DNA of 62,638 nucleotides, filler included, from Pseudobdellovibrionaceae bacterium (GTDB lineage: Bacteria; Bdellovibrionota; Bdellovibrionia; Bdellovibrionales; UBA1609): assembly GCA_030591685.1 (NCBI GenBank). It is 5 parts of 5 records of this genome, joined end to end, with 100 filler letters (N's around TTAATTAATTAA, not from the genome) between each part and the next. Parts side by side here need not be neighbours in the genome. Positions count along the whole stretch, not along the records: positions 29,755 to 51,626 come from JAUVAX010000037.1; 4 more parts are not named here. One strand, given 5' to 3'. The position numbers and the translations under genes were made by a program. The notes under the pieces were generated by a model, which was not told where the DNA came from, searched no databases, and saw nothing but the letters and a program-made list of their open reading frames with translations. Below, in pieces: positions 1-62,638 of the stretch (within the stretch, counting starts at the first letter, position 1; every line of letters begins with the position of its first letter).

Positions 1-35
1 CCTCTCTCTACCATCTCAAATCTAAATTTAGACTC

Positions 36-67
36 AAAAAAAAAGATCCGAAAGGATCTTTTTTTTT
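36..67. terminator. Bidirectional intrinsic terminator
   Basis: A9-GATCC-GAAA-GGATC-T9 perfect hairpin, about 80 nt downstream of the minus-strand peroxiredoxin stop. Confidence 0.85.
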
Positions 68-149
68 GCCCAAAATATATTTTGGCCGCAAAATCTTTTT
101 ATGCGATCCAGGTAGTTTACTGCATCTTCTCACTCAAGCTTTATTTGAT

Positions 150-881
150 TTATTTCTTGAAGTAGCTTTCAAGCTCATTCGCGCCGCCAATGAGTTTTTC
201 ATCAATATAAATCTGCGGAGTTGTGGTGTTTCCGGTGACATTTCTCAAAGTTTTTGATGTGAGCTCTGGTCCTAATATAACCTCTTCAAAACCAATGCCC
301 TTTGACTTTAAAAGCTCCTTTGCTCTTTTGCAGTGTGGGCATCCTGGTTTTGAAAACACAGTGACGGGCTTAGGCTTTTCGGCCTTAGGCGCAACAAAAT
401 TAAGCATGGTATCTGCATCAGAGACCTCAAAGGGGTCGCCTGGCACATTAGGCTCTATGAACATTTTTTTAACAATACAGTCCTCAACAAGCATAGAATA
501 CCGCCATGATCTTTTCCCAAAGCCTAAGTCAGACTTGTCCACAAGCATCCCCATGCCAGCAGTGAACTCACCGTTACCATCAGGGATGAGTGTGATGTTA
601 TTAGCCTCTTGATCACTGGCCCAAGCATTCATAACAAAAGTATCGTTTACTGACAGGCAAATGATATCATCAACCCCATGGTTTTTAAAAACACCGGCCA
701 ACTCATTAAAGCGTGGCAAATGCGTGGACGAGCAGGTGGGGGTGAAGGCCCCGGGGAGTGAAAACACAACTACGTTTTTGTTTTTAAAGAGCTGATCTGA
801 TGAAACATCAACCCACTTTTCGCCATTTCGAGTTTTAAAAGTCACTGACGGTATTTTTTGTCCTTCTTTATTTTCAAGCAT
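150..881 (-). CDS. pgdx: Hybrid peroxiredoxin (Prx5)-glutaredoxin
   Basis: PGAFTPTCS peroxidatic motif, SVNDTFVMNAW and GKRSWRYSML; C-terminal Grx domain with CPHC and TTPQI. Confidence 0.93.
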   Translation of the reverse strand: MLENKEGQKIPSVTFKTRNGEKWVDVSSDQLFKNKNVVVFSLPGAFTPTCSSTHLPRFNELAGVFKNHGVDDIICLSVNDTFVMNAWASDQEANNITLIPDGNGEFTAGMGMLVDKSDLGFGKRSWRYSMLVEDCIVKKMFIEPNVPGDPFEVSDADTMLNFVAPKAEKPKPVTVFSKPGCPHCKRAKELLKSKGIGFEEVILGPELTSKTLRNVTGNTTTPQIYIDEKLIGGANELESYFKK

Positions 882-965
882 GATGATTTATCCCTATTCA
901 GACGGTTTGAGTTTTAAATTTAATAGAGGTGTATTTTTTTAAATTCGTTTATTCAAGTACAAACA

Positions 966-1160
966 TTACTTATCTTTTGTAGAGCACGTACTCATGCCTA
1001 ATAGCGCATAGGGCGGGCACCAGCCAACAAGCCCTGTAATAAGGGGTATTAACCCAAAAAAGAACCACGAGTTTGCAGGGCCTATAAAGGCAAGGCTAAT
1101 AAGCCCTAGCCCGATGAGGATTCTAAGGACTCTTTCGTATTTATGAATATTTGTCTTCAT
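966..1160 (-). CDS. DUF2892/YgaP-like small membrane protein
   Basis: ERVLRILIG, two hydrophobic segments, GWCPPYALLG..TC signature. Confidence 0.88.
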   Translation of the reverse strand: MKTNIHKYERVLRILIGLGLISLAFIGPANSWFFFGLIPLITGLVGWCPPYALLGMSTCSTKDK

Positions 1161-1428
1161 GATTTAAACCCCTTTATAATATCTGTATGGGCCCCAAAAA
1201 ATAAATTGTCACTAACGGGCATCATTTTTTAACGTCACCTGTTTTTTAGTTTAGAGCCGATCAAATAAAATTAATTATTAAACTTAAATCAGCCTATCAT
1301 ACTTTTTAGAAAGTACAGGTGTTTAACTTAAAAAATAAATATTAGTAATTTTTGAGGTATACGTTTGCTTCGCCAGGGTAATTATTAAAATAACGTGACG
1401 AAAAATTAATAAAATAATTGAGTTGGGG

Positions 1429-2790
1429 TTAAATGGACCCTTTTTGATAGGCTTTTCTATTAAAGACTTTTGTATATTCAGACTTTTCATTAATTTTAGA
1501 GGAACACTCCTTGGAGTCCTCACCACTGCAGCAATCAGACGAAATTTCAACAAGCTTAAGAAATAAACTTCTTTGTGGCTCCTTTGAAAGTGGCTGTAAC
1601 GTACTGTTGCCGTAGCTCGTTTCTGCTTTTAATTTTTGAAGTTGCTTTTTTGAATACTCATTCCAGCCAGAGGAGATGCTCGATTTTTCAGCTACTTTTT
1701 GTATGTTTTGTGCCGTTTTTTTAAAGTCCACTGAAGAGGTATAAGCTCTACATTTATTTGTATTATCCTGAACAGAAACATCTCCATCCTCTTTGGATCG
1801 ACAAAACGTACTATCTTTATTCGAAACAACCAGCCCCTCGAAAAACTGCAGCCCCTCGAGTTCAGAACTGTGGATGTTTTCATTAAGATACTTCAGGGCT
1901 TCGTCCCCCTCAGGCTTATTAAGTTGTTGATAGTATGTACTCTTAAACTCAGCTTTGAGGTGTGGCACTTTGTGCGTAACGTTGAGTTGATAATTGAAAT
2001 AATTTGTCATTCTACCTCTGGAGAGTCTAGAGTTTCTTTCATGAAGTTCCGGAGTGTATTCTTTACTTTGTTTAATCGACGTGGTGTCTTTTGAATTAAA
2101 AGAGCCAGTTAAATAGTAGTTACTTTCATTATTAGCAACTTCAAGTTTAAATCCGCCAGCATCTGTACAAGTAAGCTCTGCTGAATGATTAAGTTCTCTT
2201 GACTTAGATAGGCTAACTAGCGCCTCTCTAAAACTGTGCTCTCGGCCAGCGAGTAGGCTTTCGTACCAAGCAAGTGTTATGGACGTAAGGGGAGTGTTGT
2301 CATACTCAGCGTCAGCATAAGCTTTAGGACCAAAAAATAATTTCAAAAGACTACTTGTTTTTGTTTTTTTGAGAATTTGACTTAAATATTTGACTCGTTT
2401 CTCTAGACTGTCAGAAGGCCTATAGGTGTACTCGTACCCATTGAGTGAGAAAGCATCCTTTTTTAGAACAAGTAATTTCGCTGCGTGTGAGCCAGATCCA
2501 ATTATAAACAAATTTTTATCACGAATCACAGCGGCCAGTTTTTTTATATCGTGTTTGACCATATATTTTTTTAAAAACACTTGATCTTTTTTTGAAAAAC
2601 TAAAGTTTTTAAAGAGTTTTAAAATATTTTTTGACTCAAGTGATTTTTTTGTTATTTGGTCCCACTTTTTATAAGTGTTCTTTGAAAAGAGCTCTTCTTT
2701 GCTTTCAATACCCTTTGCTTCTGGGGTTAAGAAGCAAGCTACAGTGAAAAACAAAAAAATACGATTGAAAATTAAATTAGTTCTAAACAT
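1429..2790 (-). CDS. Hypothetical secreted protein
   Basis: 453-aa ORF with signal-peptide-like N-terminus (..PEAKG), an internal AYA motif and a C-terminal CC..C cluster; no family recognised. Confidence 0.7.
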   Translation of the reverse strand: MFRTNLIFNRIFLFFTVACFLTPEAKGIESKEELFSKNTYKKWDQITKKSLESKNILKLFKNFSFSKKDQVFLKKYMVKHDIKKLAAVIRDKNLFIIGSGSHAAKLLVLKKDAFSLNGYEYTYRPSDSLEKRVKYLSQILKKTKTSSLLKLFFGPKAYADAEYDNTPLTSITLAWYESLLAGREHSFREALVSLSKSRELNHSAELTCTDAGGFKLEVANNESNYYLTGSFNSKDTTSIKQSKEYTPELHERNSRLSRGRMTNYFNYQLNVTHKVPHLKAEFKSTYYQQLNKPEGDEALKYLNENIHSSELEGLQFFEGLVVSNKDSTFCRSKEDGDVSVQDNTNKCRAYTSSVDFKKTAQNIQKVAEKSSISSGWNEYSKKQLQKLKAETSYGNSTLQPLSKEPQRSLFLKLVEISSDCCSGEDSKECSSKINEKSEYTKVFNRKAYQKGSI

Positions 2791-2839
2791 TTATAAAGTA
2801 CCTTTTTTATACGGTCTATGCCGCTATAAACTCTTTTGC

Positions 2840-2867
2840 CTATCGGGTTTAAGAGGGGGTAAATTGA
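2840..2867 (-). promoter_or_regulatory. Possible sigma28/FliA-type promoter
   Basis: Minus strand TCAA-N16-CCCGATAG, about 50 nt upstream of the 2790 start; resembles TAAA-N15/16-GCCGATAA. Confidence 0.35.
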
Positions 2868-2998
2868 GGAGAGACAGGCGCTAAGAGGGCAAAGTTTAAA
2901 AAGAACGATTTAACTGTATCGAAGTGAGACTAATAAGTTATATTGTTTAAGAGTGGCTATGATATAATTATGCAGTACTAGTTTAAGGAGCAAAAATA

Positions 2999-3783
2999 GT
3001 GAAAAAAGGTTTCACATTAATTGAAATTATGATTGCGGTTGGGATTTTTGGTTTTTTAAGCTTATCTATGGCCAATTTATTTTATGGTCAGGTTAAAAAG
3101 GTCGGGTACCTTGAAGATCTTTTCGAAAAAGAAAAAATCAATCGTGAGGTTGTTGCCCTTCTTAAAAGTACATCATCTTGTAATGCGGCCCTGTTGGGAG
3201 TAATGGTTCATAATAGTACCCCCCCCAAAATGTCATTATAAAAAACAGTAGTGGAGGTGTAGCTTATTCAGACTCTGCAGTTAATGGGCGCGAAGGAACA
3301 TTTAGGGTTACATCTCTATTTATGCTTAATAAGGATGTCCCCGGACCGGAATCTTCTGGATTTGTAAATTTTTTTTTAGGTTTAGAGAGAATTAAAAAAG
3401 GGGGAGGGCCTACTGCTTTTAAGCCACTTGAATTTAGTGTGCGAGTCGTGACTGATTCAGCAAACAGAGTAACCAACTGCGCTAATTCATCTTCTGATAT
3501 TCAAGTGGACACAGGCATGGATCTACACGGCACTATAGTCGAGCCTCTCCCTGGGTATATTAAGGACGACTGTAAATTTATGGCTGCTCAGGGGAGGATC
3601 GATGAGTCAGGGAGGCCTAATAATGGATCTTTTGATAGAGACGACTTTAGGTCCGCCTACTGGGAGGACGTTGACGACCCACCGGGCTGGAAGATTATAA
3701 CAGCTATGATTAGTGAAAAACACAACACCGAAAAAGTGGATGTTGGAAGTGATACTGCCAGTTGGATTTTGATCTGCCAATAA
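2999..3783 (+). CDS. Prepilin-type (N-terminal cleavage/methylation) protein, frameshifted at a C8 tract
   Basis: KKGFTLIEIMIAV class III signal peptide. ORFs 2999-3241 and 3322-3783 join into one open frame if C8 (3219-3226) becomes C9 or C6. Confidence 0.8.
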
Positions 3784-3831
3784 AACAAAGCCTATTAGAT
3801 AAAGACATTCAACTAAATTACGATTTGTAAA

Positions 3832-4101
3832 TTATAATGAAATAAGCCCTGTAATTTCAGAGCACTCTTCATAAAGGCTCATCACCTCAGAGCTTGAAAT
3901 GACGTATTTATTAATTGTGACGCTTATGTAGTTACCCTTTTTGGAGTCTTTGGTGTGAAACTCATCGCGCTCAAAGACCTCTCTGAGTTCAGAAAGCTTA
4001 CCTTTAGGGATTACAAATTTAAAAGTATAAGTGCAAGGCCAATCATGATGACCATCAAGGAGCTGTTTGAATTTTTCGGCGTCAAAGGGCTTACTATTCA
4101 T
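3832..4101 (-). CDS. DUF493/YbeD-like protein
   Basis: WPCTYTFKF and SKKGNYISVTI motifs; ends GLISL. Confidence 0.85.
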   Translation of the reverse strand: MNSKPFDAEKFKQLLDGHHDWPCTYTFKFVIPKGKLSELREVFERDEFHTKDSKKGNYISVTINKYVISSSEVMSLYEECSEITGLISL

Positions 4102-4179
4102 AGTGTTTTATTTTAACACAGATAAAAAGGGAGGAAAACAGTTTGTTTGTCTTGTCGTGTTTTAAAACAGTGATCAATT

Positions 4180-5499
4180 TTAAACCTTTTTTTGAGTCAA
4201 TTTAGAGTATTGTAAAAATAAGTATAAGCAAACGAGTGCAAAAATTAAAAAAGATAAGTTTAAATTAAACTCAAGAGTATTCACAAGGCTAGGGATGCCC
4301 ACACCCTTTGAAACTAAATAAAAACAGTACCCGGCCATTAATATATGCCCCGGAAAGGTAGAGTAAGCCAGCTCTTTTGATTTAATCACCTTTGTTTGGT
4401 GAATTTGTTTTAACGTAAGTACGCCAATAGTTTTTAACCCAAGGCTCATGAGTAACGGGTAAATTAAAAATAAAACATAAGTGAACACATGAGGTAGAAA
4501 ATCAAAATTTCGGGCATGAAACCGTGAAAAGGCAAGGCTGGTTAGTAGTACTAAGCCCGCCGCCAATAATAAATTAAATTTATGATGATTCACTAAAAAT
4601 TGACCGATCCAGTGAGAGAACAACCCCCCCAAGTACTCGTACCCTAAAACAAACATTAAAATAACGCCCCAGAGGTTGAACTGGGTTTTTACAGTGTCAT
4701 TTAAACATAAGCTTATAAACATAAAGTAACATGAGCTCATCAATAGCAGCATTGACAAGGAGTTGATAATGGCTAAATAGGCCGTTTGAGCGGTTACAGA
4801 ATAGGCCGCTGCGGGGAGTGAGTCATTACTGTCATCGGCTGCGATATTTGCCAGTACAGATTGAAACTTTCTTTCATCGCGGTAAATCTTAATAATCATT
4901 GCTATATTTAACGCTATTGTAAATAACAGTAAGAGCTCAATTTTATAGTAGTTGTATAAAAAATAGCTCAGCGCCACGATAAGAAGTATTGATCCTAGGT
5001 TCATAAAGGCAGACCATGACCAGTACGAAAAGGTACGATTTTGTTTATGCTGAATAAAACTGTTTTTTTGTAGTGAGCTTAAGTACCTTTGAGCGAACTC
5101 TTGATAAAAATCCTCAATGTGCCCTTGGGTTAAAGACTGCCCCACGCCTAATAAGACTCCACTGAGGCTAATAAATACTGGGGTGACAAGTGAAGAGTTG
5201 TCTGAGGTAAAAAACACGGCAATTAAAAAAACATCTGCTAATATTTTAAAAAATAAACCAATCACTCCTAAGCGAAAAGACGCCAAGGCTGATTTTTTAG
5301 TTTTAGAAAAGTACATGTCAAAGACGGTAAAAGAAAGCCTCTCAAAGGCCGTAAAAAGTGCCAAGCTAATAACAGGGAGTCCACCAAGAGCACCTAACAG
5401 GAGTCTAATAACAAGGCTCTTAGCTAAAGCGGCATTGCCCTTGAGTAATTGATAGACTTGGATATTTTTTTTGAGTCGAGCTGTAATAACATTAGGCAT
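4180..5499 (-). CDS. Polytopic membrane protein, possibly a divergent MFS transporter
   Basis: Roughly 11-12 hydrophobic segments in two halves separated by a polar loop. Confidence 0.6.
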   Translation of the reverse strand: MPNVITARLKKNIQVYQLLKGNAALAKSLVIRLLLGALGGLPVISLALFTAFERLSFTVFDMYFSKTKKSALASFRLGVIGLFFKILADVFLIAVFFTSDNSSLVTPVFISLSGVLLGVGQSLTQGHIEDFYQEFAQRYLSSLQKNSFIQHKQNRTFSYWSWSAFMNLGSILLIVALSYFLYNYYKIELLLLFTIALNIAMIIKIYRDERKFQSVLANIAADDSNDSLPAAAYSVTAQTAYLAIINSLSMLLLMSSCYFMFISLCLNDTVKTQFNLWGVILMFVLGYEYLGGLFSHWIGQFLVNHHKFNLLLAAGLVLLTSLAFSRFHARNFDFLPHVFTYVLFLIYPLLMSLGLKTIGVLTLKQIHQTKVIKSKELAYSTFPGHILMAGYCFYLVSKGVGIPSLVNTLEFNLNLSFLIFALVCLYLFLQYSKLTQKKV

Positions 5500-5562
5500 A
5501 AGTCGCTAATCTAAAGCAACTTAGACTTGTTGGCTAAGGTTTTTTTAGGCTTATTTTTAGTA

Positions 5563-5946
5563 CTACTGGGCTCTCATGCGGTAGTTTAGTTGAAGCGCTT
5601 TTTTACCCAAGCCCTGTAAAGTGAGAGAGAGGCTCTTTTGGTTCATATTTACATGTAAAGTCTCAAAAGGACTTAAGTTTTCTTGAGCAGGTGATCTTAA
5701 GTTCATTGTAGTTTGCACCGCATCAATGAGTTCTTCTTGAGCGTAGAACTGTACTTCAACATTATTATCGCTGTGCAGGCTAACTGCTATTTTATCAGGC
5801 ACTATTAAGTCCTCAGGGGGAATAAGGCAAATTATACAGCCGCCATCTCTTAGGGTGGGCTCAATATCAAATACATAATCTTGAACCACTCGAGCATGGC
5901 TGCTGAGTGACATAAAAACGACTAAGCTAGAGATGATGAATTTCAT
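5563..5946 (-). CDS. Small secreted hypothetical protein
   Basis: Signal peptide MKFIISSLVVFMSLSSHA; CIIC motif; GGAGG ribosome-binding site. Confidence 0.75.
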   Translation of the reverse strand: MKFIISSLVVFMSLSSHARVVQDYVFDIEPTLRDGGCIICLIPPEDLIVPDKIAVSLHSDNNVEVQFYAQEELIDAVQTTMNLRSPAQENLSPFETLHVNMNQKSLSLTLQGLGKKALQLNYRMRAQ

Positions 5947-6004
5947 AAGCCCTCCAAGGCTAGTGGCAAACTGTCACCAGTTATACCGGTCTCACCTACT
6001 TAAG

Positions 6005-6020
6005 AGCAAGAGTTATACCA
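6005..6020 (-). promoter_or_regulatory. sigma54 (-24/-12) promoter
   Basis: Minus strand TGGTAT-AACTC-TTGCT (GG-N10-GC), about 60 nt upstream of the 5946 start. Confidence 0.65.
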
Positions 6021-6255
6021 TTCATGAGAGCCAATTAAAGGGCTTTAAGGACAAATTAAGGGGCAAAGTGGCTCTAAACAGGGGATGTTTTAGTGGTGAT
6101 TGAAAAAATAGCAATTTGTAATGCTCTGTGAAACTTTAAAATACCTAGGGACAAGTCACATAACTTAACGTAAATTACACACCGTCAGTAAACAAATGAT
6201 GTATTTTTTAAAAGCCTCACTAATAAATGGGGTTTAAACATAAGGGGGCTCTTTT

Positions 6256-6969
6256 ATGAAAATTTTAGGTTTAGACTTTGAAACCACTGGCCTTAAAGCA
6301 GGGCAAGATCGAGTGATAGAGGTGGGGGCTGTTATTTGGGACACCGAAACTAAAAAGCCCTTAACTATATACTCAGAGCTTGTGAAGCCTGAAGGTTTTA
6401 TCGGGCTTTCTGCCGAAATTCATAGCATTACAGGTATTGATGACCAAACACTGTATGACTACGGTATTGAGGGCTCAGCCCCCTTTGAAAAACTACTGCA
6501 ACTTATTTCAGGGGTGGACTATGTGGTCGCTCATAATGCAAGTTTTGATAAATCTTTTTTAGACGCTGAGCTTGCATTTTTTAATCTCCCAAAGTGCGAG
6601 GCGAAGTGGCTCGACACACTAACAGACGTTCCTTACCGATCGAGCATTCAAACAAGAAAGTTAGACTATTTGGCCGCTGAGCATAAGGTTTTAAACCCGT
6701 TTTCTCATAGGGCTGTATTTGATGTGTTAACAATGCTCAATGTATTAGACAAATATGATATTGAGAGTGTTGTTCAGAGGTCTAAGAGCCCTAACGTTGA
6801 AGTCACTGCCCTTGTTAGTTTTGAAGAAAAAGACAAAGCCAAAAACTTAGGGTTTCGTTGGGATGGAAAGACGAAAAGGTGGTTTAAAGACTTTAAGGCC
6901 TGTGATATTGAAACCACAGAGTTTCCCTTTAAGGTTGATGTGCAAGAAAAACAAATGTCATTAAATTAG
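6256..6969 (+). CDS. DEDDh 3'-5' exonuclease (DnaQ-like) with a short C-terminal DUF5710-like domain
   Basis: LDFETTG, VAHNASFD, HRAVFD; C-terminal EEKDKAKNLGFRWD..KRW. Confidence 0.9.
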   Translation: MKILGLDFETTGLKAGQDRVIEVGAVIWDTETKKPLTIYSELVKPEGFIGLSAEIHSITGIDDQTLYDYGIEGSAPFEKLLQLISGVDYVVAHNASFDKSFLDAELAFFNLPKCEAKWLDTLTDVPYRSSIQTRKLDYLAAEHKVLNPFSHRAVFDVLTMLNVLDKYDIESVVQRSKSPNVEVTALVSFEEKDKAKNLGFRWDGKTKRWFKDFKACDIETTEFPFKVDVQEKQMSLN

Positions 6970-6987
6970 TTTTTTTAGAGGTATTCG

Positions 6988-9018
6988 TTGAGTCAATGGA
7001 CAAAGGGTTTAAACCCTGAGCAAAAACAAGCGGTACTTCACAACCATGGTCCGCTATTAATATTAGCGGGCGCTGGATCTGGTAAAACAACGGTCTTAGT
7101 GGCTCGAACAGGGCGGCTTATTGACGAGGGCATTGCAAAGCCAAAAAATATTTGCGTGCTCACATTTACAAATAAAGCCGCTAGAGAGCTAAAACAAAGA
7201 GTTCAGATTAATATAGGCGAAAAAGCTGCCAAAGGTATTTGGGCGGGGACCTTTCACTCGTTTGGTTTAAGTATTTTAAAAAAACATGCTCGTAAAGTGG
7301 GGATGTCTAAAAGTTTTGGGATTATTGACTCTTCTGATGCGACCTCTATTGTAAAGCAACTTTTAAAAAACACCTCAGTCTCTGATAAAGAAAGTTTTGA
7401 TGCGGATAAAATACTGTCTATGATTTCAAGTTGGAGAGAGCATAATCAGAAATCCGCAAAAACTGAGGACCCCTACGAGCACATAACACAAATGATTTTA
7501 CCAAAATACCTAAAGCAACTAGATTTTTTAGGTGTTGTTGATTTTGATGGTTTATTAATTAAACCCTTAGAGCTCTTTTCAAAGCACCCCGAAGTATTAT
7601 TAGAGTATCAACAACAGTTTACTCAACTTATGGTGGATGAATTTCAAGATACAAATTTTGTTCAAATGCAGCTCGTTGATCTTTTAGTAAAAGAACATCA
7701 AAATATTGGTGTTGTTGGGGACGACGATCAATCTATTTATGGTTGGAGAGGGGCTAAGGTCCAAAATATTTTAAATTTTCCAAGTAAACACAAAGCCTGT
7801 AAAGTGGTTCGCTTGGTTCGCAATTATCGCTCTAAAGAATCTATATTAAATGTAGCCAATGCTTTGATTGCTAAAAATAAAGATCGTCACCCTAAAGAGC
7901 TATTGGCCTCAGGCTACGATGATGTTGGCGAAAAGCCTGAAGTATTTACTTACGAAAATGAAGACCAAGAGGCTGATGAAGTGGTCCAACAAATACATTA
8001 TTTTTCGCGCCTTGGGTATAGCTACAAAGATATAGCCATTTTATATAGATCTAACGCTCAAGGAGGGCTTTTAGAAGGTGTTTTTAAACAAAACCAAATA
8101 CCTTATTCGTTAACAGGCGGCAGTAACTTTTTTGAAAGAAAAGAAGTAAAAGATGTTCTAGCTTATATTAGGTGCGCTATGGCTCCCAATGAGGTGTCTT
8201 TTAGAAGGATTTTAAACACCCCTAATAGGGGCATTGGCGAAGTGACTTTAAAAAAAATGCTCGACTATGCTCATGAAAAAAACATGAGCTTATTTAAAGC
8301 CACCACTTGTTGGTCCCAAATGGATATTAAACCCAGCATTGGTGAGAGCTTAGATCAGCTACATCGATTTATAAAAACACTACCAACCTATGTCTTAAAG
8401 CCCGAAGGGGGCTTAAGCACAGGGGCCACTTTGTTAAAATTAATGACTGAAATGGGCTTTAAGGAGTATGTTTTAAACTCTTATAAGGAGCGCTCTTCGG
8501 GATTTAAAAGGTGGGCTTTGGTAGAAATTTTCTCACGAGTACTAGATAGTTTTATTGCCAAATCTGGAGCCAACCTAAAAACCTTGAGAGATTTTATTGA
8601 CTGCATGGAGTTAAGGGACCAAATCGAAGAGAGTCAGTCGGATGAAAGCCCCGACAAGGTGCAGCTCATGACGCTTCACTCATGTAAGGGATTGGAGTTT
8701 CCAGTGGTGATTATACTGGGTGTTGAAGAGGATGTGATCCCACATCAACGCTTAGGTACAAACATATCAGAAGAAAGAAGATTGTTTTACGTGGGCCTAA
8801 CAAGAGCAAAAGAGCGACTCGTTTTAACCCGTGCTGAACAAAGAAAGAAATTTGGGAGATGGCAGATCTCAGCCCCCTCACGATTTTTACTCGAAATCCC
8901 AGAAGAGACCTTAACTAATTACAACGGCCCCTTTAGGCCTGTTAAAGAAGAAGAGCGAAAAAGTATGCTGAGTGATTTATTTGAAAAAATAAATAATAAT
9001 AACAGCGTTAAAATTTAA
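6988..9018 (+). CDS. uvrD: UvrD/Rep/PcrA family DNA helicase
   Basis: LNPEQ, AGAGSGKT, TFTNKAA, VDEFQDTN, VGDDDQSIYGWRGA, NYRS, KGLEF, EERRLFYVGLTRAK. Confidence 0.95.
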   Translation: MSQWTKGLNPEQKQAVLHNHGPLLILAGAGSGKTTVLVARTGRLIDEGIAKPKNICVLTFTNKAARELKQRVQINIGEKAAKGIWAGTFHSFGLSILKKHARKVGMSKSFGIIDSSDATSIVKQLLKNTSVSDKESFDADKILSMISSWREHNQKSAKTEDPYEHITQMILPKYLKQLDFLGVVDFDGLLIKPLELFSKHPEVLLEYQQQFTQLMVDEFQDTNFVQMQLVDLLVKEHQNIGVVGDDDQSIYGWRGAKVQNILNFPSKHKACKVVRLVRNYRSKESILNVANALIAKNKDRHPKELLASGYDDVGEKPEVFTYENEDQEADEVVQQIHYFSRLGYSYKDIAILYRSNAQGGLLEGVFKQNQIPYSLTGGSNFFERKEVKDVLAYIRCAMAPNEVSFRRILNTPNRGIGEVTLKKMLDYAHEKNMSLFKATTCWSQMDIKPSIGESLDQLHRFIKTLPTYVLKPEGGLSTGATLLKLMTEMGFKEYVLNSYKERSSGFKRWALVEIFSRVLDSFIAKSGANLKTLRDFIDCMELRDQIEESQSDESPDKVQLMTLHSCKGLEFPVVIILGVEEDVIPHQRLGTNISEERRLFYVGLTRAKERLVLTRAEQRKKFGRWQISAPSRFLLEIPEETLTNYNGPFRPVKEEERKSMLSDLFEKINNNNSVKI

Positions 9019-9028
9019 TGTGAATTAT

Positions 9029-10306
9029 TTAGAAAAACAACTGCAAATCAAACTGAGTGTATTGTACCTTTTCAGTGCTTAAACCGCTTATTAGGTCAGA
9101 GTTTGAAAGCGTAAATTTAAGCGGAAGTAAAAAACTCCCATTTAAAAAATCTTTAATGGTCGAGTAGGTCAATCCATAAGTAACGGTCTGCGATTGGTAG
9201 TTAGAGTTTCGGCTGAGTTGTGCGTAATTAAAGTCTTGTTTTTTACCAGAGTAATTGTCTTTTTGAGTTTCTGTGTGGAGGATCTGAGTAAAAAACTCTG
9301 TATTTTTAAGTAGCTCAGAGGACACTCCAAGTAAGACCTCCGTGATGGGTCCTTTTTTAAAAACTACAGTCTCCTTGTCTTCGGCTAGGGGGGCATCACT
9401 TGTTAACCTAATGGTTTGTCGTGATAAAAAGTAATGTTTATAAGAGGCCGAAGCGCTCACTGTTAGCAGAGGCCCCAGTAGGGGAAAGTCATGGATGGTC
9501 TCTATGTTTGTAGCATAAGACCCGGTGCCAAAGGCAAAGTCAGTTAATATGTCCGGATCATCCACGCGACCTATGGGGACGTCAACCCCCCAACGAAGTG
9601 CATGCCGGGCCTTTAAGCTGAGTAAATAATTGTAGTGTAAAAATAAACGGGCATCTCCAAAACCAACACCATGCCAACTGCCAATGGGCTTATAACCCAT
9701 TTCATTCACTAAATAGTTATGCATTATTTCAGGGGTGATTTGAGGAGCCTTCTCTAAAATTTGCGCAATAAGGCTTAATTTTTGCTTCACGTCTTCAGGT
9801 GCTGTGGACGACTGTTGACGTAATTTTTTTGCAGCAATAACTAAAGAGTTAGAAGGTTTGTAATGACCCTTTAGCGTAACCGTCGCATTTATGATGGGGA
9901 CCCCAACGCCCAACATCAAGCGACTTGAAAGGCCCCAGCCTAGCCCCAAAATCTGTGCCTTTGCTGTTACTTTAGGGGAGATATGAAAGCTTCCAAAGTT
10001 GAGGTTGTTTGAGATCCCCGGGTGCACACTTTCTAGCTCATCAATAACTTTTTGCGCCTTAGGGGATGCAGAGCTAAAGTCCTTTAAATTTAAAGTCGAA
10101 TTTACATTAAAGGTACTAAACCGGCCAAAGGCATCGTACTCACCAGGGGATGAAAAGTTCATTTGGCTAAAGTAAATAGCCTTTCGGCCCTCAGGTAATA
10201 TTTGAGTTCGACCCACTGAAGGGAAGGCCTGTAGGTCCACTGAAGACAGGAGAAAAATAAAGCTTAAAAGACCGTTTTTTATACTCATATGTGAGGAGTT
10301 GTACAT
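9029..10306 (-). CDS. Putative outer-membrane beta-barrel protein
   Basis: Signal peptide, alternating beta-strand pattern, C-terminal Phe (FDLQLFF). Confidence 0.6.
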   Translation of the reverse strand: MYNSSHMSIKNGLLSFIFLLSSVDLQAFPSVGRTQILPEGRKAIYFSQMNFSSPGEYDAFGRFSTFNVNSTLNLKDFSSASPKAQKVIDELESVHPGISNNLNFGSFHISPKVTAKAQILGLGWGLSSRLMLGVGVPIINATVTLKGHYKPSNSLVIAAKKLRQQSSTAPEDVKQKLSLIAQILEKAPQITPEIMHNYLVNEMGYKPIGSWHGVGFGDARLFLHYNYLLSLKARHALRWGVDVPIGRVDDPDILTDFAFGTGSYATNIETIHDFPLLGPLLTVSASASYKHYFLSRQTIRLTSDAPLAEDKETVVFKKGPITEVLLGVSSELLKNTEFFTQILHTETQKDNYSGKKQDFNYAQLSRNSNYQSQTVTYGLTYSTIKDFLNGSFLLPLKFTLSNSDLISGLSTEKVQYTQFDLQLFF

Positions 10307-10464
10307 ATTTCATGCTTTTTAAGCAAACCAGAACTTAAAAAATCATTGTTTTGATTTTTTTATACATGGCGCAATTGAAGGCGATACACTTTTATTTACT
10401 GAGGATCTATAAAATTTAAAGTTCTGGACATTTAATAAGAAGTAAGAAAGTTTAGGGTCTTCAA

Positions 10465-11214
10465 ATGGGGAGGGGAAGCTTGTTAAAACAAACTTTTTTA
10501 ATATTTATACTTTGTCTTTCAAGCCTTTCTTGTGGGTTTGAATACGATGAGATCGACAGCGTAAACCCTCTTTTTGAACAAGAGAAGTTGGCGGAGAGTT
10601 CAAAAGTAATTCGATTAACTATAGCCTCTGAAATTGAACCCACTGAAATTGAGCCCACAGTCATTAGAAAAATTGTACAAAAACTGTTTGGTTGGGTCCC
10701 ACTTTTAGGTTACTTGTCGGAGATTCCCTTAAACCTCGCTGTGGCTTTAATGCCAAACCTCCCAGCGTCTGACTTAGCGCAAATCCCTGAAGAGGCCTCT
10801 ATTGATGACCCCGATGTGAGGGGTCTTATAAAGGGTATTTATGTCAGAGAAATATTTTTACAACTGACCCCTAAAGACGAGTTGCCGAAAAAAAGTAAAA
10901 ATAAAAAATGTTTTTTAATCTTTGATTGCAGTGTTAAGAAACTTGATTTTATAGATGAAATAAGAGTCTATGTGGCCCGCAAAGGCTCTAAGAAAAATGG
11001 CATGCTGATTGGTTTTGGTAAAAGCTCTCGTCATATGAGTCAAAAAAAAACAAGGATAGATTTTCAAATTATTCGAGATGTAAACTTAAAGCCCTACTTG
11101 CTTGATATTGAGCACTACGAAATAAGAACTCTTTTTGAAGGCAAACCACCACGAGATAGCCTTTATATACAAGGTGGGGTTGTTTTAGACGCGGATATAA
11201 AAATAGAAATTTAA
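10465..11214 (+). CDS. Hypothetical lipoprotein
   Basis: Hydrophobic N-terminus ending in lipobox-like SLSC. Confidence 0.65.
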   Translation: MGRGSLLKQTFLIFILCLSSLSCGFEYDEIDSVNPLFEQEKLAESSKVIRLTIASEIEPTEIEPTVIRKIVQKLFGWVPLLGYLSEIPLNLAVALMPNLPASDLAQIPEEASIDDPDVRGLIKGIYVREIFLQLTPKDELPKKSKNKKCFLIFDCSVKKLDFIDEIRVYVARKGSKKNGMLIGFGKSSRHMSQKKTRIDFQIIRDVNLKPYLLDIEHYEIRTLFEGKPPRDSLYIQGGVVLDADIKIEI

Positions 11215-11271
11215 ATTTATGTATTTTAAATTCGTTATGCTCACATCAGGCGACGAGGCTCTTTGAGCGAC

Positions 11272-12372
11272 CTAAAAGGTGAGTGTTTTAAAATCTCTTT
11301 TTACATTTTTATTTGTCGTGAGTACGGTAAACGTGATTCGGCCAATCTCTCTTTTGTCAGAGGTTTCAACAATGACCTTCCATAAACCGGGTACATATTG
11401 GTTTTTATAGACATAGCCTCTAAAGCCCTGGTTGCGACCGCCAAGTATTGTCATGGGGATGTTGTCTTGGTTTGTCCATCCAGATTTTTCATTATAAAGC
11501 ATCCACTTAATATTAATCCGCTCTTTAAACTGTGTGGGGGATGTTATTTGCGAGAATATATATATTCTATCCCCCGGTTGGGCGATAAATGTTTGAGCCC
11601 CGGACTCCCAAAACCGCCACCAGGAGCGATCAAAATAAAGCGTATACTGTCCGTTTGATTTTTTTAACGCATGATAAACCCCAATATGCTTTAAAGAAAT
11701 AGGCACCGGGGGCAGAGCATTACTAAAGTATAAAACTATAATTAATATGTGGAGCAAAAAGGTGCTCACTCGTAGGGATCTTAGCTCTGTTGATCCTTTA
11801 AGGCGTCGTTCCCACGCCCAAAGCAAAAGACTGATCATTAAAAAGGACAAAAATAAGGAGAGTAAAAACACCCAAACCCCAATTTTACCGAGTACAACAG
11901 GGACAAAGTAAATCATAAAAGAAATCATACAAAAACAAACTAAAATACCTCTTGTTACAATCCCCTGGCTTTGCACTATTGGGAACTCATTAAGTACGAG
12001 TATCGAGGCTAAAAGAAGCATGAAAACAAGAGAGGTTGAGAGAGAGGCACTTTTAAAATAAAATATAGTAAAGGCGCTGAGTAGGCTGCCGAGTAAAAAG
12101 TGCTCTAAAGAAACCCGCCGCCTCCAAAAAGCTTTAAATTTTGGGTGAATACTTAGGGCTTGAGCTTCATAGAGAAGTTCAAAGTATATGAGGAGAGTTA
12201 CTGAAAATAAAAAAACAGATTGCTGCAACAAATTAATGGCTTTAAATTTATCTAGCATAATGAGGTCAAAAAGAAACCCAACAATAAAAAATAGTGCGGG
12301 AGTGTATTTTTTGTACTTACCATAAGCATTCATGGCATTTTCTTTGTGCAGGGTGAGCTTATCAAAGTTCAT
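11272..12372 (-). CDS. DUF2914-domain membrane protein
   Basis: Multiple TM segments then PPVPISL, GGRNQGFRGY and GLWKVIVETSDKREIGR. Confidence 0.85.
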   Translation of the reverse strand: MNFDKLTLHKENAMNAYGKYKKYTPALFFIVGFLFDLIMLDKFKAINLLQQSVFLFSVTLLIYFELLYEAQALSIHPKFKAFWRRRVSLEHFLLGSLLSAFTIFYFKSASLSTSLVFMLLLASILVLNEFPIVQSQGIVTRGILVCFCMISFMIYFVPVVLGKIGVWVFLLSLFLSFLMISLLLWAWERRLKGSTELRSLRVSTFLLHILIIVLYFSNALPPVPISLKHIGVYHALKKSNGQYTLYFDRSWWRFWESGAQTFIAQPGDRIYIFSQITSPTQFKERINIKWMLYNEKSGWTNQDNIPMTILGGRNQGFRGYVYKNQYVPGLWKVIVETSDKREIGRITFTVLTTNKNVKRDFKTLTF

Positions 12373-12404
12373 GGGTTCCTTGACCTTTTAAGTTTATAAG
12401 GTAG

Positions 12405-12432
12405 GTATCGGCTAATAAAGAGTCTTCATTTA
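12405..12432 (-). promoter_or_regulatory. sigma28/FliA-type promoter
   Basis: Minus strand TAAA-N16-GCCGATAC, 32 nt upstream of the 12372 start. Confidence 0.55.
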
Positions 12433-12474
12433 AACTGTATGAAAGACTACTTGTATCAATAAGATACTAAAAAG

Positions 12475-13071
12475 TTAGTGAGACTGTTGCTTTAGGTAAT
12501 ACTCATAAAGGCACTGACTATACTTAGGGGCCTGATTTTTTATCACGTGACACGTGCTAGTATCATCTGCGTAGTCACTGACGTGCTTGTAGCAATAAAA
12601 ATCTTTTTTAAACACCTTTGAGGTTAAGGCGACTGAGGCGGCCTCGCGATCAATCAAGGGAGCGGTTTTTAATAGTTCAGAGCGGTAGTCTTTTGTAGTT
12701 ACACGCTCAAGGGCTGACACTAAATCAATATGAGAGAGCGTATCATGAGTGGATATTTTTGATGTAGAGCTGGAGTAAAGGGAGCCCTCTTTAAAAACAT
12801 GGCGTATGCTGTGAGTCGTATTAAGAGGGGCTATTTTGGGATCTAAAGAGGCACAAACACCTATGTTAATTATAGAGTCTATGCTCTCATTCACCTGAGT
12901 GCAGGCAATTGTTGTTTTTATTAAACTGTTATCGAGCCCTTCACCTGTAGTTAATATGTAACCTCCATTATAGCTGTATAGGTCAATAATGGGGTTTGAG
13001 GTTTTTTGAGCCCTAAGTTTTGAGTAAAAATACTCGGCCTCACCTTTATGGGCAAATACTAATAAATTCAT
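12475..13071 (-). CDS. Nucleoside phosphorylase / MTA-SAH nucleosidase-like protein
   Basis: AHKGEA, TGEG, INIGVCA, DREA and KHVSDYAD pattern of the PNP/UDP fold. Confidence 0.7.
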   Translation of the reverse strand: MNLLVFAHKGEAEYFYSKLRAQKTSNPIIDLYSYNGGYILTTGEGLDNSLIKTTIACTQVNESIDSIINIGVCASLDPKIAPLNTTHSIRHVFKEGSLYSSSTSKISTHDTLSHIDLVSALERVTTKDYRSELLKTAPLIDREAASVALTSKVFKKDFYCYKHVSDYADDTSTCHVIKNQAPKYSQCLYEYYLKQQSH

Positions 13072-13196
13072 GATTTATTAGTACTTTGTGGCTGTTATAA
13101 TGACAACAATAAAGTAAATATAGGGGGGGGATACAATTTACTTATTAATTTTTTAAAAAAGTTGTGTCAAAAAGGTTTTTTTTATATAAGTGACCT

Positions 13197-13859
13197 ATGA
13201 AAGACCAATTTAGCCCAGACCCATTTGAGCAGTTTAGTATTTGGTACGACAGGCCTTCGAACTCAAAAACCATAAGGTTATTTAAATACTTTACTCGTTT
13301 TATTCAAAAGGCCTTAAGTGTATTTGACCCAGCTTTAAGCCGAGTGAATGACAATGCGTTTATTTTAACAACCTCTAACGAGGAGTTCGGCCCTACAAGT
13401 AGGGTGGTACTTTTAAAGTCATATAGTTTGGGGGGGTTTGTTTTTTTTACAAACTACTCGAGTTTAAAATCAAAGCAGCTTCTAGAAAACCCAAGGGCTC
13501 AAATATTATTTTACTGGAGGTACCCGCTTCGTCAAATACGAATTAAAGGAGTTGTAGAGAAGCTCTCTTTTGAGGAGTCCCGAAAATATTGGAAGACTCG
13601 CCCCCGTGGGAGTCAAATTAGTGCCTTAGCTAGTCATCAGAGCTCTGAGGTGAACTCTAAACAAGCGCTCATTGACAAGGTCAATGAGCTTAAACTTAAG
13701 TATAAAGGTCAAGATATCCCATGCCCTGAGTTTTGGGGGGGGTATTGTTTAGTGCCCACATATTTTGAGTTTTGGCGAGGGCGAGTAAACCGCCTTCATG
13801 ACAGAGTGTTTTACAAAAAAGAGAACAACACATGGAGCAAGGGCGTACTAGCTCCTTAA
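13197..13859 (+). CDS. pdxH: Pyridoxine/pyridoxamine 5'-phosphate oxidase
   Basis: RVVLLK, FFTNYSSLK, RQIRIKG, RPRGSQI, WGGY, EFWRGRVNRLHDR; ends LAP. Confidence 0.93.
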   Translation: MKDQFSPDPFEQFSIWYDRPSNSKTIRLFKYFTRFIQKALSVFDPALSRVNDNAFILTTSNEEFGPTSRVVLLKSYSLGGFVFFTNYSSLKSKQLLENPRAQILFYWRYPLRQIRIKGVVEKLSFEESRKYWKTRPRGSQISALASHQSSEVNSKQALIDKVNELKLKYKGQDIPCPEFWGGYCLVPTYFEFWRGRVNRLHDRVFYKKENNTWSKGVLAP

Positions 13860-13886
13860 AAAAATACCCTTCAAATATGACTAAAG

Positions 13887-16025
13887 CTACATTTTATTAA
13901 CAGTCTGAATACCAATAAGCTCCATTGATTTTTTTAAAGTCACGGATGTGGCTTTACAAAGTGCAAGGCGTGCTAATTTTAAATCCTCTTGTTTCGAGTT
14001 TAAAACAGGGCATTGGCTATAAAAGCTACTAAAGGCTTTAGCGAGGTCGTACATATAGGTACATATTATATGGGGTTCGTACTTAAGGGCTGCTTTTAGG
14101 GCGAGTTTTCTAAAACGAGAAATTTGCATAAGTAGCCTATGCTCAGCGTCCTGAGTAAAAATAGAGAGGTCAGCACCTTGAAGGCTATCCTCTAGCCCTG
14201 AGTCAACGAGCATACTATTAATTCGGGCGTAGGCGTACATCATGTAGGGTCCTGTGTTTCCGCTTCGGGCGGTCCACTCGTCTAAATCAAAGACGATGTT
14301 TTTAGCACTGTCCTGGTTGAGCATGCCGTAGCGTATAGTGGCTAGGGCGATTTTGTGGGCCGTGTCTTCGATGTTTTCAGGGGTCCATTGGCCCTCATAC
14401 TTACTTAAGTATTCACTTTTAATTTTATGAACAAGTTGAGTTTTTAGTTCCGAAAACAAAATGACGTTTCCTTTTCGAGAACTCATTTTACCATCAGGCC
14501 GCTCGACCTTACCGTAGGCTAGGTGGTGGCATTTATCGGCATTTTCAAAACCTAAAAGTTTAAGTGTTGCAAAAATCTGTTGAAAATGAAGCGACTGACC
14601 ATCGTCAACAACATAAATATTTCGATCAATGTTGTATTTTTTAAACTTTGTTTCAGCTAAAGCTAAGTCTTTGGTGGAGTAGAGCCCCGTACCATCTGAC
14701 TTTAAGAGTAATAAAAAAGGTAAATTATAAGAGCTTAAATCAGCGCCCAAGGCCCCTTCTGATTTAACAAGAACCCCTTTTTTATAAAAATCCTTTACGA
14801 TCTCTTTACCTCTATCGCCAATTTCAGATTCAAAGAAATAGTGGTCAAATTGAGCCCCGAGCCAATCATAGATTTCATATAAGTCATCCATGGACCATTT
14901 TTTTGTTTTCTCCCACAATTGTGTTAAGGAATCCTCTTTAGCCTCGAGGGCTTTTAATATACTTGAGACCTCTTGAGTCCGGGTCTGAATTTCTTCAACC
15001 ACTGTTTTTTGGCTTAAAGTAGCATTCTTTAAAGCCAGAACATTAGCCACCTCATCACCCAAAGTAGTTTTTGGAGAAAAAACAAAGATCTTGTTTTTGT
15101 CTTTTGAAAGGCTAAGCTCTTTTTCACTACAAATAACGCCATCACTAGTAACGCCTAATTTATCTATTTTTTTAACTTCTCGTCCTGAGATTTTGACCCC
15201 CACAGGGGCGTAAGGGACAATGTCATTTAGTTCAAACCCATTCCCACCACAGACAACGTGGTGTTCAGATGTACCGGTGTGGATTTTTATAACACTCCAG
15301 TCCTCGTTTTTAGGGTGAGGCTCTATACTTAAAACCTTTGCCGTGATGACTCCAAGGTGTGGGGCTTGAGTGAGAGTTTTAAAATCAAGCATGCTCGTGG
15401 ATTTCACGTACATGTCGCCTAAAAACTCACCGCGGTTTGTTTTAGGCTCATCCCCTTTGTAGTACTTTTTAAAATACCATAAGCAGCGGGCAATATGAGC
15501 CCCAATATCACCTATATAGTTGACGGCTGTGACCTCGTATCCGGCCCATTTATATAACCTAACCAGAGCGTCCCCAAGAGCGACGTTTCTAGTGTGGCCC
15601 ACGTGAAAGGCTTTGTGGGTGTTTGGCTGTGAGTACTCCACCATAACTTGTTCGTTTGTCTTTGTGGCATTTTGAGTCCACTGGCCGTTTAAAGCCTTAG
15701 GTATGATGCTTTCAGCAAGACTTTTTGTTTGATACTTAAAATTAATATAAGGCCCAGCGGTAGTGAGTTCTTTTACTATTTGAGGGTCAATTTTAGATTT
15801 TAGAGAACCCATAAGGTTTTGAGAAATTTTATTTGGTGCTAATTTTAACCCTTTTGCTAATGTAAAACACGGGAACGCGAGGTCACCCATGTTGTCATCT
15901 TTTGGGGTTTCTAAAAGGTTGAGAACCTCTTGTGGTGAGAGCTGACAGCTCAACTCCAGGAGTGAATCTGATAAAATGCTAGCTATGTGATTTTCTTGTG
16001 TCATGGAGCCCTTTTTATAGAACAA
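13887..16025 (-). CDS. argS: Arginine--tRNA ligase with an inserted tRNA-binding OB-fold
   Basis: EYSQPNTHKAFHVGH (HIGH), KSDGTGLYSTKDLA, KMSSRKG, GNTGPYMMYAYARI, DALR-type C-terminus; 712 aa because of an internal insertion of about 105 aa. Confidence 0.95.
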   Translation of the reverse strand: MFYKKGSMTQENHIASILSDSLLELSCQLSPQEVLNLLETPKDDNMGDLAFPCFTLAKGLKLAPNKISQNLMGSLKSKIDPQIVKELTTAGPYINFKYQTKSLAESIIPKALNGQWTQNATKTNEQVMVEYSQPNTHKAFHVGHTRNVALGDALVRLYKWAGYEVTAVNYIGDIGAHIARCLWYFKKYYKGDEPKTNRGEFLGDMYVKSTSMLDFKTLTQAPHLGVITAKVLSIEPHPKNEDWSVIKIHTGTSEHHVVCGGNGFELNDIVPYAPVGVKISGREVKKIDKLGVTSDGVICSEKELSLSKDKNKIFVFSPKTTLGDEVANVLALKNATLSQKTVVEEIQTRTQEVSSILKALEAKEDSLTQLWEKTKKWSMDDLYEIYDWLGAQFDHYFFESEIGDRGKEIVKDFYKKGVLVKSEGALGADLSSYNLPFLLLLKSDGTGLYSTKDLALAETKFKKYNIDRNIYVVDDGQSLHFQQIFATLKLLGFENADKCHHLAYGKVERPDGKMSSRKGNVILFSELKTQLVHKIKSEYLSKYEGQWTPENIEDTAHKIALATIRYGMLNQDSAKNIVFDLDEWTARSGNTGPYMMYAYARINSMLVDSGLEDSLQGADLSIFTQDAEHRLLMQISRFRKLALKAALKYEPHIICTYMYDLAKAFSSFYSQCPVLNSKQEDLKLARLALCKATSVTLKKSMELIGIQTVNKM

Positions 16026-16180
16026 AACTTTAATGTAAAGGTGAATATTAATTGTTCAAATGCCGCGCGTCAACAGGTGTTTGACGTATATCATACCCTT
16101 TAGACTTAAAATTACGAGAACAATTAAGAGGAGTAGTGGGGATGATCTTTTGCTTTCGCCCTCTTTAGAGCCATAATGTA

Positions 16181-17509
16181 TTGGGAGCTAGTTTTTTGAG
16201 AAAAGTATATTACACATTCGCCGTTATTTTTTTATTACTAGTGCTTTTGTATTTAAAGTCATTAGTTTATAAGCCAAGTTTAGTCCCCGAACTTTCTATG
16301 GGGACTTATGAAATCTCAAAAGTACAGGTCCGTCAGGCCCAAGCTAAAAAGTATGTTTCAGCACTGAGAGAATCAATAAAATTTAAAACCATTTCATCAG
16401 GGGTAGACTTTAATAACTCAAAAGAGTTTGAGGCTTTTATTTTATTTTTAAAATCCACTTATCCTTTAGTTTTTAGAACTCTTCAAGTGGACCGGGTCAA
16501 TAAGTACAGTTTACTTTTAAAGTGGACAGGGCTTAATAGAAAAATAAAACCTTATTTGTTTTTAGCACATATGGATGTTGTACCCGTCACTGAGGAAGGT
16601 CAGGCCTCGTGGGTAAGGCCCCCCTTCTCTGGGGACCTTGAAGAGGGTTATATATATGGTCGGGGGGCTTTAGATGATAAGTCGTCATTGATAGCTCTAC
16701 TAAGTGCAGCCGAATATATGATAGAAAACAAAATAGCCCCCTCTAGGGACATTTACTTTGCTTTTGGCCATGACGAAGAGCTTGGCGGACATAATGGGGC
16801 CGCTGAAATCTCAAGGCTTTTAAAAAAAAGAGGAGTAGAGTTTGAAATGGTTCTCGACGAGGGGGGGATGATTAATGATGGCTCCTTTTTTGGGATCAAA
16901 AAAGGTATCGCTCTTATTGGGTTGGCCGAAAAGGGGTTTTGTAATTTTAAACTCTCCGTGACTCAGGCCGGTGGACACTCCTCAACACCGTTAAAACAAA
17001 CATCCATAGATATACTCGCTCAAGCCTTACAAAAAATTAACAACAATCAAATGCCACCCAATATGAGCCCCCTAGTGTTTAATATGATATCTAGTGTGGC
17101 TCAATATAAGGGGCCTATTTCAAAGTTTATAGTGGCCAATTCTTGGGCTTTTAATTCGTTACTACTCGGTCAACTGCAAACAGATAACCTTACAAATGCT
17201 CTTGTTCGAACAACCCTTGCTGCAACAATGATTTCAGGAGGCATCAAGGCCAATGTACTGCCCGCAAAAGCCACTGCAATACTTAATGCAAGGCTTTTGC
17301 CCGGAGACCGCATTGAGGTTGTGAAGTCCTACATTGAGAACGTAATAAATGACATGAGAGTTAAAGTAGAAATTAACACCGATGAAACAGTGAGTGAGGC
17401 GACAAGGGTGAGTGATGTTAAGTCTGAATCATTCAATGCACTACGTGGTGTACTTCACTCAATGGACCCCTCACTTATGGTACTACCCATGTTACTTATG
17501 GGAGCTACG
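16181..17509 (+). CDS. M20 family metallopeptidase (CPS/PM20D1-like), truncated by contig end
   Basis: AHMDVVP, GRGALDDK, HDEE, LDEGG, AEKG, GGHSS; N-terminal TM anchor. Confidence 0.9.
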
Positions 17510-17609
17510 NNNNNNNNNNNNNNNNNNNNNNNNNNNNNNNNNNNNNNNNNNNNTTAATTAATTAANNNNNNNNNNNNNNNNNNNNNNNNNNNNNNNNNNN
17601 NNNNNNNNN
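17510..17609. other. Artificial contig-joining linker
   Basis: 44N + TTAATTAATTAA (stops in all six frames) + 44N. Confidence 0.97.
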
Positions 17610-17709
17610 CTACTCTTTTTTTATAAAAAATAAAAGTGTTAATAACATAAATCTAGGCTTTTATTTAAGCTTTATAAACTCATACTTTTGGGCTTAGCAG
17701 ATTTTAAAG

Positions 17710-19680
17710 TTAGTTATTGTTGTAGAGCATATAGCGTGAGGTTTCATAAAAGCCTTCTGTGAGGGCTTTTAGCTTTTTGTAAACTTGGGGGTGCTCACCT
17801 TTGACGTCCTTCATGGGGGTGTCAGACTTATATAAATAAAGGTCGGTCACACCAGATTGAGTATTGCCTAAGGCATAAAACTGATCGTGTAGCATGCCAA
17901 TTTGTTTAGGCACCGTATGGTACACAAACATAAAGGCACTGCGCTCATAGTTTTTGGCAAATAAATTTCGGCCCATGGCCTTATTTGTGTACTCAAACCC
18001 TGTGAGTCCAAGGGCTGTCACAAGTACATCAGGCTCTGTGGCAATTTTTAAGTTGATTTGGGGTTTAAAGTGTTCAGGGCTGTAAAATAGCAGGGGCACA
18101 TGAAACCTTGATAAATCATGAAGGTTATACCCCTTTGGTATGTGCTCAGCATTTTCATCAGGTAAACCATGGTCGCCGGTGATAATAAAAATGGTGTTTT
18201 CAAAGTATTTTGAATTTTTATTGAGTTCAAAAAAATGACCTAAAGAGTAGTCTTGAAAACGTAAAGAGTTAAACTCATCGTTAGAGACAAACCCGTACTG
18301 GGTTAGCTTTTGATTGTCTATGGTCTCAGTTTTAAACCCTGGGATGTTCTCTGGTATGGTGTAGGGCCTATGAAACCCAGCCGATTGAATGAGTGCAAAA
18401 AAGGGTTTGTCTAAGTTAAGCTTGTTTAAAGACTTATGCGCCTCTTCAAACAAGTGGTAGTCAGAGATCCCCCATACGTCGGTGATGGGAGATTCAAAAT
18501 CACCCTCTTCAAATATTTGAATACCCGGGATACTTGAGGCAATAACTCCGCGAATTTCACCCCAGTTAGCACTGCCCCCTAAAAAATATAATTTATTGTA
18601 CCCTAAAAGGGCCTTAGCAGCAGAATTTTGCTTTGTGATCAGGGGGTTTCGGCTTGAGGTTCGGTAGCTTGTTACGTCCGGTACGCCCGAGACGAGCCCA
18701 AACATTGACCGTGCCGTGCCCTCACTGGGGACATAGTAGTTTGTGAACAAAACTCCCTTTTTTGCAAGCGCATCAAATAAAGGTGTAGGGTTAAGGGGGT
18801 TGTTCATAACTCCTGTTTTGTACGCCGCAAAAGACTCTAGGACAATAACGACAATGTTTGGTTTTTTGCCGTTAAGTGGCGTTTTAATAATAGGTCGAGA
18901 AAACAAGAGGCGGCTTTTGTTTTTATCTAAAACCCCTAGGTAGTCTGAAACTTCAGCGTAATGAGCGGTTACTATTTTTTTATCGTACGCTTTTTTGCTT
19001 ACACTAATGGTATCAATAAAATAATGAGTGGGGTTAAGTGCTAGGGCTGTTATAAACGAGTTATTAGAAAAGAACGCTTCGCTCCAGCGAAGGGGGTATT
19101 TAGAAAACTTACCATAAATCCCAAAAGTAAAAAGTAAGAGGCAAAAAATAACTGAAGTTTTTTTAGCATAGGGGTGTGTGAGCTGATAGGGGCTATTAAG
19201 GGCCCAACGGGTTAAAGTCCTATGAGCGATCGCCGTTAAAAAAAGGCTGGCAACAAAAACCCAAATTATAGGGTACGACTCCCAGAGCATTTGAGCTGAA
19301 ATAAGTGGGTTTTTTAAAAACTGCAAAGCCGTGCTGCTGACCCTTGAATTTAAATAAGAGTAAAACCCAAAGTCTAAAAAATGAATCAAAGTAATTGTAA
19401 AAAAAGCAAACGTATATAATTGCACCCAACGTTTTTTTACTGATTTTTTTGAGGGGGGTAAAAAAACTATCAGCAAAGCTAAGGGGAGTGTGATAAAAAG
19501 TGCCATGCGCATGTCAAATTTTAAGCCCAAGTAAAGGGCTTTAAATAAGTCACTCGTTTTAAACTCTGAGGCTGTGTTTGCAAAAGCTACGGCAAACACA
19601 CCTCTTAACACACACTGATAGGCAAAAAATAAAAAACTAGTTTTAATGAGCGTTCGCGCTGAAGAGGTCATAAAATACAT
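17710..19680 (-). CDS. LTA synthase family / sulfatase-like membrane protein
   Basis: Five N-terminal TM segments, KPNIVVIVLES, GTARS, WGISD, HRPY, TGDHG. Confidence 0.9.
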   Translation of the reverse strand: MYFMTSSARTLIKTSFLFFAYQCVLRGVFAVAFANTASEFKTSDLFKALYLGLKFDMRMALFITLPLALLIVFLPPSKKSVKKRWVQLYTFAFFTITLIHFLDFGFYSYLNSRVSSTALQFLKNPLISAQMLWESYPIIWVFVASLFLTAIAHRTLTRWALNSPYQLTHPYAKKTSVIFCLLLFTFGIYGKFSKYPLRWSEAFFSNNSFITALALNPTHYFIDTISVSKKAYDKKIVTAHYAEVSDYLGVLDKNKSRLLFSRPIIKTPLNGKKPNIVVIVLESFAAYKTGVMNNPLNPTPLFDALAKKGVLFTNYYVPSEGTARSMFGLVSGVPDVTSYRTSSRNPLITKQNSAAKALLGYNKLYFLGGSANWGEIRGVIASSIPGIQIFEEGDFESPITDVWGISDYHLFEEAHKSLNKLNLDKPFFALIQSAGFHRPYTIPENIPGFKTETIDNQKLTQYGFVSNDEFNSLRFQDYSLGHFFELNKNSKYFENTIFIITGDHGLPDENAEHIPKGYNLHDLSRFHVPLLFYSPEHFKPQINLKIATEPDVLVTALGLTGFEYTNKAMGRNLFAKNYERSAFMFVYHTVPKQIGMLHDQFYALGNTQSGVTDLYLYKSDTPMKDVKGEHPQVYKKLKALTEGFYETSRYMLYNNN

Positions 19681-19835
19681 AATGTTGCCTATACTAGTTA
19701 AACCTAATACAGCTGTCCATAATTTATTAACCTACCTCGCAAGAGCATATTAATGATGCGAGACGTTGGCTTAGCTTAATAATAGTGCAGATTTTAAAAT
19801 CTCAGCTTTAATAGCTTTATTAGAGCTAAAAAACA

Positions 19836-20612
19836 TTACGGCGTTTTATTTATATCCCAGTTATACGGGGTGTACTTGAGCTTCCAGTCTGATGATTTTG
19901 ACTTTAATGGGGTGCCTGTAAGGTCCTCCCATACAAATTTGATCACAGTACTGGAGTTTTTAGTAAAATCCTCCTCGAACCAATCAAATATTTTAGACAC
20001 AACAAGGGCGGAGTTTTTTTTATCAACGTAGTTTCGGGTTTTATCTTGTAAAAAGACCTTTTTTTGAGAGGCCAGCTGCTCGTTGAGCTTTTCGCCCGTA
20101 AAGGCTTCCGGCCGCAGTTTAGGGCACCCAATAGAAGCGCAGTTCACAGCAAAATGTATACGGGGTTCGGTATAGTTTTTTCTCAGTAGTTTGTGCTCAA
20201 TATGATCAAGGCTTACTTTTTTATTAAATAATGAAATAAAATCAAGCTTCCAGGGGTTTTGAAAGAAGCCCCCAATTTTTTTAATAGAAGGCACAGGGTA
20301 GTTATCTAAAATTAATTTTACAGTAAATGCATTATAGGCGTTAATTAAAAAGGCAATTTGTCTTTGTTTGGTGGTGCGTTTAAAGTAGGCCTCGTTCATG
20401 TTTGAGAGGCTTTGAAGGTAAATTTCTAAGGGTTTTGTTTTCAGTTTCCAGGATTTATAATTTACAGTTGAGTTGCTGCCGCTATCTGTGACATATTTTT
20501 TTAATTCATTGGTCCATAATTTATGTTCGTGATCAAATTTTATTGTGGGCTTATTTTTTGCAAAACCCGTGAGCAGAAGTATTGAAATAAGTACTAGTAT
20601 AATATTTTTCAT
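19836..20612 (-). CDS. DUF547-domain secreted protein
   Basis: AFLINAYNA, EPRIHFAVNCASIGCPKL, SKIFDWFEEDF, YNWDIN. Confidence 0.92.
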   Translation of the reverse strand: MKNIILVLISILLLTGFAKNKPTIKFDHEHKLWTNELKKYVTDSGSNSTVNYKSWKLKTKPLEIYLQSLSNMNEAYFKRTTKQRQIAFLINAYNAFTVKLILDNYPVPSIKKIGGFFQNPWKLDFISLFNKKVSLDHIEHKLLRKNYTEPRIHFAVNCASIGCPKLRPEAFTGEKLNEQLASQKKVFLQDKTRNYVDKKNSALVVSKIFDWFEEDFTKNSSTVIKFVWEDLTGTPLKSKSSDWKLKYTPYNWDINKTP

Positions 20613-20626
20613 AAGACCCCCTCAGG

Positions 20627-22108
20627 TCACCTTCTCCAAGAGAAAAAGAGTTTTAAGAGTTTTAAAATATTTTTGGGCTTGTTTTTTCTCTTCCAGTTGC
20701 CGGCTAAATACTTGTTGGCCTCTGACATAGTGGGGTAAATATGTATAGTAGAGAGTATTGAGTTAAGCCCGTATCCGTTTTTCATGGCTGAAATAAACTC
20801 AGTGATTAAATCACTGGCGTTGTGGGCGACAATGGTGGCGCCTAATATTTTATCTTTACCGGGTAGAGTGAGTACTTTTACAAACCCGTAGTCCTCCTCC
20901 TCGGTAATGGCACGGTCTAAGTCGTCGATCCCATAACGGGTGACTTCGAATGCAAGACCTTCAATTTCAGCGCTTGATTCGGTATGGCCCACAGTGGCCA
21001 CTTCGGGGTCTGTGTAGGTGGCCCAAGGTATGACCGAATAATCGACTTTAAAAGATTTATTAAATGGTGGTGGGATAAACTTTAGTAAAGGGTTAAACAA
21101 AGCATTAACACAGGCGTAGTAGGCTTGATGGGCCGCTGTGTGAGTGAACTGATAGGGCCCCGCCACATCACCGCAAACAAAAATATTTTTAAAATTTGTT
21201 TGTAAAAAATCATTGGCTTGAATGGTTCGATTGGGGTTTAGGTTGACCCCAAGCTCTTCAAGGCCAAAGCCTGTAGTGTTGGCTTCTCGCCCAACGGCAA
21301 TGAGTACTTGGTCAAAGAAGATTTCTTTTTCACCCTCTTGGCTTTCGGCAATAAGCGATTGTGTGCCGTCGGGGTGAACTTTAAACTCGGTGGCTTTAAA
21401 GCCTGTGAGTATGTTGACGCCCTCTTTTTTAAATTTTTTAGTGACCGCTTCACTGACGTCCTCGTCTTCGCGGGGCATGATACGTTGGTTCATTTCGACC
21501 ATAGTCACTTGAGACCCAAAGCGCTGAAAACACTGAGCCAACTCACACCCAATAGGGCCACTACCAAGTACGACAAGATTTTTGGGGAGTTTTTTGAGCG
21601 ACCATAAGTTGTCTGAAGTTAAAATATTTATTTTGTCGATGCCCTTTATCGGGGGCACAAAGGGGCGGGCCCCGGTAGCCACAATAATAGCTCTTGCCGT
21701 GAGGGTTTTATCGCCCAGTTGAACCCTGAAGGGGTCAATGATGCGAGCCTCCCCTTTGAGGCAGTCCACACCCAGCTGAGTATAGCGCTCTACAGAGTCA
21801 TGGGGTTCAATTTTTTGAACCACACTTTGAACTCGGGCCATTATATCGCTAAATTCAAAATCAATAGAGCTGCTTTTAAAACCAAACTCAGTGGCCCTTT
21901 TTGATAGGGCTAAAATTTTTGCCGATTTAATGAGAGCTTTAGACGGCACACAGCCTGTATTTAAACAGTCCCCCCCCATTTTATGTTTTTCAATAAGCGC
22001 GACTTTTGCATTTAACTGAGCCGCTATATAGCTAGACACCAGGCCGCCGCTGCCGGCGCCAATAACTATTAAATTATAATCAAATTTTTTAGGTTTTTTA
22101 TAACTCAT
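20627..22108 (-). CDS. Pyridine nucleotide-disulfide oxidoreductase (dihydrolipoamide dehydrogenase / mercuric reductase-like)
   Basis: GAGSGG, GGDCLNTGCVPSK, GSGPIGCE, GPYQFTHTA, HIYPT; usual neighbour of TVP38 and DUF547 genes. Confidence 0.92.
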   Translation of the reverse strand: MSYKKPKKFDYNLIVIGAGSGGLVSSYIAAQLNAKVALIEKHKMGGDCLNTGCVPSKALIKSAKILALSKRATEFGFKSSSIDFEFSDIMARVQSVVQKIEPHDSVERYTQLGVDCLKGEARIIDPFRVQLGDKTLTARAIIVATGARPFVPPIKGIDKINILTSDNLWSLKKLPKNLVVLGSGPIGCELAQCFQRFGSQVTMVEMNQRIMPREDEDVSEAVTKKFKKEGVNILTGFKATEFKVHPDGTQSLIAESQEGEKEIFFDQVLIAVGREANTTGFGLEELGVNLNPNRTIQANDFLQTNFKNIFVCGDVAGPYQFTHTAAHQAYYACVNALFNPLLKFIPPPFNKSFKVDYSVIPWATYTDPEVATVGHTESSAEIEGLAFEVTRYGIDDLDRAITEEEDYGFVKVLTLPGKDKILGATIVAHNASDLITEFISAMKNGYGLNSILSTIHIYPTMSEANKYLAGNWKRKNKPKNILKLLKLFFSWRR

Positions 22109-22793
22109 TCGCTCTCTTTTTTTTTAAAAGTGGCAATGCTTTTTTAATAATAAGTGGTAACAATCCAAGGGCCGCAAAAGACATAACAAGTGATGGCGAT
22201 AAAATACCACTTATGCTTTCGAGGGTTGCTAGCTGAGTACCAGCGTTGACAAAAACCAGGGTGCCCGCAAGCATCCCAATTTGACTGACAAAAAAGTAAG
22301 TGGATGTTTTCATTGGGGTGAGACCCATAAGTAGATTAATTACAAAAAACGGAAAAGCGGGGATAAGCCGAAGGGTGAATAAATAAAAGGCCCCCTCTTT
22401 TTTGACCCCGTCGTTAATGATTTTAAGTTTATCTCCGAATTTTTTTTGTACAAACTCTTTGAGTAAAAATCGTGAAAATAAAAAAGACAGCGTGGCGCCA
22501 ATGGTACTCGCAAATGAAACAATAATAGTACCTGTAAACACCCCAAAAAGCCCGCCTGCGAGTAGTGTTAAAACAGCCGCCCCGGGTATGGAAAGTGTCG
22601 CAACAATGACGTAAATAAAAAAATAAAGGCTTAAAGTTTGAAGGGGGTGTAGTGCGTAATGAGCTTGAAAGGACTGCTGTTGGGACTTAAGGTATGAGAA
22701 CTGTAAATAATCAGTAAGTCCAAAATTATAGGCTGTAATAATAAGCCCTAAGATAACAAAAACAAGAATCCCATTTTTTGTACGTTTACTCAC
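22098..22793 (-). CDS. TVP38/TMEM64 (DedA superfamily) membrane protein
   Basis: SIPGAAVLTL, ASTIGAT, YLFTLRLIPAFPFFVIN, SQIGMLAGT. Confidence 0.92.
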   Translation of the reverse strand: MSKRTKNGILVFVILGLIITAYNFGLTDYLQFSYLKSQQQSFQAHYALHPLQTLSLYFFIYVIVATLSIPGAAVLTLLAGGLFGVFTGTIIVSFASTIGATLSFLFSRFLLKEFVQKKFGDKLKIINDGVKKEGAFYLFTLRLIPAFPFFVINLLMGLTPMKTSTYFFVSQIGMLAGTLVFVNAGTQLATLESISGILSPSLVMSFAALGLLPLIIKKALPLLKKKRANEL

Positions 22794-22980
22794 TGTGCGA
22801 TTAGTCCTTAGTGGGTATTTTAGCTCTTTAAAACCAAAATTATTATAACCAGAAGAGCTGAGTTGTTACAATGACTTATACAATTTGTAGGCCCTTGATA
22901 GAAAGGCTGTTGACGATGTGCAAAAAAGCAGCTATTTGTTTTGATTCTTGCCTGCAAATTGGCTTTTTTTAGGAGATTTA

Positions 22981-23931
22981 ATGTCTGAGTTTACCCCTGT
23001 TTTACGAGACCCATCGCATCTGCCAGATGTCTCCTATGAAAACAAGGCACATGTTTTGGGCCTTATTGATCGTGTCGGTATGGAAAAAATAGAAATGCCC
23101 ATACGCTACAAACTCCCCACAGGTGAAGTAGCTTTGATCCCTGCCCTTATTGATGCTTATGTGAGTTTAGACAAAGAAGACGCTAAGGGCATACATATGT
23201 CACGCCTCTATTTAAACCTCAAAGATCAATTAGCCGCCAGTGCCTTAAACGCCACACTTATAGACGATTTATTGCAAAGCTTTATAAATGGCCATAAGGG
23301 GTTAAGTGAATCGAGTTACGTAAAAATTAATTTTCAATTGCCCGTATTAAGAAAGGCTTTAGTAAGTGAAGAGGAAGGTTGGAGGCATTATAATGTTTTT
23401 ATCCAAGCCCAAAAAACAAAGCAACGCTTGAGTTACGTACTTGGGGGTGAGGTTTTGTACTCGAGCACATGCCCGTGTTCAGCAGCGCTAGCGCGCCAGT
23501 TAAACCAAGAGGCCTTTTTAAAGAAATTTGGTTTAAAAGATAATATTTTAACTCACGAAGTTTCAGACTGGTTAATGACTGAGGGGGCCGTTGCCGCCAC
23601 CCCACATGCTCAAAGAAGTGTCGTTAAGTTTAAAGTAAAATGCATTGACGAAAAAAACACACCAACGCTTATTGAGCTTATTGATCAAGTTGAGGAGGCT
23701 TTAAAAACGCCCGTTCAGGCCGCTGTTAAAAGAGCTGACGAGCAAGAGTTTGCCCGCTTGAACGCCTCAAACCTTATGTTTTGTGAAGATGCGGGTCGTA
23801 TATTAAAAACCCTATTTGATGCCGACTCTCGTTTTAGCGATTTTTGGGCCCATATTAGCCATGAAGAAAGCCTACACCCACATAATGCGACGAGTTATAT
23901 CTCTAAAGGGGTTTTGGGCGGCTGGCAGTAG
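22981..23931 (+). CDS. folE2: GTP cyclohydrolase IB
   Basis: LPDV, KGIHMSRL, YSSTCPCSA, ATPHAQRS, VKRADE, MFCEDA, HEESLHPHNA. Start moved to the ATG at 22981 after AGGAG. Confidence 0.93.
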   Translation: MSEFTPVLRDPSHLPDVSYENKAHVLGLIDRVGMEKIEMPIRYKLPTGEVALIPALIDAYVSLDKEDAKGIHMSRLYLNLKDQLAASALNATLIDDLLQSFINGHKGLSESSYVKINFQLPVLRKALVSEEEGWRHYNVFIQAQKTKQRLSYVLGGEVLYSSTCPCSAALARQLNQEAFLKKFGLKDNILTHEVSDWLMTEGAVAATPHAQRSVVKFKVKCIDEKNTPTLIELIDQVEEALKTPVQAAVKRADEQEFARLNASNLMFCEDAGRILKTLFDADSRFSDFWAHISHEESLHPHNATSYISKGVLGGWQ

Positions 23932-24034
23932 TCTTATAAATTAGAGCCCTAAAAAAATCATCGGCGTAAATAATAATGAGTGTCTTTTTCATCTTAATTG
24001 ACAATATTTATCACTAAGGCTATGCCTTTTAACT

Positions 24035-24565
24035 ATGGATCAAGAAATAGAAAACACACCAAAGTTAGTAGTTGGCCAAGAAAACTCGAGCCCTTTTAAG
24101 CCAGGGTCTGAGGAGTTACTCGTTCGAGAGCCCTTAGAGGAGAGTGATTTAAAGCGCATCATCCGCGAAATGGGCTTAAAAGTAACCCATCAACGGCTGA
24201 CTATTTTAAAGGCTTTAAGCGCGGGTCGGGCCCATGTTACGGCGCAAGAGATATATGAAAGGGTCCATGAAAACTATCAAGATATTGGGTTTGCGACGGT
24301 CTATCGTTTTTTAAAAAAATTAACTCAAACCGATTTTGTCACTGAAGTTCGCATGGGAGGGTTGCCGGCCAGGTATGAAATTACCCCCAGGCATCACCAT
24401 GACCATATCACCTGTAAAAAATGTAATAAAATTGTAGAGTTTGAAAACCTAGACATAGAGAAGCTCCAGTTGCAGGTGGCCAAAGAGCTTGGCTTTCGCC
24501 TGACGGGGCATGTTTTAGAACTCTATGGTATATGTACCCTTTGCCAAAATCATCAGGCACAATAG
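24035..24565 (+). CDS. fur: Fur family transcriptional regulator
   Basis: GLKVTHQR, IGFATVYR, HHHDHITCKKC, HVLELYGICTLC. TTGACA at 23998 upstream. Confidence 0.9.
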   Translation: MDQEIENTPKLVVGQENSSPFKPGSEELLVREPLEESDLKRIIREMGLKVTHQRLTILKALSAGRAHVTAQEIYERVHENYQDIGFATVYRFLKKLTQTDFVTEVRMGGLPARYEITPRHHHDHITCKKCNKIVEFENLDIEKLQLQVAKELGFRLTGHVLELYGICTLCQNHQAQ

Positions 24566-24588
24566 TTATCAATATTTAAATTATTATT

Positions 24589-27123
24589 TTGGTAAAGACT
24601 ATGAAAAACAGTAATAAAACATTTGATGGCATAGTGATAAGAGGTGCTAAAGAGCACAATTTAAAATCAATTGATATTGATATACCAAGAAACAAAATGA
24701 CGGTTATTACAGGGCTTAGTGGCAGCGGTAAATCCTCACTAGCTTTTGATACGATATATGCCGAGGGGCAGAGGCGTTATATAGAGAGTTTGTCCTCTTA
24801 TGCCCGTCAATTTTTAAGCCCTTTAAAAAAACCAGAGGTTGAGTCTATCAACGGGCTATCGCCCGCCATTGCGATTGAGCAAAAAACAGCCTCCTCGAGC
24901 CCTCGATCTACCGTAGGTACGCTCACTGAAATTTATGATTTTTTAAGATTAGCCTACGCAAAAGTGGGCATACCCCTTTGCCCCACTCACAAAATAGAGG
25001 TGGATGCTCAAAAGCCTCAAGATATTATTAAGAGTGTTCAAAAAATGAAAGCCGGTACTAAATTTCATATTTTGGCCCCTGTGGCTCAGGGTAAAAAGGG
25101 TGAGTTTGTAAAAGAGTTTGAAAGGTGGAGCAGTAAGGGCTTTGTAAGTGCACGAGTGGACGGCGAGTGGGTCGAGTTATCAAAGGCCAAAAAATTAAGT
25201 AAAAAAAAATCTCATGACATAGACATTCTTATTGATCGCCTTATTGTAGACCCCAAGTATGACCTGCGTTTAAAAGAAAGCGTAAACACAGCCCTTAGTT
25301 TAACAAAAGGGCTTGTGGTGATTGAGCCCGTAGGCGCAGAGGCTCAAATATACAGTATACATCAGTCTTGTAAAGAGTGCGGGTACTCATACCCCGAGTT
25401 AGAGTCTCGGCACTTTTCATTTAACAACCCCAGAGGGGCTTGCGAAAACTGCAGTGGCCTTGGAGTTGTTGAAGACTATGAAGAGTGGGATGAAGATGAG
25501 GACGTCAGCGTGAGAGACCTCACCATATGCCCCCACTGTGAGGGGGCTCGATTAAATAAGCGGGCCCTTAATGTTCATTTAGGGGGTCACAACATTGCTC
25601 AATTGAGTGATATGTCCCTTGAAGAGCTTAAGGTTTTTTTTACAAACCTAAAATTAAAAACACAAAAAAATATAGTGGCCGAAAAAATAACTCAACAAAT
25701 ACTACAACGATTAGAGTATTTAATTTATGTAGGCTGTGGGTATTTAAGTTTAAGTCGCCGCTCGCACACGCTTTCAGGTGGTGAGAGTCAGAGAATAAGG
25801 CTGGCCACTCAGGTGGGCTCTAGTTTAATTGGAGTTTTATATATTTTAGATGAACCCAGCATTGGCCTACACCCCAGGGACCATCATAAACTACTAAAAG
25901 TTTTTGAAGAAATAAAAGACCGCGGTAACACAGTTATACTTGTTGAGCACGATGAGAACACCATGCGTTTTGCCGACCATATTATAGACATGGGCCCTCG
26001 AGCCGGTATTCACGGGGGGCATGTTGTTGCTGAAGGGTCGTTAGAAGACATTTTAAACTGCCCTCAAAGCCTCACGGCCGATTATTTAACGGGTAAAAGA
26101 AAAATAATCATGCCGAGTGTTCGACGAAAGAGCACCGGTCAATTTATAGAAATTGTAAATGCCAACGGCAACAACTTAGACCATGTTCATTTAAAATTGC
26201 CGTTAGGGCAATTGGTGGCCGTAACAGGAGTTTCGGGTAGTGGTAAGTCCACCTTAATTAGGGAGACTTTGTATAAGGCCCTGGCTCAAAAATTAAATAA
26301 AAACTCAGCTGTCCCGGCGGAGTATGAATGTATAAACGGGGTGGAGCATTTAGATAAGGTCATTGAAATAAATCAAAAGCCCATAGGCCGAACCCCACGC
26401 TCTGTACCGGCCACTTATGTAGGGCTCTTGCCTGTAATACGGGCGCTTTACTCAAAATTACCACAAGCCCAGTTAAGGGGTTACAGCCCGGGGCACTTTT
26501 CGTTTAACGTCAAAGGCGGGCGCTGTGAAAAGTGTTTAGGTATGGGTAAGGTAAAATTAGAAATGCACTTTTTAGCCGACGTATACATTCACTGTGAAAC
26601 CTGTGAGGGCAAAAGGTACAACCGTGAAGTGCTGAACATTAAATTTAAAGACAAATCCATTGCTGATGTTTTAAGTATGACCGTAGAAGAGGCCCTTGAG
26701 TTTTTTGACGCCCATAAAATCGTAAAATCAAAGCTACTGACTTTAAAAAAAGTGGGCTTAGAGTACATGACCCTAGGGCAAAGCTCTAAAACCCTCTCAG
26801 GCGGTGAGGCTCAAAGGGTAAAGCTCAGTAAAGAGTTATCAAAACGAGCGACCGGTAAAACCCTTTATATCCTCGATGAGCCTACTACGGGCTTGCATTT
26901 TGACGATATAAATAAGTTATTAGAACTTTTACACTCTTTAGTCGACACCGGTAACACGGTACTTGTGGTTGAGCACAATATGGATGTTGTTAAATCCTCA
27001 GATCACATTATTGACCTAGGCCCCGGCGGAGGCGTCCACGGTGGGCAAATCATCGCCCAAGGCACCCCCGAGCACGTAGCCACAATCAAAGCCAGCTACA
27101 CCGGCCAAGAGCTAAAAAAATAG
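24589..27123 (+). CDS. uvrA: Excinuclease ABC subunit A (short form)
   Basis: GAKEHNLK, GLSGSGKSSLAFDT, LSGGESQRIRLA, GVSGSGKST, PIGRTPRS, LSGGEAQRVKL, DEPTTGLH. Confidence 0.96.
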   Translation: MVKTMKNSNKTFDGIVIRGAKEHNLKSIDIDIPRNKMTVITGLSGSGKSSLAFDTIYAEGQRRYIESLSSYARQFLSPLKKPEVESINGLSPAIAIEQKTASSSPRSTVGTLTEIYDFLRLAYAKVGIPLCPTHKIEVDAQKPQDIIKSVQKMKAGTKFHILAPVAQGKKGEFVKEFERWSSKGFVSARVDGEWVELSKAKKLSKKKSHDIDILIDRLIVDPKYDLRLKESVNTALSLTKGLVVIEPVGAEAQIYSIHQSCKECGYSYPELESRHFSFNNPRGACENCSGLGVVEDYEEWDEDEDVSVRDLTICPHCEGARLNKRALNVHLGGHNIAQLSDMSLEELKVFFTNLKLKTQKNIVAEKITQQILQRLEYLIYVGCGYLSLSRRSHTLSGGESQRIRLATQVGSSLIGVLYILDEPSIGLHPRDHHKLLKVFEEIKDRGNTVILVEHDENTMRFADHIIDMGPRAGIHGGHVVAEGSLEDILNCPQSLTADYLTGKRKIIMPSVRRKSTGQFIEIVNANGNNLDHVHLKLPLGQLVAVTGVSGSGKSTLIRETLYKALAQKLNKNSAVPAEYECINGVEHLDKVIEINQKPIGRTPRSVPATYVGLLPVIRALYSKLPQAQLRGYSPGHFSFNVKGGRCEKCLGMGKVKLEMHFLADVYIHCETCEGKRYNREVLNIKFKDKSIADVLSMTVEEALEFFDAHKIVKSKLLTLKKVGLEYMTLGQSSKTLSGGEAQRVKLSKELSKRATGKTLYILDEPTTGLHFDDINKLLELLHSLVDTGNTVLVVEHNMDVVKSSDHIIDLGPGGGVHGGQIIAQGTPEHVATIKASYTGQELKK

Positions 27124-27243
27124 CTAAATTCAGGCGCCTGGCGCTTAAAAAAAGAATTATTTACAAAGACATTCTTAAACCTTTATTGAGTCAATCAATC
27201 ATGGGACTACTGGCTCGAATGACTCTTTATTAAAGGATTAACT

Positions 27244-27810
27244 ATGAAAATATTTTTAACGGCCTTGTTGTTTTGTTCAGTAACATCTACAACTGTTCAT
27301 GCAAGTTACACTATTGAAGAAACAGTGTCTTATATTAACAAATTTGGCGACTATATTTATAAATCTAAACCCTATGCGAAGTTTGGTGATTTTTCTTATA
27401 CTGGCATGGACGTTTTTTTTAAATCTATTTCTTATTATAAGAAGGATAACCTGATCGCTGTTAAATATGACGTTGATGATTGGGATGAATATTCTGATAG
27501 TAGTGGTAGGCGCTCGGGCTCTTATACTCAGTACTATAACTTAGCTGGCCTTAAGTCTGTCGAAGGGGCCTTTAAGAGGGTAACTAATTCAACAGGTTAC
27601 AATGGTGTAGTATTTACATGTCCCCTTACGAATTGTGTCTACGGACAAGGGTACGGCGGTTCAATTAGAACTCGTCACTCTGATAAGATGTACACAAATG
27701 TGATAAGTTTTGGCGTCAGAGATCCAATTATTGCAGAAAAACTCAAAAATGCATTTCAACATTTACTTAATATGGCGGTCGCAGAAGCAAACAGTAACGA
27801 CCCTTTTTAA
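27244..27810 (+). CDS. Secreted hypothetical protein, paralogue copy 1
   Basis: Signal peptide ..TVHA; TIEETVSYIN; C-terminal AEKLKNAFQHLL..NDPF. Confidence 0.85.
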   Translation: MKIFLTALLFCSVTSTTVHASYTIEETVSYINKFGDYIYKSKPYAKFGDFSYTGMDVFFKSISYYKKDNLIAVKYDVDDWDEYSDSSGRRSGSYTQYYNLAGLKSVEGAFKRVTNSTGYNGVVFTCPLTNCVYGQGYGGSIRTRHSDKMYTNVISFGVRDPIIAEKLKNAFQHLLNMAVAEANSNDPF

Positions 27811-27884
27811 TTAAAGATCTAGGCACTTCGATACGAAGTGTCAGGTACCGGGTATTCAAATGACTCTTTATTAAAGGATTAACT

Positions 27885-28466
27885 ATGAAAATATTTTTAG
27901 CGGCCTTGTTGTTTTGTTCAGTAACATCTACAACTGTTCATGCAAGTTACACTATTGAAGAAACAGTGTCTTATATTAACAAACTCAGTGACTATATTTA
28001 TAAGTATAAACCCAGTGCGAAGTTTGGAAGCCGTATATATATTGGCGAAGGCGTTAATTTTACAGGGATTCACTATGATAAAAAAAATAATGCAATTGTA
28101 GCTAGCTATGATGTTGGCGCATGGGTAACAAGCGATGTAACTTATACGTTGGATAAGGCCTTCTACACTCAGTTCTATAACTTAGCTGGCCTTCAGTCTG
28201 TCGAAGGGGCCTTTAAGAGGGTAACCAATTCAACAGGTTACAATGGTGTAGTGTTCACCTGTCCCATTAAAAATTGTGTGTATGGAAAAGGCAGTGGCTC
28301 TTATGTAAAATTTAGATCATCAGGATATAACTCCACTGATAAGACATACACAAACAGTTTGAGTTTTGGCGTCAGAGATCCAATTATTGCAGAAAAACTT
28401 AAAAATGCATTTCAACATTTACTTAATATGGCGGTCGCAGAAGCAAAGAGTAACGACCCTTTTTAA
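27885..28466 (+). CDS. Secreted hypothetical protein, paralogue copy 2
   Basis: Near-identical termini to copy 1 with divergent internal blocks. Confidence 0.85.
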   Translation: MKIFLAALLFCSVTSTTVHASYTIEETVSYINKLSDYIYKYKPSAKFGSRIYIGEGVNFTGIHYDKKNNAIVASYDVGAWVTSDVTYTLDKAFYTQFYNLAGLQSVEGAFKRVTNSTGYNGVVFTCPIKNCVYGKGSGSYVKFRSSGYNSTDKTYTNSLSFGVRDPIIAEKLKNAFQHLLNMAVAEAKSNDPF

Positions 28467-28476
28467 TTAAAGATCT

Positions 28477-28504
28477 AGGCACTTCGATACGAAGTGCCTG
28501 GCAC
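28477..28504. repeat. REP-like palindrome
   Basis: AGGCACTTCG-ATA-CGAAGTGCCT followed by GGCAC; related copies at 27821-27848, 27131-27144 and 46637-46648. Confidence 0.6.
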
Positions 28505-28538
28505 TGGACAACCGCTGACTTTGGACAGGCGTTTGGGC

Positions 28539-29654
28539 TTAATTACACTTACTGCTGCCGCAGTCGAGGCATACAAAACAGCCCTCTTGTAGTTTAATAT
28601 TGCCACTGTCGCACTCGGTACATTTAATGGTTTTGATTTCAGTGATATAGCGCTTAATGGTTCGGGCTATGGCTTTAGCAAATGAGGTAATATTGCCCTC
28701 ACTTTTAATAAGCTGAGAGACTATAAACTCAATATCCGCCCCATGACGTAGGGCTGTTGAAATCATACGTGTGAGGGCCTCTTGCTCGTTAGATTCAAAA
28801 AAGGCCCGTATGTCTCTAAGTACCCAACCATCTTCTGTTTCGAGGTTATAGACGCCAGACTTTTCTTTTACTAATTTACCCTCTTTAAGCTTAGTCGGTA
28901 GGTGGAGTTGGCTTTGCTTCATGGCAAAAACTTCGTAGGGGTCTTTGTCTAAAAGCCCTACAAGTACGACCCACTTTTCGCCATTAGAGACAAGATGATG
29001 TATATGACAATCTAAATGAGAGGGCCTTTGAGGGGCTTTTGTTCGGGGTATACCTTCGGTAGCGCCCCCTAAGGTGGTGCCCTCAACAGATAAAACAGAC
29101 GCCATCGTGCCATCACGGTACGAAGTGCAACCTTTAATGGTCCCTGTTTTATAAACATCTCTGTATAGGCGTTTGAAGTCTTCGTAAGGGTAGTCTTTGG
29201 GTATGTTGACGGTTTTTGACATGGCGGCGTCCACGTAGCGTGAAAAAACCTCCATGGTTTTAACATGGTCATCAATGTTTAAGTTAAAGGCCGTTGAGGC
29301 CCAGTCTTTATTGGGCTCCCAAGTGTCTTGCTCTTGGTGAAAGCGCACGCCGTAGTCTTTGACATGTGACTCTTTTAATAGCCCTCGGGATTGATCAAAC
29401 TTCCAGACTTCATCTTTAAACTTAGTAACGAGCATGTTTTCGTCGCCCTCAGAACACCACTCCCACGGTGTTTTAGGGCCATTGAGAGTGTACGATTTAC
29501 CTTGCCAGTTTACATCCTTAGGTACGCCTAAGCCGTCTGGTGAGTAGGGCTGCATAGAGGTCCTCGTGTACTCAGTCATAAACAGAGGCTCTAGGCCGCC
29601 AGAAACATTGTTGGCAAAAACAGAGCTATTGCCTGTGGGTTGTATAGATAAAAG
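28539..29654 (-). CDS. nrdJ: Class II (B12-dependent) ribonucleotide reductase, C-terminal part; 5' end lost at contig break
   Basis: Frame is open to the contig edge: SIQPTGNSSVFANNVSGGLEP, VDAAMSKTVN, KGCTSYRDG, C-terminal CTEC..EGCFVCLDCGSSKC. Confidence 0.9.
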   Translation of the reverse strand, partial: LLSIQPTGNSSVFANNVSGGLEPLFMTEYTRTSMQPYSPDGLGVPKDVNWQGKSYTLNGPKTPWEWCSEGDENMLVTKFKDEVWKFDQSRGLLKESHVKDYGVRFHQEQDTWEPNKDWASTAFNLNIDDHVKTMEVFSRYVDAAMSKTVNIPKDYPYEDFKRLYRDVYKTGTIKGCTSYRDGTMASVLSVEGTTLGGATEGIPRTKAPQRPSHLDCHIHHLVSNGEKWVVLVGLLDKDPYEVFAMKQSQLHLPTKLKEGKLVKEKSGVYNLETEDGWVLRDIRAFFESNEQEALTRMISTALRHGADIEFIVSQLIKSEGNITSFAKAIARTIKRYITEIKTIKCTECDSGNIKLQEGCFVCLDCGSSKCN

Positions 29655-29754
29655 NNNNNNNNNNNNNNNNNNNNNNNNNNNNNNNNNNNNNNNNNNNNTT
29701 AATTAATTAANNNNNNNNNNNNNNNNNNNNNNNNNNNNNNNNNNNNNNNNNNNN
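29655..29754. other. Artificial contig-joining linker
   Basis: 44N-TTAATTAATTAA-44N. Confidence 0.97.
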
Positions 29755-30281
29755 ATACCAATAAAAGTACCCAGTATGCCAAGGCCGGTCAAAAGTGTTG
29801 GAACTGATTCAAAAAAGCTAAATGACCTTTTGTGCTTCCAACCATCGTACTGTACTACTACATCTTCAAAATTGAAAAATTCTCCGGCAGCCACGGCATT
29901 TAGGTATTCATAATATTCGTTGTCGTCTTCGTCGAATCTTTCAATTCGAATAACACACTCTTCAAATTCTTTCCAATAATGCATAAGGAGAAGACTTTTT
30001 TCATTAGCAAATATCTTTTCTAACTTATGGTAATTTTCACTACTAGTTGCCCAATTCCGGCCCGGCGCTAAGCTCGCAATACCAGTTAATGTTGCCTTAA
30101 GTGATCTCTTGAGATCTCTGGACCCTACACTTAAATTCCAAGCAGAGTAAAAAAAGATAACCACAATAGACCATGCAATAATAAACGGTAAGACCCCCTG
30201 CTGCAGTAGGAAAATTCCCTGAATATTATTCCAGAAAGTTAAAAGTCTATCATCAATTATCAACCCCGAAGAAGTATCCAT
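29755..30281 (-). CDS. zorA: Zorya ZorA-like (MotA/TolQ-related) protein, N-terminal part, truncated by contig end
   Basis: N-terminal TM, soluble segment with WKEFEE..A.EFFN, then VPTLLTGLGILGTFIG, typical of the ZorA/MotA second TM. Confidence 0.72.
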
Positions 30282-30315
30282 ATTAGTCCATCCATTAGTT
30301 AATCGATTACTTGTT

Positions 30316-30343
30316 ACATCGGATTAGCACTACAATATGCTTA
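30316..30343 (-). promoter_or_regulatory. Possible sigma28/FliA-type promoter of the zorA-like gene
   Basis: Minus strand TAAG-N16-TCCGATGT, 34 nt upstream of the ATG. Confidence 0.4.
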
Positions 30344-30605
30344 GATATTCTCAAATGTAGATCCAACTTCTCTTGTGTTTTAATAGTTATGTTTCAAATT
30401 GAATTACTTCTTTCTACATACAGAACTAAACTACTGTAAATAGAATTAATTAACTATTTAAACAAACATTTAACGACTGCATTAAACTTGATCTGAACAT
30501 TCATATCTCATATTATTACGTCCTACAGATTAGAAATATTTGTTTAACATTTTTTCTTTTTAATTCCGATAATTATTTGACCCAATCAAAAGGAGAGCTA
30601 CGTGT

Positions 30606-30623
30606 ACAATCTAGACCCCTATA
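30606..30623 (+). repeat. Direct repeat A, copy 1
   Basis: ACAATCTAGACCCCTATA; 17/18 identical to 32118-32135; 12 nt past the Hsp70 stop. Confidence 0.8.
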
Positions 30624-30635
30624 CTCTCGGGGCCA

Positions 30636-31913
30636 TTAACCTAACTCAGCAGCTCTCTCAGCTAAGCCTTGAATTACAGAATGAAAGTTTTTAAATGATT
30701 GTATTTTTTCACTACCAAATCGGCTTAATAGCCCTTTTTTAATAGAAGGAACTTTTGATGTCCCCCCTGTACAACAGATTAAGTCAATGTCCTCATAATT
30801 TACTTGTGCCATTTTTATAACCTCATCTAATGTTGAAAAAATAGTGTCTATTTTTGAACTCGTGTACTCCTCAAACTCTTTATTAGTTATGTTTTCTTTT
30901 ATATGTAAATCTAAATCATTAAATAAAAATTCTCCAGAACCCTTTTCACATATTAATTTTTTACTCAATTCAATTTTTTCAAATAAAGAAAACCCAAGGT
31001 TCTCATCAATCAAGTTAAATAACAGATCTAACCGGTCTTTATCATCACGGGTCATCTTGCATTTTCGTACATCATTTAAAAATGGCATTATACTTGATCT
31101 AGACATCAACGTTATATCAGCTGGAGAGCTTAAATTTATTTTTAATGCTGCTGGCATTGATAAAGTATTATTAGACATGGGGAACTGATATTTTACTTGA
31201 GAACCAAAATACGGAGCCACTCTGTTTGCCATTATACACCCATCAAGCATATCCCCAGCTACAGAAACCCCTCCTAAGGATAAAACATCCTCTTTGCCCC
31301 TGTCCTTAGAGCCAATTTTTATTACTGTAAAGTCAGATGTTCCACCCCCTAAATCCACAACTAATACGAGCTTTTCAGAATCAAGCTCACTCCTGTAACT
31401 ATACGCAGCAGCTAAGGGCTCTGAAAAAAACTCAATATTTTTAAATCCGGCTTCTTTGGCCGCAGTTTCTAACCTATCTTGCGCCAACTGATCGGAGCTG
31501 TCATCTATTGAAAACCTAGCCGGTCGACCTAAGACGACATTCTTTATGTCTCTATCAAAATAAATATCAGCTCTTGATTTAACCTCTTTCAAGAAACAAC
31601 CAATGAGCTCTTCAATTTTATAAATTCTTGAGTTTATCTGAGTCCCTTGAAACGACTTAGATGGTAAGTATTTCTTAATCGATCTAATAAATCGACCTTC
31701 TCCACTTTCTTCAATATAAGTATCAATTGCAGACTGTCCAAATTTTGCACCTCCCCCTCTTGAAAAATACATAAGGCTTCTAAATATTGTTGGGTCAGTA
31801 TTTTTTGAATCCATTATCAAAGGACTTTTTGCTTTTCCGTTCTGAGAATATGCCAATAGTGAGTTAGAGGTTCCAAAATCTATTGCATAAGTAATACTAT
31901 CTTTCATTTTCAT
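30636..31913 (-). CDS. yegD: Hsp70 family protein (YegD-like)
   Basis: AIDFGTSNS, GRFIRSIK, VVLGRPARF, EPLAAA, VVDLGGGTSDF, TGGTS. Start probably 31913 or 31907. Confidence 0.9.
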   Translation of the reverse strand: MKMKDSITYAIDFGTSNSLLAYSQNGKAKSPLIMDSKNTDPTIFRSLMYFSRGGGAKFGQSAIDTYIEESGEGRFIRSIKKYLPSKSFQGTQINSRIYKIEELIGCFLKEVKSRADIYFDRDIKNVVLGRPARFSIDDSSDQLAQDRLETAAKEAGFKNIEFFSEPLAAAYSYRSELDSEKLVLVVDLGGGTSDFTVIKIGSKDRGKEDVLSLGGVSVAGDMLDGCIMANRVAPYFGSQVKYQFPMSNNTLSMPAALKINLSSPADITLMSRSSIMPFLNDVRKCKMTRDDKDRLDLLFNLIDENLGFSLFEKIELSKKLICEKGSGEFLFNDLDLHIKENITNKEFEEYTSSKIDTIFSTLDEVIKMAQVNYEDIDLICCTGGTSKVPSIKKGLLSRFGSEKIQSFKNFHSVIQGLAERAAELG

Positions 31914-32117
31914 ATAATGCCATACCGGATATTTAAAGTAAAAAGATTGTTCACCTTCAGCAAGAACAGAACTTTTTTTGTACAATTAATGATAGACCTA
32001 AATTACCTCCTGGCTCTCCGTTCATACGCAGTGGGTAAACCTCCCCTGCCAGCTATAAATACTCACGTAAGACACTTTAATTCGAAATAGAATTTCTCTA
32101 AGCCAGATATTTTAAAC

Positions 32118-32135
32118 ACAATCTAGCCCCCTATA
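32118..32135 (+). repeat. Direct repeat A, copy 2
   Basis: ACAATCTAGCCCCCTATA. Confidence 0.8.
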
Positions 32136-32274
32136 TAAGCAGTGCCTCCTGTCACCCCATAATAGTTTGGTGACGGAGCAAATCCCCCTTCATTATGATG
32201 TTAACTTTATCTCCAGTAAGAGCATGAAATTACACGTAAAAAATTATTTTAATACTGCGTAGAGAAAACATGAT

Positions 32275-32290
32275 TTAGCGTCTCCGTCCC
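32275..32290 (+). repeat. Direct repeat B, copy 1
   Basis: TTAGCGTCTCCGTCCC; 15/16 identical to 34683-34698; 27 nt past the regulator stop. Confidence 0.8.
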
Positions 32291-32317
32291 TCTATTTACT
32301 CTTTTTCATCATTTAGA

Positions 32318-33046
32318 TTACTTTTTATAATTATTTATTATTGAAAAACTCCATGGTCGCATCCCAATAAATAATGATATATTATTAGCATTTTTATCAT
32401 TAGCATCTAACAAATAAAGCTCCCTAAACTCTTGAGAGACTTTATCTAACTTTTTTTGAATAAGCTTGGAGCTTTCGTTTGAAAGTCGACCGGACAAAAA
32501 AAGTTGACTTTCGCTGTCTTCAACAAAGTAAGAGTTCATAAACTCATCTCGAATTAGATAAAAATATTTTTGACTTAATTTACCCTTAGGGATCCACATT
32601 GTCCCTAAGCCAACCTTTGGTATTAACCTATTTTTGATATGAACATCAACCAAACCCACCGATTCTAACTTTGAAAGAGCCTGCCTTAGCTTAACAGGAG
32701 AGAACTTATACTCTTTGAGTATTTCATCAAATGATTTTCCAAACGCTACCAAATAAAAAACAACTAAATATTCCTCTTTTAAGGACATTAAGTTCTCTTG
32801 GTATTCTGTGAAATATTTTTGAAGGTTCTCCTCTAGAGGCGTTCGTGTTAACTCCTCTAGAGTGATGCCCGCCGCAATACAAACCTGGTCTAATTGTTTT
32901 AAAGAAAGATTTTTACTAGAAAACCATCTCTTTAGAGTCGACTCTGACACCGCCACTGCCTTTGCGAGCTGAGCGTAGGTGATTCCTCTTTTTTTTAAAT
33001 GCGACTTGATTCTATCTACTAAAATTATACACGTTGACATTTTCAT
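32318..33046 (-). CDS. XRE/Cro-type HTH transcriptional regulator
   Basis: LKKRGITYAQLAKAVAVSESTLKRWFS HTH; C-terminal MRPW motif. Confidence 0.88.
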   Translation of the reverse strand: MKMSTCIILVDRIKSHLKKRGITYAQLAKAVAVSESTLKRWFSSKNLSLKQLDQVCIAAGITLEELTRTPLEENLQKYFTEYQENLMSLKEEYLVVFYLVAFGKSFDEILKEYKFSPVKLRQALSKLESVGLVDVHIKNRLIPKVGLGTMWIPKGKLSQKYFYLIRDEFMNSYFVEDSESQLFLSGRLSNESSKLIQKKLDKVSQEFRELYLLDANDKNANNISLFIGMRPWSFSIINNYKK

Positions 33047-33149
33047 TAAGTAACACCGAAAGTATCGAATATCATTACTTTTAAAATTTAAGTATTATCT
33101 GATGCTTGCGCCTGATACAACCCTACCAACTAAATAACTTGGAGGGATT

Positions 33150-34325
33150 ATGAAAACCATACGCTTTAAACTCTTGATGACGGCTATTTTGCTCTTAACA
33201 GTTAACCAATTCTCATTTGCGAGTGACCATATAGACGGCCCCGCAACAATGAGTCATGGAGTCGCAGATATTTCTGATTTGTACGCCTTCCCCACCCCTA
33301 ATCGAAGGGGCAACCTAAGCCTTGTTTTAAATGTATACCCGATGGTCCCTGCAAACGGACATTTCTCTGAAAAAGTAAACTATATCTTTCTATTAAGAAC
33401 CGTCGATATCTCGGGGTCATTTAAGCAAGCTGTCACTTATGTAGAGTCGAAAATCATTTGCTCTTTTAAAACGCCTCATCACAAGAGTTACAGCGTGACT
33501 TGCCGAACAGATAAAGGCCTCTCTGCAAAAGCTAAAATTGGTAAAAAACAACATAAAGGAGACTTTAGATTGTTTGCCGGGATGGTATCTGACCCTTTTT
33601 ATCTCAACGTAGATTGGGTTAAAAACTCAATGGTGAAGGGGAAGTTAACCACCCCCAGCCCTAAGAATATTATGGATAAGCTGAATGTTTTAAGTATTGT
33701 AATAGATATTGAAATTGACAAAGTTTTTGAAGACTACAGAGACGAACTCCTTGCAGTGGCAGCAAAATCTGTCACAAGAGATGGCCCTAACTCCAACTGG
33801 AGACAATTGGACTGGGTGGGACGACCTGAAATAACAAATTTTTCTTTAAGTCCAAACGGAAAAAATGAGCTTAGAGATAAATACAACAGTGAGACACCGT
33901 TTACCAGACCATTCAAATACGAAAATTTGTACTTCAAAAGACTTTACAAAAATATAACACTTCATTATGACCGGCAAGATAATAGAGTCGATTGGGATGA
34001 AGATACAGCGAAACAACTCGTATCCATATTAATGGATGACTACCTACTTTTAGCGCCAAACCTTGCTTGCAATGATGATAGTTATTTTGATATTGAAATG
34101 TCTATCTTAAAAAACAGTAACTATACAACTTGTGGAGGGCGAAAATTAACCGATGACATTGTAGACAAAGTCTTGTCTCTCTACATAACTTCTAATACAA
34201 ATGACCTAGTTGATGGCGTAGATTACCCTTATAGGGAGATCTCAGGTACATTCCCATACTTATCCACCCCGGACACGAGCCTATCAGCTAGAATCAAAGC
34301 ATGGTTCGCTCGAAAATTTAAATAA
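33150..34325 (+). CDS. DUF4331 family secreted protein
   Basis: Signal peptide then SDHIDGP, DISDLYAF, FAGMVSDPF, QLDWVGRPEI, GGRKLTDDIVD, FPYL. Confidence 0.88.
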   Translation: MKTIRFKLLMTAILLLTVNQFSFASDHIDGPATMSHGVADISDLYAFPTPNRRGNLSLVLNVYPMVPANGHFSEKVNYIFLLRTVDISGSFKQAVTYVESKIICSFKTPHHKSYSVTCRTDKGLSAKAKIGKKQHKGDFRLFAGMVSDPFYLNVDWVKNSMVKGKLTTPSPKNIMDKLNVLSIVIDIEIDKVFEDYRDELLAVAAKSVTRDGPNSNWRQLDWVGRPEITNFSLSPNGKNELRDKYNSETPFTRPFKYENLYFKRLYKNITLHYDRQDNRVDWDEDTAKQLVSILMDDYLLLAPNLACNDDSYFDIEMSILKNSNYTTCGGRKLTDDIVDKVLSLYITSNTNDLVDGVDYPYREISGTFPYLSTPDTSLSARIKAWFARKFK

Positions 34326-34682
34326 CAAGGTTTATATTATGACTAAATATTTTTTTATCCTTAATTCCGATTTATATATGTTTTATTACATCTTTAGGGG
34401 TTTTGATGTTTAAGCGGAGAAAGAAGGTCATTGAAGATGGGGAGAGTTAATGCCACCTACTTTAAAGATTACCAAGGCCAGGCCCCCTATGAACTAAAGG
34501 TTATTCAAAATAATTTTAAAAAATCAGTTTCAAGTCCCCGTTCTCTTTTTTTTAACAATAATTGTCGTCATTCAAGTTAATGCCGTCAGCTTAATAAATA
34601 TACTTTTAGGGTATGGGTTCGTCATTTCAAGATTTATGCATAGCTATGTTCACCTCGAAAAAAATAATTTAAAAAAAAGGGC

Positions 34683-34698
34683 TTAGCGTCTGCGTCCC
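34683..34698 (+). repeat. Direct repeat B, copy 2
   Basis: TTAGCGTCTGCGTCCC; 26 nt past the stop of the TIGR02147-like regulator. Confidence 0.8.
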
Positions 34699-34724
34699 AC
34701 TTATTCCTATGTGACTTGGAGACT

Positions 34725-35540
34725 TTAAAAACTGAACAAATCCATGTTTAAGCAAAACAGCTCCTGCTCTTTTGCTGGTGAAACATCAGCCGCCACCTCT
34801 TGAATTAACTTTAACATACGCCCTTTAACCCTCTCTTTAACCTCAGCAGTTGCGGCATAGGAGCCTGTAAAGAATAAATCCACCTCCCTGCGTAACTCCA
34901 TATTTTTTAACCCCTGCATGCGCCAGTTTTGATGATTTCCGTTCACTAATGGTGACTTTCTGGGGATGTGCGTATTGTTCACAGCCGGACTCAACTTACC
35001 ATTTTCAATTTTGCAGATATTGTGATTGAGTAAAAATTCAACTATTGACCTAACAGTCTTTAACGGCACGCCAAAATGATCGGCAAGTTGGTCCTCAGTT
35101 TTTAAACTTTTCAAATTTGTACCTAAGCGAATAGCTCCGTATAGCCAATCACTATAGAAGACGCCCTTGTCCAAGTCGCTAAGCTCTATGTTTTTTAAAC
35201 GGGACTTAACCTCTTTTGATTCTTTTTTCATTTTATTAATTTGATCGGAAAAAACTTTTTTTAATTTAAAATATCCTGCACGATTTCGCTGTACTAGTAG
35301 CAAAAAGTAGTCTCGCTCTATCTCATTAAAACCAAAATACTCTGTCACTTTATAGGCCTGCTCTAGAGTTAAGTCTCTGTCCCCTTTAAATACCTGACTG
35401 ACAATTACTGCGCTAATGTTAAGAAATTGAGCAATTCGACGAGACTGCCCAAACCCCTTTTTAGGCATTCCAGCAATTTTTTGGTTAACGAAGCTCTTAT
35501 AGTCATCAAAATCAAAAATATCCATGCATATATTTTCCAT
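34725..35540 (-). CDS. TIGR02147/DUF4423-like HTH regulator (family expanded in Bdellovibrionota)
   Basis: IFDFDDYKSF, SQVFKGDRDLT, ERDYFLLLVQ, FYSDWLY, HQNWR, FCLNMDLF. Confidence 0.82.
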   Translation of the reverse strand: MENICMDIFDFDDYKSFVNQKIAGMPKKGFGQSRRIAQFLNISAVIVSQVFKGDRDLTLEQAYKVTEYFGFNEIERDYFLLLVQRNRAGYFKLKKVFSDQINKMKKESKEVKSRLKNIELSDLDKGVFYSDWLYGAIRLGTNLKSLKTEDQLADHFGVPLKTVRSIVEFLLNHNICKIENGKLSPAVNNTHIPRKSPLVNGNHQNWRMQGLKNMELRREVDLFFTGSYAATAEVKERVKGRMLKLIQEVAADVSPAKEQELFCLNMDLFSF

Positions 35541-35669
35541 GTATTTTTAGTGAGTTACAATAACAATTAGCAAAAACGCTAATTTTATTACTAAGCTCTA
35601 GCAAACATTATATATCGCGTAGCGTTACCTCCTGGCATTGGTATTAAAACTGCAAAAAAGGAGAATGAA

Positions 35670-36815
35670 GTGAAAAGAATATCTAAAATACGACAAGGTC
35701 TATTAATGGCCTTAACCATTACTACAGTACACTTTACTGCGAATGCCGGGTCAATGGGCGATAGCGGAACTGGTGGTGAGACTATTGAGCTAAAAAGGCC
35801 AACTATAGAGCGTATCGTCAGTGTATTGAAGTCTTCTGAGGCGTCTATCCCTACTCTTCTAGCAACACTAGAACTCTACCTTAAGAATGAAGCTAACGAC
35901 CTCACTAATAAAAATGCTCCCGTCGCGGAAGATTTAATGGCTCAAATATTTAACTCTGACCTTACAATTTTAGATTTATTTAAAACCAAAAAAATGGAAG
36001 TACGAACCGACAAGCCTTGCTACGACATTAATCATGAGCCCACAGAGGGAAGTATCTACTTTCTTAAATCAGGAGATTACTGTGTCAGTCCTTTTTGGAT
36101 GGTTAATAATAAACAATCTGATTTTAATTCTACAAACTATCTTGGGTTAGTTAATGCTGTAGTTGTTCATGAGCTATACCACTTAATTGACATCAATGAA
36201 ACTAGGGCCGACCTCATCAGTAACTCAGTTTATTTTATTTACACATACATTAACGTAAATATAGATGTCTACAGAAAAACCCATGAAGCTGAACGTAAAA
36301 TGTACAAAGGCTTATCTGAAATCATTTCTAACATTGATGACAATCTTGCCCTATGTCTTAGAATAAACGACCTAAATGCTGATGTTAGCTTTTATTTTTA
36401 CCATCCAAATAACTCTGAATGGTTAACTGTGTTACCACCTCAAGTATATATTAGTTTTATAACTGTTATGCATCAGGCATCCGCTATAAACGGATATTGC
36501 GAAAAGAACCCTGTTTTGCCTGGAGAATTAACAGACGTTACTTTTGTCAATGATAGGTTCCAACACTATCATACTGCTAAATCAAAAGAATTAGAAAAAA
36601 CTAATTATTATTTTTTCAAAACTAATTACTTGAAAAAAGAAAAATTAAAATATTCACTTAAAAATATCTATAATAATTTAAAGCCAATTAGTGAGTTCCT
36701 TAAAGATTACAAAGATAACAAAAACCAGGTGCCAGACTCCTATCAATATAATAACTTTTTAGAAAACATAATTTTACCACAGATCAAGCAACCACCTCTG
36801 CAACCTATCCATTAA
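35670..36815 (+). CDS. Secreted protein with HExxH motif (possible zinc metallopeptidase)
   Basis: Signal peptide ..TANA, Gly-rich GSMGDSGTGG start of the mature protein, VVHELYHL. Confidence 0.7.
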   Translation: MKRISKIRQGLLMALTITTVHFTANAGSMGDSGTGGETIELKRPTIERIVSVLKSSEASIPTLLATLELYLKNEANDLTNKNAPVAEDLMAQIFNSDLTILDLFKTKKMEVRTDKPCYDINHEPTEGSIYFLKSGDYCVSPFWMVNNKQSDFNSTNYLGLVNAVVVHELYHLIDINETRADLISNSVYFIYTYINVNIDVYRKTHEAERKMYKGLSEIISNIDDNLALCLRINDLNADVSFYFYHPNNSEWLTVLPPQVYISFITVMHQASAINGYCEKNPVLPGELTDVTFVNDRFQHYHTAKSKELEKTNYYFFKTNYLKKEKLKYSLKNIYNNLKPISEFLKDYKDNKNQVPDSYQYNNFLENIILPQIKQPPLQPIH

Positions 36816-37104
36816 TAATGGTGGGTTGCTATAGATCTTGTAATCAAAAAGTATATGTCACATAAACGCTTTAATATCTGTACGGCAGGGTTTGTGCCCG
36901 CAGGGAGAGTTTAATCACCTACACAGCACCACCGTCGAGCCTTAATCAGCCGCTTAGTTTTAAATGCCCCCCTCCCTGGGGGTTTAAAACAATAGACCCT
37001 TCACCTAGGTCCGTAAGTTTAGGGCCTGGTGTGGGTATACGTAGATTTTAACTCAAAAATCTATTAGCATTTTAACTTGGATTAGTAAAAAATTGTGAGG
37101 TTCT

Positions 37105-37578
37105 ATGTCTACATTAAATGCTCTGCTTAAACACTTACTTAAAGAAAATATTGAGTTTGTCATTGTTGGCGACTTTGCCGCCGTCATATACGGCACAACA
37201 ATTGACACCACTCGTGTTGAGATTTGCACCCCCTTTACAGAGCAAACCATTGAGCATTTAAAAAGTGCTTTTAAAGATATTAACCCTTTTTTTCGTGGCT
37301 CAGAAAATAAGGTTTCATTTTTAGAGCATGCTCACAATGCCGACGGGGAAAAGTCAATTTTTCTAGAGACCGATATGGGCGGGATTGATGTTTTAGCCTC
37401 TGTAGAAGGCGTTGGAGACTATACCTACTTAAAAGAACACTCTATGACGATGCCACTGTTTGGGCAGACCTGTCATGTTATTACCGTAGAGGATCTCATT
37501 AAAGAGAAATCTATAGAGCCTGACGACCATGATATGCAGGTATTAGCTGAGTTAAAAAAAATAGCCGCTCACGATTAA
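37105..37578 (+). CDS. Nucleotidyltransferase-fold protein with a degenerate active site
   Basis: IEFVIVGDFAAVIYG..T.RVEIC, GGIDVL..VEGVGDY, DLIKEK, D..VL.EL match small stand-alone NTases. Confidence 0.75.
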   Translation: MSTLNALLKHLLKENIEFVIVGDFAAVIYGTTIDTTRVEICTPFTEQTIEHLKSAFKDINPFFRGSENKVSFLEHAHNADGEKSIFLETDMGGIDVLASVEGVGDYTYLKEHSMTMPLFGQTCHVITVEDLIKEKSIEPDDHDMQVLAELKKIAAHD

Positions 37579-37798
37579 TCAATAAAATATCTTTTTTACC
37601 CCACCCTAAAGCTCAGGCCACTGAGGGTTAGAGAGGGGCCAAATCGCTCCCTATATGGGCCCATGAGAGCCCTCCTGATTAAAATCCCCCCATTGACGCC
37701 ATTTGTTTTAAAACTTCCTCTTGAATAACACCCAAAAACATTGCTAAAACTATTTGTTTTACCCTGCACTTTACCCATTTTATAGGAGTGACCGTCAA

Positions 37799-40700
37799 AT
37801 GAAGCCCTTAACCCATAAAGGCCAAGCCCTTGAAAAATTACTAAAAAAACGCCTCGTTTTTTTAGACGGCGCTATGGGCACAATGATACAAAAACACAAA
37901 CTTGTAGAAGAGGACTTTAGGGGCTCTCTTTTTAAAAATCACACTAAAGACTTACAGGGCAATAACGACCTACTCACCCTCACCCGCCCTGAGATCAGAA
38001 AAGACATCCATAAGCAGTACCTACTTGCCGGCAGTGACATCATTGAAACTAATACCTTTAGTGGCACCTGTATTGCGCAAGATGATTACGGCTTTAAAGA
38101 TGACGTTGTTTACGAGGTTAATTTTCAATCCGCAAAAATCGCCCTGGATGCCGTTAAAGAGGTTAAAATCTTACACCCTGAGCGTGAGCTTTTTGTCGCA
38201 GGCTCTTTAGGCCCAACAAATAAAACAGCCTCTATGTCACCAGACGTCAACGACCCCAGCTTTAGAGCGGTAACCTTTGATCAACTCGTAGACGCCTACT
38301 ACAAACAAGCCGATGCTTTAGTTAAAGGTGGGGTCGACATATTACTTGTTGAAACCGTTTTTGACTCGCTTAACTGTAAAGCCGCACTCTTTGCCCTTGA
38401 AAAGCTCTTTGACACTTTACCGGAGCGGTTACCAGTAATGATCTCCGTCACTATTACTGATAACTCTGGCCGCACCCTCTCGGGCCAAACTACTGAGGGC
38501 TACTGGAACTCTATTAAACACATCAACCCCCTTAGTGTTGGCATTAACTGTGCTTTAGGGGCAAAAGAAATGCGCCCCTATATCCAAGAGCTTTCAAAAT
38601 TAGCCAACTGCTACATAAGTTGCTACCCCAATGCGGGGTTGCCAAACCCATTAAGTGATACGGGCTATGATGAAAAGCCTGAGGACACCTCTTCATTTTT
38701 ACTCGACTACGCCGAAAGCCAATTTGTAAACATGGTGGGTGGGTGCTGCGGCACCACCCCTGACCACATTAAAGCCATCGTTGATTTACTTAAAAACAAG
38801 CCACCTCGGCTCTTACCAAAAATTGAACCTTACTTAGCACTTAGTGGGCTTGAGCCTTTTAACGTCAAAGGCGAAAAGGCCCCCTTTGTAATGGTCGGAG
38901 AGCGCACTAACGTGATGGGTTCACCTAAGTTTTCGCGGCTTATAAAAGAGGGGCTCTTTGATGAGGCCCTTGTTGTGGCCCGCCAACAAGTTGAAAATGG
39001 TGCTAATGTTATTGATATTAACTTTGATGAGGGGCTCATAGACTCTGAAGAGTCTATGGTTAAGTTTTTAAACCTCATCGGCTCAGAGCCAGACATTTGC
39101 AAAGTCCCCATTATGATTGATAGCTCTAAGTGGTCAGTGATAGAGGCCGGGCTTAAATGCATACAAGGCAAGGGTGTTGTAAACTCTATCAGCCTTAAAG
39201 AGGGTGAAGACGAATTTAAAAGAAAAGCCGAACTCGTAAAACGCTACGGAGCTGCTGTTATAGTTATGGCCTTTGATGAGAAGGGGCAAGCAGCCACTAA
39301 AGACCATAAAGTACAAATCTGCCAGAGGGCTTATAAAATACTCACCACTCAGGTGGGCTTTGCACCAGAAGATATTATTTTTGACCCCAACATACTCACC
39401 GTTGCCACAGGCATTGACGAGCACAACAACTATGCCGTAGATTTTATCGAGGCCGTAAGGGTTATTAAAGCCACCTGCCCTGGGGCACGCACAAGCGGCG
39501 GGGTGAGTAACATTAGTTTTTCATTTAGGGGTAACAACATAGTGCGCGAAGCCATGCACTCGTGTTTTTTATACCACACCATCCGTGCGGGCCTAGACAT
39601 GGGCATTGTTAACGCCGGCATGTTAGAGGTGTATGAAAACATAGAGCCCAATTTAAAACAAAAAGTAGAGGATGTACTATTAAACAAACACCCCCAGGCT
39701 ACAGATAACCTTATTGATTGTGCCGAAGGCTTTAAGGGCCAAAGCAAAGAAAAAACTATAAAAGACGAAAAATGGCGCACTTGGGATGTCAAAAAACGTA
39801 TCGAACATGCACTTGTTAAAGGTCTTGTTGAGCACATTGAAAGCGACACCGAAGAGGCCCGAGCACAGCTAAAACAACCCCTTGATGTTATAGAGGGCCC
39901 ATTGATGGACGGCATGAAAGTTGTCGGCCAACTTTTTGGTGACGGTAAAATGTTTTTACCACAAGTTGTTAAATCGGCCCGAGTCATGAAACGAGCGGTC
40001 GCTTATTTGCAACCCTTTATGGATGCCGAAAAATCACAAACCGCAACAACCATCCGAGGCAAAGTACTTATGGCCACCGTTAAAGGGGATGTGCATGACA
40101 TTGGTAAAAACATTGTGGGCGTCGTTTTAGCTTGTAATAACTATGAAGTGATCGATATGGGCGTTATGGTCCCCAGTGAAGAGATACTTAAAAGGGCCCT
40201 CGAAGAGCGGGTGGATGTGATCGGACTCAGCGGGCTCATTACCCCATCACTGGACGAAATGATCCACATTGCAAAAGAGATGAAGCGACTTAAACTAGAC
40301 ATCCCCCTAATTATAGGTGGTGCCACGACGAGCCGCCTTCATACGGCGGTTAAAATTGCGCCTGAGTATAACGAGGTCATAGATCACGTACTCGACGCCT
40401 CGCTTGTAATAGGGGTTTGTAATGAGATTTTAAACCCTAAAACAAAAGACTCTTATAAAAAATCTCTCAAAGAAAATCAAAAAAAATGGCGCGATGGCCA
40501 TTTAGCCACAAAGAAAAAAAAGCAATACGCACCCCTGATAGAGGCCAATAAAAGTTTTGCTCTAGATTGGTCCAACTACACGCCCATAAAGCCAAAACAG
40601 CTGGGCGTGCATGTTATACCGCACATCTCACTAAGAGAGGTGGTTACGTATATTGACTGGAGCCCATTTTTTTGGACCTGGGACTTAAAGGGCCTTTACC

Positions 40701-41488
40701 CTAAAATATTTGAACACAAAAAATGGGGCGAGCAAGCTGAAAAACTATATAACGATGCCCAAATACTTTTAAAAACCATTGTAGATAAAGGTATTTTTAA
40801 GCCCAAGGCTGTTGTGGGGTTATGGCCGGCCCAAAGTGTTGGCAATGATGTGCAAATTTTTAACCCCCAAAACACGACTGAACCCTTAGACACTTTTTAT
40901 TTCTTACGCCAGCAGGCTAAAAAAGACTCTGGGGTTTATAAGTGCTTATCAGATTTTGTGGCCCCTAAAACAAGTGGCCTTATGGACTACTTTGGTGCTT
41001 TTGCCATTACCTCTGGCCCTGAGGTCCAAGAGTACGCCAAAACCTTTGAGGATAAAAATGATGATTACTCCTCTCTTATGGTTAAAGCCCTTGGGGACCG
41101 AGTGGCCGAGGCCCTGGCCGAGTATATACATAAAAAAGTCCGGCTCAGTTGGTATGCTGAGGGCGAAAACTACACCCCTAAAGAGCTTATAAAAGAGTCC
41201 TATCAAGGTATTCGCCCAGCACCGGGCTACCCTGCGTGCCCTGATCATTTAGAAAAAAAGCGCCTATGGGCCCTTTTAAATGTTGAGGCCAATATTGGCA
41301 TTACACTCACCCCCTCTTGCGCGATGACCCCCGCAAGTAGTGTTAGTGGGTACTACTTTGCCCACCCTGAGAGCAAATACATAAACGTAGGCCTACTTAG
41401 CAAGGACCAAATCGAAAACTACGCTCAGCGCACCGGGCGAACCCTTAAGGACGTTGAAAAGTGGCTACAACCCAACTTGGGGTATTAA
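37799..41488 (+). CDS. metH: Cobalamin-dependent methionine synthase
   Basis: [63 protein letters not shown]. Start at ATG 37799 after AGGAG. Confidence 0.97.
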
Positions 41489-41681
41489 CCTTTAGTTTTT
41501 TTAAAATGCATACTTATTATGCCTGCTCTTATTTAACCCATGCCTTACTTAAGGCCAGCAAAAAGCGCATTAACACTTAAAGTGCCAAAAATTTAAAAAA
41601 ACTATACATAAATCAATAAATTTAACTATAATAATGGTTTAAAACAACCTTGCCATTAAAAAGGCCCCTGAAGGAGCAACG

Positions 41682-42026
41682 ATGAAAACCCGCAACACTC
41701 TTTTATTAGTTATGTTTTCTGTATTAGTATTACTTTTAAATCCTCAGGCTCAAGCCAACCAATGCCCTGTTGATGCCTCAATATCGTATAAACTCTCACA
41801 CCCCGAATGTGGCGTGTTAACAGCCTCGGCTGAAAGTGAAGAGTGTGTTGCCGCTCAAAAGCAATTTAAAAAGTATAAAAACATAAAAGCCAACTGCAAA
41901 AACAATAAGTGCAAACATGTTAGTAAAGTAAATAATAAAACCTTTTATATCAAAGAGGCTGCTGTATTAAAAAAATATAACCAGTACCTTATTAAGTTTC
42001 GTGAAGCCTGCCAATCTGCTAACTAA
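41682..42026 (+). CDS. Small secreted Cys-rich basic protein
   Basis: Signal peptide ..QAQA, six Cys, Lys-rich; AAGGAG ribosome-binding site. Confidence 0.75.
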   Translation: MKTRNTLLLVMFSVLVLLLNPQAQANQCPVDASISYKLSHPECGVLTASAESEECVAAQKQFKKYKNIKANCKNNKCKHVSKVNNKTFYIKEAAVLKKYNQYLIKFREACQSAN

Positions 42027-42338
42027 ACGCTAACACCTAAATACTCTTTTTATTTTTGTAAAAAAAACCTTTAAAACTTAACTGAGCCCTTTTTAGTATA
42101 AAAAAACTCTAGGGCGTATTAAGTTAAAAATCACCCATTCAAGGACAAAACAAATAGCCTTAAATTACCGCCCGATGGACGGTGAGCAAAAAAGGGCACT
42201 CAGAGGCTTAATTATTTAAAAAAGAGGCTTCTAATCTCAGGGTTTCCAACATCAGGGACTGCTATTATTAAATCTTAGACTTTTACTTAAATTTTACCCC
42301 TGTATTTAAAGCTATAGGGGTTTGGGGGCATAATGGCT

Positions 42339-42354
42339 TGGCTCACAGATTGCT
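42339..42354 (+). promoter_or_regulatory. sigma54 (-24/-12) promoter
   Basis: TGGCTC-ACAGA-TTGCT (GG-N10-GC). Confidence 0.6.
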
Positions 42355-42364
42355 TATATAACAA

Positions 42365-42434
42365 GCTATCCCCCCGGGGGGAGGCTCGAAATCCGAGGAT
42401 CACTAAAGCTCCCCCGAATCCCCCTTCTTTTTTT
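42365..42434 (+). ncRNA. Candidate small RNA of about 70 nt
   Basis: GC-rich structured stretch directly after the sigma54 site, ending in a T-tract; no ORF follows on this strand. Confidence 0.35.
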
Positions 42435-42612
42435 CTGGCTCAGCCAGCCTCTAGATGGCCCTTAGATAACAGACCGACATTTGATAAAAAAATCTAAGGC
42501 CAACCTAGGGGTCCCTATTTTATTAAAAAATTTAGATTTTAAGACAAACATTTTATTAAAAAACAAAATAAAATCTCGTTTTTAGTGGCCTATATCAAAA
42601 AAACTCAGGGGT

Positions 42613-43461
42613 TTAGTTTTGCACATCATCGCGAGTGAGGCTTTTAAGTGTTCTAATAGTTTTTGTTAAACTTTTTTCTTTTTTTAATAACACCATTATA
42701 TGTTTACACAACAGTGACTTAGGGCTGCAGTTAAGCCCTATGAGCTCTTTAAACACAGACTTCTTCCAGGCAATATGATTATTGCCAATTTTACTTAACG
42801 AAAACATTTTAGCCAAATAACTCGTTATCACTAAAAACGGATACACGGGGATAAATAACAAAAAGGCCGTTGCACTGATATCTGTTTTAAAATGTTTTTC
42901 TAGGCTAAACCCACCAAAGACCCATAGGGCTCTTAGTTTTAGGATATTAAGTAAAAAAACATGCCCATAGTACATCCGATCGTCATCTTTGTTTGTAAAC
43001 CACACGCTGTCGACTTCGCTGGGGGGTAGGCGCTTCCAGTAGTCGGTTTCTAGTAAAAAAAATGATAATCGGGCTCTTAGTTGTGACATATTAGGGGTGG
43101 TTAAAAGCAAGTGACCGTCTGGCTTTAATACCCTATTAAACTCACCGATTACTTTTAGTTGGTCTGTCATGTGCTCAATGCCCTCTTGGCAGATGACAAA
43201 GTCAAAAGTCTCATCTGAGAAGTTGAGCTTTTCAGCTAAATCACCATGCTGACAGGTTAAACCGTCGACTTTAAAAAATTCAGGGTATAGGTCTAAGGCC
43301 ACCACCTCTGCACCTTTTTGTTTTAATACATGTGACACTCGGCCATCACCGGCCGGACAGTCTAAAACCTTTTTACCCGTTAAATCGCCAAGGCCATTAA
43401 TAAACTCTCTCACATGCCGGTGTATGCCCGTTTGAGGGAAGGGGTCTAAATTACCAGTCAA
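42613..43461 (-). CDS. Class I SAM-dependent methyltransferase
   Basis: VLDCPAGDG, FDFVICQEGIEH, RVLKPDGHLLLTTPN. Confidence 0.9.
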   Translation of the reverse strand: MTGNLDPFPQTGIHRHVREFINGLGDLTGKKVLDCPAGDGRVSHVLKQKGAEVVALDLYPEFFKVDGLTCQHGDLAEKLNFSDETFDFVICQEGIEHMTDQLKVIGEFNRVLKPDGHLLLTTPNMSQLRARLSFFLLETDYWKRLPPSEVDSVWFTNKDDDRMYYGHVFLLNILKLRALWVFGGFSLEKHFKTDISATAFLLFIPVYPFLVITSYLAKMFSLSKIGNNHIAWKKSVFKELIGLNCSPKSLLCKHIMVLLKKEKSLTKTIRTLKSLTRDDVQN

Positions 43462-43667
43462 CTCACACTCTCCAAACCGTAGCAGGGTTAAAATATTTAG
43501 CTTTAACCGTTAAAAAAAATAAACCTTTAAAAACTATTAGTCTTTTTTTATAGATTAAACGTAAATTTATAATCTATTTAATCACCCCATAATGAGTTAC
43601 CACTTTGGGGCCTATTTTTTTAATAACAAAGGCTGAGTGGCTGTTTTACTAAAACCCCCGCCTTATT

Positions 43668-45515
43668 TTAAAGTGCGTGGATACAGTTTAATGCCACTTG
43701 TACCCTGTTAAAAGGCGCACTCACCTGAAACCCCGCCACCAACCCTTGTGCTTGTTGCATGGTTTTAACGGCAATCTCATAGCCTCTTTTTATAGCCTCT
43801 TCTTTGTTGTCACCGGCCTTCTCCATTTCGGCCAGCGCCCAGTCGGGCACTTCAACTCCGGGGACTTCGTTTTTTAAAAATTCAGCGTTTCTTAAGCTCA
43901 CTAAGGGCCAAATGCCCATAATGACCGGGAAGTCTTTTGACTCGCACTTAGCCATAAACTTCTCATAAGCCTCTAGGTCATAAATAGGCTGAGTGATGGC
44001 GTAATCAGCGCCGGCCTCTATTTTGTACTCAAAGCGTTTAACCTCAAGAGTTTGGTTATGGGCTGTGGGGTTTAACGCCACCCCTATGCAAAACTCTGTG
44101 GGTTGTCCAAACGAGGACCCCCCAAGGTCTAACCCTTCGTTCATCCTTGAGGTAATATGGGTAAGCCCTATAGAGTCTACATCATAAACCGCCGTTGCAC
44201 CGGGGCAGTTGCCAAGCTTTGGTGGGTCGCCGGTTACAAGTAGTATGTTTCTAATGCCGTTAATGTGGCAGCCTAGTAAATCACTTTGTAAACCTAAGAG
44301 GTTACGGTCTCTTGAGGTAAAATGAGGTATGGGTTCGATATCAAAATTTTTCTTTACATAGGTGGCCATTTGTAACGAGCTCACTCTTGATACCGCCCTG
44401 GCCCCGTCGGGTATGTTTACAAACTCCACCCCTCCGGCACTTAAAGCCTCACAGTGTGAAGTGAATTTAGAAAAATCAACGCCCTTTGGCGGCACTATCT
44501 CAACACTATAAACTCTTTTACCCTCTGAGAGGTATTGCCCTAAACGGCTTCGTTGAGCTAAGGGTTGTTTTTTTTGAGGCTCATCAACAACAGGCTGCAG
44601 GTGTTGAGATACGTTGACCTCAATATTACCATTAGATGTTTTAGTCATTCTCACAGCATTATCAATGGCCTTAATGTGGTCGGCACCCACCCCTGAGTGA
44701 CCACCAATTATATTAGCCCCGGCTTGCACAAAACGCTTGGCGTACTTACCCAGGTAATCGGGGTTAGTGAGGTAAATGTACTCGTCGTTAATCATGCGTG
44801 GCAAACCAGCGTTAGGCATGAGTGCTATTTTTCTTTTTGTTAAAGGTCTTAGTTGGTTTAAAGCGGTTAACATACCACTGGGGCCGACTTCGCCGGCAAA
44901 ACCGACAGCTTCTACATCGTACTTATCGGCTAAATCAGAGAGTTCTCTAGGGGTGTGCCCGTATGAGGATTTTGTCGACTCTTGTATGGCCATATGGATC
45001 ATTAAAGGCCGGCTCGAGGTGGCGCGCACAGCTTGTATCGCCGCCTCCATTTCTTTTAAATCATGAAACCCTACGAGTGAGTACCCATCTACACCGGCTT
45101 GCTCCATGGCATTAGCGGTTTTTTTAAAATAATCCATGGCTTTACTAAAACTTGTTGGCCCAAGGGGCTCAACCAGTACCCCAAGGGGGCCTATGACGCC
45201 TAAAACATAGTTTTCATCACCGGCCACCTCTTTTGTAATGTTAACAGCTGAGGTGATGATTTCATTTTGCTGGTCTTGTAAACCATAAGTCATAAGCTTT
45301 GGGTAAATGGCATTAAAAGTATTGGTGGCGAGTATTTGTGCCCCCGCTTTTTTAAAACTCTGTGTGACCTCTCTGACCGCCTGTGACTCGGTGATCGAAA
45401 GCTCCTCAAAGCTCCTATTAATATAAAAGCCCTTTTCGTAAAGGGACGTGGCCATGCCCCCGTCGGCAACCACTACACTTTTTGACTCTAAAAATTCTTT
45501 AAAATTGGGCTTCAA
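43668..45515 (-). CDS. yitJ: Homocysteine S-methyltransferase-like / methylenetetrahydrofolate reductase fusion
   Basis: ADGGMAT, TNTF, PNAGLP, then MTHFR domain SVEIVPPKG, NIPDG, HFTSRDRNLLGLQSDLLG, TGDPPK, ITQPIYD. Confidence 0.9.
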   Translation of the reverse strand: MKPNFKEFLESKSVVVADGGMATSLYEKGFYINRSFEELSITESQAVREVTQSFKKAGAQILATNTFNAIYPKLMTYGLQDQQNEIITSAVNITKEVAGDENYVLGVIGPLGVLVEPLGPTSFSKAMDYFKKTANAMEQAGVDGYSLVGFHDLKEMEAAIQAVRATSSRPLMIHMAIQESTKSSYGHTPRELSDLADKYDVEAVGFAGEVGPSGMLTALNQLRPLTKRKIALMPNAGLPRMINDEYIYLTNPDYLGKYAKRFVQAGANIIGGHSGVGADHIKAIDNAVRMTKTSNGNIEVNVSQHLQPVVDEPQKKQPLAQRSRLGQYLSEGKRVYSVEIVPPKGVDFSKFTSHCEALSAGGVEFVNIPDGARAVSRVSSLQMATYVKKNFDIEPIPHFTSRDRNLLGLQSDLLGCHINGIRNILLVTGDPPKLGNCPGATAVYDVDSIGLTHITSRMNEGLDLGGSSFGQPTEFCIGVALNPTAHNQTLEVKRFEYKIEAGADYAITQPIYDLEAYEKFMAKCESKDFPVIMGIWPLVSLRNAEFLKNEVPGVEVPDWALAEMEKAGDNKEEAIKRGYEIAVKTMQQAQGLVAGFQVSAPFNRVQVALNCIHAL

Positions 45516-45823
45516 AAATACAACTCTCTAGTTTAATGACGATGGAACAAAAAGAGCCTTATATTATAAAACCCCCTCCAATTTGGCAACAACTCTAAAC
45601 AGTTGATCAGGGGTTACTTAAATGTGCCTAAAAAATACTAAAAAAACCCCTCTTAAGCTTAAACAAAGCCTCTGTTAAAAGCCCCTACTAGTGGACTTAA
45701 CGCGTCACTCTGAAGCCCCCCTTCTATAAATACATATAGCTATTTACCCCCTCATTAGATATTAAAACTAAGCCCGTGAGCTCATTATAAATAACTCACC
45801 CCCTTTATAGAGGTACAACACTT

Positions 45824-46654
45824 ATGATCCAGTTTATAAAAACCAAAATAAGTAAGTACAAACTCAAAAACCCTAACGAGGTTTCAACTTTTGGGTACGA
45901 GATAAAAACCCACCACCTCTCCGAAGACGGCGACATACAGTACGCTCAGTGGCTACACCCTAGAGAGGGCGAAAAAACATTCACTCAATCACACGTTAAC
46001 CTTTTTAAAAAATACATTAACCCCGGCGACCTTGTAATAGATGTGGGGGCTCACTCGGGCGACACCACCATACCCTACGCCCTTGCCGCCGGCCCCACAG
46101 GCTGTGTACTTGGGCTCGAGCCCAACAAGTATGTTTACGAAGTGTTAAAAGCCAATGCCAACCTTAATAAGTCAAAAACAAATATTATACCCCTTAACTT
46201 TGCGGCCACCGAAAACGATGAGACCTTAGAGTTTCTCTACTCTGATAACGGTTTTTGTAATGGCGGCAACCTATCGGTCATTAAAAATCAAAACCATAAG
46301 CATAGTTTTAAACTTAAAGTTACGGGCAAAAACCTCACAAACTACGTTAAAAATAATCACTCAACGAAGCTGAGCCAATTTAAACTCATTAAAACCGACA
46401 CCGAGGGCTACGACCTATATGTTTTAAAGTCCATCAAAGAGCTTTTAATCCAGTATAAACCTATTATAATTTGCGAAGTTTTAAAAAAATTAAACCCTCA
46501 AGAGAGACAAGCCCAGTACGACTACTTAAAAGACCTTGGCTATGACATCTACAAGTACTCCGAAACTGACGATTTAAAAGGTGTGGCCATAAAACGAGAA
46601 GACCTCATGAACTGGGACCAGTACGACTTTTTCTGTGAAGTGCCTGGCTCCTGA
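45824..46654 (+). CDS. FkbM family methyltransferase
   Basis: VIDVGAHSGD, LEPN, IKTDTEGYD, KPIIICE. Confidence 0.9.
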   Translation: MIQFIKTKISKYKLKNPNEVSTFGYEIKTHHLSEDGDIQYAQWLHPREGEKTFTQSHVNLFKKYINPGDLVIDVGAHSGDTTIPYALAAGPTGCVLGLEPNKYVYEVLKANANLNKSKTNIIPLNFAATENDETLEFLYSDNGFCNGGNLSVIKNQNHKHSFKLKVTGKNLTNYVKNNHSTKLSQFKLIKTDTEGYDLYVLKSIKELLIQYKPIIICEVLKKLNPQERQAQYDYLKDLGYDIYKYSETDDLKGVAIKREDLMNWDQYDFFCEVPGS

Positions 46655-46802
46655 CCTCAAAGTCTAAATTTGAGACACAGGTCGTGATTTTTGAGTTTAC
46701 TTTTTCCTCTACGAGTCTGTTTACCCCACTACACAAGTTTAATTATTCTAACAATAACAAATGGTTAGTAGATTATTGGAGGCCTTTCAATCATAGAGAT
46801 CT

Positions 46803-46880
46803 TGTGGTATTTTTACTACAATATTAATACGTAGTATCTTTACTACGCAATAGTATTGTGCTATCTTTACTACATATAAT
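46803..46880 (+). promoter_or_regulatory. Three palindromic operators at 27-bp period plus TATAAT -10 box
   Basis: TGTGGTATTTTTACTACA (46803), CGTAGTATCTTTACTACG (46830), TGTGCTATCTTTACTACA (46857); TATAAT at 46875. Confidence 0.8.
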
Positions 46881-46914
46881 AACCACACAGCCATTTGCCT
46901 AAGAAGAGAGTTTT

Positions 46915-47838
46915 ATGAACAGAATATGCTATTGGTGTAAAAATAAAATACTCGAAACTGACAAAGTCTCGCACGGCCTTCACTCTAACTGTTTTCAAAA
47001 AGCATTTTCAGTAGAAGAAGGTGTCGATTTTACAAATGTTGCTATCCGACACCAGGCAAGCGATGGTGACCCTAATAAAAATAACAGATCAAAACATACA
47101 ACTAGTTTTTTTCATGGAAAATTTCGGAAATACTCTGCTGTATTGGGTAGTCAAAACTATATATTAAAAGTCCAAGAGGATAAATATGAGGAGTTACCAG
47201 TAACGGAATATCTTTGTAATCAGATAGCGCGTCTGCTCGGGATCAATGTTCCAAAATTTGCCTTAATAGAGTTTCAGGGCTCTATCACAGCATTTGCTAC
47301 AAGAAATTTCATGAAGGACTACAGCGCTAGTAACTTAGTTCATATATATCACTTTATCGAAGAAGAAAAAAATTGGAACTGCAAAAATATTATTACCCAA
47401 ATAGAGAAGCAAACAAAACGATTACACGAAGTAGAGCGATTTATTGAGATTTGTTTATTTGACGCTCTCATCGGTAACAATGACAGGCACGGAAGAAACC
47501 TAGCTCTAATTCATCAGAGACAAAAATACACCCTTTCCCCTTTCTATGATAATCCCTCCAATATTGGCATTGAGTTAGAGGCTTTGCTTGAAGCCATGCT
47601 TGAGCCAAAGGGATCTATAGCTGTTACAGAAACAGAAGAACCCTCAATGAAAGACTATGTTCTAGAGTTTAAACAACTTGGCTACCAAACAGTTTGTAGT
47701 GATTTTTTAAACAATGTCCAAAAAAATTTAAATGAAATAAAAAATCAAATTAATACTTCGTTTCTTAGTGAGAGACGTAAACAGGCATTAAAAGGTTTAA
47801 TGAACAGAAGATATAAGGAGTTATTAGATAATGTTTAA
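46915..47838 (+). CDS. HipA/HipT-like kinase toxin
   Basis: N-terminal CYWC..HSNC, YILK, EYLCNQIA, DALIGNNDRHGRN, LSPFYD. Confidence 0.88.
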   Translation: MNRICYWCKNKILETDKVSHGLHSNCFQKAFSVEEGVDFTNVAIRHQASDGDPNKNNRSKHTTSFFHGKFRKYSAVLGSQNYILKVQEDKYEELPVTEYLCNQIARLLGINVPKFALIEFQGSITAFATRNFMKDYSASNLVHIYHFIEEEKNWNCKNIITQIEKQTKRLHEVERFIEICLFDALIGNNDRHGRNLALIHQRQKYTLSPFYDNPSNIGIELEALLEAMLEPKGSIAVTETEEPSMKDYVLEFKQLGYQTVCSDFLNNVQKNLNEIKNQINTSFLSERRKQALKGLMNRRYKELLDNV

Positions 47839-48511
47839 CCCCAAATTTACCACCCCTAATGATATAATAGGACTTGATGTTTACCTTGAGATTCGTAGGA
47901 CAAGACGGTTCGTTGGGTATTTAGAGCGAGTAAATAACAATGAGAAGGTGTATGTGTTCACGTATGATAAACATTACATGTCACAAGGAACATCAATTGA
48001 AGTAGGGCCAGATTTACCACTTACAAAAAAAGTGTTTAAATCAAAATCTCTCTTTAAATCAATTAAAGATAGAATCCCATCTAAAGGAAACCCGGCGTAT
48101 GCAGAATATTGCGAAGACGTGGGCATTAGTCCACGTGAAAAAAACAAAATAATACTGCTTGCTACAATTGGTCGAAGAGGCCCTTCTTCATTTGCGTTTG
48201 AACCAAGGTATAGGGAGAAAGTCTCACAAGAAAGTAGAAGTAAATTTAGAAACAAACTAGATTTGACTATCCGAGAGTTCTCGTCTGTATTTGATTTTTC
48301 AACCAAGACTGTGCAAAAAATCGAAAAAGGCGATTTAGTTGCCAGAGACTCACAGAAGCGACTCGACACCTACATACTATTCCCCGAAACCGCAATCTAC
48401 GATTTAGCACGTTTCGGAGGGAGCCTGATGCCAGGAAAACGAATAAATGCTCTAACTACGCTGGAGAAGTTACAAAAAGAACAGATACAAAGAGATGTAT
48501 CGGTAAACTAG
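47831..48511 (+). CDS. HipA N-terminal (HipS-like) domain fused to a C-terminal HTH
   Basis: VGYLER..YVFTYD..Y..GPDLPL..DRIPS; then RNKLDLTIREFSSVFDFSTKTVQKIEKG. Overlaps the kinase stop. Confidence 0.8.
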   Translation: MFNPKFTTPNDIIGLDVYLEIRRTRRFVGYLERVNNNEKVYVFTYDKHYMSQGTSIEVGPDLPLTKKVFKSKSLFKSIKDRIPSKGNPAYAEYCEDVGISPREKNKIILLATIGRRGPSSFAFEPRYREKVSQESRSKFRNKLDLTIREFSSVFDFSTKTVQKIEKGDLVARDSQKRLDTYILFPETAIYDLARFGGSLMPGKRINALTTLEKLQKEQIQRDVSVN

Positions 48512-48551
48512 TCACGACTTAAACCGACAAAAGACACATGCCCTTAGTAAA

Positions 48552-48641
48552 TTATTGGGAGGAGTTGAGCACCCAGGGCAAAGATATAGAAAAGCTCAAA
48601 TATACTTAAATGATTTTAGGAGAAGTAACGATGGCAAATAA
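48552..48641 (+). pseudogene. Frameshifted 3' remnant of an addiction-module killer (RelE/ParE-like) toxin
   Basis: Across frames reads LLGG / STQGKDIEK / AQIYLNDFRRSNDGK-stop, overlapping the antidote start. Confidence 0.7.
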
Positions 48642-48945
48642 AAAAAATCAGGGCAATTACGATGAGTGGTTGGTATCTGAGTTAAAAACTAACCCTGACC
48701 AACAGGTAGAATATCTAAAAGCAGCCCTTGAAGAAAATGATATGCCTGAGGTTTTCCTGTCAGCATTAAAAAATGTGGCTAAGGCTAGAGGCATTACTAG
48801 CCTAGCCAACGACACTGGTCTTAACCGTGAAAGCCTTTACAAAATGCTTTCTGAGAGTGGCAATCCAGAGCTAAGAAGTATGTATAAGATATTAGATGCT
48901 CTAGGGCTTCGCTTGTCTGTAGAACCCAAATATGAGGCTTCATAA
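48631..48945 (+). CDS. Addiction-module antidote protein (HI1420-like HTH)
   Basis: EYLKAALEE, ALKNVAKARGITSLANDTGLNRESLYKMLSESGNP..ILDALGLRL. Start at ATG 48631 after AGGAG. Confidence 0.9.
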   Translation: MANKKNQGNYDEWLVSELKTNPDQQVEYLKAALEENDMPEVFLSALKNVAKARGITSLANDTGLNRESLYKMLSESGNPELRSMYKILDALGLRLSVEPKYEAS

Positions 48946-48953
48946 TCAGTGGA

Positions 48954-49271
48954 TTAAGAAGCTACATGTACTTCAAGGTCTAAGTTTGCTTTTCTGACTT
49001 GGTCCTGTAATGCAACCTCGACCCAGTAAGCAATAGGCTCCTTAATGGACTTTGCCACTTGTGAGGCCATCTCAACAGAGACAAGTCTTCTGCCTTTCTC
49101 AAGGTCACATATAAACTGCCTAGAAAACCCTAGCTTTTTACCCAGCTCAACCTGTGTTAGCTCCATAGACTCCCTGTAATAGAGCAAAAGGTCTCCAAAA
49201 GAAACAGGGCCAACTTCTTTTTTTAACTTCTTTAATAAATCCTTAGACTTTTTATTTGATCCTGTAATCAT
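48954..49271 (-). CDS. HigA-like XRE antitoxin
   Basis: RESMELTQVELGKKLGFSRQFICDLEKGRR; downstream of and overlapping a RelE-like gene. Confidence 0.82.
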   Translation of the reverse strand: MITGSNKKSKDLLKKLKKEVGPVSFGDLLLYYRESMELTQVELGKKLGFSRQFICDLEKGRRLVSVEMASQVAKSIKEPIAYWVEVALQDQVRKANLDLEVHVAS

Positions 49272-49530
49272 GTGGGGTGATCTCCTCTACTCTAACGATT
49301 GATATTTTTTTGCCATGAAGAGTGTATATCGCTCTCCACGACTTATCCAAATAAACACTTCTTTGACCTTTCCTAGGGCCCGTAAGTGCATGGTCACGGA
49401 ATCTCGCAGCTTTTTGAGCTTCAAATATTCCATTAAAGGTCACAAACTCAACCCAAACATAAAACCGCAGTTTTATTTTCTTTTGGCTCTTAAGGAGGCG
49501 CTCTACGGGTGTCAAATCAAACTGAACCAT
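49252..49530 (-). CDS. HigB/RelE-like mRNA interferase toxin
   Basis: FRDHALTGPRKGQRSVYLDKSWRAIY..VEEITPHDY; toxin-first order. Confidence 0.85.
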   Translation of the reverse strand: MVQFDLTPVERLLKSQKKIKLRFYVWVEFVTFNGIFEAQKAARFRDHALTGPRKGQRSVYLDKSWRAIYTLHGKKISIVRVEEITPHDYRIK

Positions 49531-49860
49531 GTCTAAATGTACACTATATTGCCGTACCTGTCAATAGTCTAACTTTAATGCTCAGGACAGTTTAAATTAA
49601 ATGAAAATTAAAGGTAACAGGTTTCCTGAAAAGCAACAAATGGCTAAGTTTTTAAGTAATATCGCTATTTTCAACCTCTTAAATGGAAGTAACTTCTTAG
49701 TGTTTATTACGGACTCTTATAATTACCTGTACTCTCGGCTAATTGAGGCTATGACGACCAGTAATTAGAGCAAAAATTGTCATATAAGTGGCTCCCTACA
49801 GGTATAAATTTCATAACTATTTAACCCCTTAGGGCTTTAAGGCTTAAGTGTGTTATTTAT

Positions 49861-50859
49861 GTGTTTATGTATGTTATTTCTTTTTTAATTTTAGTATTTT
49901 CTTTAAACTCTCAGGCCACTTTTAGCGGAAAAGTTGACCCTCGGTCGCCGGACCCATCGGCCCGTGCTAGGCATATGTATAATGCCACAGGGGCGATGTA
50001 TGGTGCAACTAAGTTCATTGACTCTAATGGAGAAGAGAACTCATGGTCACACCGCCATACGGCTTTTATTTGTGAAAATAAAAACCTAGTTTGTGGGTCC
50101 TTTCATACTTTTTGTGACGGAAAATCCACTAAGGTACAGCTGGATAATTATAGTTTTCTTGGTCAGTGGGAAAACCCTAAAGACACCGGCATACCCATTG
50201 ACCTCTCAAGGTCATGGTTTGGTAAAACAAACCCTAGTGGGCAAAAAATTTACGGCGTGTGCCCTGTAAATACTGACGGCAAGGTGCCTGTTATGCTTAG
50301 GTTAACAAGGCCTGTTACAAGTAAGTACCCGTATATTAAACCCCTTAAACTTAAAGTATTAGATACTTCAAGGCTTCACTTTTCAAAGGATATGTCAAAA
50401 ACCCAAAAGCAAAAGGTTATAAATTATTATAAACAAATTAATGAAAACCTTGTGAGTGTTGGGTTTCATGATGAGTCCACTACAGATATACCTGAAGATG
50501 TGCAACAAAAAGACCCAAATATTAAATATGTTCAAGAGTTTGGGGTAGAGCTAACGCCCATGGTACCACTTGATAGACTTAAAGAAGATTTTCTAAAACC
50601 CACGCTATGGGATACCATTTTGTTTTCATCAGGCTATTTTGCCCCTGAGTCCTCAGGCAGCCCCGTAGGGCCCTGCGATGACCGTGGGCAATGTGTTATT
50701 ACGGCTATACACGGAGGGAATGTTTCATCTACCTGCTGGGACTTCTATGAGTCCACGTCTACAAAAATATGGAACTGTCTCAATATACACCAAGCCATTA
50801 GCCAGCCTTTTTATAACGGTGTTATGGATGAAATTAAGCGTATAAACTCGGGCCGATAA
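49861..50859 (+). CDS. Secreted trypsin-like serine protease (divergent)
   Basis: Signal peptide; VCGSFHTFC (His motif), PESSGSPV (Ser motif), ITAIHGG. Confidence 0.65.
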   Translation: MFMYVISFLILVFSLNSQATFSGKVDPRSPDPSARARHMYNATGAMYGATKFIDSNGEENSWSHRHTAFICENKNLVCGSFHTFCDGKSTKVQLDNYSFLGQWENPKDTGIPIDLSRSWFGKTNPSGQKIYGVCPVNTDGKVPVMLRLTRPVTSKYPYIKPLKLKVLDTSRLHFSKDMSKTQKQKVINYYKQINENLVSVGFHDESTTDIPEDVQQKDPNIKYVQEFGVELTPMVPLDRLKEDFLKPTLWDTILFSSGYFAPESSGSPVGPCDDRGQCVITAIHGGNVSSTCWDFYESTSTKIWNCLNIHQAISQPFYNGVMDEIKRINSGR

Positions 50860-50908
50860 CTGCTGAATTAGCTTTAAGTCTAGTCTCATTCAAACCGATT
50901 ATATAACT

Positions 50909-51626
50909 GTGTTTAAGGTATTTATATTTATAACTATTAGTTTAAGTTTTTTAAGTCTTGCTCACTCAAGAGCTGTTTTTGATTTTTCAATACTCCAAAG
51001 TGACTTTGAAGGTTTTTGTGTAGAAAGCTACGGCGAGTATGAGTCCAAGCGTGGTTCTGCTAAATGCTTTCTGCCAGGTAGAGAACTTCTTTTTTATGAC
51101 CAAAGCAGCCGAGTGATCAATGGGAACATTGATATCTATAAGGTCTCAATAGCTAAGGACGGCTATAACTTAAGTGATAAAAAGCGTAACCGCTCACGGG
51201 CTATGGAAACTACGCCGCAGCCCCGTGAAAGCACACAAAGCTCTCCCCTCGCTTCACAAGAAGACTCTTTAGCTGTTTCAGCTGCAGAGGTCGAAAATCT
51301 CAACCTCGAGTACGACCTTAAGTGCCAAAGCTACAAGACGTTTTCAAAAAACTGTTGCTCGGCTCCAAAAAACTGCCTTGAACTAGACATGATTGATGAT
51401 GAGCTTGTAAAATCGGGCACACATCTCGCCCGGGAGTATTTAAAATATTAAACCCTGGCTGAGCAAGTGAGTATGTCTGTGGGCAGCGCTGGGGTGGCTC
51501 AGTCTTGTAACGCCATGAAGGGGTTAATGGTCATGGGGACCTCCATAAACTTAGGCTTTAATTATATGTGCAACAAGGGGCGTGATAAGTGCTCTCAGGG
51601 TTGTTTGGGCATTAAAGAGCAAGCTC
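50909..51626 (+). CDS. Secreted Cys-rich hypothetical protein, interrupted by an in-frame TAA at 51449-51451 and truncated at contig end
   Basis: ORFs 50909-51451 and 51467- share one frame separated by a single stop; the Cys pattern continues across it. Confidence 0.6.
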
Positions 51627-51726
51627 NNNNNNNNNNNNNNNNNNNNNNNNNNNNNNNNNNNNNNNNNNNNTTAATTAATTAANNNNNNNNNNNNNNNNNN
51701 NNNNNNNNNNNNNNNNNNNNNNNNNN
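51627..51726. other. Artificial contig-joining linker
   Basis: 44N-TTAATTAATTAA-44N. Confidence 0.97.
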
Positions 51727-51900
51727 AACCCTCGTGTACAGTTGAGTTGAGTATGGAAAAACATGACAAGGAAGCCAACGAGTGCCTAGGTGCTGATCAC
51801 CTCTACGAAAAAACTACAAAAGGGCAGTAACCTAAGTCCTTTACCAGAACCATCATGTATAATGCTTACTTAATTGAGCCCCCAGACACATGAGGTCAAA

Positions 51901-53802
51901 ATGCATAAGTTTTTAATCGTACTTCTTAGCTCACTTTTGACCTTCGCCCCATTAAGTTTTGCCGGCCCTGAGGGTGATTATAATGAAATCGAAGAGCTGC
52001 TTCAGGTTAATAGAGAGCTTCAAGTTGACAACTACGACTACCCTCGGCTCTTTAAAGTTGCTGGCCGTATTATGTCTAGACCAAAAATTAAGGCTTTTTT
52101 AACAAATATTTTTGAGGGCCGACTTGTCATTAATGACGATATTAGAGAAAAATTTCACTTACCTCAAGCCTTAGACGAATTGCCTGAGAGCTTGTTTGTT
52201 GTGATCCTCAGAAAAAACCCTCAGCTCTTACCCCTTATTGAGGAGTTTATTGAAAACGTCCCCCGCGACGCCACGGAGACCGACGAGGCCAAAGTGTTTA
52301 GAAAGCAATTTAAATCTGATTTTAAAAAAATAGCAAAGGGCCTGGGGATTCTAAAAAAATTCAACAAAGATGGTGATGCTGTCAGACCTGTGGCTCTGTT
52401 TATGCATGGAGGACAGCCCGGCTACACAAGCATCAAAATGCTAGTCAACCACCCAAGGCTGTACCCCGACGGTCGAGTAAAGCGCGCTGATGATTTTATT
52501 AAACGCATCATTAAATTTATCGACTCCGCTAAAAAAGAAATCGCTTTAAACGTATATGAGTTTGATATTGAATCTATTGCCGACGCCCTTATAAGAGCAC
52601 ACAAAAGGGGCGTTGCGGTAAGATTGGGGTTTGATAAAAATGCGATGGAGCATCACGAAAACCGCATGACTCTATACCATAAATTAAGGGCCTACCAATC
52701 AAATGGGTCATCAAAAAAGGCTCTCTTTAAAGTTGAGCTTATTGACTCTGTAGGATTAAATCATCAAAAAATTATGACTCGCGATTGGAGTATAAAAAAA
52801 GCTTCTGAAGTTATATTTTCATCCGGAAACTTTACTTATTCAGGCATAAGCCCGCTTGGAGACTTAGCTGTAAATAATTTTTCTCATAACTCCTCTAAAC
52901 CTAACGCCAATAACATGTTGGTTATAAAAAGTTGGGCGCTTGCAAACCTTGTTAATCATGAGCTTACAAAAACAATTGATCTTAAGTTAAGAGGGAAAGC
53001 CAGCAAAACAGGCTACCCCTTAAGCGGCACTTACCTGATTAAGGGCCCCAAAGAAGGCTCTTATATTATCGTGGCCTTTTCGCCCAATGGAGGCCTTGGA
53101 GACATTAATAACCACATTATCGCTCGAACTATCAGACACACCCAGGGACCCGTTAAAATGTTACAATTTTCAGCCTCTAGTGAAGATGTTTTAGAAGCCC
53201 TTAAGGACCGTATAAAAAAAGAGCAGGACTTAGGCCAGCGTTATGACTTTAGAGCCCTTGGAGACATATCAAGCCTCACGCAAAAATGGAGTCTTTTTTT
53301 AAAAAAAGCGGGCTATACCCGGCTCTCAAAGGCCGAATCAAAAAAACAGTTAGTACAGTTTGTTGATGCTGATGAAAATGATTTTAGAAGGCTTTTAGGT
53401 GAGGCTGAGTTTGAGGACTTAAGGGATAACATACGCTCCCCCAGCGAAAAGTACGGAATGAGCTACATTAAAGGCCCCTTAGGCAAATCTCACCTTATTT
53501 CAGTAAAACTACACCATAAGGCGATAGTTACTGGAAGGGCCTTTGTCACCGGCTCTTTTAACTTTAGTGAATCCGCTGAAACCAACCAAGAACAAATCAT
53601 GGTTGTTGTCGACGAGGACATAGTCAAACAAGCTCACGCTATGTTTGACGGCCTCTGGAGAGAAACCTCTAGAGAAAACTCCATTACTGCTCTCGTAAGA
53701 GAACGTGCACATAAAATTAAATTAAAATTCGACAAAGAGTACAAGAAACTCTTTAAAAGTGGAGCCTTATCTTGTGGTCTTTTATTTCAGGGCATAAGGT
53801 AA
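51901..53802 (+). CDS. Secreted phospholipase D / nuclease superfamily protein
   Basis: Signal peptide from ATG 51901; HQKIMTRD..SSGNFT and HHKAIVTG..TGSFNFSESAETNQE (two HKD-type motifs). Confidence 0.88.
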   Translation: MHKFLIVLLSSLLTFAPLSFAGPEGDYNEIEELLQVNRELQVDNYDYPRLFKVAGRIMSRPKIKAFLTNIFEGRLVINDDIREKFHLPQALDELPESLFVVILRKNPQLLPLIEEFIENVPRDATETDEAKVFRKQFKSDFKKIAKGLGILKKFNKDGDAVRPVALFMHGGQPGYTSIKMLVNHPRLYPDGRVKRADDFIKRIIKFIDSAKKEIALNVYEFDIESIADALIRAHKRGVAVRLGFDKNAMEHHENRMTLYHKLRAYQSNGSSKKALFKVELIDSVGLNHQKIMTRDWSIKKASEVIFSSGNFTYSGISPLGDLAVNNFSHNSSKPNANNMLVIKSWALANLVNHELTKTIDLKLRGKASKTGYPLSGTYLIKGPKEGSYIIVAFSPNGGLGDINNHIIARTIRHTQGPVKMLQFSASSEDVLEALKDRIKKEQDLGQRYDFRALGDISSLTQKWSLFLKKAGYTRLSKAESKKQLVQFVDADENDFRRLLGEAEFEDLRDNIRSPSEKYGMSYIKGPLGKSHLISVKLHHKAIVTGRAFVTGSFNFSESAETNQEQIMVVVDEDIVKQAHAMFDGLWRETSRENSITALVRERAHKIKLKFDKEYKKLFKSGALSCGLLFQGIR

Positions 53803-53940
53803 AAGCTCCGAACACCTCTGGCAACAGTTCGCCCCCTCCCCTTTATTTAACTACTTTAAATAGTCCCTTTAGCTTATTGTTTCTTTAAAGATTTGATAAA
53901 CGACGCTTCTGTTTTAGCGCTGACGGCCTAAAATTTATAT

Positions 53941-53972
53941 AAAAAAAGGCCTCAATAAAGACGCCCTTTTTT
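53941..53972. terminator. Possible bidirectional terminator between convergent genes
   Basis: A7-GGC..GCCC-T6 imperfect hairpin. Confidence 0.4.
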
Positions 53973-53999
53973 CACTTTTACTAATTTTTATTAAAGTTT

Positions 54000-54792
54000 T
54001 TAATTGATCAAATAACGAATTTTTATAAAGGGGCCATGGAACTTAAAGTACAAGTCTTCGTCACTTTTTTTAAATCTTAACTCTTTATTGCGATATCCAA
54101 TTTCACCGGTGAGTTTTTTTGTAAATTTATATTTGGACGATAATGAAAAGTCATAGGCTCTTGTGTCTGAATCATGAAAGTCTGCAATGCCCGCATAGGC
54201 ACTTATAACCATTTTCCCTGTGGCCTTCACATTATATCTTAAAGCTATGATCGGGCTTACCCACTTTATTGTAGCCTCCTGTGATCCAAAAAAGCTGTCT
54301 CCAATACCGTCTATGTAAACATACTGTGCACCAGCAAAAGCATCTATTGATTCCCTGTCATTGAGTGCCAATTTTACCCACGAGAAGCTCAAAAAGCGCA
54401 ATTTTAGCATCGGCATCGACTTGAATGTCTCCGTAAGGCGTTTCAGACACTGCCGGGAGGCCCGAGTATTTCATTAAAGAGCCCTCAAATATAATTATTA
54501 AACCGTCCTTCTCACCCTCAATAACTATGCTTGCTCCAGCGTCTATGGCCTGAAAGTTCTCGCCGGCGTCAATATCAACTATCGCAGTGCCTTGGTTGGT
54601 TTCGTATTCCGCCTCTGCTGAGCTCGCCCATAATAATGGACTGATTTCAACGGCCCACTTTCCACCTTCACTGGGTTCTACTGAGTACTCCTGAATCATA
54701 AACTCTGAAGTCTCTTCTTGGTCAGACTCAGCAGCATTAGATTGCATTACTGTAAATACTAATAATAGCGTGGTAATTAAAGACTTCATCAC
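54000..54792 (-). CDS. Outer-membrane beta-barrel-like protein, frameshifted near 54372
   Basis: Signal peptide and WAVEISPLLWA in ORF 54358-54792; WVSPII, GYR and FHGPFI in ORF 54000-54416. One-base indel in the A4 run joins them. Confidence 0.7.
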
Positions 54793-55041
54793 AAACAGCT
54801 CCCCTATTAATTGTTTGAAACTTAGTCATATCTTAATATTTACAAGCTCCGCAATAGGTAAATTTTATAAAGGCATCAACCAATTAACGAGCCTAGGCCT
54901 TAACCCAACACCGCTCATCTCATTTTTTTTTATAGAAATTACTTGGTCTTTAACAACACTCACTACTTCTATTTTACAAAATGGCCCTTTAAGGGCAGAT
55001 AGCCCCCCAAAAAAGGGGCCTTTTTGTTATTCGTATTTTAT

Positions 55042-56199
55042 TTATTGGCTTAAAGCTTGGTCAAGGTCTTGAATTAAATCACTCTGGGTCTCTATGCCCA
55101 CACTAAGCCGAATCAGCGTGTCATCTATACCTAAAGCCTTTCTTTTGTCTGGAGGAATACTTGCGTGAGTCATAATTGCAGGGTGCTCCACGAGAGACTC
55201 AACCCCACCTAAGCTTTCAGCTAAAGTGAATACTTTTACATTTTCTAAAAACCGACGGGCATCATTTAGCCCCGACTTAACATAAAAAGTGATCATACCA
55301 CCAAAACCAGACATTTGTTTTTTTGCTAAATCATATTGAGGGTGTGACGAAAGCCCTGGGTAAATCACACGCTCTACAGCACTATGCCCCTCTAAAAACT
55401 CAGCCACCGCTATAGCATTTTTTTGATGAGTCTGCATTCGAACGGCTAATGTTTTTAAACTCCTTAATGCGAGATAACTATCAAACGGCGAGGCCACGGC
55501 CCCTGTTGACAGCGTATAAAAAGAAAGGTCCTCGGCCAAAGAATTATCATTTGTTAGCAGCAGTCCCCCTAATACATCGCTGTGACCATTTATGTATTTA
55601 GTCGCCGAGTGCATAACAACATCAGCCCCCCACTTAAGAGGGTTTTGAAAGTAAGGACTCATAAAAGTATTATCAACCGCAGTTAGAATTTTACTTTGTT
55701 GAGCTATCTTTGATATCGCATCAATATCAGAGATTTTTAATGTGGGGTTCGTCGGCGTTTCCAGCCAAACAAGCCGAGTGTTCGGCCTAATGGCTTTTTC
55801 AAAATTTTCAGGGTTTGTCAGATCAACAAAGCTAAACTCTAGGCCGAATTTTCTTAAAACCTTGTCAAAAAGCCTAAAAGTGCCTCCATACATATCATCA
55901 CCGGCAATTATATGATCGCCCGCCTTAAAGCACTGCATTAATGTTGTCGTTGCTGCACAACCAGAGGAGTATGCAAAACCATGCTCTGCCCCCTCAAGCG
56001 CAGCTACACACTTTGAGTAGGAAGACCTCGTTGGGTTGCCCGCCCTTATATAGTCATATTTTTTAAACGTACCCGGGGTAGACTGTGCATAAGTCGAAGA
56101 AAGATGTATTGGCGGCATTACAGACCCAAATTCAGAGTCGGGCTCCTGTGCCGTATGAATAGCCTTTGTTTCAAAGCCCATGTTTTTGAATTGATCCAT
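55042..56199 (-). CDS. metB: Cystathionine gamma-synthase/lyase (PLP trans-sulfuration enzyme)
   Basis: YIRAGNPTR, YGGTFR, ETPTNP, VDNTF, HSATKYINGHSD, LAESLGGVESL, RLSVGIE. Synthase versus lyase cannot be resolved by eye. Confidence 0.88.
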   Translation of the reverse strand: MDQFKNMGFETKAIHTAQEPDSEFGSVMPPIHLSSTYAQSTPGTFKKYDYIRAGNPTRSSYSKCVAALEGAEHGFAYSSGCAATTTLMQCFKAGDHIIAGDDMYGGTFRLFDKVLRKFGLEFSFVDLTNPENFEKAIRPNTRLVWLETPTNPTLKISDIDAISKIAQQSKILTAVDNTFMSPYFQNPLKWGADVVMHSATKYINGHSDVLGGLLLTNDNSLAEDLSFYTLSTGAVASPFDSYLALRSLKTLAVRMQTHQKNAIAVAEFLEGHSAVERVIYPGLSSHPQYDLAKKQMSGFGGMITFYVKSGLNDARRFLENVKVFTLAESLGGVESLVEHPAIMTHASIPPDKRKALGIDDTLIRLSVGIETQSDLIQDLDQALSQ

Positions 56200-56235
56200 G
56201 TTGTCTCCTTGTGCCGAGAGTAGGGGGGATAGTAC

Positions 56236-56457
56236 TTAATTCACTTCCGCGGCATGTAATGTTGTGAGCATTAAATTTAATCTTTCTATTGGATCTTCGA
56301 TGTACTTAAGACCGGCTTCTTTCATTAATGTTTTAATTAATGTCTCGTTGGGGCTGTCCAAAGAGAGCTCGTCAATCAGCTCTCGATATTTAATGGCCCT
56401 TTTTGTGTAGGTATTTGTGCCCTCTGTATCCATCTTCGTCCCCCTTGTCGTATTCAA
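56236..56457 (-). CDS. Small hypothetical protein
   Basis: Co-oriented ORF between uppP and the metB-like gene. Confidence 0.55.
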   Translation of the reverse strand: MNTTRGTKMDTEGTNTYTKRAIKYRELIDELSLDSPNETLIKTLMKEAGLKYIEDPIERLNLMLTTLHAAEVN

Positions 56458-56556
56458 TCAAAAATCAAATATTTAATAGTATCTTTACCCCTTTTTTTAT
56501 CTCATCGCAATATTCAAAAAAAGTGATTTCCTATAATTTAAGCTCCACACTCACTC

Positions 56557-57387
56557 TTAAACAAGTTGTGTCAATGCCACTATTGCACTCAAGGCCCATA
56601 AGTAATAACTAAACACCTCTAAACGACCTTTTCTAACAAGTTTCAAAACCATAACTAGCCCCGCAAGCCCTGCTAAGTATGAAACCACACCACCCAATAC
56701 TAACGTTATCAATAGGTCTGAACTCCATGACTCTACATCTTTAAGTTGAATGAGGCTCGCACCTAAAATCACAGGGATAGACATTAAAAAACTAAACAAA
56801 GCGGCGGCTCGCCTCTCTACCCCCATGAGCAGCGCTGCGGCAATTGTGGCCCCTGAACGACTGACTCCCGGTGCAATAGCAAGCCCTTGTGCAAAACCAA
56901 TTATAATTGCTTTTTTAAGGCTTACTTTTTTAATCTGTGAAAGGTCTAGGGTTTTATGACCTGACTCCATGGACTGGCCTTGCCCTGTTTTTCGAGTCAT
57001 AAACAGTAAACATGCTGTTATAAAAAAACCACCACTCACCGAAAGAAGACTTGAAAATAACGACTCAAATTGATCTTTAAACCCAAACCCTATAATTGCG
57101 GTTGGCACGCTTGCGCAAATAATCAAAACAGAAAGGTGCAGGCCTCCTGTTTGCCTTTTTTTAATCGCAGAAACCCATAGATCCGAAAATATTTCTCGAA
57201 TAGATTTGAAGTACACCGTTATAATACTTGCGACAGTGCCAAGGTGTACGGCCAGGTCAAATATAATGCTATGTTGTTTAATGCCAAGCCAGTGCTGAAA
57301 CAACACCAAATGCCCAGAACTAGAAACCGGTAAAAACTCTGTCAAACCTTGCACTATACCTAATATTACAGACTGAACCCAATCCAA
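56557..57387 (-). CDS. uppP: Undecaprenyl-diphosphate phosphatase
   Basis: GIVQGLTEFLPVSSSGHL, HLGT, PGVSRSGAT, FSFLMSIP. Confidence 0.96.
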   Translation of the reverse strand: MDWVQSVILGIVQGLTEFLPVSSSGHLVLFQHWLGIKQHSIIFDLAVHLGTVASIITVYFKSIREIFSDLWVSAIKKRQTGGLHLSVLIICASVPTAIIGFGFKDQFESLFSSLLSVSGGFFITACLLFMTRKTGQGQSMESGHKTLDLSQIKKVSLKKAIIIGFAQGLAIAPGVSRSGATIAAALLMGVERRAAALFSFLMSIPVILGASLIQLKDVESWSSDLLITLVLGGVVSYLAGLAGLVMVLKLVRKGRLEVFSYYLWALSAIVALTQLV

Positions 57388-57405
57388 CCAAAACTCCTTT
57401 TTTAT

Positions 57406-57858
57406 TTAACGTTCACAACTTAAACCAGTACCTTCATCTAAGCTTAAGTTCATTTTGTATAAAAAAATGTTTTTTGCCAATAAAAGATCTGACTTACAGG
57501 CACAACTCACACTTTTATGGGCAATTAACCTGTTTATTTGCTGAATCGAGAGCTTTTTTTCAAATTTTGTGTGCCTTTTGCATATTAAATCTAATATTTT
57601 AACCTGCACTTTTGGGCTTTCTTGAAACCGTAAATATTCATAACATTTTTCAGGGAAGAGGCCCTGTTTTTTTTGCTCCTCACAGAGCTTATTAAAGCGA
57701 TGCTTTTGTGCCAAAAAAAGACGGCTCTTATATACCTGAGCCCTTGTTTTTAAGGCCATAAGGGTTTGTATTCGGTCCATATGACCCAAGGATGGCTCCG
57801 CAGCCTGTCCGGCGCTCATAGAACTAAAAAGAATTAATAATATTATTGCCCGCATCAT
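57406..57858 (-). CDS. Secreted hypothetical protein
   Basis: Start at ATG 57858 (GAGGAG RBS, ATGA overlap with upstream stop); signal peptide MMRAIILLILFSSMSAGQA. Confidence 0.65.
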   Translation of the reverse strand: MMRAIILLILFSSMSAGQAAEPSLGHMDRIQTLMALKTRAQVYKSRLFLAQKHRFNKLCEEQKKQGLFPEKCYEYLRFQESPKVQVKILDLICKRHTKFEKKLSIQQINRLIAHKSVSCACKSDLLLAKNIFLYKMNLSLDEGTGLSCER

Positions 57859-58226
57859 AAACTCCTCATTACATTTTTTAAAATCGGTCCAAATAGCAAA
57901 ACTAAATAAGAGGGCACCATTAAAAACATCACCGGCAGCATGCACTTAACGGGCAGGGACTGAAGCTTCAGCTCAATTTCGTTATCTATTTGAAGCTCGA
58001 TCTCAACTTTTAACTGATCCATTCGGTCATAAATAGGTAAACCAGCTAGACCGGCCTCAATTAAGTCAAACATTGCTCTTTGATAGGGGTTCTTAATGCT
58101 CCCCTTAACACTCTGCCAACTTTTTCCGTGCTCAATTAGGAACATAGTACGCCTCACCCTTTCACTACTAATGTCGACTTGCTCTGATAAAAACTCGTGA
58201 ATAGAGCGCCTAAACCCCCAGCCCAT
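57855..58226 (-). CDS. TadC-like (T2SS-F) pilus assembly protein
   Basis: GLAGLPIYDRM, LQSLPVKCMLPVMFLMVPSYLVLLFGP; follows a TadB-like gene. Confidence 0.65.
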   Translation of the reverse strand: MGWGFRRSIHEFLSEQVDISSERVRRTMFLIEHGKSWQSVKGSIKNPYQRAMFDLIEAGLAGLPIYDRMDQLKVEIELQIDNEIELKLQSLPVKCMLPVMFLMVPSYLVLLFGPILKNVMRSL

Positions 58227-58270
58227 CCTAATATAAAACTGTGTTTCACTGATTAGCTTTAAAGAAAACT

Positions 58271-59047
58271 CTAATTCCTTGATAAGGACCCCCTAATAAG
58301 TTGCACAAAAACGATGATTCCCATTAAAAAAAATAGGATTGAAACTAAAAAAAGAGATAGATTGTTCAAAAATCCGTATTTTAAGACAACGAAAATAAAT
58401 AAAGCGACATACAAAACGCCTAAAACTAGTACTTGTAACCTTAGTTGCAGAGTTATTTGCTTGGACTTATGTCGAAAGTTTTTCTCCAAATGCAGCTTTT
58501 GTCTAAAAAAAATAAGCCAATCAACACTTTGATGAGGAACTCGATCAACCTTCTTAAAAAAATCTATTATTTGATTTATAAATATATCTTTGACTACAAA
58601 TTTGCTTTGTTGCGAAAAAACCACATTCTCCATGATTTTATCTATATTTAGCTGATAATTCCTTGAAAAACTTAGCTTTGCTGTTTCGACAGACCTTCGA
58701 AAAGAGTGACCCAAGTGAATTTGCAAAATAATTTGATTTAAAAACATGGGGAATTGGTTTTTAAACTGTGACCTTCTTTTAAATTCCAGTGTCTTTTGCG
58801 CGAAAACGACACAAATCAGCGGAAAATAAAGAAAAAATAAAAATAAAACCGCATTTGTAATAAAAAAAATAACATTTAATAAGTTTAGAGCAAGAAAACC
58901 AGTGCCAATTTTTGTCAAAGTCGTTTTGTTGTATATTTGCTTTTTACAAAGCCCCTTGTATATCCGAATACCGATCAATAATCCGAATACTGAATGCAGA
59001 ATCATAAATAAATACATGATTGACCTCCAAACAATAAAAACATGCAA
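58271..59047 (-). CDS. TadB-like (T2SS-F) pilus assembly protein
   Basis: TMs then RRSQFKNQFPMFLNQII..LGHSFRRS and FRHKSKQITLQLRLQ before two C-terminal TMs. Confidence 0.7.
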   Translation of the reverse strand: MHVFIVWRSIMYLFMILHSVFGLLIGIRIYKGLCKKQIYNKTTLTKIGTGFLALNLLNVIFFITNAVLFLFFLYFPLICVVFAQKTLEFKRRSQFKNQFPMFLNQIILQIHLGHSFRRSVETAKLSFSRNYQLNIDKIMENVVFSQQSKFVVKDIFINQIIDFFKKVDRVPHQSVDWLIFFRQKLHLEKNFRHKSKQITLQLRLQVLVLGVLYVALFIFVVLKYGFLNNLSLFLVSILFFLMGIIVFVQLIRGSLSRN

Positions 59048-59074
59048 AAAAAATGCTCAAGAAAAACTTTTTTA

Positions 59075-59102
59075 TTGACGAGAAGAGTCACACAGGTAAA
59101 AT
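59075..59102 (+). promoter_or_regulatory. sigma70-type promoter of the histone-like gene
   Basis: TTGACG-N16-TAAAAT, then AGGAGG RBS before ATG 59160. Confidence 0.55.
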
Positions 59103-59159
59103 TGTAATTGTAAGCAACAAATGCAAACAACAAAAGAATAATCATCCTAGGAGGATTGA

Positions 59160-59438
59160 ATGGCTAAGGCTAAGAAAAAAGCGACTAAGAAGAAAGCTGC
59201 TAAGAAAAAGACAACAAGAAAGAAAGCTAAGAAAAAAGTAGCTAAGAAAAAAGCAACTAAGAAAAAAGCTAAGAAAAAAGTAGCTAAGAAAAAGGCCACT
59301 AAAAAGAAAGCTAAGAAAAAGGCCACTAAAAAGAAAGCTAAGAAAAAAGTAGCTAAGAAAAAAGCAACTAAGAAAAAAGCTAAGAAAAAAGTAGCTAAGA
59401 AAAAGGCCACTAAAAAAACTACACGTAGAAAAAAGTAA
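59160..59438 (+). CDS. Histone H1-like Lys/Ala-rich DNA-binding protein
   Basis: Tandem AKKK/ATKKK/VAKKK repeats across all 92 aa; strong RBS. Confidence 0.85.
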   Translation: MAKAKKKATKKKAAKKKTTRKKAKKKVAKKKATKKKAKKKVAKKKATKKKAKKKATKKKAKKKVAKKKATKKKAKKKVAKKKATKKTTRRKK

Positions 59439-59443
59439 TTTAG

Positions 59444-59543
59444 NNNNNNNNNNNNNNNNNNNNNNNNNNNNNNNNNNNNNNNNNNNNTTAATTAATTAAN
59501 NNNNNNNNNNNNNNNNNNNNNNNNNNNNNNNNNNNNNNNNNNN
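59444..59543. other. Artificial contig-joining linker
   Basis: 44N-TTAATTAATTAA-44N. Confidence 0.97.
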
Positions 59544-60316
59544 AACTTTTTTCTTTTACCGATAAGTGTAATTTTTGAAAAGTCATCTGTGCGAGTGTGT
59601 TCTACAGTAGTAAATTTGTTGTACTTTGAGTGAGAAGTTACTGTAATTTGCCCAGAGTTATTCATAGAGACTTTAACGGACTCCTTCTCTCCTTCAAGTA
59701 AAATCGCCCTTTCGCCAACAACGGCTACGGTGATTCGGTCGGTTCTGAAGTCCTCTCTGTATATGGCCACTCTTTTAGTTATGGTTGTGACAAGTACTAA
59801 GTCTTCGCAGATATCTTGGTAGCCAAAATTTCTTTTATTATAAGAGCCATGCTGGCTAACAACATTGGCATAGATCCCCGGGGCAACGCTGCGGTCAAGG
59901 TGTCTGATAAGCCTTTTAAACTCACCCCATGTTGCCGGAGGCGCGTATCGTGGCCAGTACTGATATATCTTTCGAGCCGTCACATCACCAATGCCTTTAA
60001 TAGATTTAAGGGCATTCATTCGGTCATAGTAAGAAGCATAGGGGGCATAAAAGCTAGACCAATGATTATTATTCATAGGGTTGCATGAGGTGTCTTGGAT
60101 GGTGTCAATAATAGTAACTTCTTGATCTTGGTACAAGACCTCTTCCCACTCGGCTGTAATAATAACTTCACTTTCGAAGTCACCTATGAGGTCTTCACCG
60201 ACGTGATTTATTGTTACAGATTCAACTGATTTGAGTTCTATGACTTTCTCAACACCACCGGCAGTGGCTTGAAGCCCTGCGAGTAAGGCAATAAGTGTAA
60301 ATATTTTTTTATACAT
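59544..60316 (-). CDS. Secreted protein with a helix-hairpin-helix motif, truncated at contig end
   Basis: Start at ATG 60316 (AGGGGA RBS), signal peptide ..QATA, LKSIKGIGDVTARKI HhH. Confidence 0.75.
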
Positions 60317-60539
60317 AAGTTCCCCTTTACAGACTTCACTTTCATTTAATGCGTAAATACTCAAAAAACGAAAGCAGATTGTTTTACTAAATAATGATCG
60401 TAGAGGACCGTATCATAAGCCTCCAAAAAATACTTGGAGAACACTTGGTTTTAGGATGAAGTGAAAAAAATACATTTTATATGAAAAAAATAGGATCTAG
60501 GGTCAGAGAAATAATGAAAGGTGCTTTGGTTATAGGACC

Positions 60540-61828
60540 TTAAAGGGGGTTTGTCTCAAACTCTTTGTCAATGGCGTCAAGAACCCTGCGGTTTAAGACA
60601 CTTGTTTGAGAGGGGGAGTAGTACTCATTGCCCTTTTCACTTTTGTAACGAGTGAGTAGTTCATTTACCGTACCACGAAAAATGCGCTCAAATAAATATT
60701 GGGGCTGATTACGATATTTAGGCTGAGAGATATAATCATTCCAAACACTATTTCGTAATGGAGCCTGGGCCTGGTGAACACCCTCATAGTCCCACTGATT
60801 TTTTAGTTGTGCTGGTGATAAGCCGCTGCGCTTATTATAGGTTTTAACTTCAGTTCTCATTTTTTCAGGGGCCAACTTTAGGTAATTACCCTCAGCGTCT
60901 CTACGGCCTAAAGTGGCCAACGTATCTGATAAAAACTTATGGCTTGTGGCTATAAATTCATCTATTGAAAAATGATTTTCACCAATTTCGTTGAGTTTTG
61001 AATCGTGTTTGCGCTCATATTTTTTGATTTTTCTTTCTAAAATTTTAGAGGACTTTTGGTATGAGCTCCTAATGTTTTCAGTTGTAAGCTCTAGGTAAGA
61101 GTAAAAAACATACTCGGCATTTGATATGGGAGAGGTGTTGTTTTCGAACTCTTTCTCTTTCATTTTATAAAATTCAAGTACTTGCTCCGCTTGATCTTTT
61201 TGGTGGCCGGGCTCCTCAAGAAGTTTAAAGTAGTCGCGAAAGACTTGAAAGTGTGGGTGGGCACTCATAATAAGTTCTTCTGTGGTTTTATACGCACCCT
61301 CGTGGATGACTAGTCCTAATGGTTTATTTGGGTGAATTGAAATCATTGGAGCTTGAAATATATAGGGCCTACTGTTTTTATCCTCAACAGGGGTAAAGGT
61401 GCCCTCAGTCACTTGAGCCTTTAAAGTTATCTCTGAAGGTCTTAGAGTTTTGTATATAACATTTGATAGGGCCTCATAGGCCTCTCGAGTTAAGTTTGTG
61501 ATGGTCTCAAAGCCCTCGGGGGTCAAGTCAGGACTTTCTTTTTGGATAAATATTTTTTGCTGCGTTTTTGAAATTTTTAAATGAGCTTTAGTTAAATAAA
61601 CGTCCCTTTCGTCACTGACCTGTCTGTGTACCTTTTCAATCATTTTACTTAACTCAACAGGGTCGGGGAGTTTGTCACCCTGGTTTTTTGAATATTTTTT
61701 TACTAAATTAATGATTTGCTGATAACCTGAAAATGTTTTTGAAAACAGGCTCTCACAGGTTAGACCAGCAAAACTAAAACTTGAGTAGAGCAAAACTGAA
61801 GATACTAAGTAAAAAAATTACTAAACAT
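60540..61828 (-). CDS. Secreted hypothetical protein, 5' end frameshifted at a T7 run
   Basis: Adding one base to the A7 at 61811-61817 links ATG 61828 to the long ORF and gives signal peptide MFSNFFYLVSSVLLYSSFSFA followed by GLTCESLF. Confidence 0.7.
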
Positions 61829-61898
61829 TCATAATCCTACAAATAGATTTACTCATTTTAAATAAAACTGTATTTTTCATGGTTAAGCCTCGTCGGGT

Positions 61899-62318
61899 TT
61901 AAAATCCACGATCTCTCATGCAGTAATCAAAATCTCGTTGATTATTTGTAACTCTCCGGCATTCATCCTCGGCCTGGCGCACATCTAAGTTGTTAAAGTT
62001 ACTATAGTTATTAAAATCACTATAGTTGTTGTTACTAAATCTATACATGCAATCATCGTAATCCCATTGATTACTCGTTTCAAGTTGGCATTGGTATTCA
62101 ATATTGTTGCCAGTATTATTATTAAAATTGTTATTCGAGAACTGCCTCATGCAATTATCAAAATCTCTTTGGTTATTAGTCTGTGCCCGGCATTGATCCT
62201 CTTGATAGCGAATATCACCGACTCTATTATTGTTGTTGTTAGAATCGCCTCCGCAGGCACCAATCAAAAGAGCAAGGGCGCTTGTGAATAGTAGGGTAAA
62301 TATATATTTAGCTTTCAT
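61899..62318 (-). CDS. Lipoprotein with three Cys-x12-Cys repeats
   Basis: Start at ATG 62318; lipobox-like IGAC; three repeats separated by Asn-rich linkers. Confidence 0.8.
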   Translation of the reverse strand: MKAKYIFTLLFTSALALLIGACGGDSNNNNNRVGDIRYQEDQCRAQTNNQRDFDNCMRQFSNNNFNNNTGNNIEYQCQLETSNQWDYDDCMYRFSNNNYSDFNNYSNFNNLDVRQAEDECRRVTNNQRDFDYCMRDRGF

Positions 62319-62359
62319 AAAAAAACCATCCTTTATTAATTGACTCAAATTAAAGGAGT

Positions 62360-62375
62360 TACAAGCCCTGTGCCA
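62360..62375 (-). promoter_or_regulatory. sigma54-type promoter
   Basis: Minus strand TGGCAC-AGGGC-TTGTA, 41 nt upstream of the lipoprotein start; -12 is TTGT rather than TTGC. Confidence 0.55.
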
Positions 62376-62638
62376 GCTCAAAGCCTAAATATCATCACTA
62401 CGGGGCCCAAATCTCAATGAGTGACAAATTTGGCATTATCGTCTGTCTAACAATAAGACACTAATCAATTATTAATATCAAAAAGGTATAGATTATACAC
62501 TTTTTGTGCTGCCTCAGTGTGAGTCGACGCAAATTACGCAGTTTTATTAAAGGGTTAGCTGTGGCTAAAGTTGTGTTCGGTGGCCCTTTGTTTGCATTGT
62601 AGTGAGTAGATGATGTGAGTTCATTATTACCTTGAATG

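Follow-up and report, generated by a model that had tools for sequence, protein, structure and literature searches.

The region described here occupies the beginning of contig C80 within a window of 62,638 nucleotides (filler included) from the genome of a Pseudobdellovibrionaceae bacterium. Its genes and element ends are the following.

29655..29754, no strand: artificial N-linker between contigs; contig C80 begins at 29755
29756..30281, minus: ZorA-like gene, N-terminal part (MotA/ExbB-type anti-phage; PADLOC ZorA1, E=1.3e-12)
30607..30623, plus: IS3-family left inverted repeat stub, 17 bp, with no mismatch to the left end of the IS on C5, C41, and C62
30636..31913, minus: YegD-like Hsp70 family gene (Pfam HSP70; PRK11678 best, below cut-off)
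32119..32136, plus: IS3-family left inverted repeat stub, 18 bp, a variant known in L220, G141, G122, and C87 (profile E=0.088)
32146..32155, minus: degenerate HUH-type end motif carrying an additional base; a 14-nt spacer separates it from the miniature element, to which it stands back to back
32170..32290, plus: non-autonomous miniature element, 121 bp, family F1, with inverted G(T/G)GACGGAG ends; contains the 32275 site
32318..33046, minus: XRE/Cro-type HTH regulator (Pfam HTH_26, HTH_3)
33150..34325, plus: DUF4331 protein with a signal-peptide-like N terminus (Pfam E=1.6e-26)
34475..34490, plus: weak look-alike, in neither family, overlapping a weak terminator-like match
34683..34698, minus: right end of the miniature element, present alone as a copy (15/16 bases, same orientation, 2.4 kb away)
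34725..35540, minus: TIGR02147/DUF4423 family regulator-like gene (family matches)
35670..36815, plus: putative secreted protein of no family, without Pfam, NCBIfam, or PADLOC match

The island is AT-rich, as the initial annotation had it, with a GC content of 0.354 that falls in the lowest 1% of 625 segments of 7 kb, compared with 0.45 for metH, and the accessory character proposed for its cargo is borne out. Hsp70 homologues are found in 32 of 109 genomes of the family and DUF4331 homologues in 14 of 301 genomes of the class (own genome counted in both cases), while the DUF4423 family has six over-cut-off paralogues in this genome. The NCBIfam ZorA match of the cut gene stays under its cut-off, and a search for a ZorB-like partner returned none, the one OmpA match lying elsewhere. 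When the island locus was sought in 30 relatives, none of them close, only metH and scattered gene matches were recovered, and viral contigs scanned with Hsp70 gave no match. Position 29755, previously given as the left limit of a gene array, is simply the contig start after the N-linker, so that the first ORF is truncated there and the left end of the island is unassembled.

Four short sites in this region had been read as one motif delimiting an array of gene cassettes. The individual observations are reproducible. The YegD-like Hsp70 gene is flanked by a direct repeat of 18 bp whose two copies (30606 and 32118) differ at one position; TTAGCGTCT(C/G)CGTCCC is present at 32275 and 34683; and three sites lie shortly past stop codons, at 12 nt for Hsp70 and at 27 and 26 nt for the two regulators. 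Both site pairs exceed chance, the 17-mer having seven exact genome copies against none for its backwards control. The unity of the four sites does not survive. All of them match the loose consensus TCT-N(2-4)-CCC-N(1-4)-TAT in the same orientation, as would be expected if they formed a single new type of recombination site for an unidentified recombinase, but this consensus occurs 209 times genome-wide, once within the DUF4331 gene, and each pair matches a different mobile-element end, at greater length and specifically. With 209 occurrences and two element families, a single shared class is largely refuted, and we give it next to no credence; rather than bounding a cassette array, the sites are ends belonging to mobile elements of two unrelated kinds. 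The gene modules are divergent gene pairs, not co-oriented single cassettes. A weak look-alike reported at about 34465 in fact lies at 34475–34490 and is at chance level; its looser core, with one mismatch allowed, has about 100 genome matches. The stated absence of an integrase and attC sites was confirmed, with no tyrosine recombinase on contig C80 (three are encoded elsewhere in the genome), no attC boxes in a crude box-pair scan of 29755–37800, and no Rfam match.

The location of three sites just beyond stop codons, two of them after regulator genes, could also suggest terminators or regulator-binding sites. We consider this very improbable, as none of the four sites is terminator-like or matched in Rfam, and folding of the 30607 and 34683 sites is no better than that of shuffles. 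An identity as terminator, promoter, or noncoding RNA thus finds no support in the terminator, Rfam, and folding tests. A regulator-binding site is ruled out by the absence of the motif from six other DUF4423 loci (five over the cut-off, one below) and from eight homologues of the XRE regulator.

Each of the direct repeats flanking the Hsp70 gene is the left end of an IS3-family element in truncated form. Similarity of the 30607 stub extends weakly to about 27 bp (E=0.017 with a profile from outside copies); identity ends after 17–18 bp in both stubs, which are without the inner part of the IS3 repeat and are not complete functional ends. The same 17-mer opens an element with an HTH_Tnp_1 orfA at three contig ends (orfA start E=1.8e-9) and begins a complete 1,298-bp IS3 copy in L220, the orfB of which matches NF033516 with 176.9 bits (cut-off 160). 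Matching right ends are present at four contig ends of this genome, where the body of the element (orfB) is unassembled and no rve match is found. Target duplications of 3 bp pair two of three left ends here and three of five in G141 (paired across contigs), and an empty allele is present in the assembly. The element is active in this genome. It resembles IS3-family members such as IS2, as summarized in PMC3299598, in its orfA/orfB DDE transposase, imperfect terminal inverted repeats, 3–4-bp target duplications, and size of about 1.3 kb. Both of its ends start with C and, unlike the IS3 consensus given in that source, are without CA-3'; the IS2 left end likewise departs from this consensus, which is therefore not strictly defining (PMC3299598).

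Two same-orientation stubs enclosing exactly one gene could be the remains of an IS3 composite unit, in which the Hsp70 gene arrived between two direct IS copies since decayed to their left ends. The activity of the element here, and its insertion in relatives beside partial copies of its own left end, would be in keeping with such an arrival, whereas the window is without a right end, transposase remnant, or target duplication, and such ends occur at 0 of 29 homologous Hsp70 loci. We regard this origin as possible but doubtful; it would be compatible with the explanation preferred below, as its history. Across 14 DUF4331, 29 Hsp70, and 8 regulator homologue loci in other genomes (distant relatives only), none had bracketing IS stubs or any gene that neighbors it in the island. 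The stubs are probably inert remnants of earlier insertions that later suffered deletion. Near-equal direct stubs around one gene do look neater than random litter.

The second pair of sites leads to a different element. An inverted partner end at 32170, missed in the initial annotation, completes a miniature element at 32170–32290, with ends as in Y1 elements. It is 85% identical to a copy on C5 and 75% to one on C55, and it matches a profile from outside copies with E=3.5e-30. The back-to-back end pair at 32146/32170 folds as a hairpin (z=-3.9), and four outward end pairs with 8–34-nt spacers are found in other genomes. The solo end at 34683 scores E=2.1 against the family profile and is either a decayed copy or a locally templated one. 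A metagenome scan for the element's end gave 0 matches. The near-equal distances of the two right ends from regulator stops (26 and 27 nt) are, again, neater than random.

A co-occurring Y1/HUH enzyme had been suggested, and one is indeed encoded elsewhere in the genome and owns two of the four sites. There are eight full-length and three partial Y1/HUH transposase genes (64–100% identity), none in the window, and the inverted end motif G(T/G)GACGGAG is common to these genes and the miniature element. The 239-aa protein belongs to PF01797 and carries HAH and YIEANP motifs; no C-terminal HTH match was found in NCBIfam, nor a solved structure matching by sequence. Six end-to-end units measured 1,056–1,097 bp, and the same ends are found on miniature elements, 109–122 bp long, of at least four families. 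Among 251 genomes, six of the seven with the enzyme family have 37–89 motif copies, and all 244 others have 23 or fewer. The 121-bp unit and the solo 34683 end share the ends of a multicopy TIRtron-like element and appear to be its non-autonomous derivatives, which may be mobilized in trans.

Exact motifs are intergenic in 40 of 58 cases, against 8/63 and 2/24 for controls, and Y1-type elements also lie among core genes (murD–ftsW, ftsQ–ftsA). Sites fall within 40 nt of a stop in 10 of 47 cases (random, 8.4%) and within 40 nt of a start in none of 47 (random, 9.7%). The window sites lie past stop codons because the HUH family does so genome-wide, not because modules are delimited. Of 13 paired HUH-type elements, none had an empty allele in the searched sets, which hold no close relative; this result and the unassembled IS3 body count against our preferred explanation.

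Short junction stutters of 10–14 bp accompany 7 of 40 intergenic sites, compared with 93 of 20,000 random positions. They end exactly after GAC in 6 of 10 cases in this genome, but in only 2 of 9 in other genomes, and they point to a nick at GAC^GGAG. Most probably, the Y1 enzyme would bind single-stranded copies of the 10–13-bp motif, nicking them between GAC and GGAG, and the free 3' end would then prime on or attack nearby DNA, by a chemistry extrapolated from HUH enzymes. Such an attack would account for insertions past stops, 10–14-bp stutters, back-to-back end pairs, and oriented solo ends, all of which are observed. Co-occurrence of motif and enzyme, together with the stutters, suggests that the ends may be cut or mobilized by the enzyme.

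Elsewhere in the genome, HUH-type ends are associated with cargo. Of seven long direct duplications that bound islands, two have their start 7–8 bp beyond an HUH-type end that faces inward, with cargo enclosed (0.02 expected); these are gene-end duplications of 213 and 133 bp at the islands on C24 and C50. On C82 a hydrolase gene lies between two HUH-type ends beside tRNA-Cys, and on C62 three same-orientation miniature elements alternate with genes, as elements and genes also do on C14. From the C24 and C50 junctions, occasional cargo movement at HUH-type ends is plausible, although it is not shown for this window. The cargo duplications, the C82 gene, and the C62 alternation likewise count against our preferred explanation, as does the low share of stutters ending after GAC in other genomes.

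These arrangements could reflect cassette capture, in which the Y1 enzyme, acting in trans, would take any oriented motif as an alternative end, free the genes between as a circle, and re-insert them. This is the logic of the initial annotation limited to HUH-type sites, and the regulator–DUF4331 module (32290–34698) would be the unit. In keeping with it, only two same-contig pairs have four or more extra inner bases in common, and 32290/34698 is one of them. However, neither a duplication nor the trace of a junction was found in C80:1–9000, three or more of the other islands bounded by duplications are without an HUH-type end, family-2 units point either end to stops (4 vs 3), homologous cargo elsewhere is without sites, and the oriented sites of relatives lie mostly inside intact core genes and so are not cassette borders. 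Such capture seems to us decidedly unlikely.

In those relatives, the end motif enters core genes around the transposase by base substitution (82 sites, against 1–3 for controls), with coding sequence replaced by the motif in genes such as ligA. Because 71 of the 82 sites are inside ORFs, same-orientation runs downstream of the relatives' Y1 genes are ruled out as integron-like arrays. The 11 Y1 matches of the present genome have no such halo around them, and a search for a published description of motif halos found none. Similarity to the ends of the local element exceeds expectation at 7 of 10 loci (p=0.012, confounded by shared genome), which hints faintly that halo sites are templated from those ends. 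It is conceivable, though unlikely, that the HUH family is a self-extending mobilization system that writes oriented 10–13-bp ends over similar nearby sites, essential genes included, and then treats any of these copies as a substitute end, so that intervening genes are excised and inserted anew; 34683 would be a written end and the regulator–DUF4331 pair a movable unit. If so, genes would be shuffled in an integron-like manner by an HUH enzyme at sites of its own making.

Taken together, the locus is most probably a low-GC accessory island that has gathered the ends of two unrelated mobile elements, an ordinary IS3-family insertion sequence and the miniature satellite of a little-studied transposase of the single-strand-cutting HUH type, and the cassette-array finding falls. 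The HUH part touches the open question of the role of group-1 RAYT/TIRYT enzymes and the spread of their repeats, and the present genome is useful here because its multicopy elements are young, several miniature satellites accompany them, a nick site is predicted, and there are two cargo junctions. The family may merit following, as it seems to place copies of its end signal, 10 bases long, in genes close by and occasionally to move neighboring genes; the halo, if confirmed, would mean that an enzyme drives changes in protein sequences locally and that recombination sites can be created by a new route.

Comparison with known systems places the locus outside integrons. Integron attC sites are inverted R boxes forming a hairpin. 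The island resembles cassette arrays and CALINs in its accessory cargo (defense-like genes, regulators, secreted proteins) and in sites just past stops, and its miniature elements recall attC in their length of about 120 bp and inverted ends. It differs in being without an integrase, attC box pairs, or a single repeated site class, in its divergent gene pairs, and in the absence of a strong hairpin (z -1.45 and -0.66).

In REP/REPIN–RAYT systems, as described in PMC8266576, a Y1/HUH enzyme likewise serves non-autonomous repeats, nicking single-stranded DNA and transferring strands, and the repeats expand locally. The enzyme gene here is, by contrast, multicopy, and the predicted nick is C^G inside the motif, not a distant C|T (PMC8266576). 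There is also no GTAG foot or hairpin, folding being not above shuffles. A group-1 enzyme has been proposed to diversify neighboring genes, in a report on the association of prochlorosins with TnpA_REP to which its authors later added a caveat (10.1101/2020.03.09.984088).

The nearest likeness is to the TIRtrons and TIRYTs outlined by Di Nocera et al. 2013 (PMC3733652), in which a Y1/HUH gene has inverted motifs, not GTAG hairpins, at its two termini; elsewhere in this genome copies occur singly, as dimers, and in groups, as in TIR repeats. The motif is close to the TIRtron consensus GGGGWSAS, which that outline gives as common to some TIRs only, the best variant matching 7/8 positions; the core R-G-(G/T)-GACGGAG is one position off, and the 11 gene copies of 64–100% identity behave like an IS. 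The enzyme probably belongs to TnpA_Y1 subclass 2.1, for which Quentin et al. 2018 (10.1101/279083) give a C-terminal HTH. What these accounts do not include, in their passages on TIRtrons and TnpA_Y1 (PMC3733652, 10.1101/279083), are the junction stutters, the cargo junctions, and the substitution-made oriented copies within core genes, by which the present family is set apart.

The island starts at base 1 of contig C80 (window position 29755), directly after one of the N-linkers that connect the five contigs of the window, in a genome of 2.66 Mb with a GC content of 0.40; its own GC of 0.354 places it in the lowest 1% of 625 windows of 7 kb. Judging by the named relatives of its elements and by its TIGR02147 genes, the genome is most likely a MAG from Bdellovibrionota. 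No same-genus genome was present among the 30 relatives searched. The island and its flank contain the following.

29756-30281, ZorA-like gene, truncated at the contig end
30607 and 32119, IS3-family left-end stubs (motif A), flanking a YegD-like Hsp70 gene
32170–32290, 121-bp unit bounded by inverted copies of G(T/G)GACGGAG (motif B), near an XRE regulator and a DUF4331 gene
34683–34698, solo motif-B end, near a TIGR02147 gene and a secreted protein of no known family
37105-37578, 157-aa ORF between the island and metH, without a match in Pfam, NCBIfam or PADLOC

The 157-aa ORF may resemble nucleotidyltransferase-like proteins. No ZorB-like partner for the cut ZorA gene was found at the other contig ends of the genome. 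Elsewhere in the window, 27215-28507 holds two secreted-looking paralogues in tandem (188 and 193 aa, stretches 88–94% identical), the first without a Pfam family.

The initial annotation had read the island as a candidate integrase-free cassette array delimited by four short oriented sites sharing one motif. The four sites lie where it placed them. The consensus held to unite them occurs 209 times genome-wide, each pair matches a different element over a greater length, and a fifth look-alike site is at chance level. On this analysis the island is not a new cassette array; it is accessory DNA with known kinds of element inside.

The motif A 17-mer has seven exact copies in the genome: three at contig ends, leading into an orfA with HTH_Tnp_1, two as isolated ends roughly 50 bp long, and the two window stubs. 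One metagenome contig carries the complete element (L220:1-1298; 1,298 bp), whose IS3 transposase scores over the cut-off, and the right end of this element was found at four contig ends in the target genome. As two of three left ends are paired with a right end by 3-bp duplications, and an empty allele of the C83 insertion is present on C7, the element is active. In genome G122 and in metagenome contigs, a partial duplicate (14 bp) of its left end lies immediately before it. The stubs beside Hsp70 are probably inert scars. It is possible that Hsp70, with a stub on either side, once lay inside a composite IS3 unit that has since decayed, but no further trace supports this. A second IS3-like element has ends on C55, C56, C7, C65 and C87 (L086:1-127, L097:6548-6674), its middle being unassembled.

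Motif B belongs elsewhere. Against a profile built from copies outside the window only, the 121-bp unit scores E=3.5e-30 and the solo site at 34683 only E=2.1. The same ends flank Y1/HUH transposase genes (8 full, 3 partial) and at least four miniature families, and such elements are also found between core genes. The exact motif is intergenic in 40 of 58 cases, against 8/63 and 2/24 for controls, on crude gene calls with 88% coding. Ten of 47 sites fall in the 40 nt past a stop (random 8.4%) and none within 40 nt of a start (random 9.7%), a genome-wide preference that accounts for the placement just past stop codons noted by the initial annotation. Across a sample of 251 genomes, in which kin do not count as independent, seven carry the enzyme family; the 11-bp motif is present 37–89 times in six of them and 14 times in the seventh, and the other 244 all have 23 or fewer. 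A distant Y1 gene (33% identity, L061:1229-2336 in G156:C35) is flanked by 183-bp direct repeats made up of nested inverted copies of another motif.

In relatives, the end motif also forms a halo around Y1 genes. A survey of 17 Y1 genes on 16 contigs of six other genomes (405 kb), excluding G030:C56 plus three weak matches, and with some flanks picked after clusters were seen, gave 82 copies of GGGACGGAG more than 500 bp from a Y1 gene, versus 1–3 for each of six permuted controls. Halo sites occurred on 9 of the 16 contigs, 71 of the 82 lay inside ORFs, and 56 faced the Y1 gene with 26 facing away; the density was 4.9 per 10 kb at a distance of 0.5–2 kb and dropped to 1.1–1.5 past 5 kb. Loci with dense copies are:

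L148 (G110:C6)
L161–L165 (G194:C15, C3)
L147 (G137:C9)
L166–L168 (G126)

Copies are dense and oriented in intact core genes (ligA, dus, amidase, NAD synthetase), and where orthologues align they arose by substitution. With orthologues too distant for ancestral states, all four sites in G110 ligA fall in aligned columns without insertion, some altering a residue (RSIP to RSVP), and in a G194 binding protein two of four align cleanly and two fall in gapped columns. In sequence, halo sites are slightly more similar to local ends than to foreign ends (p=0.012). No halo was seen round the target genome's own Y1 copies. Just two local pairs in the genome have at least four extra inner bases in common; one of them is 32290/34698 in the window, and for this reason the site at 34683 may be a halo-type copy of the local end. 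Exact or one-mismatch end motifs also occur at 35348, 35383 and 38451, in the TIGR02147 gene and metH, and point the same way as the ends at 32290 and 34698; across the genome, copies in coding sequence do not exceed background.

Cargo associated with such ends was found elsewhere in the genome:

C24 (L091:111-1530), miniature element and RelE/Gp49-like gene, bounded by a 213-bp duplication of a gene 3' end
C50 (G000:C50:24999-27302, partly L071), Y1 element and secreted protein, bounded by a 133-bp duplication of a gene 3' end
C82 (L089:3924-5701), Y1 left end, 90-bp transposase fragment, 448-aa hydrolase and right end, 15 bp past tRNA-Cys
C62 (L084:5217-8290), three co-oriented miniature units alternating with genes
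C14 (L088:956-3216), miniature units alternating with single genes

The C62 and C14 units form a second miniature family of about 110 bp, with constant orientation inside each cluster. Of seven direct repeats that are 50 bp or longer and have both copies on one contig, two begin 7–8 bp beyond an end that faces inward (0.02 expected); one junction each of the C24 and C50 islands sits at this distance from an HUH-type end. At least three of the remaining five enclose islands without such ends. For the window itself, 14 DUF4331, 29 Hsp70 and 8 regulator homologue loci showed neither IS stubs round the gene nor a neighbour from the C80 island, and the exact HUH motif occurred in only 2 of a set of 43 loci, 0.6–1 kb from the gene. 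This test is weak because the homologues are 23–59% identical with flanks of at most 1.5 kb each (one Hsp70 locus and one split pair left out). No duplication was found in C80:1–9000, and cassette movement in the window seems unlikely.

An outer tandem stutter occurs at 7 of 40 intergenic sites, against 93 of 20,000 random ones. When the scan was widened, 6 of 10 stutters (periods 10–14) ended exactly after GAC; only 2 of 9 do so in other genomes. HUH enzymes leave a 3'-OH that can prime synthesis or attack a tyrosine link (PMC8266576). If the Y1/HUH enzyme nicked the end motif at GAC^GGAG, this would explain the stutters, the oriented solo ends and the back-to-back end pairs (window 32146/32170 and four others).

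The elements in the island are themselves of known kinds, and one family, Y1/HUH, shows undescribed, testable behaviour; a literature search, mostly outside subscription journals and over partial texts, turned up no published account of halos, of stutters or of cargo at ends of this kind. The IS3-family element, with C as the first base at both ends (L220), differs from the CA-3' consensus given for that family in PMC3299598. The motif-B/Y1 family agrees with the TIRtrons and TIR dimers described by Di Nocera et al. 2013 (PMC3733652).
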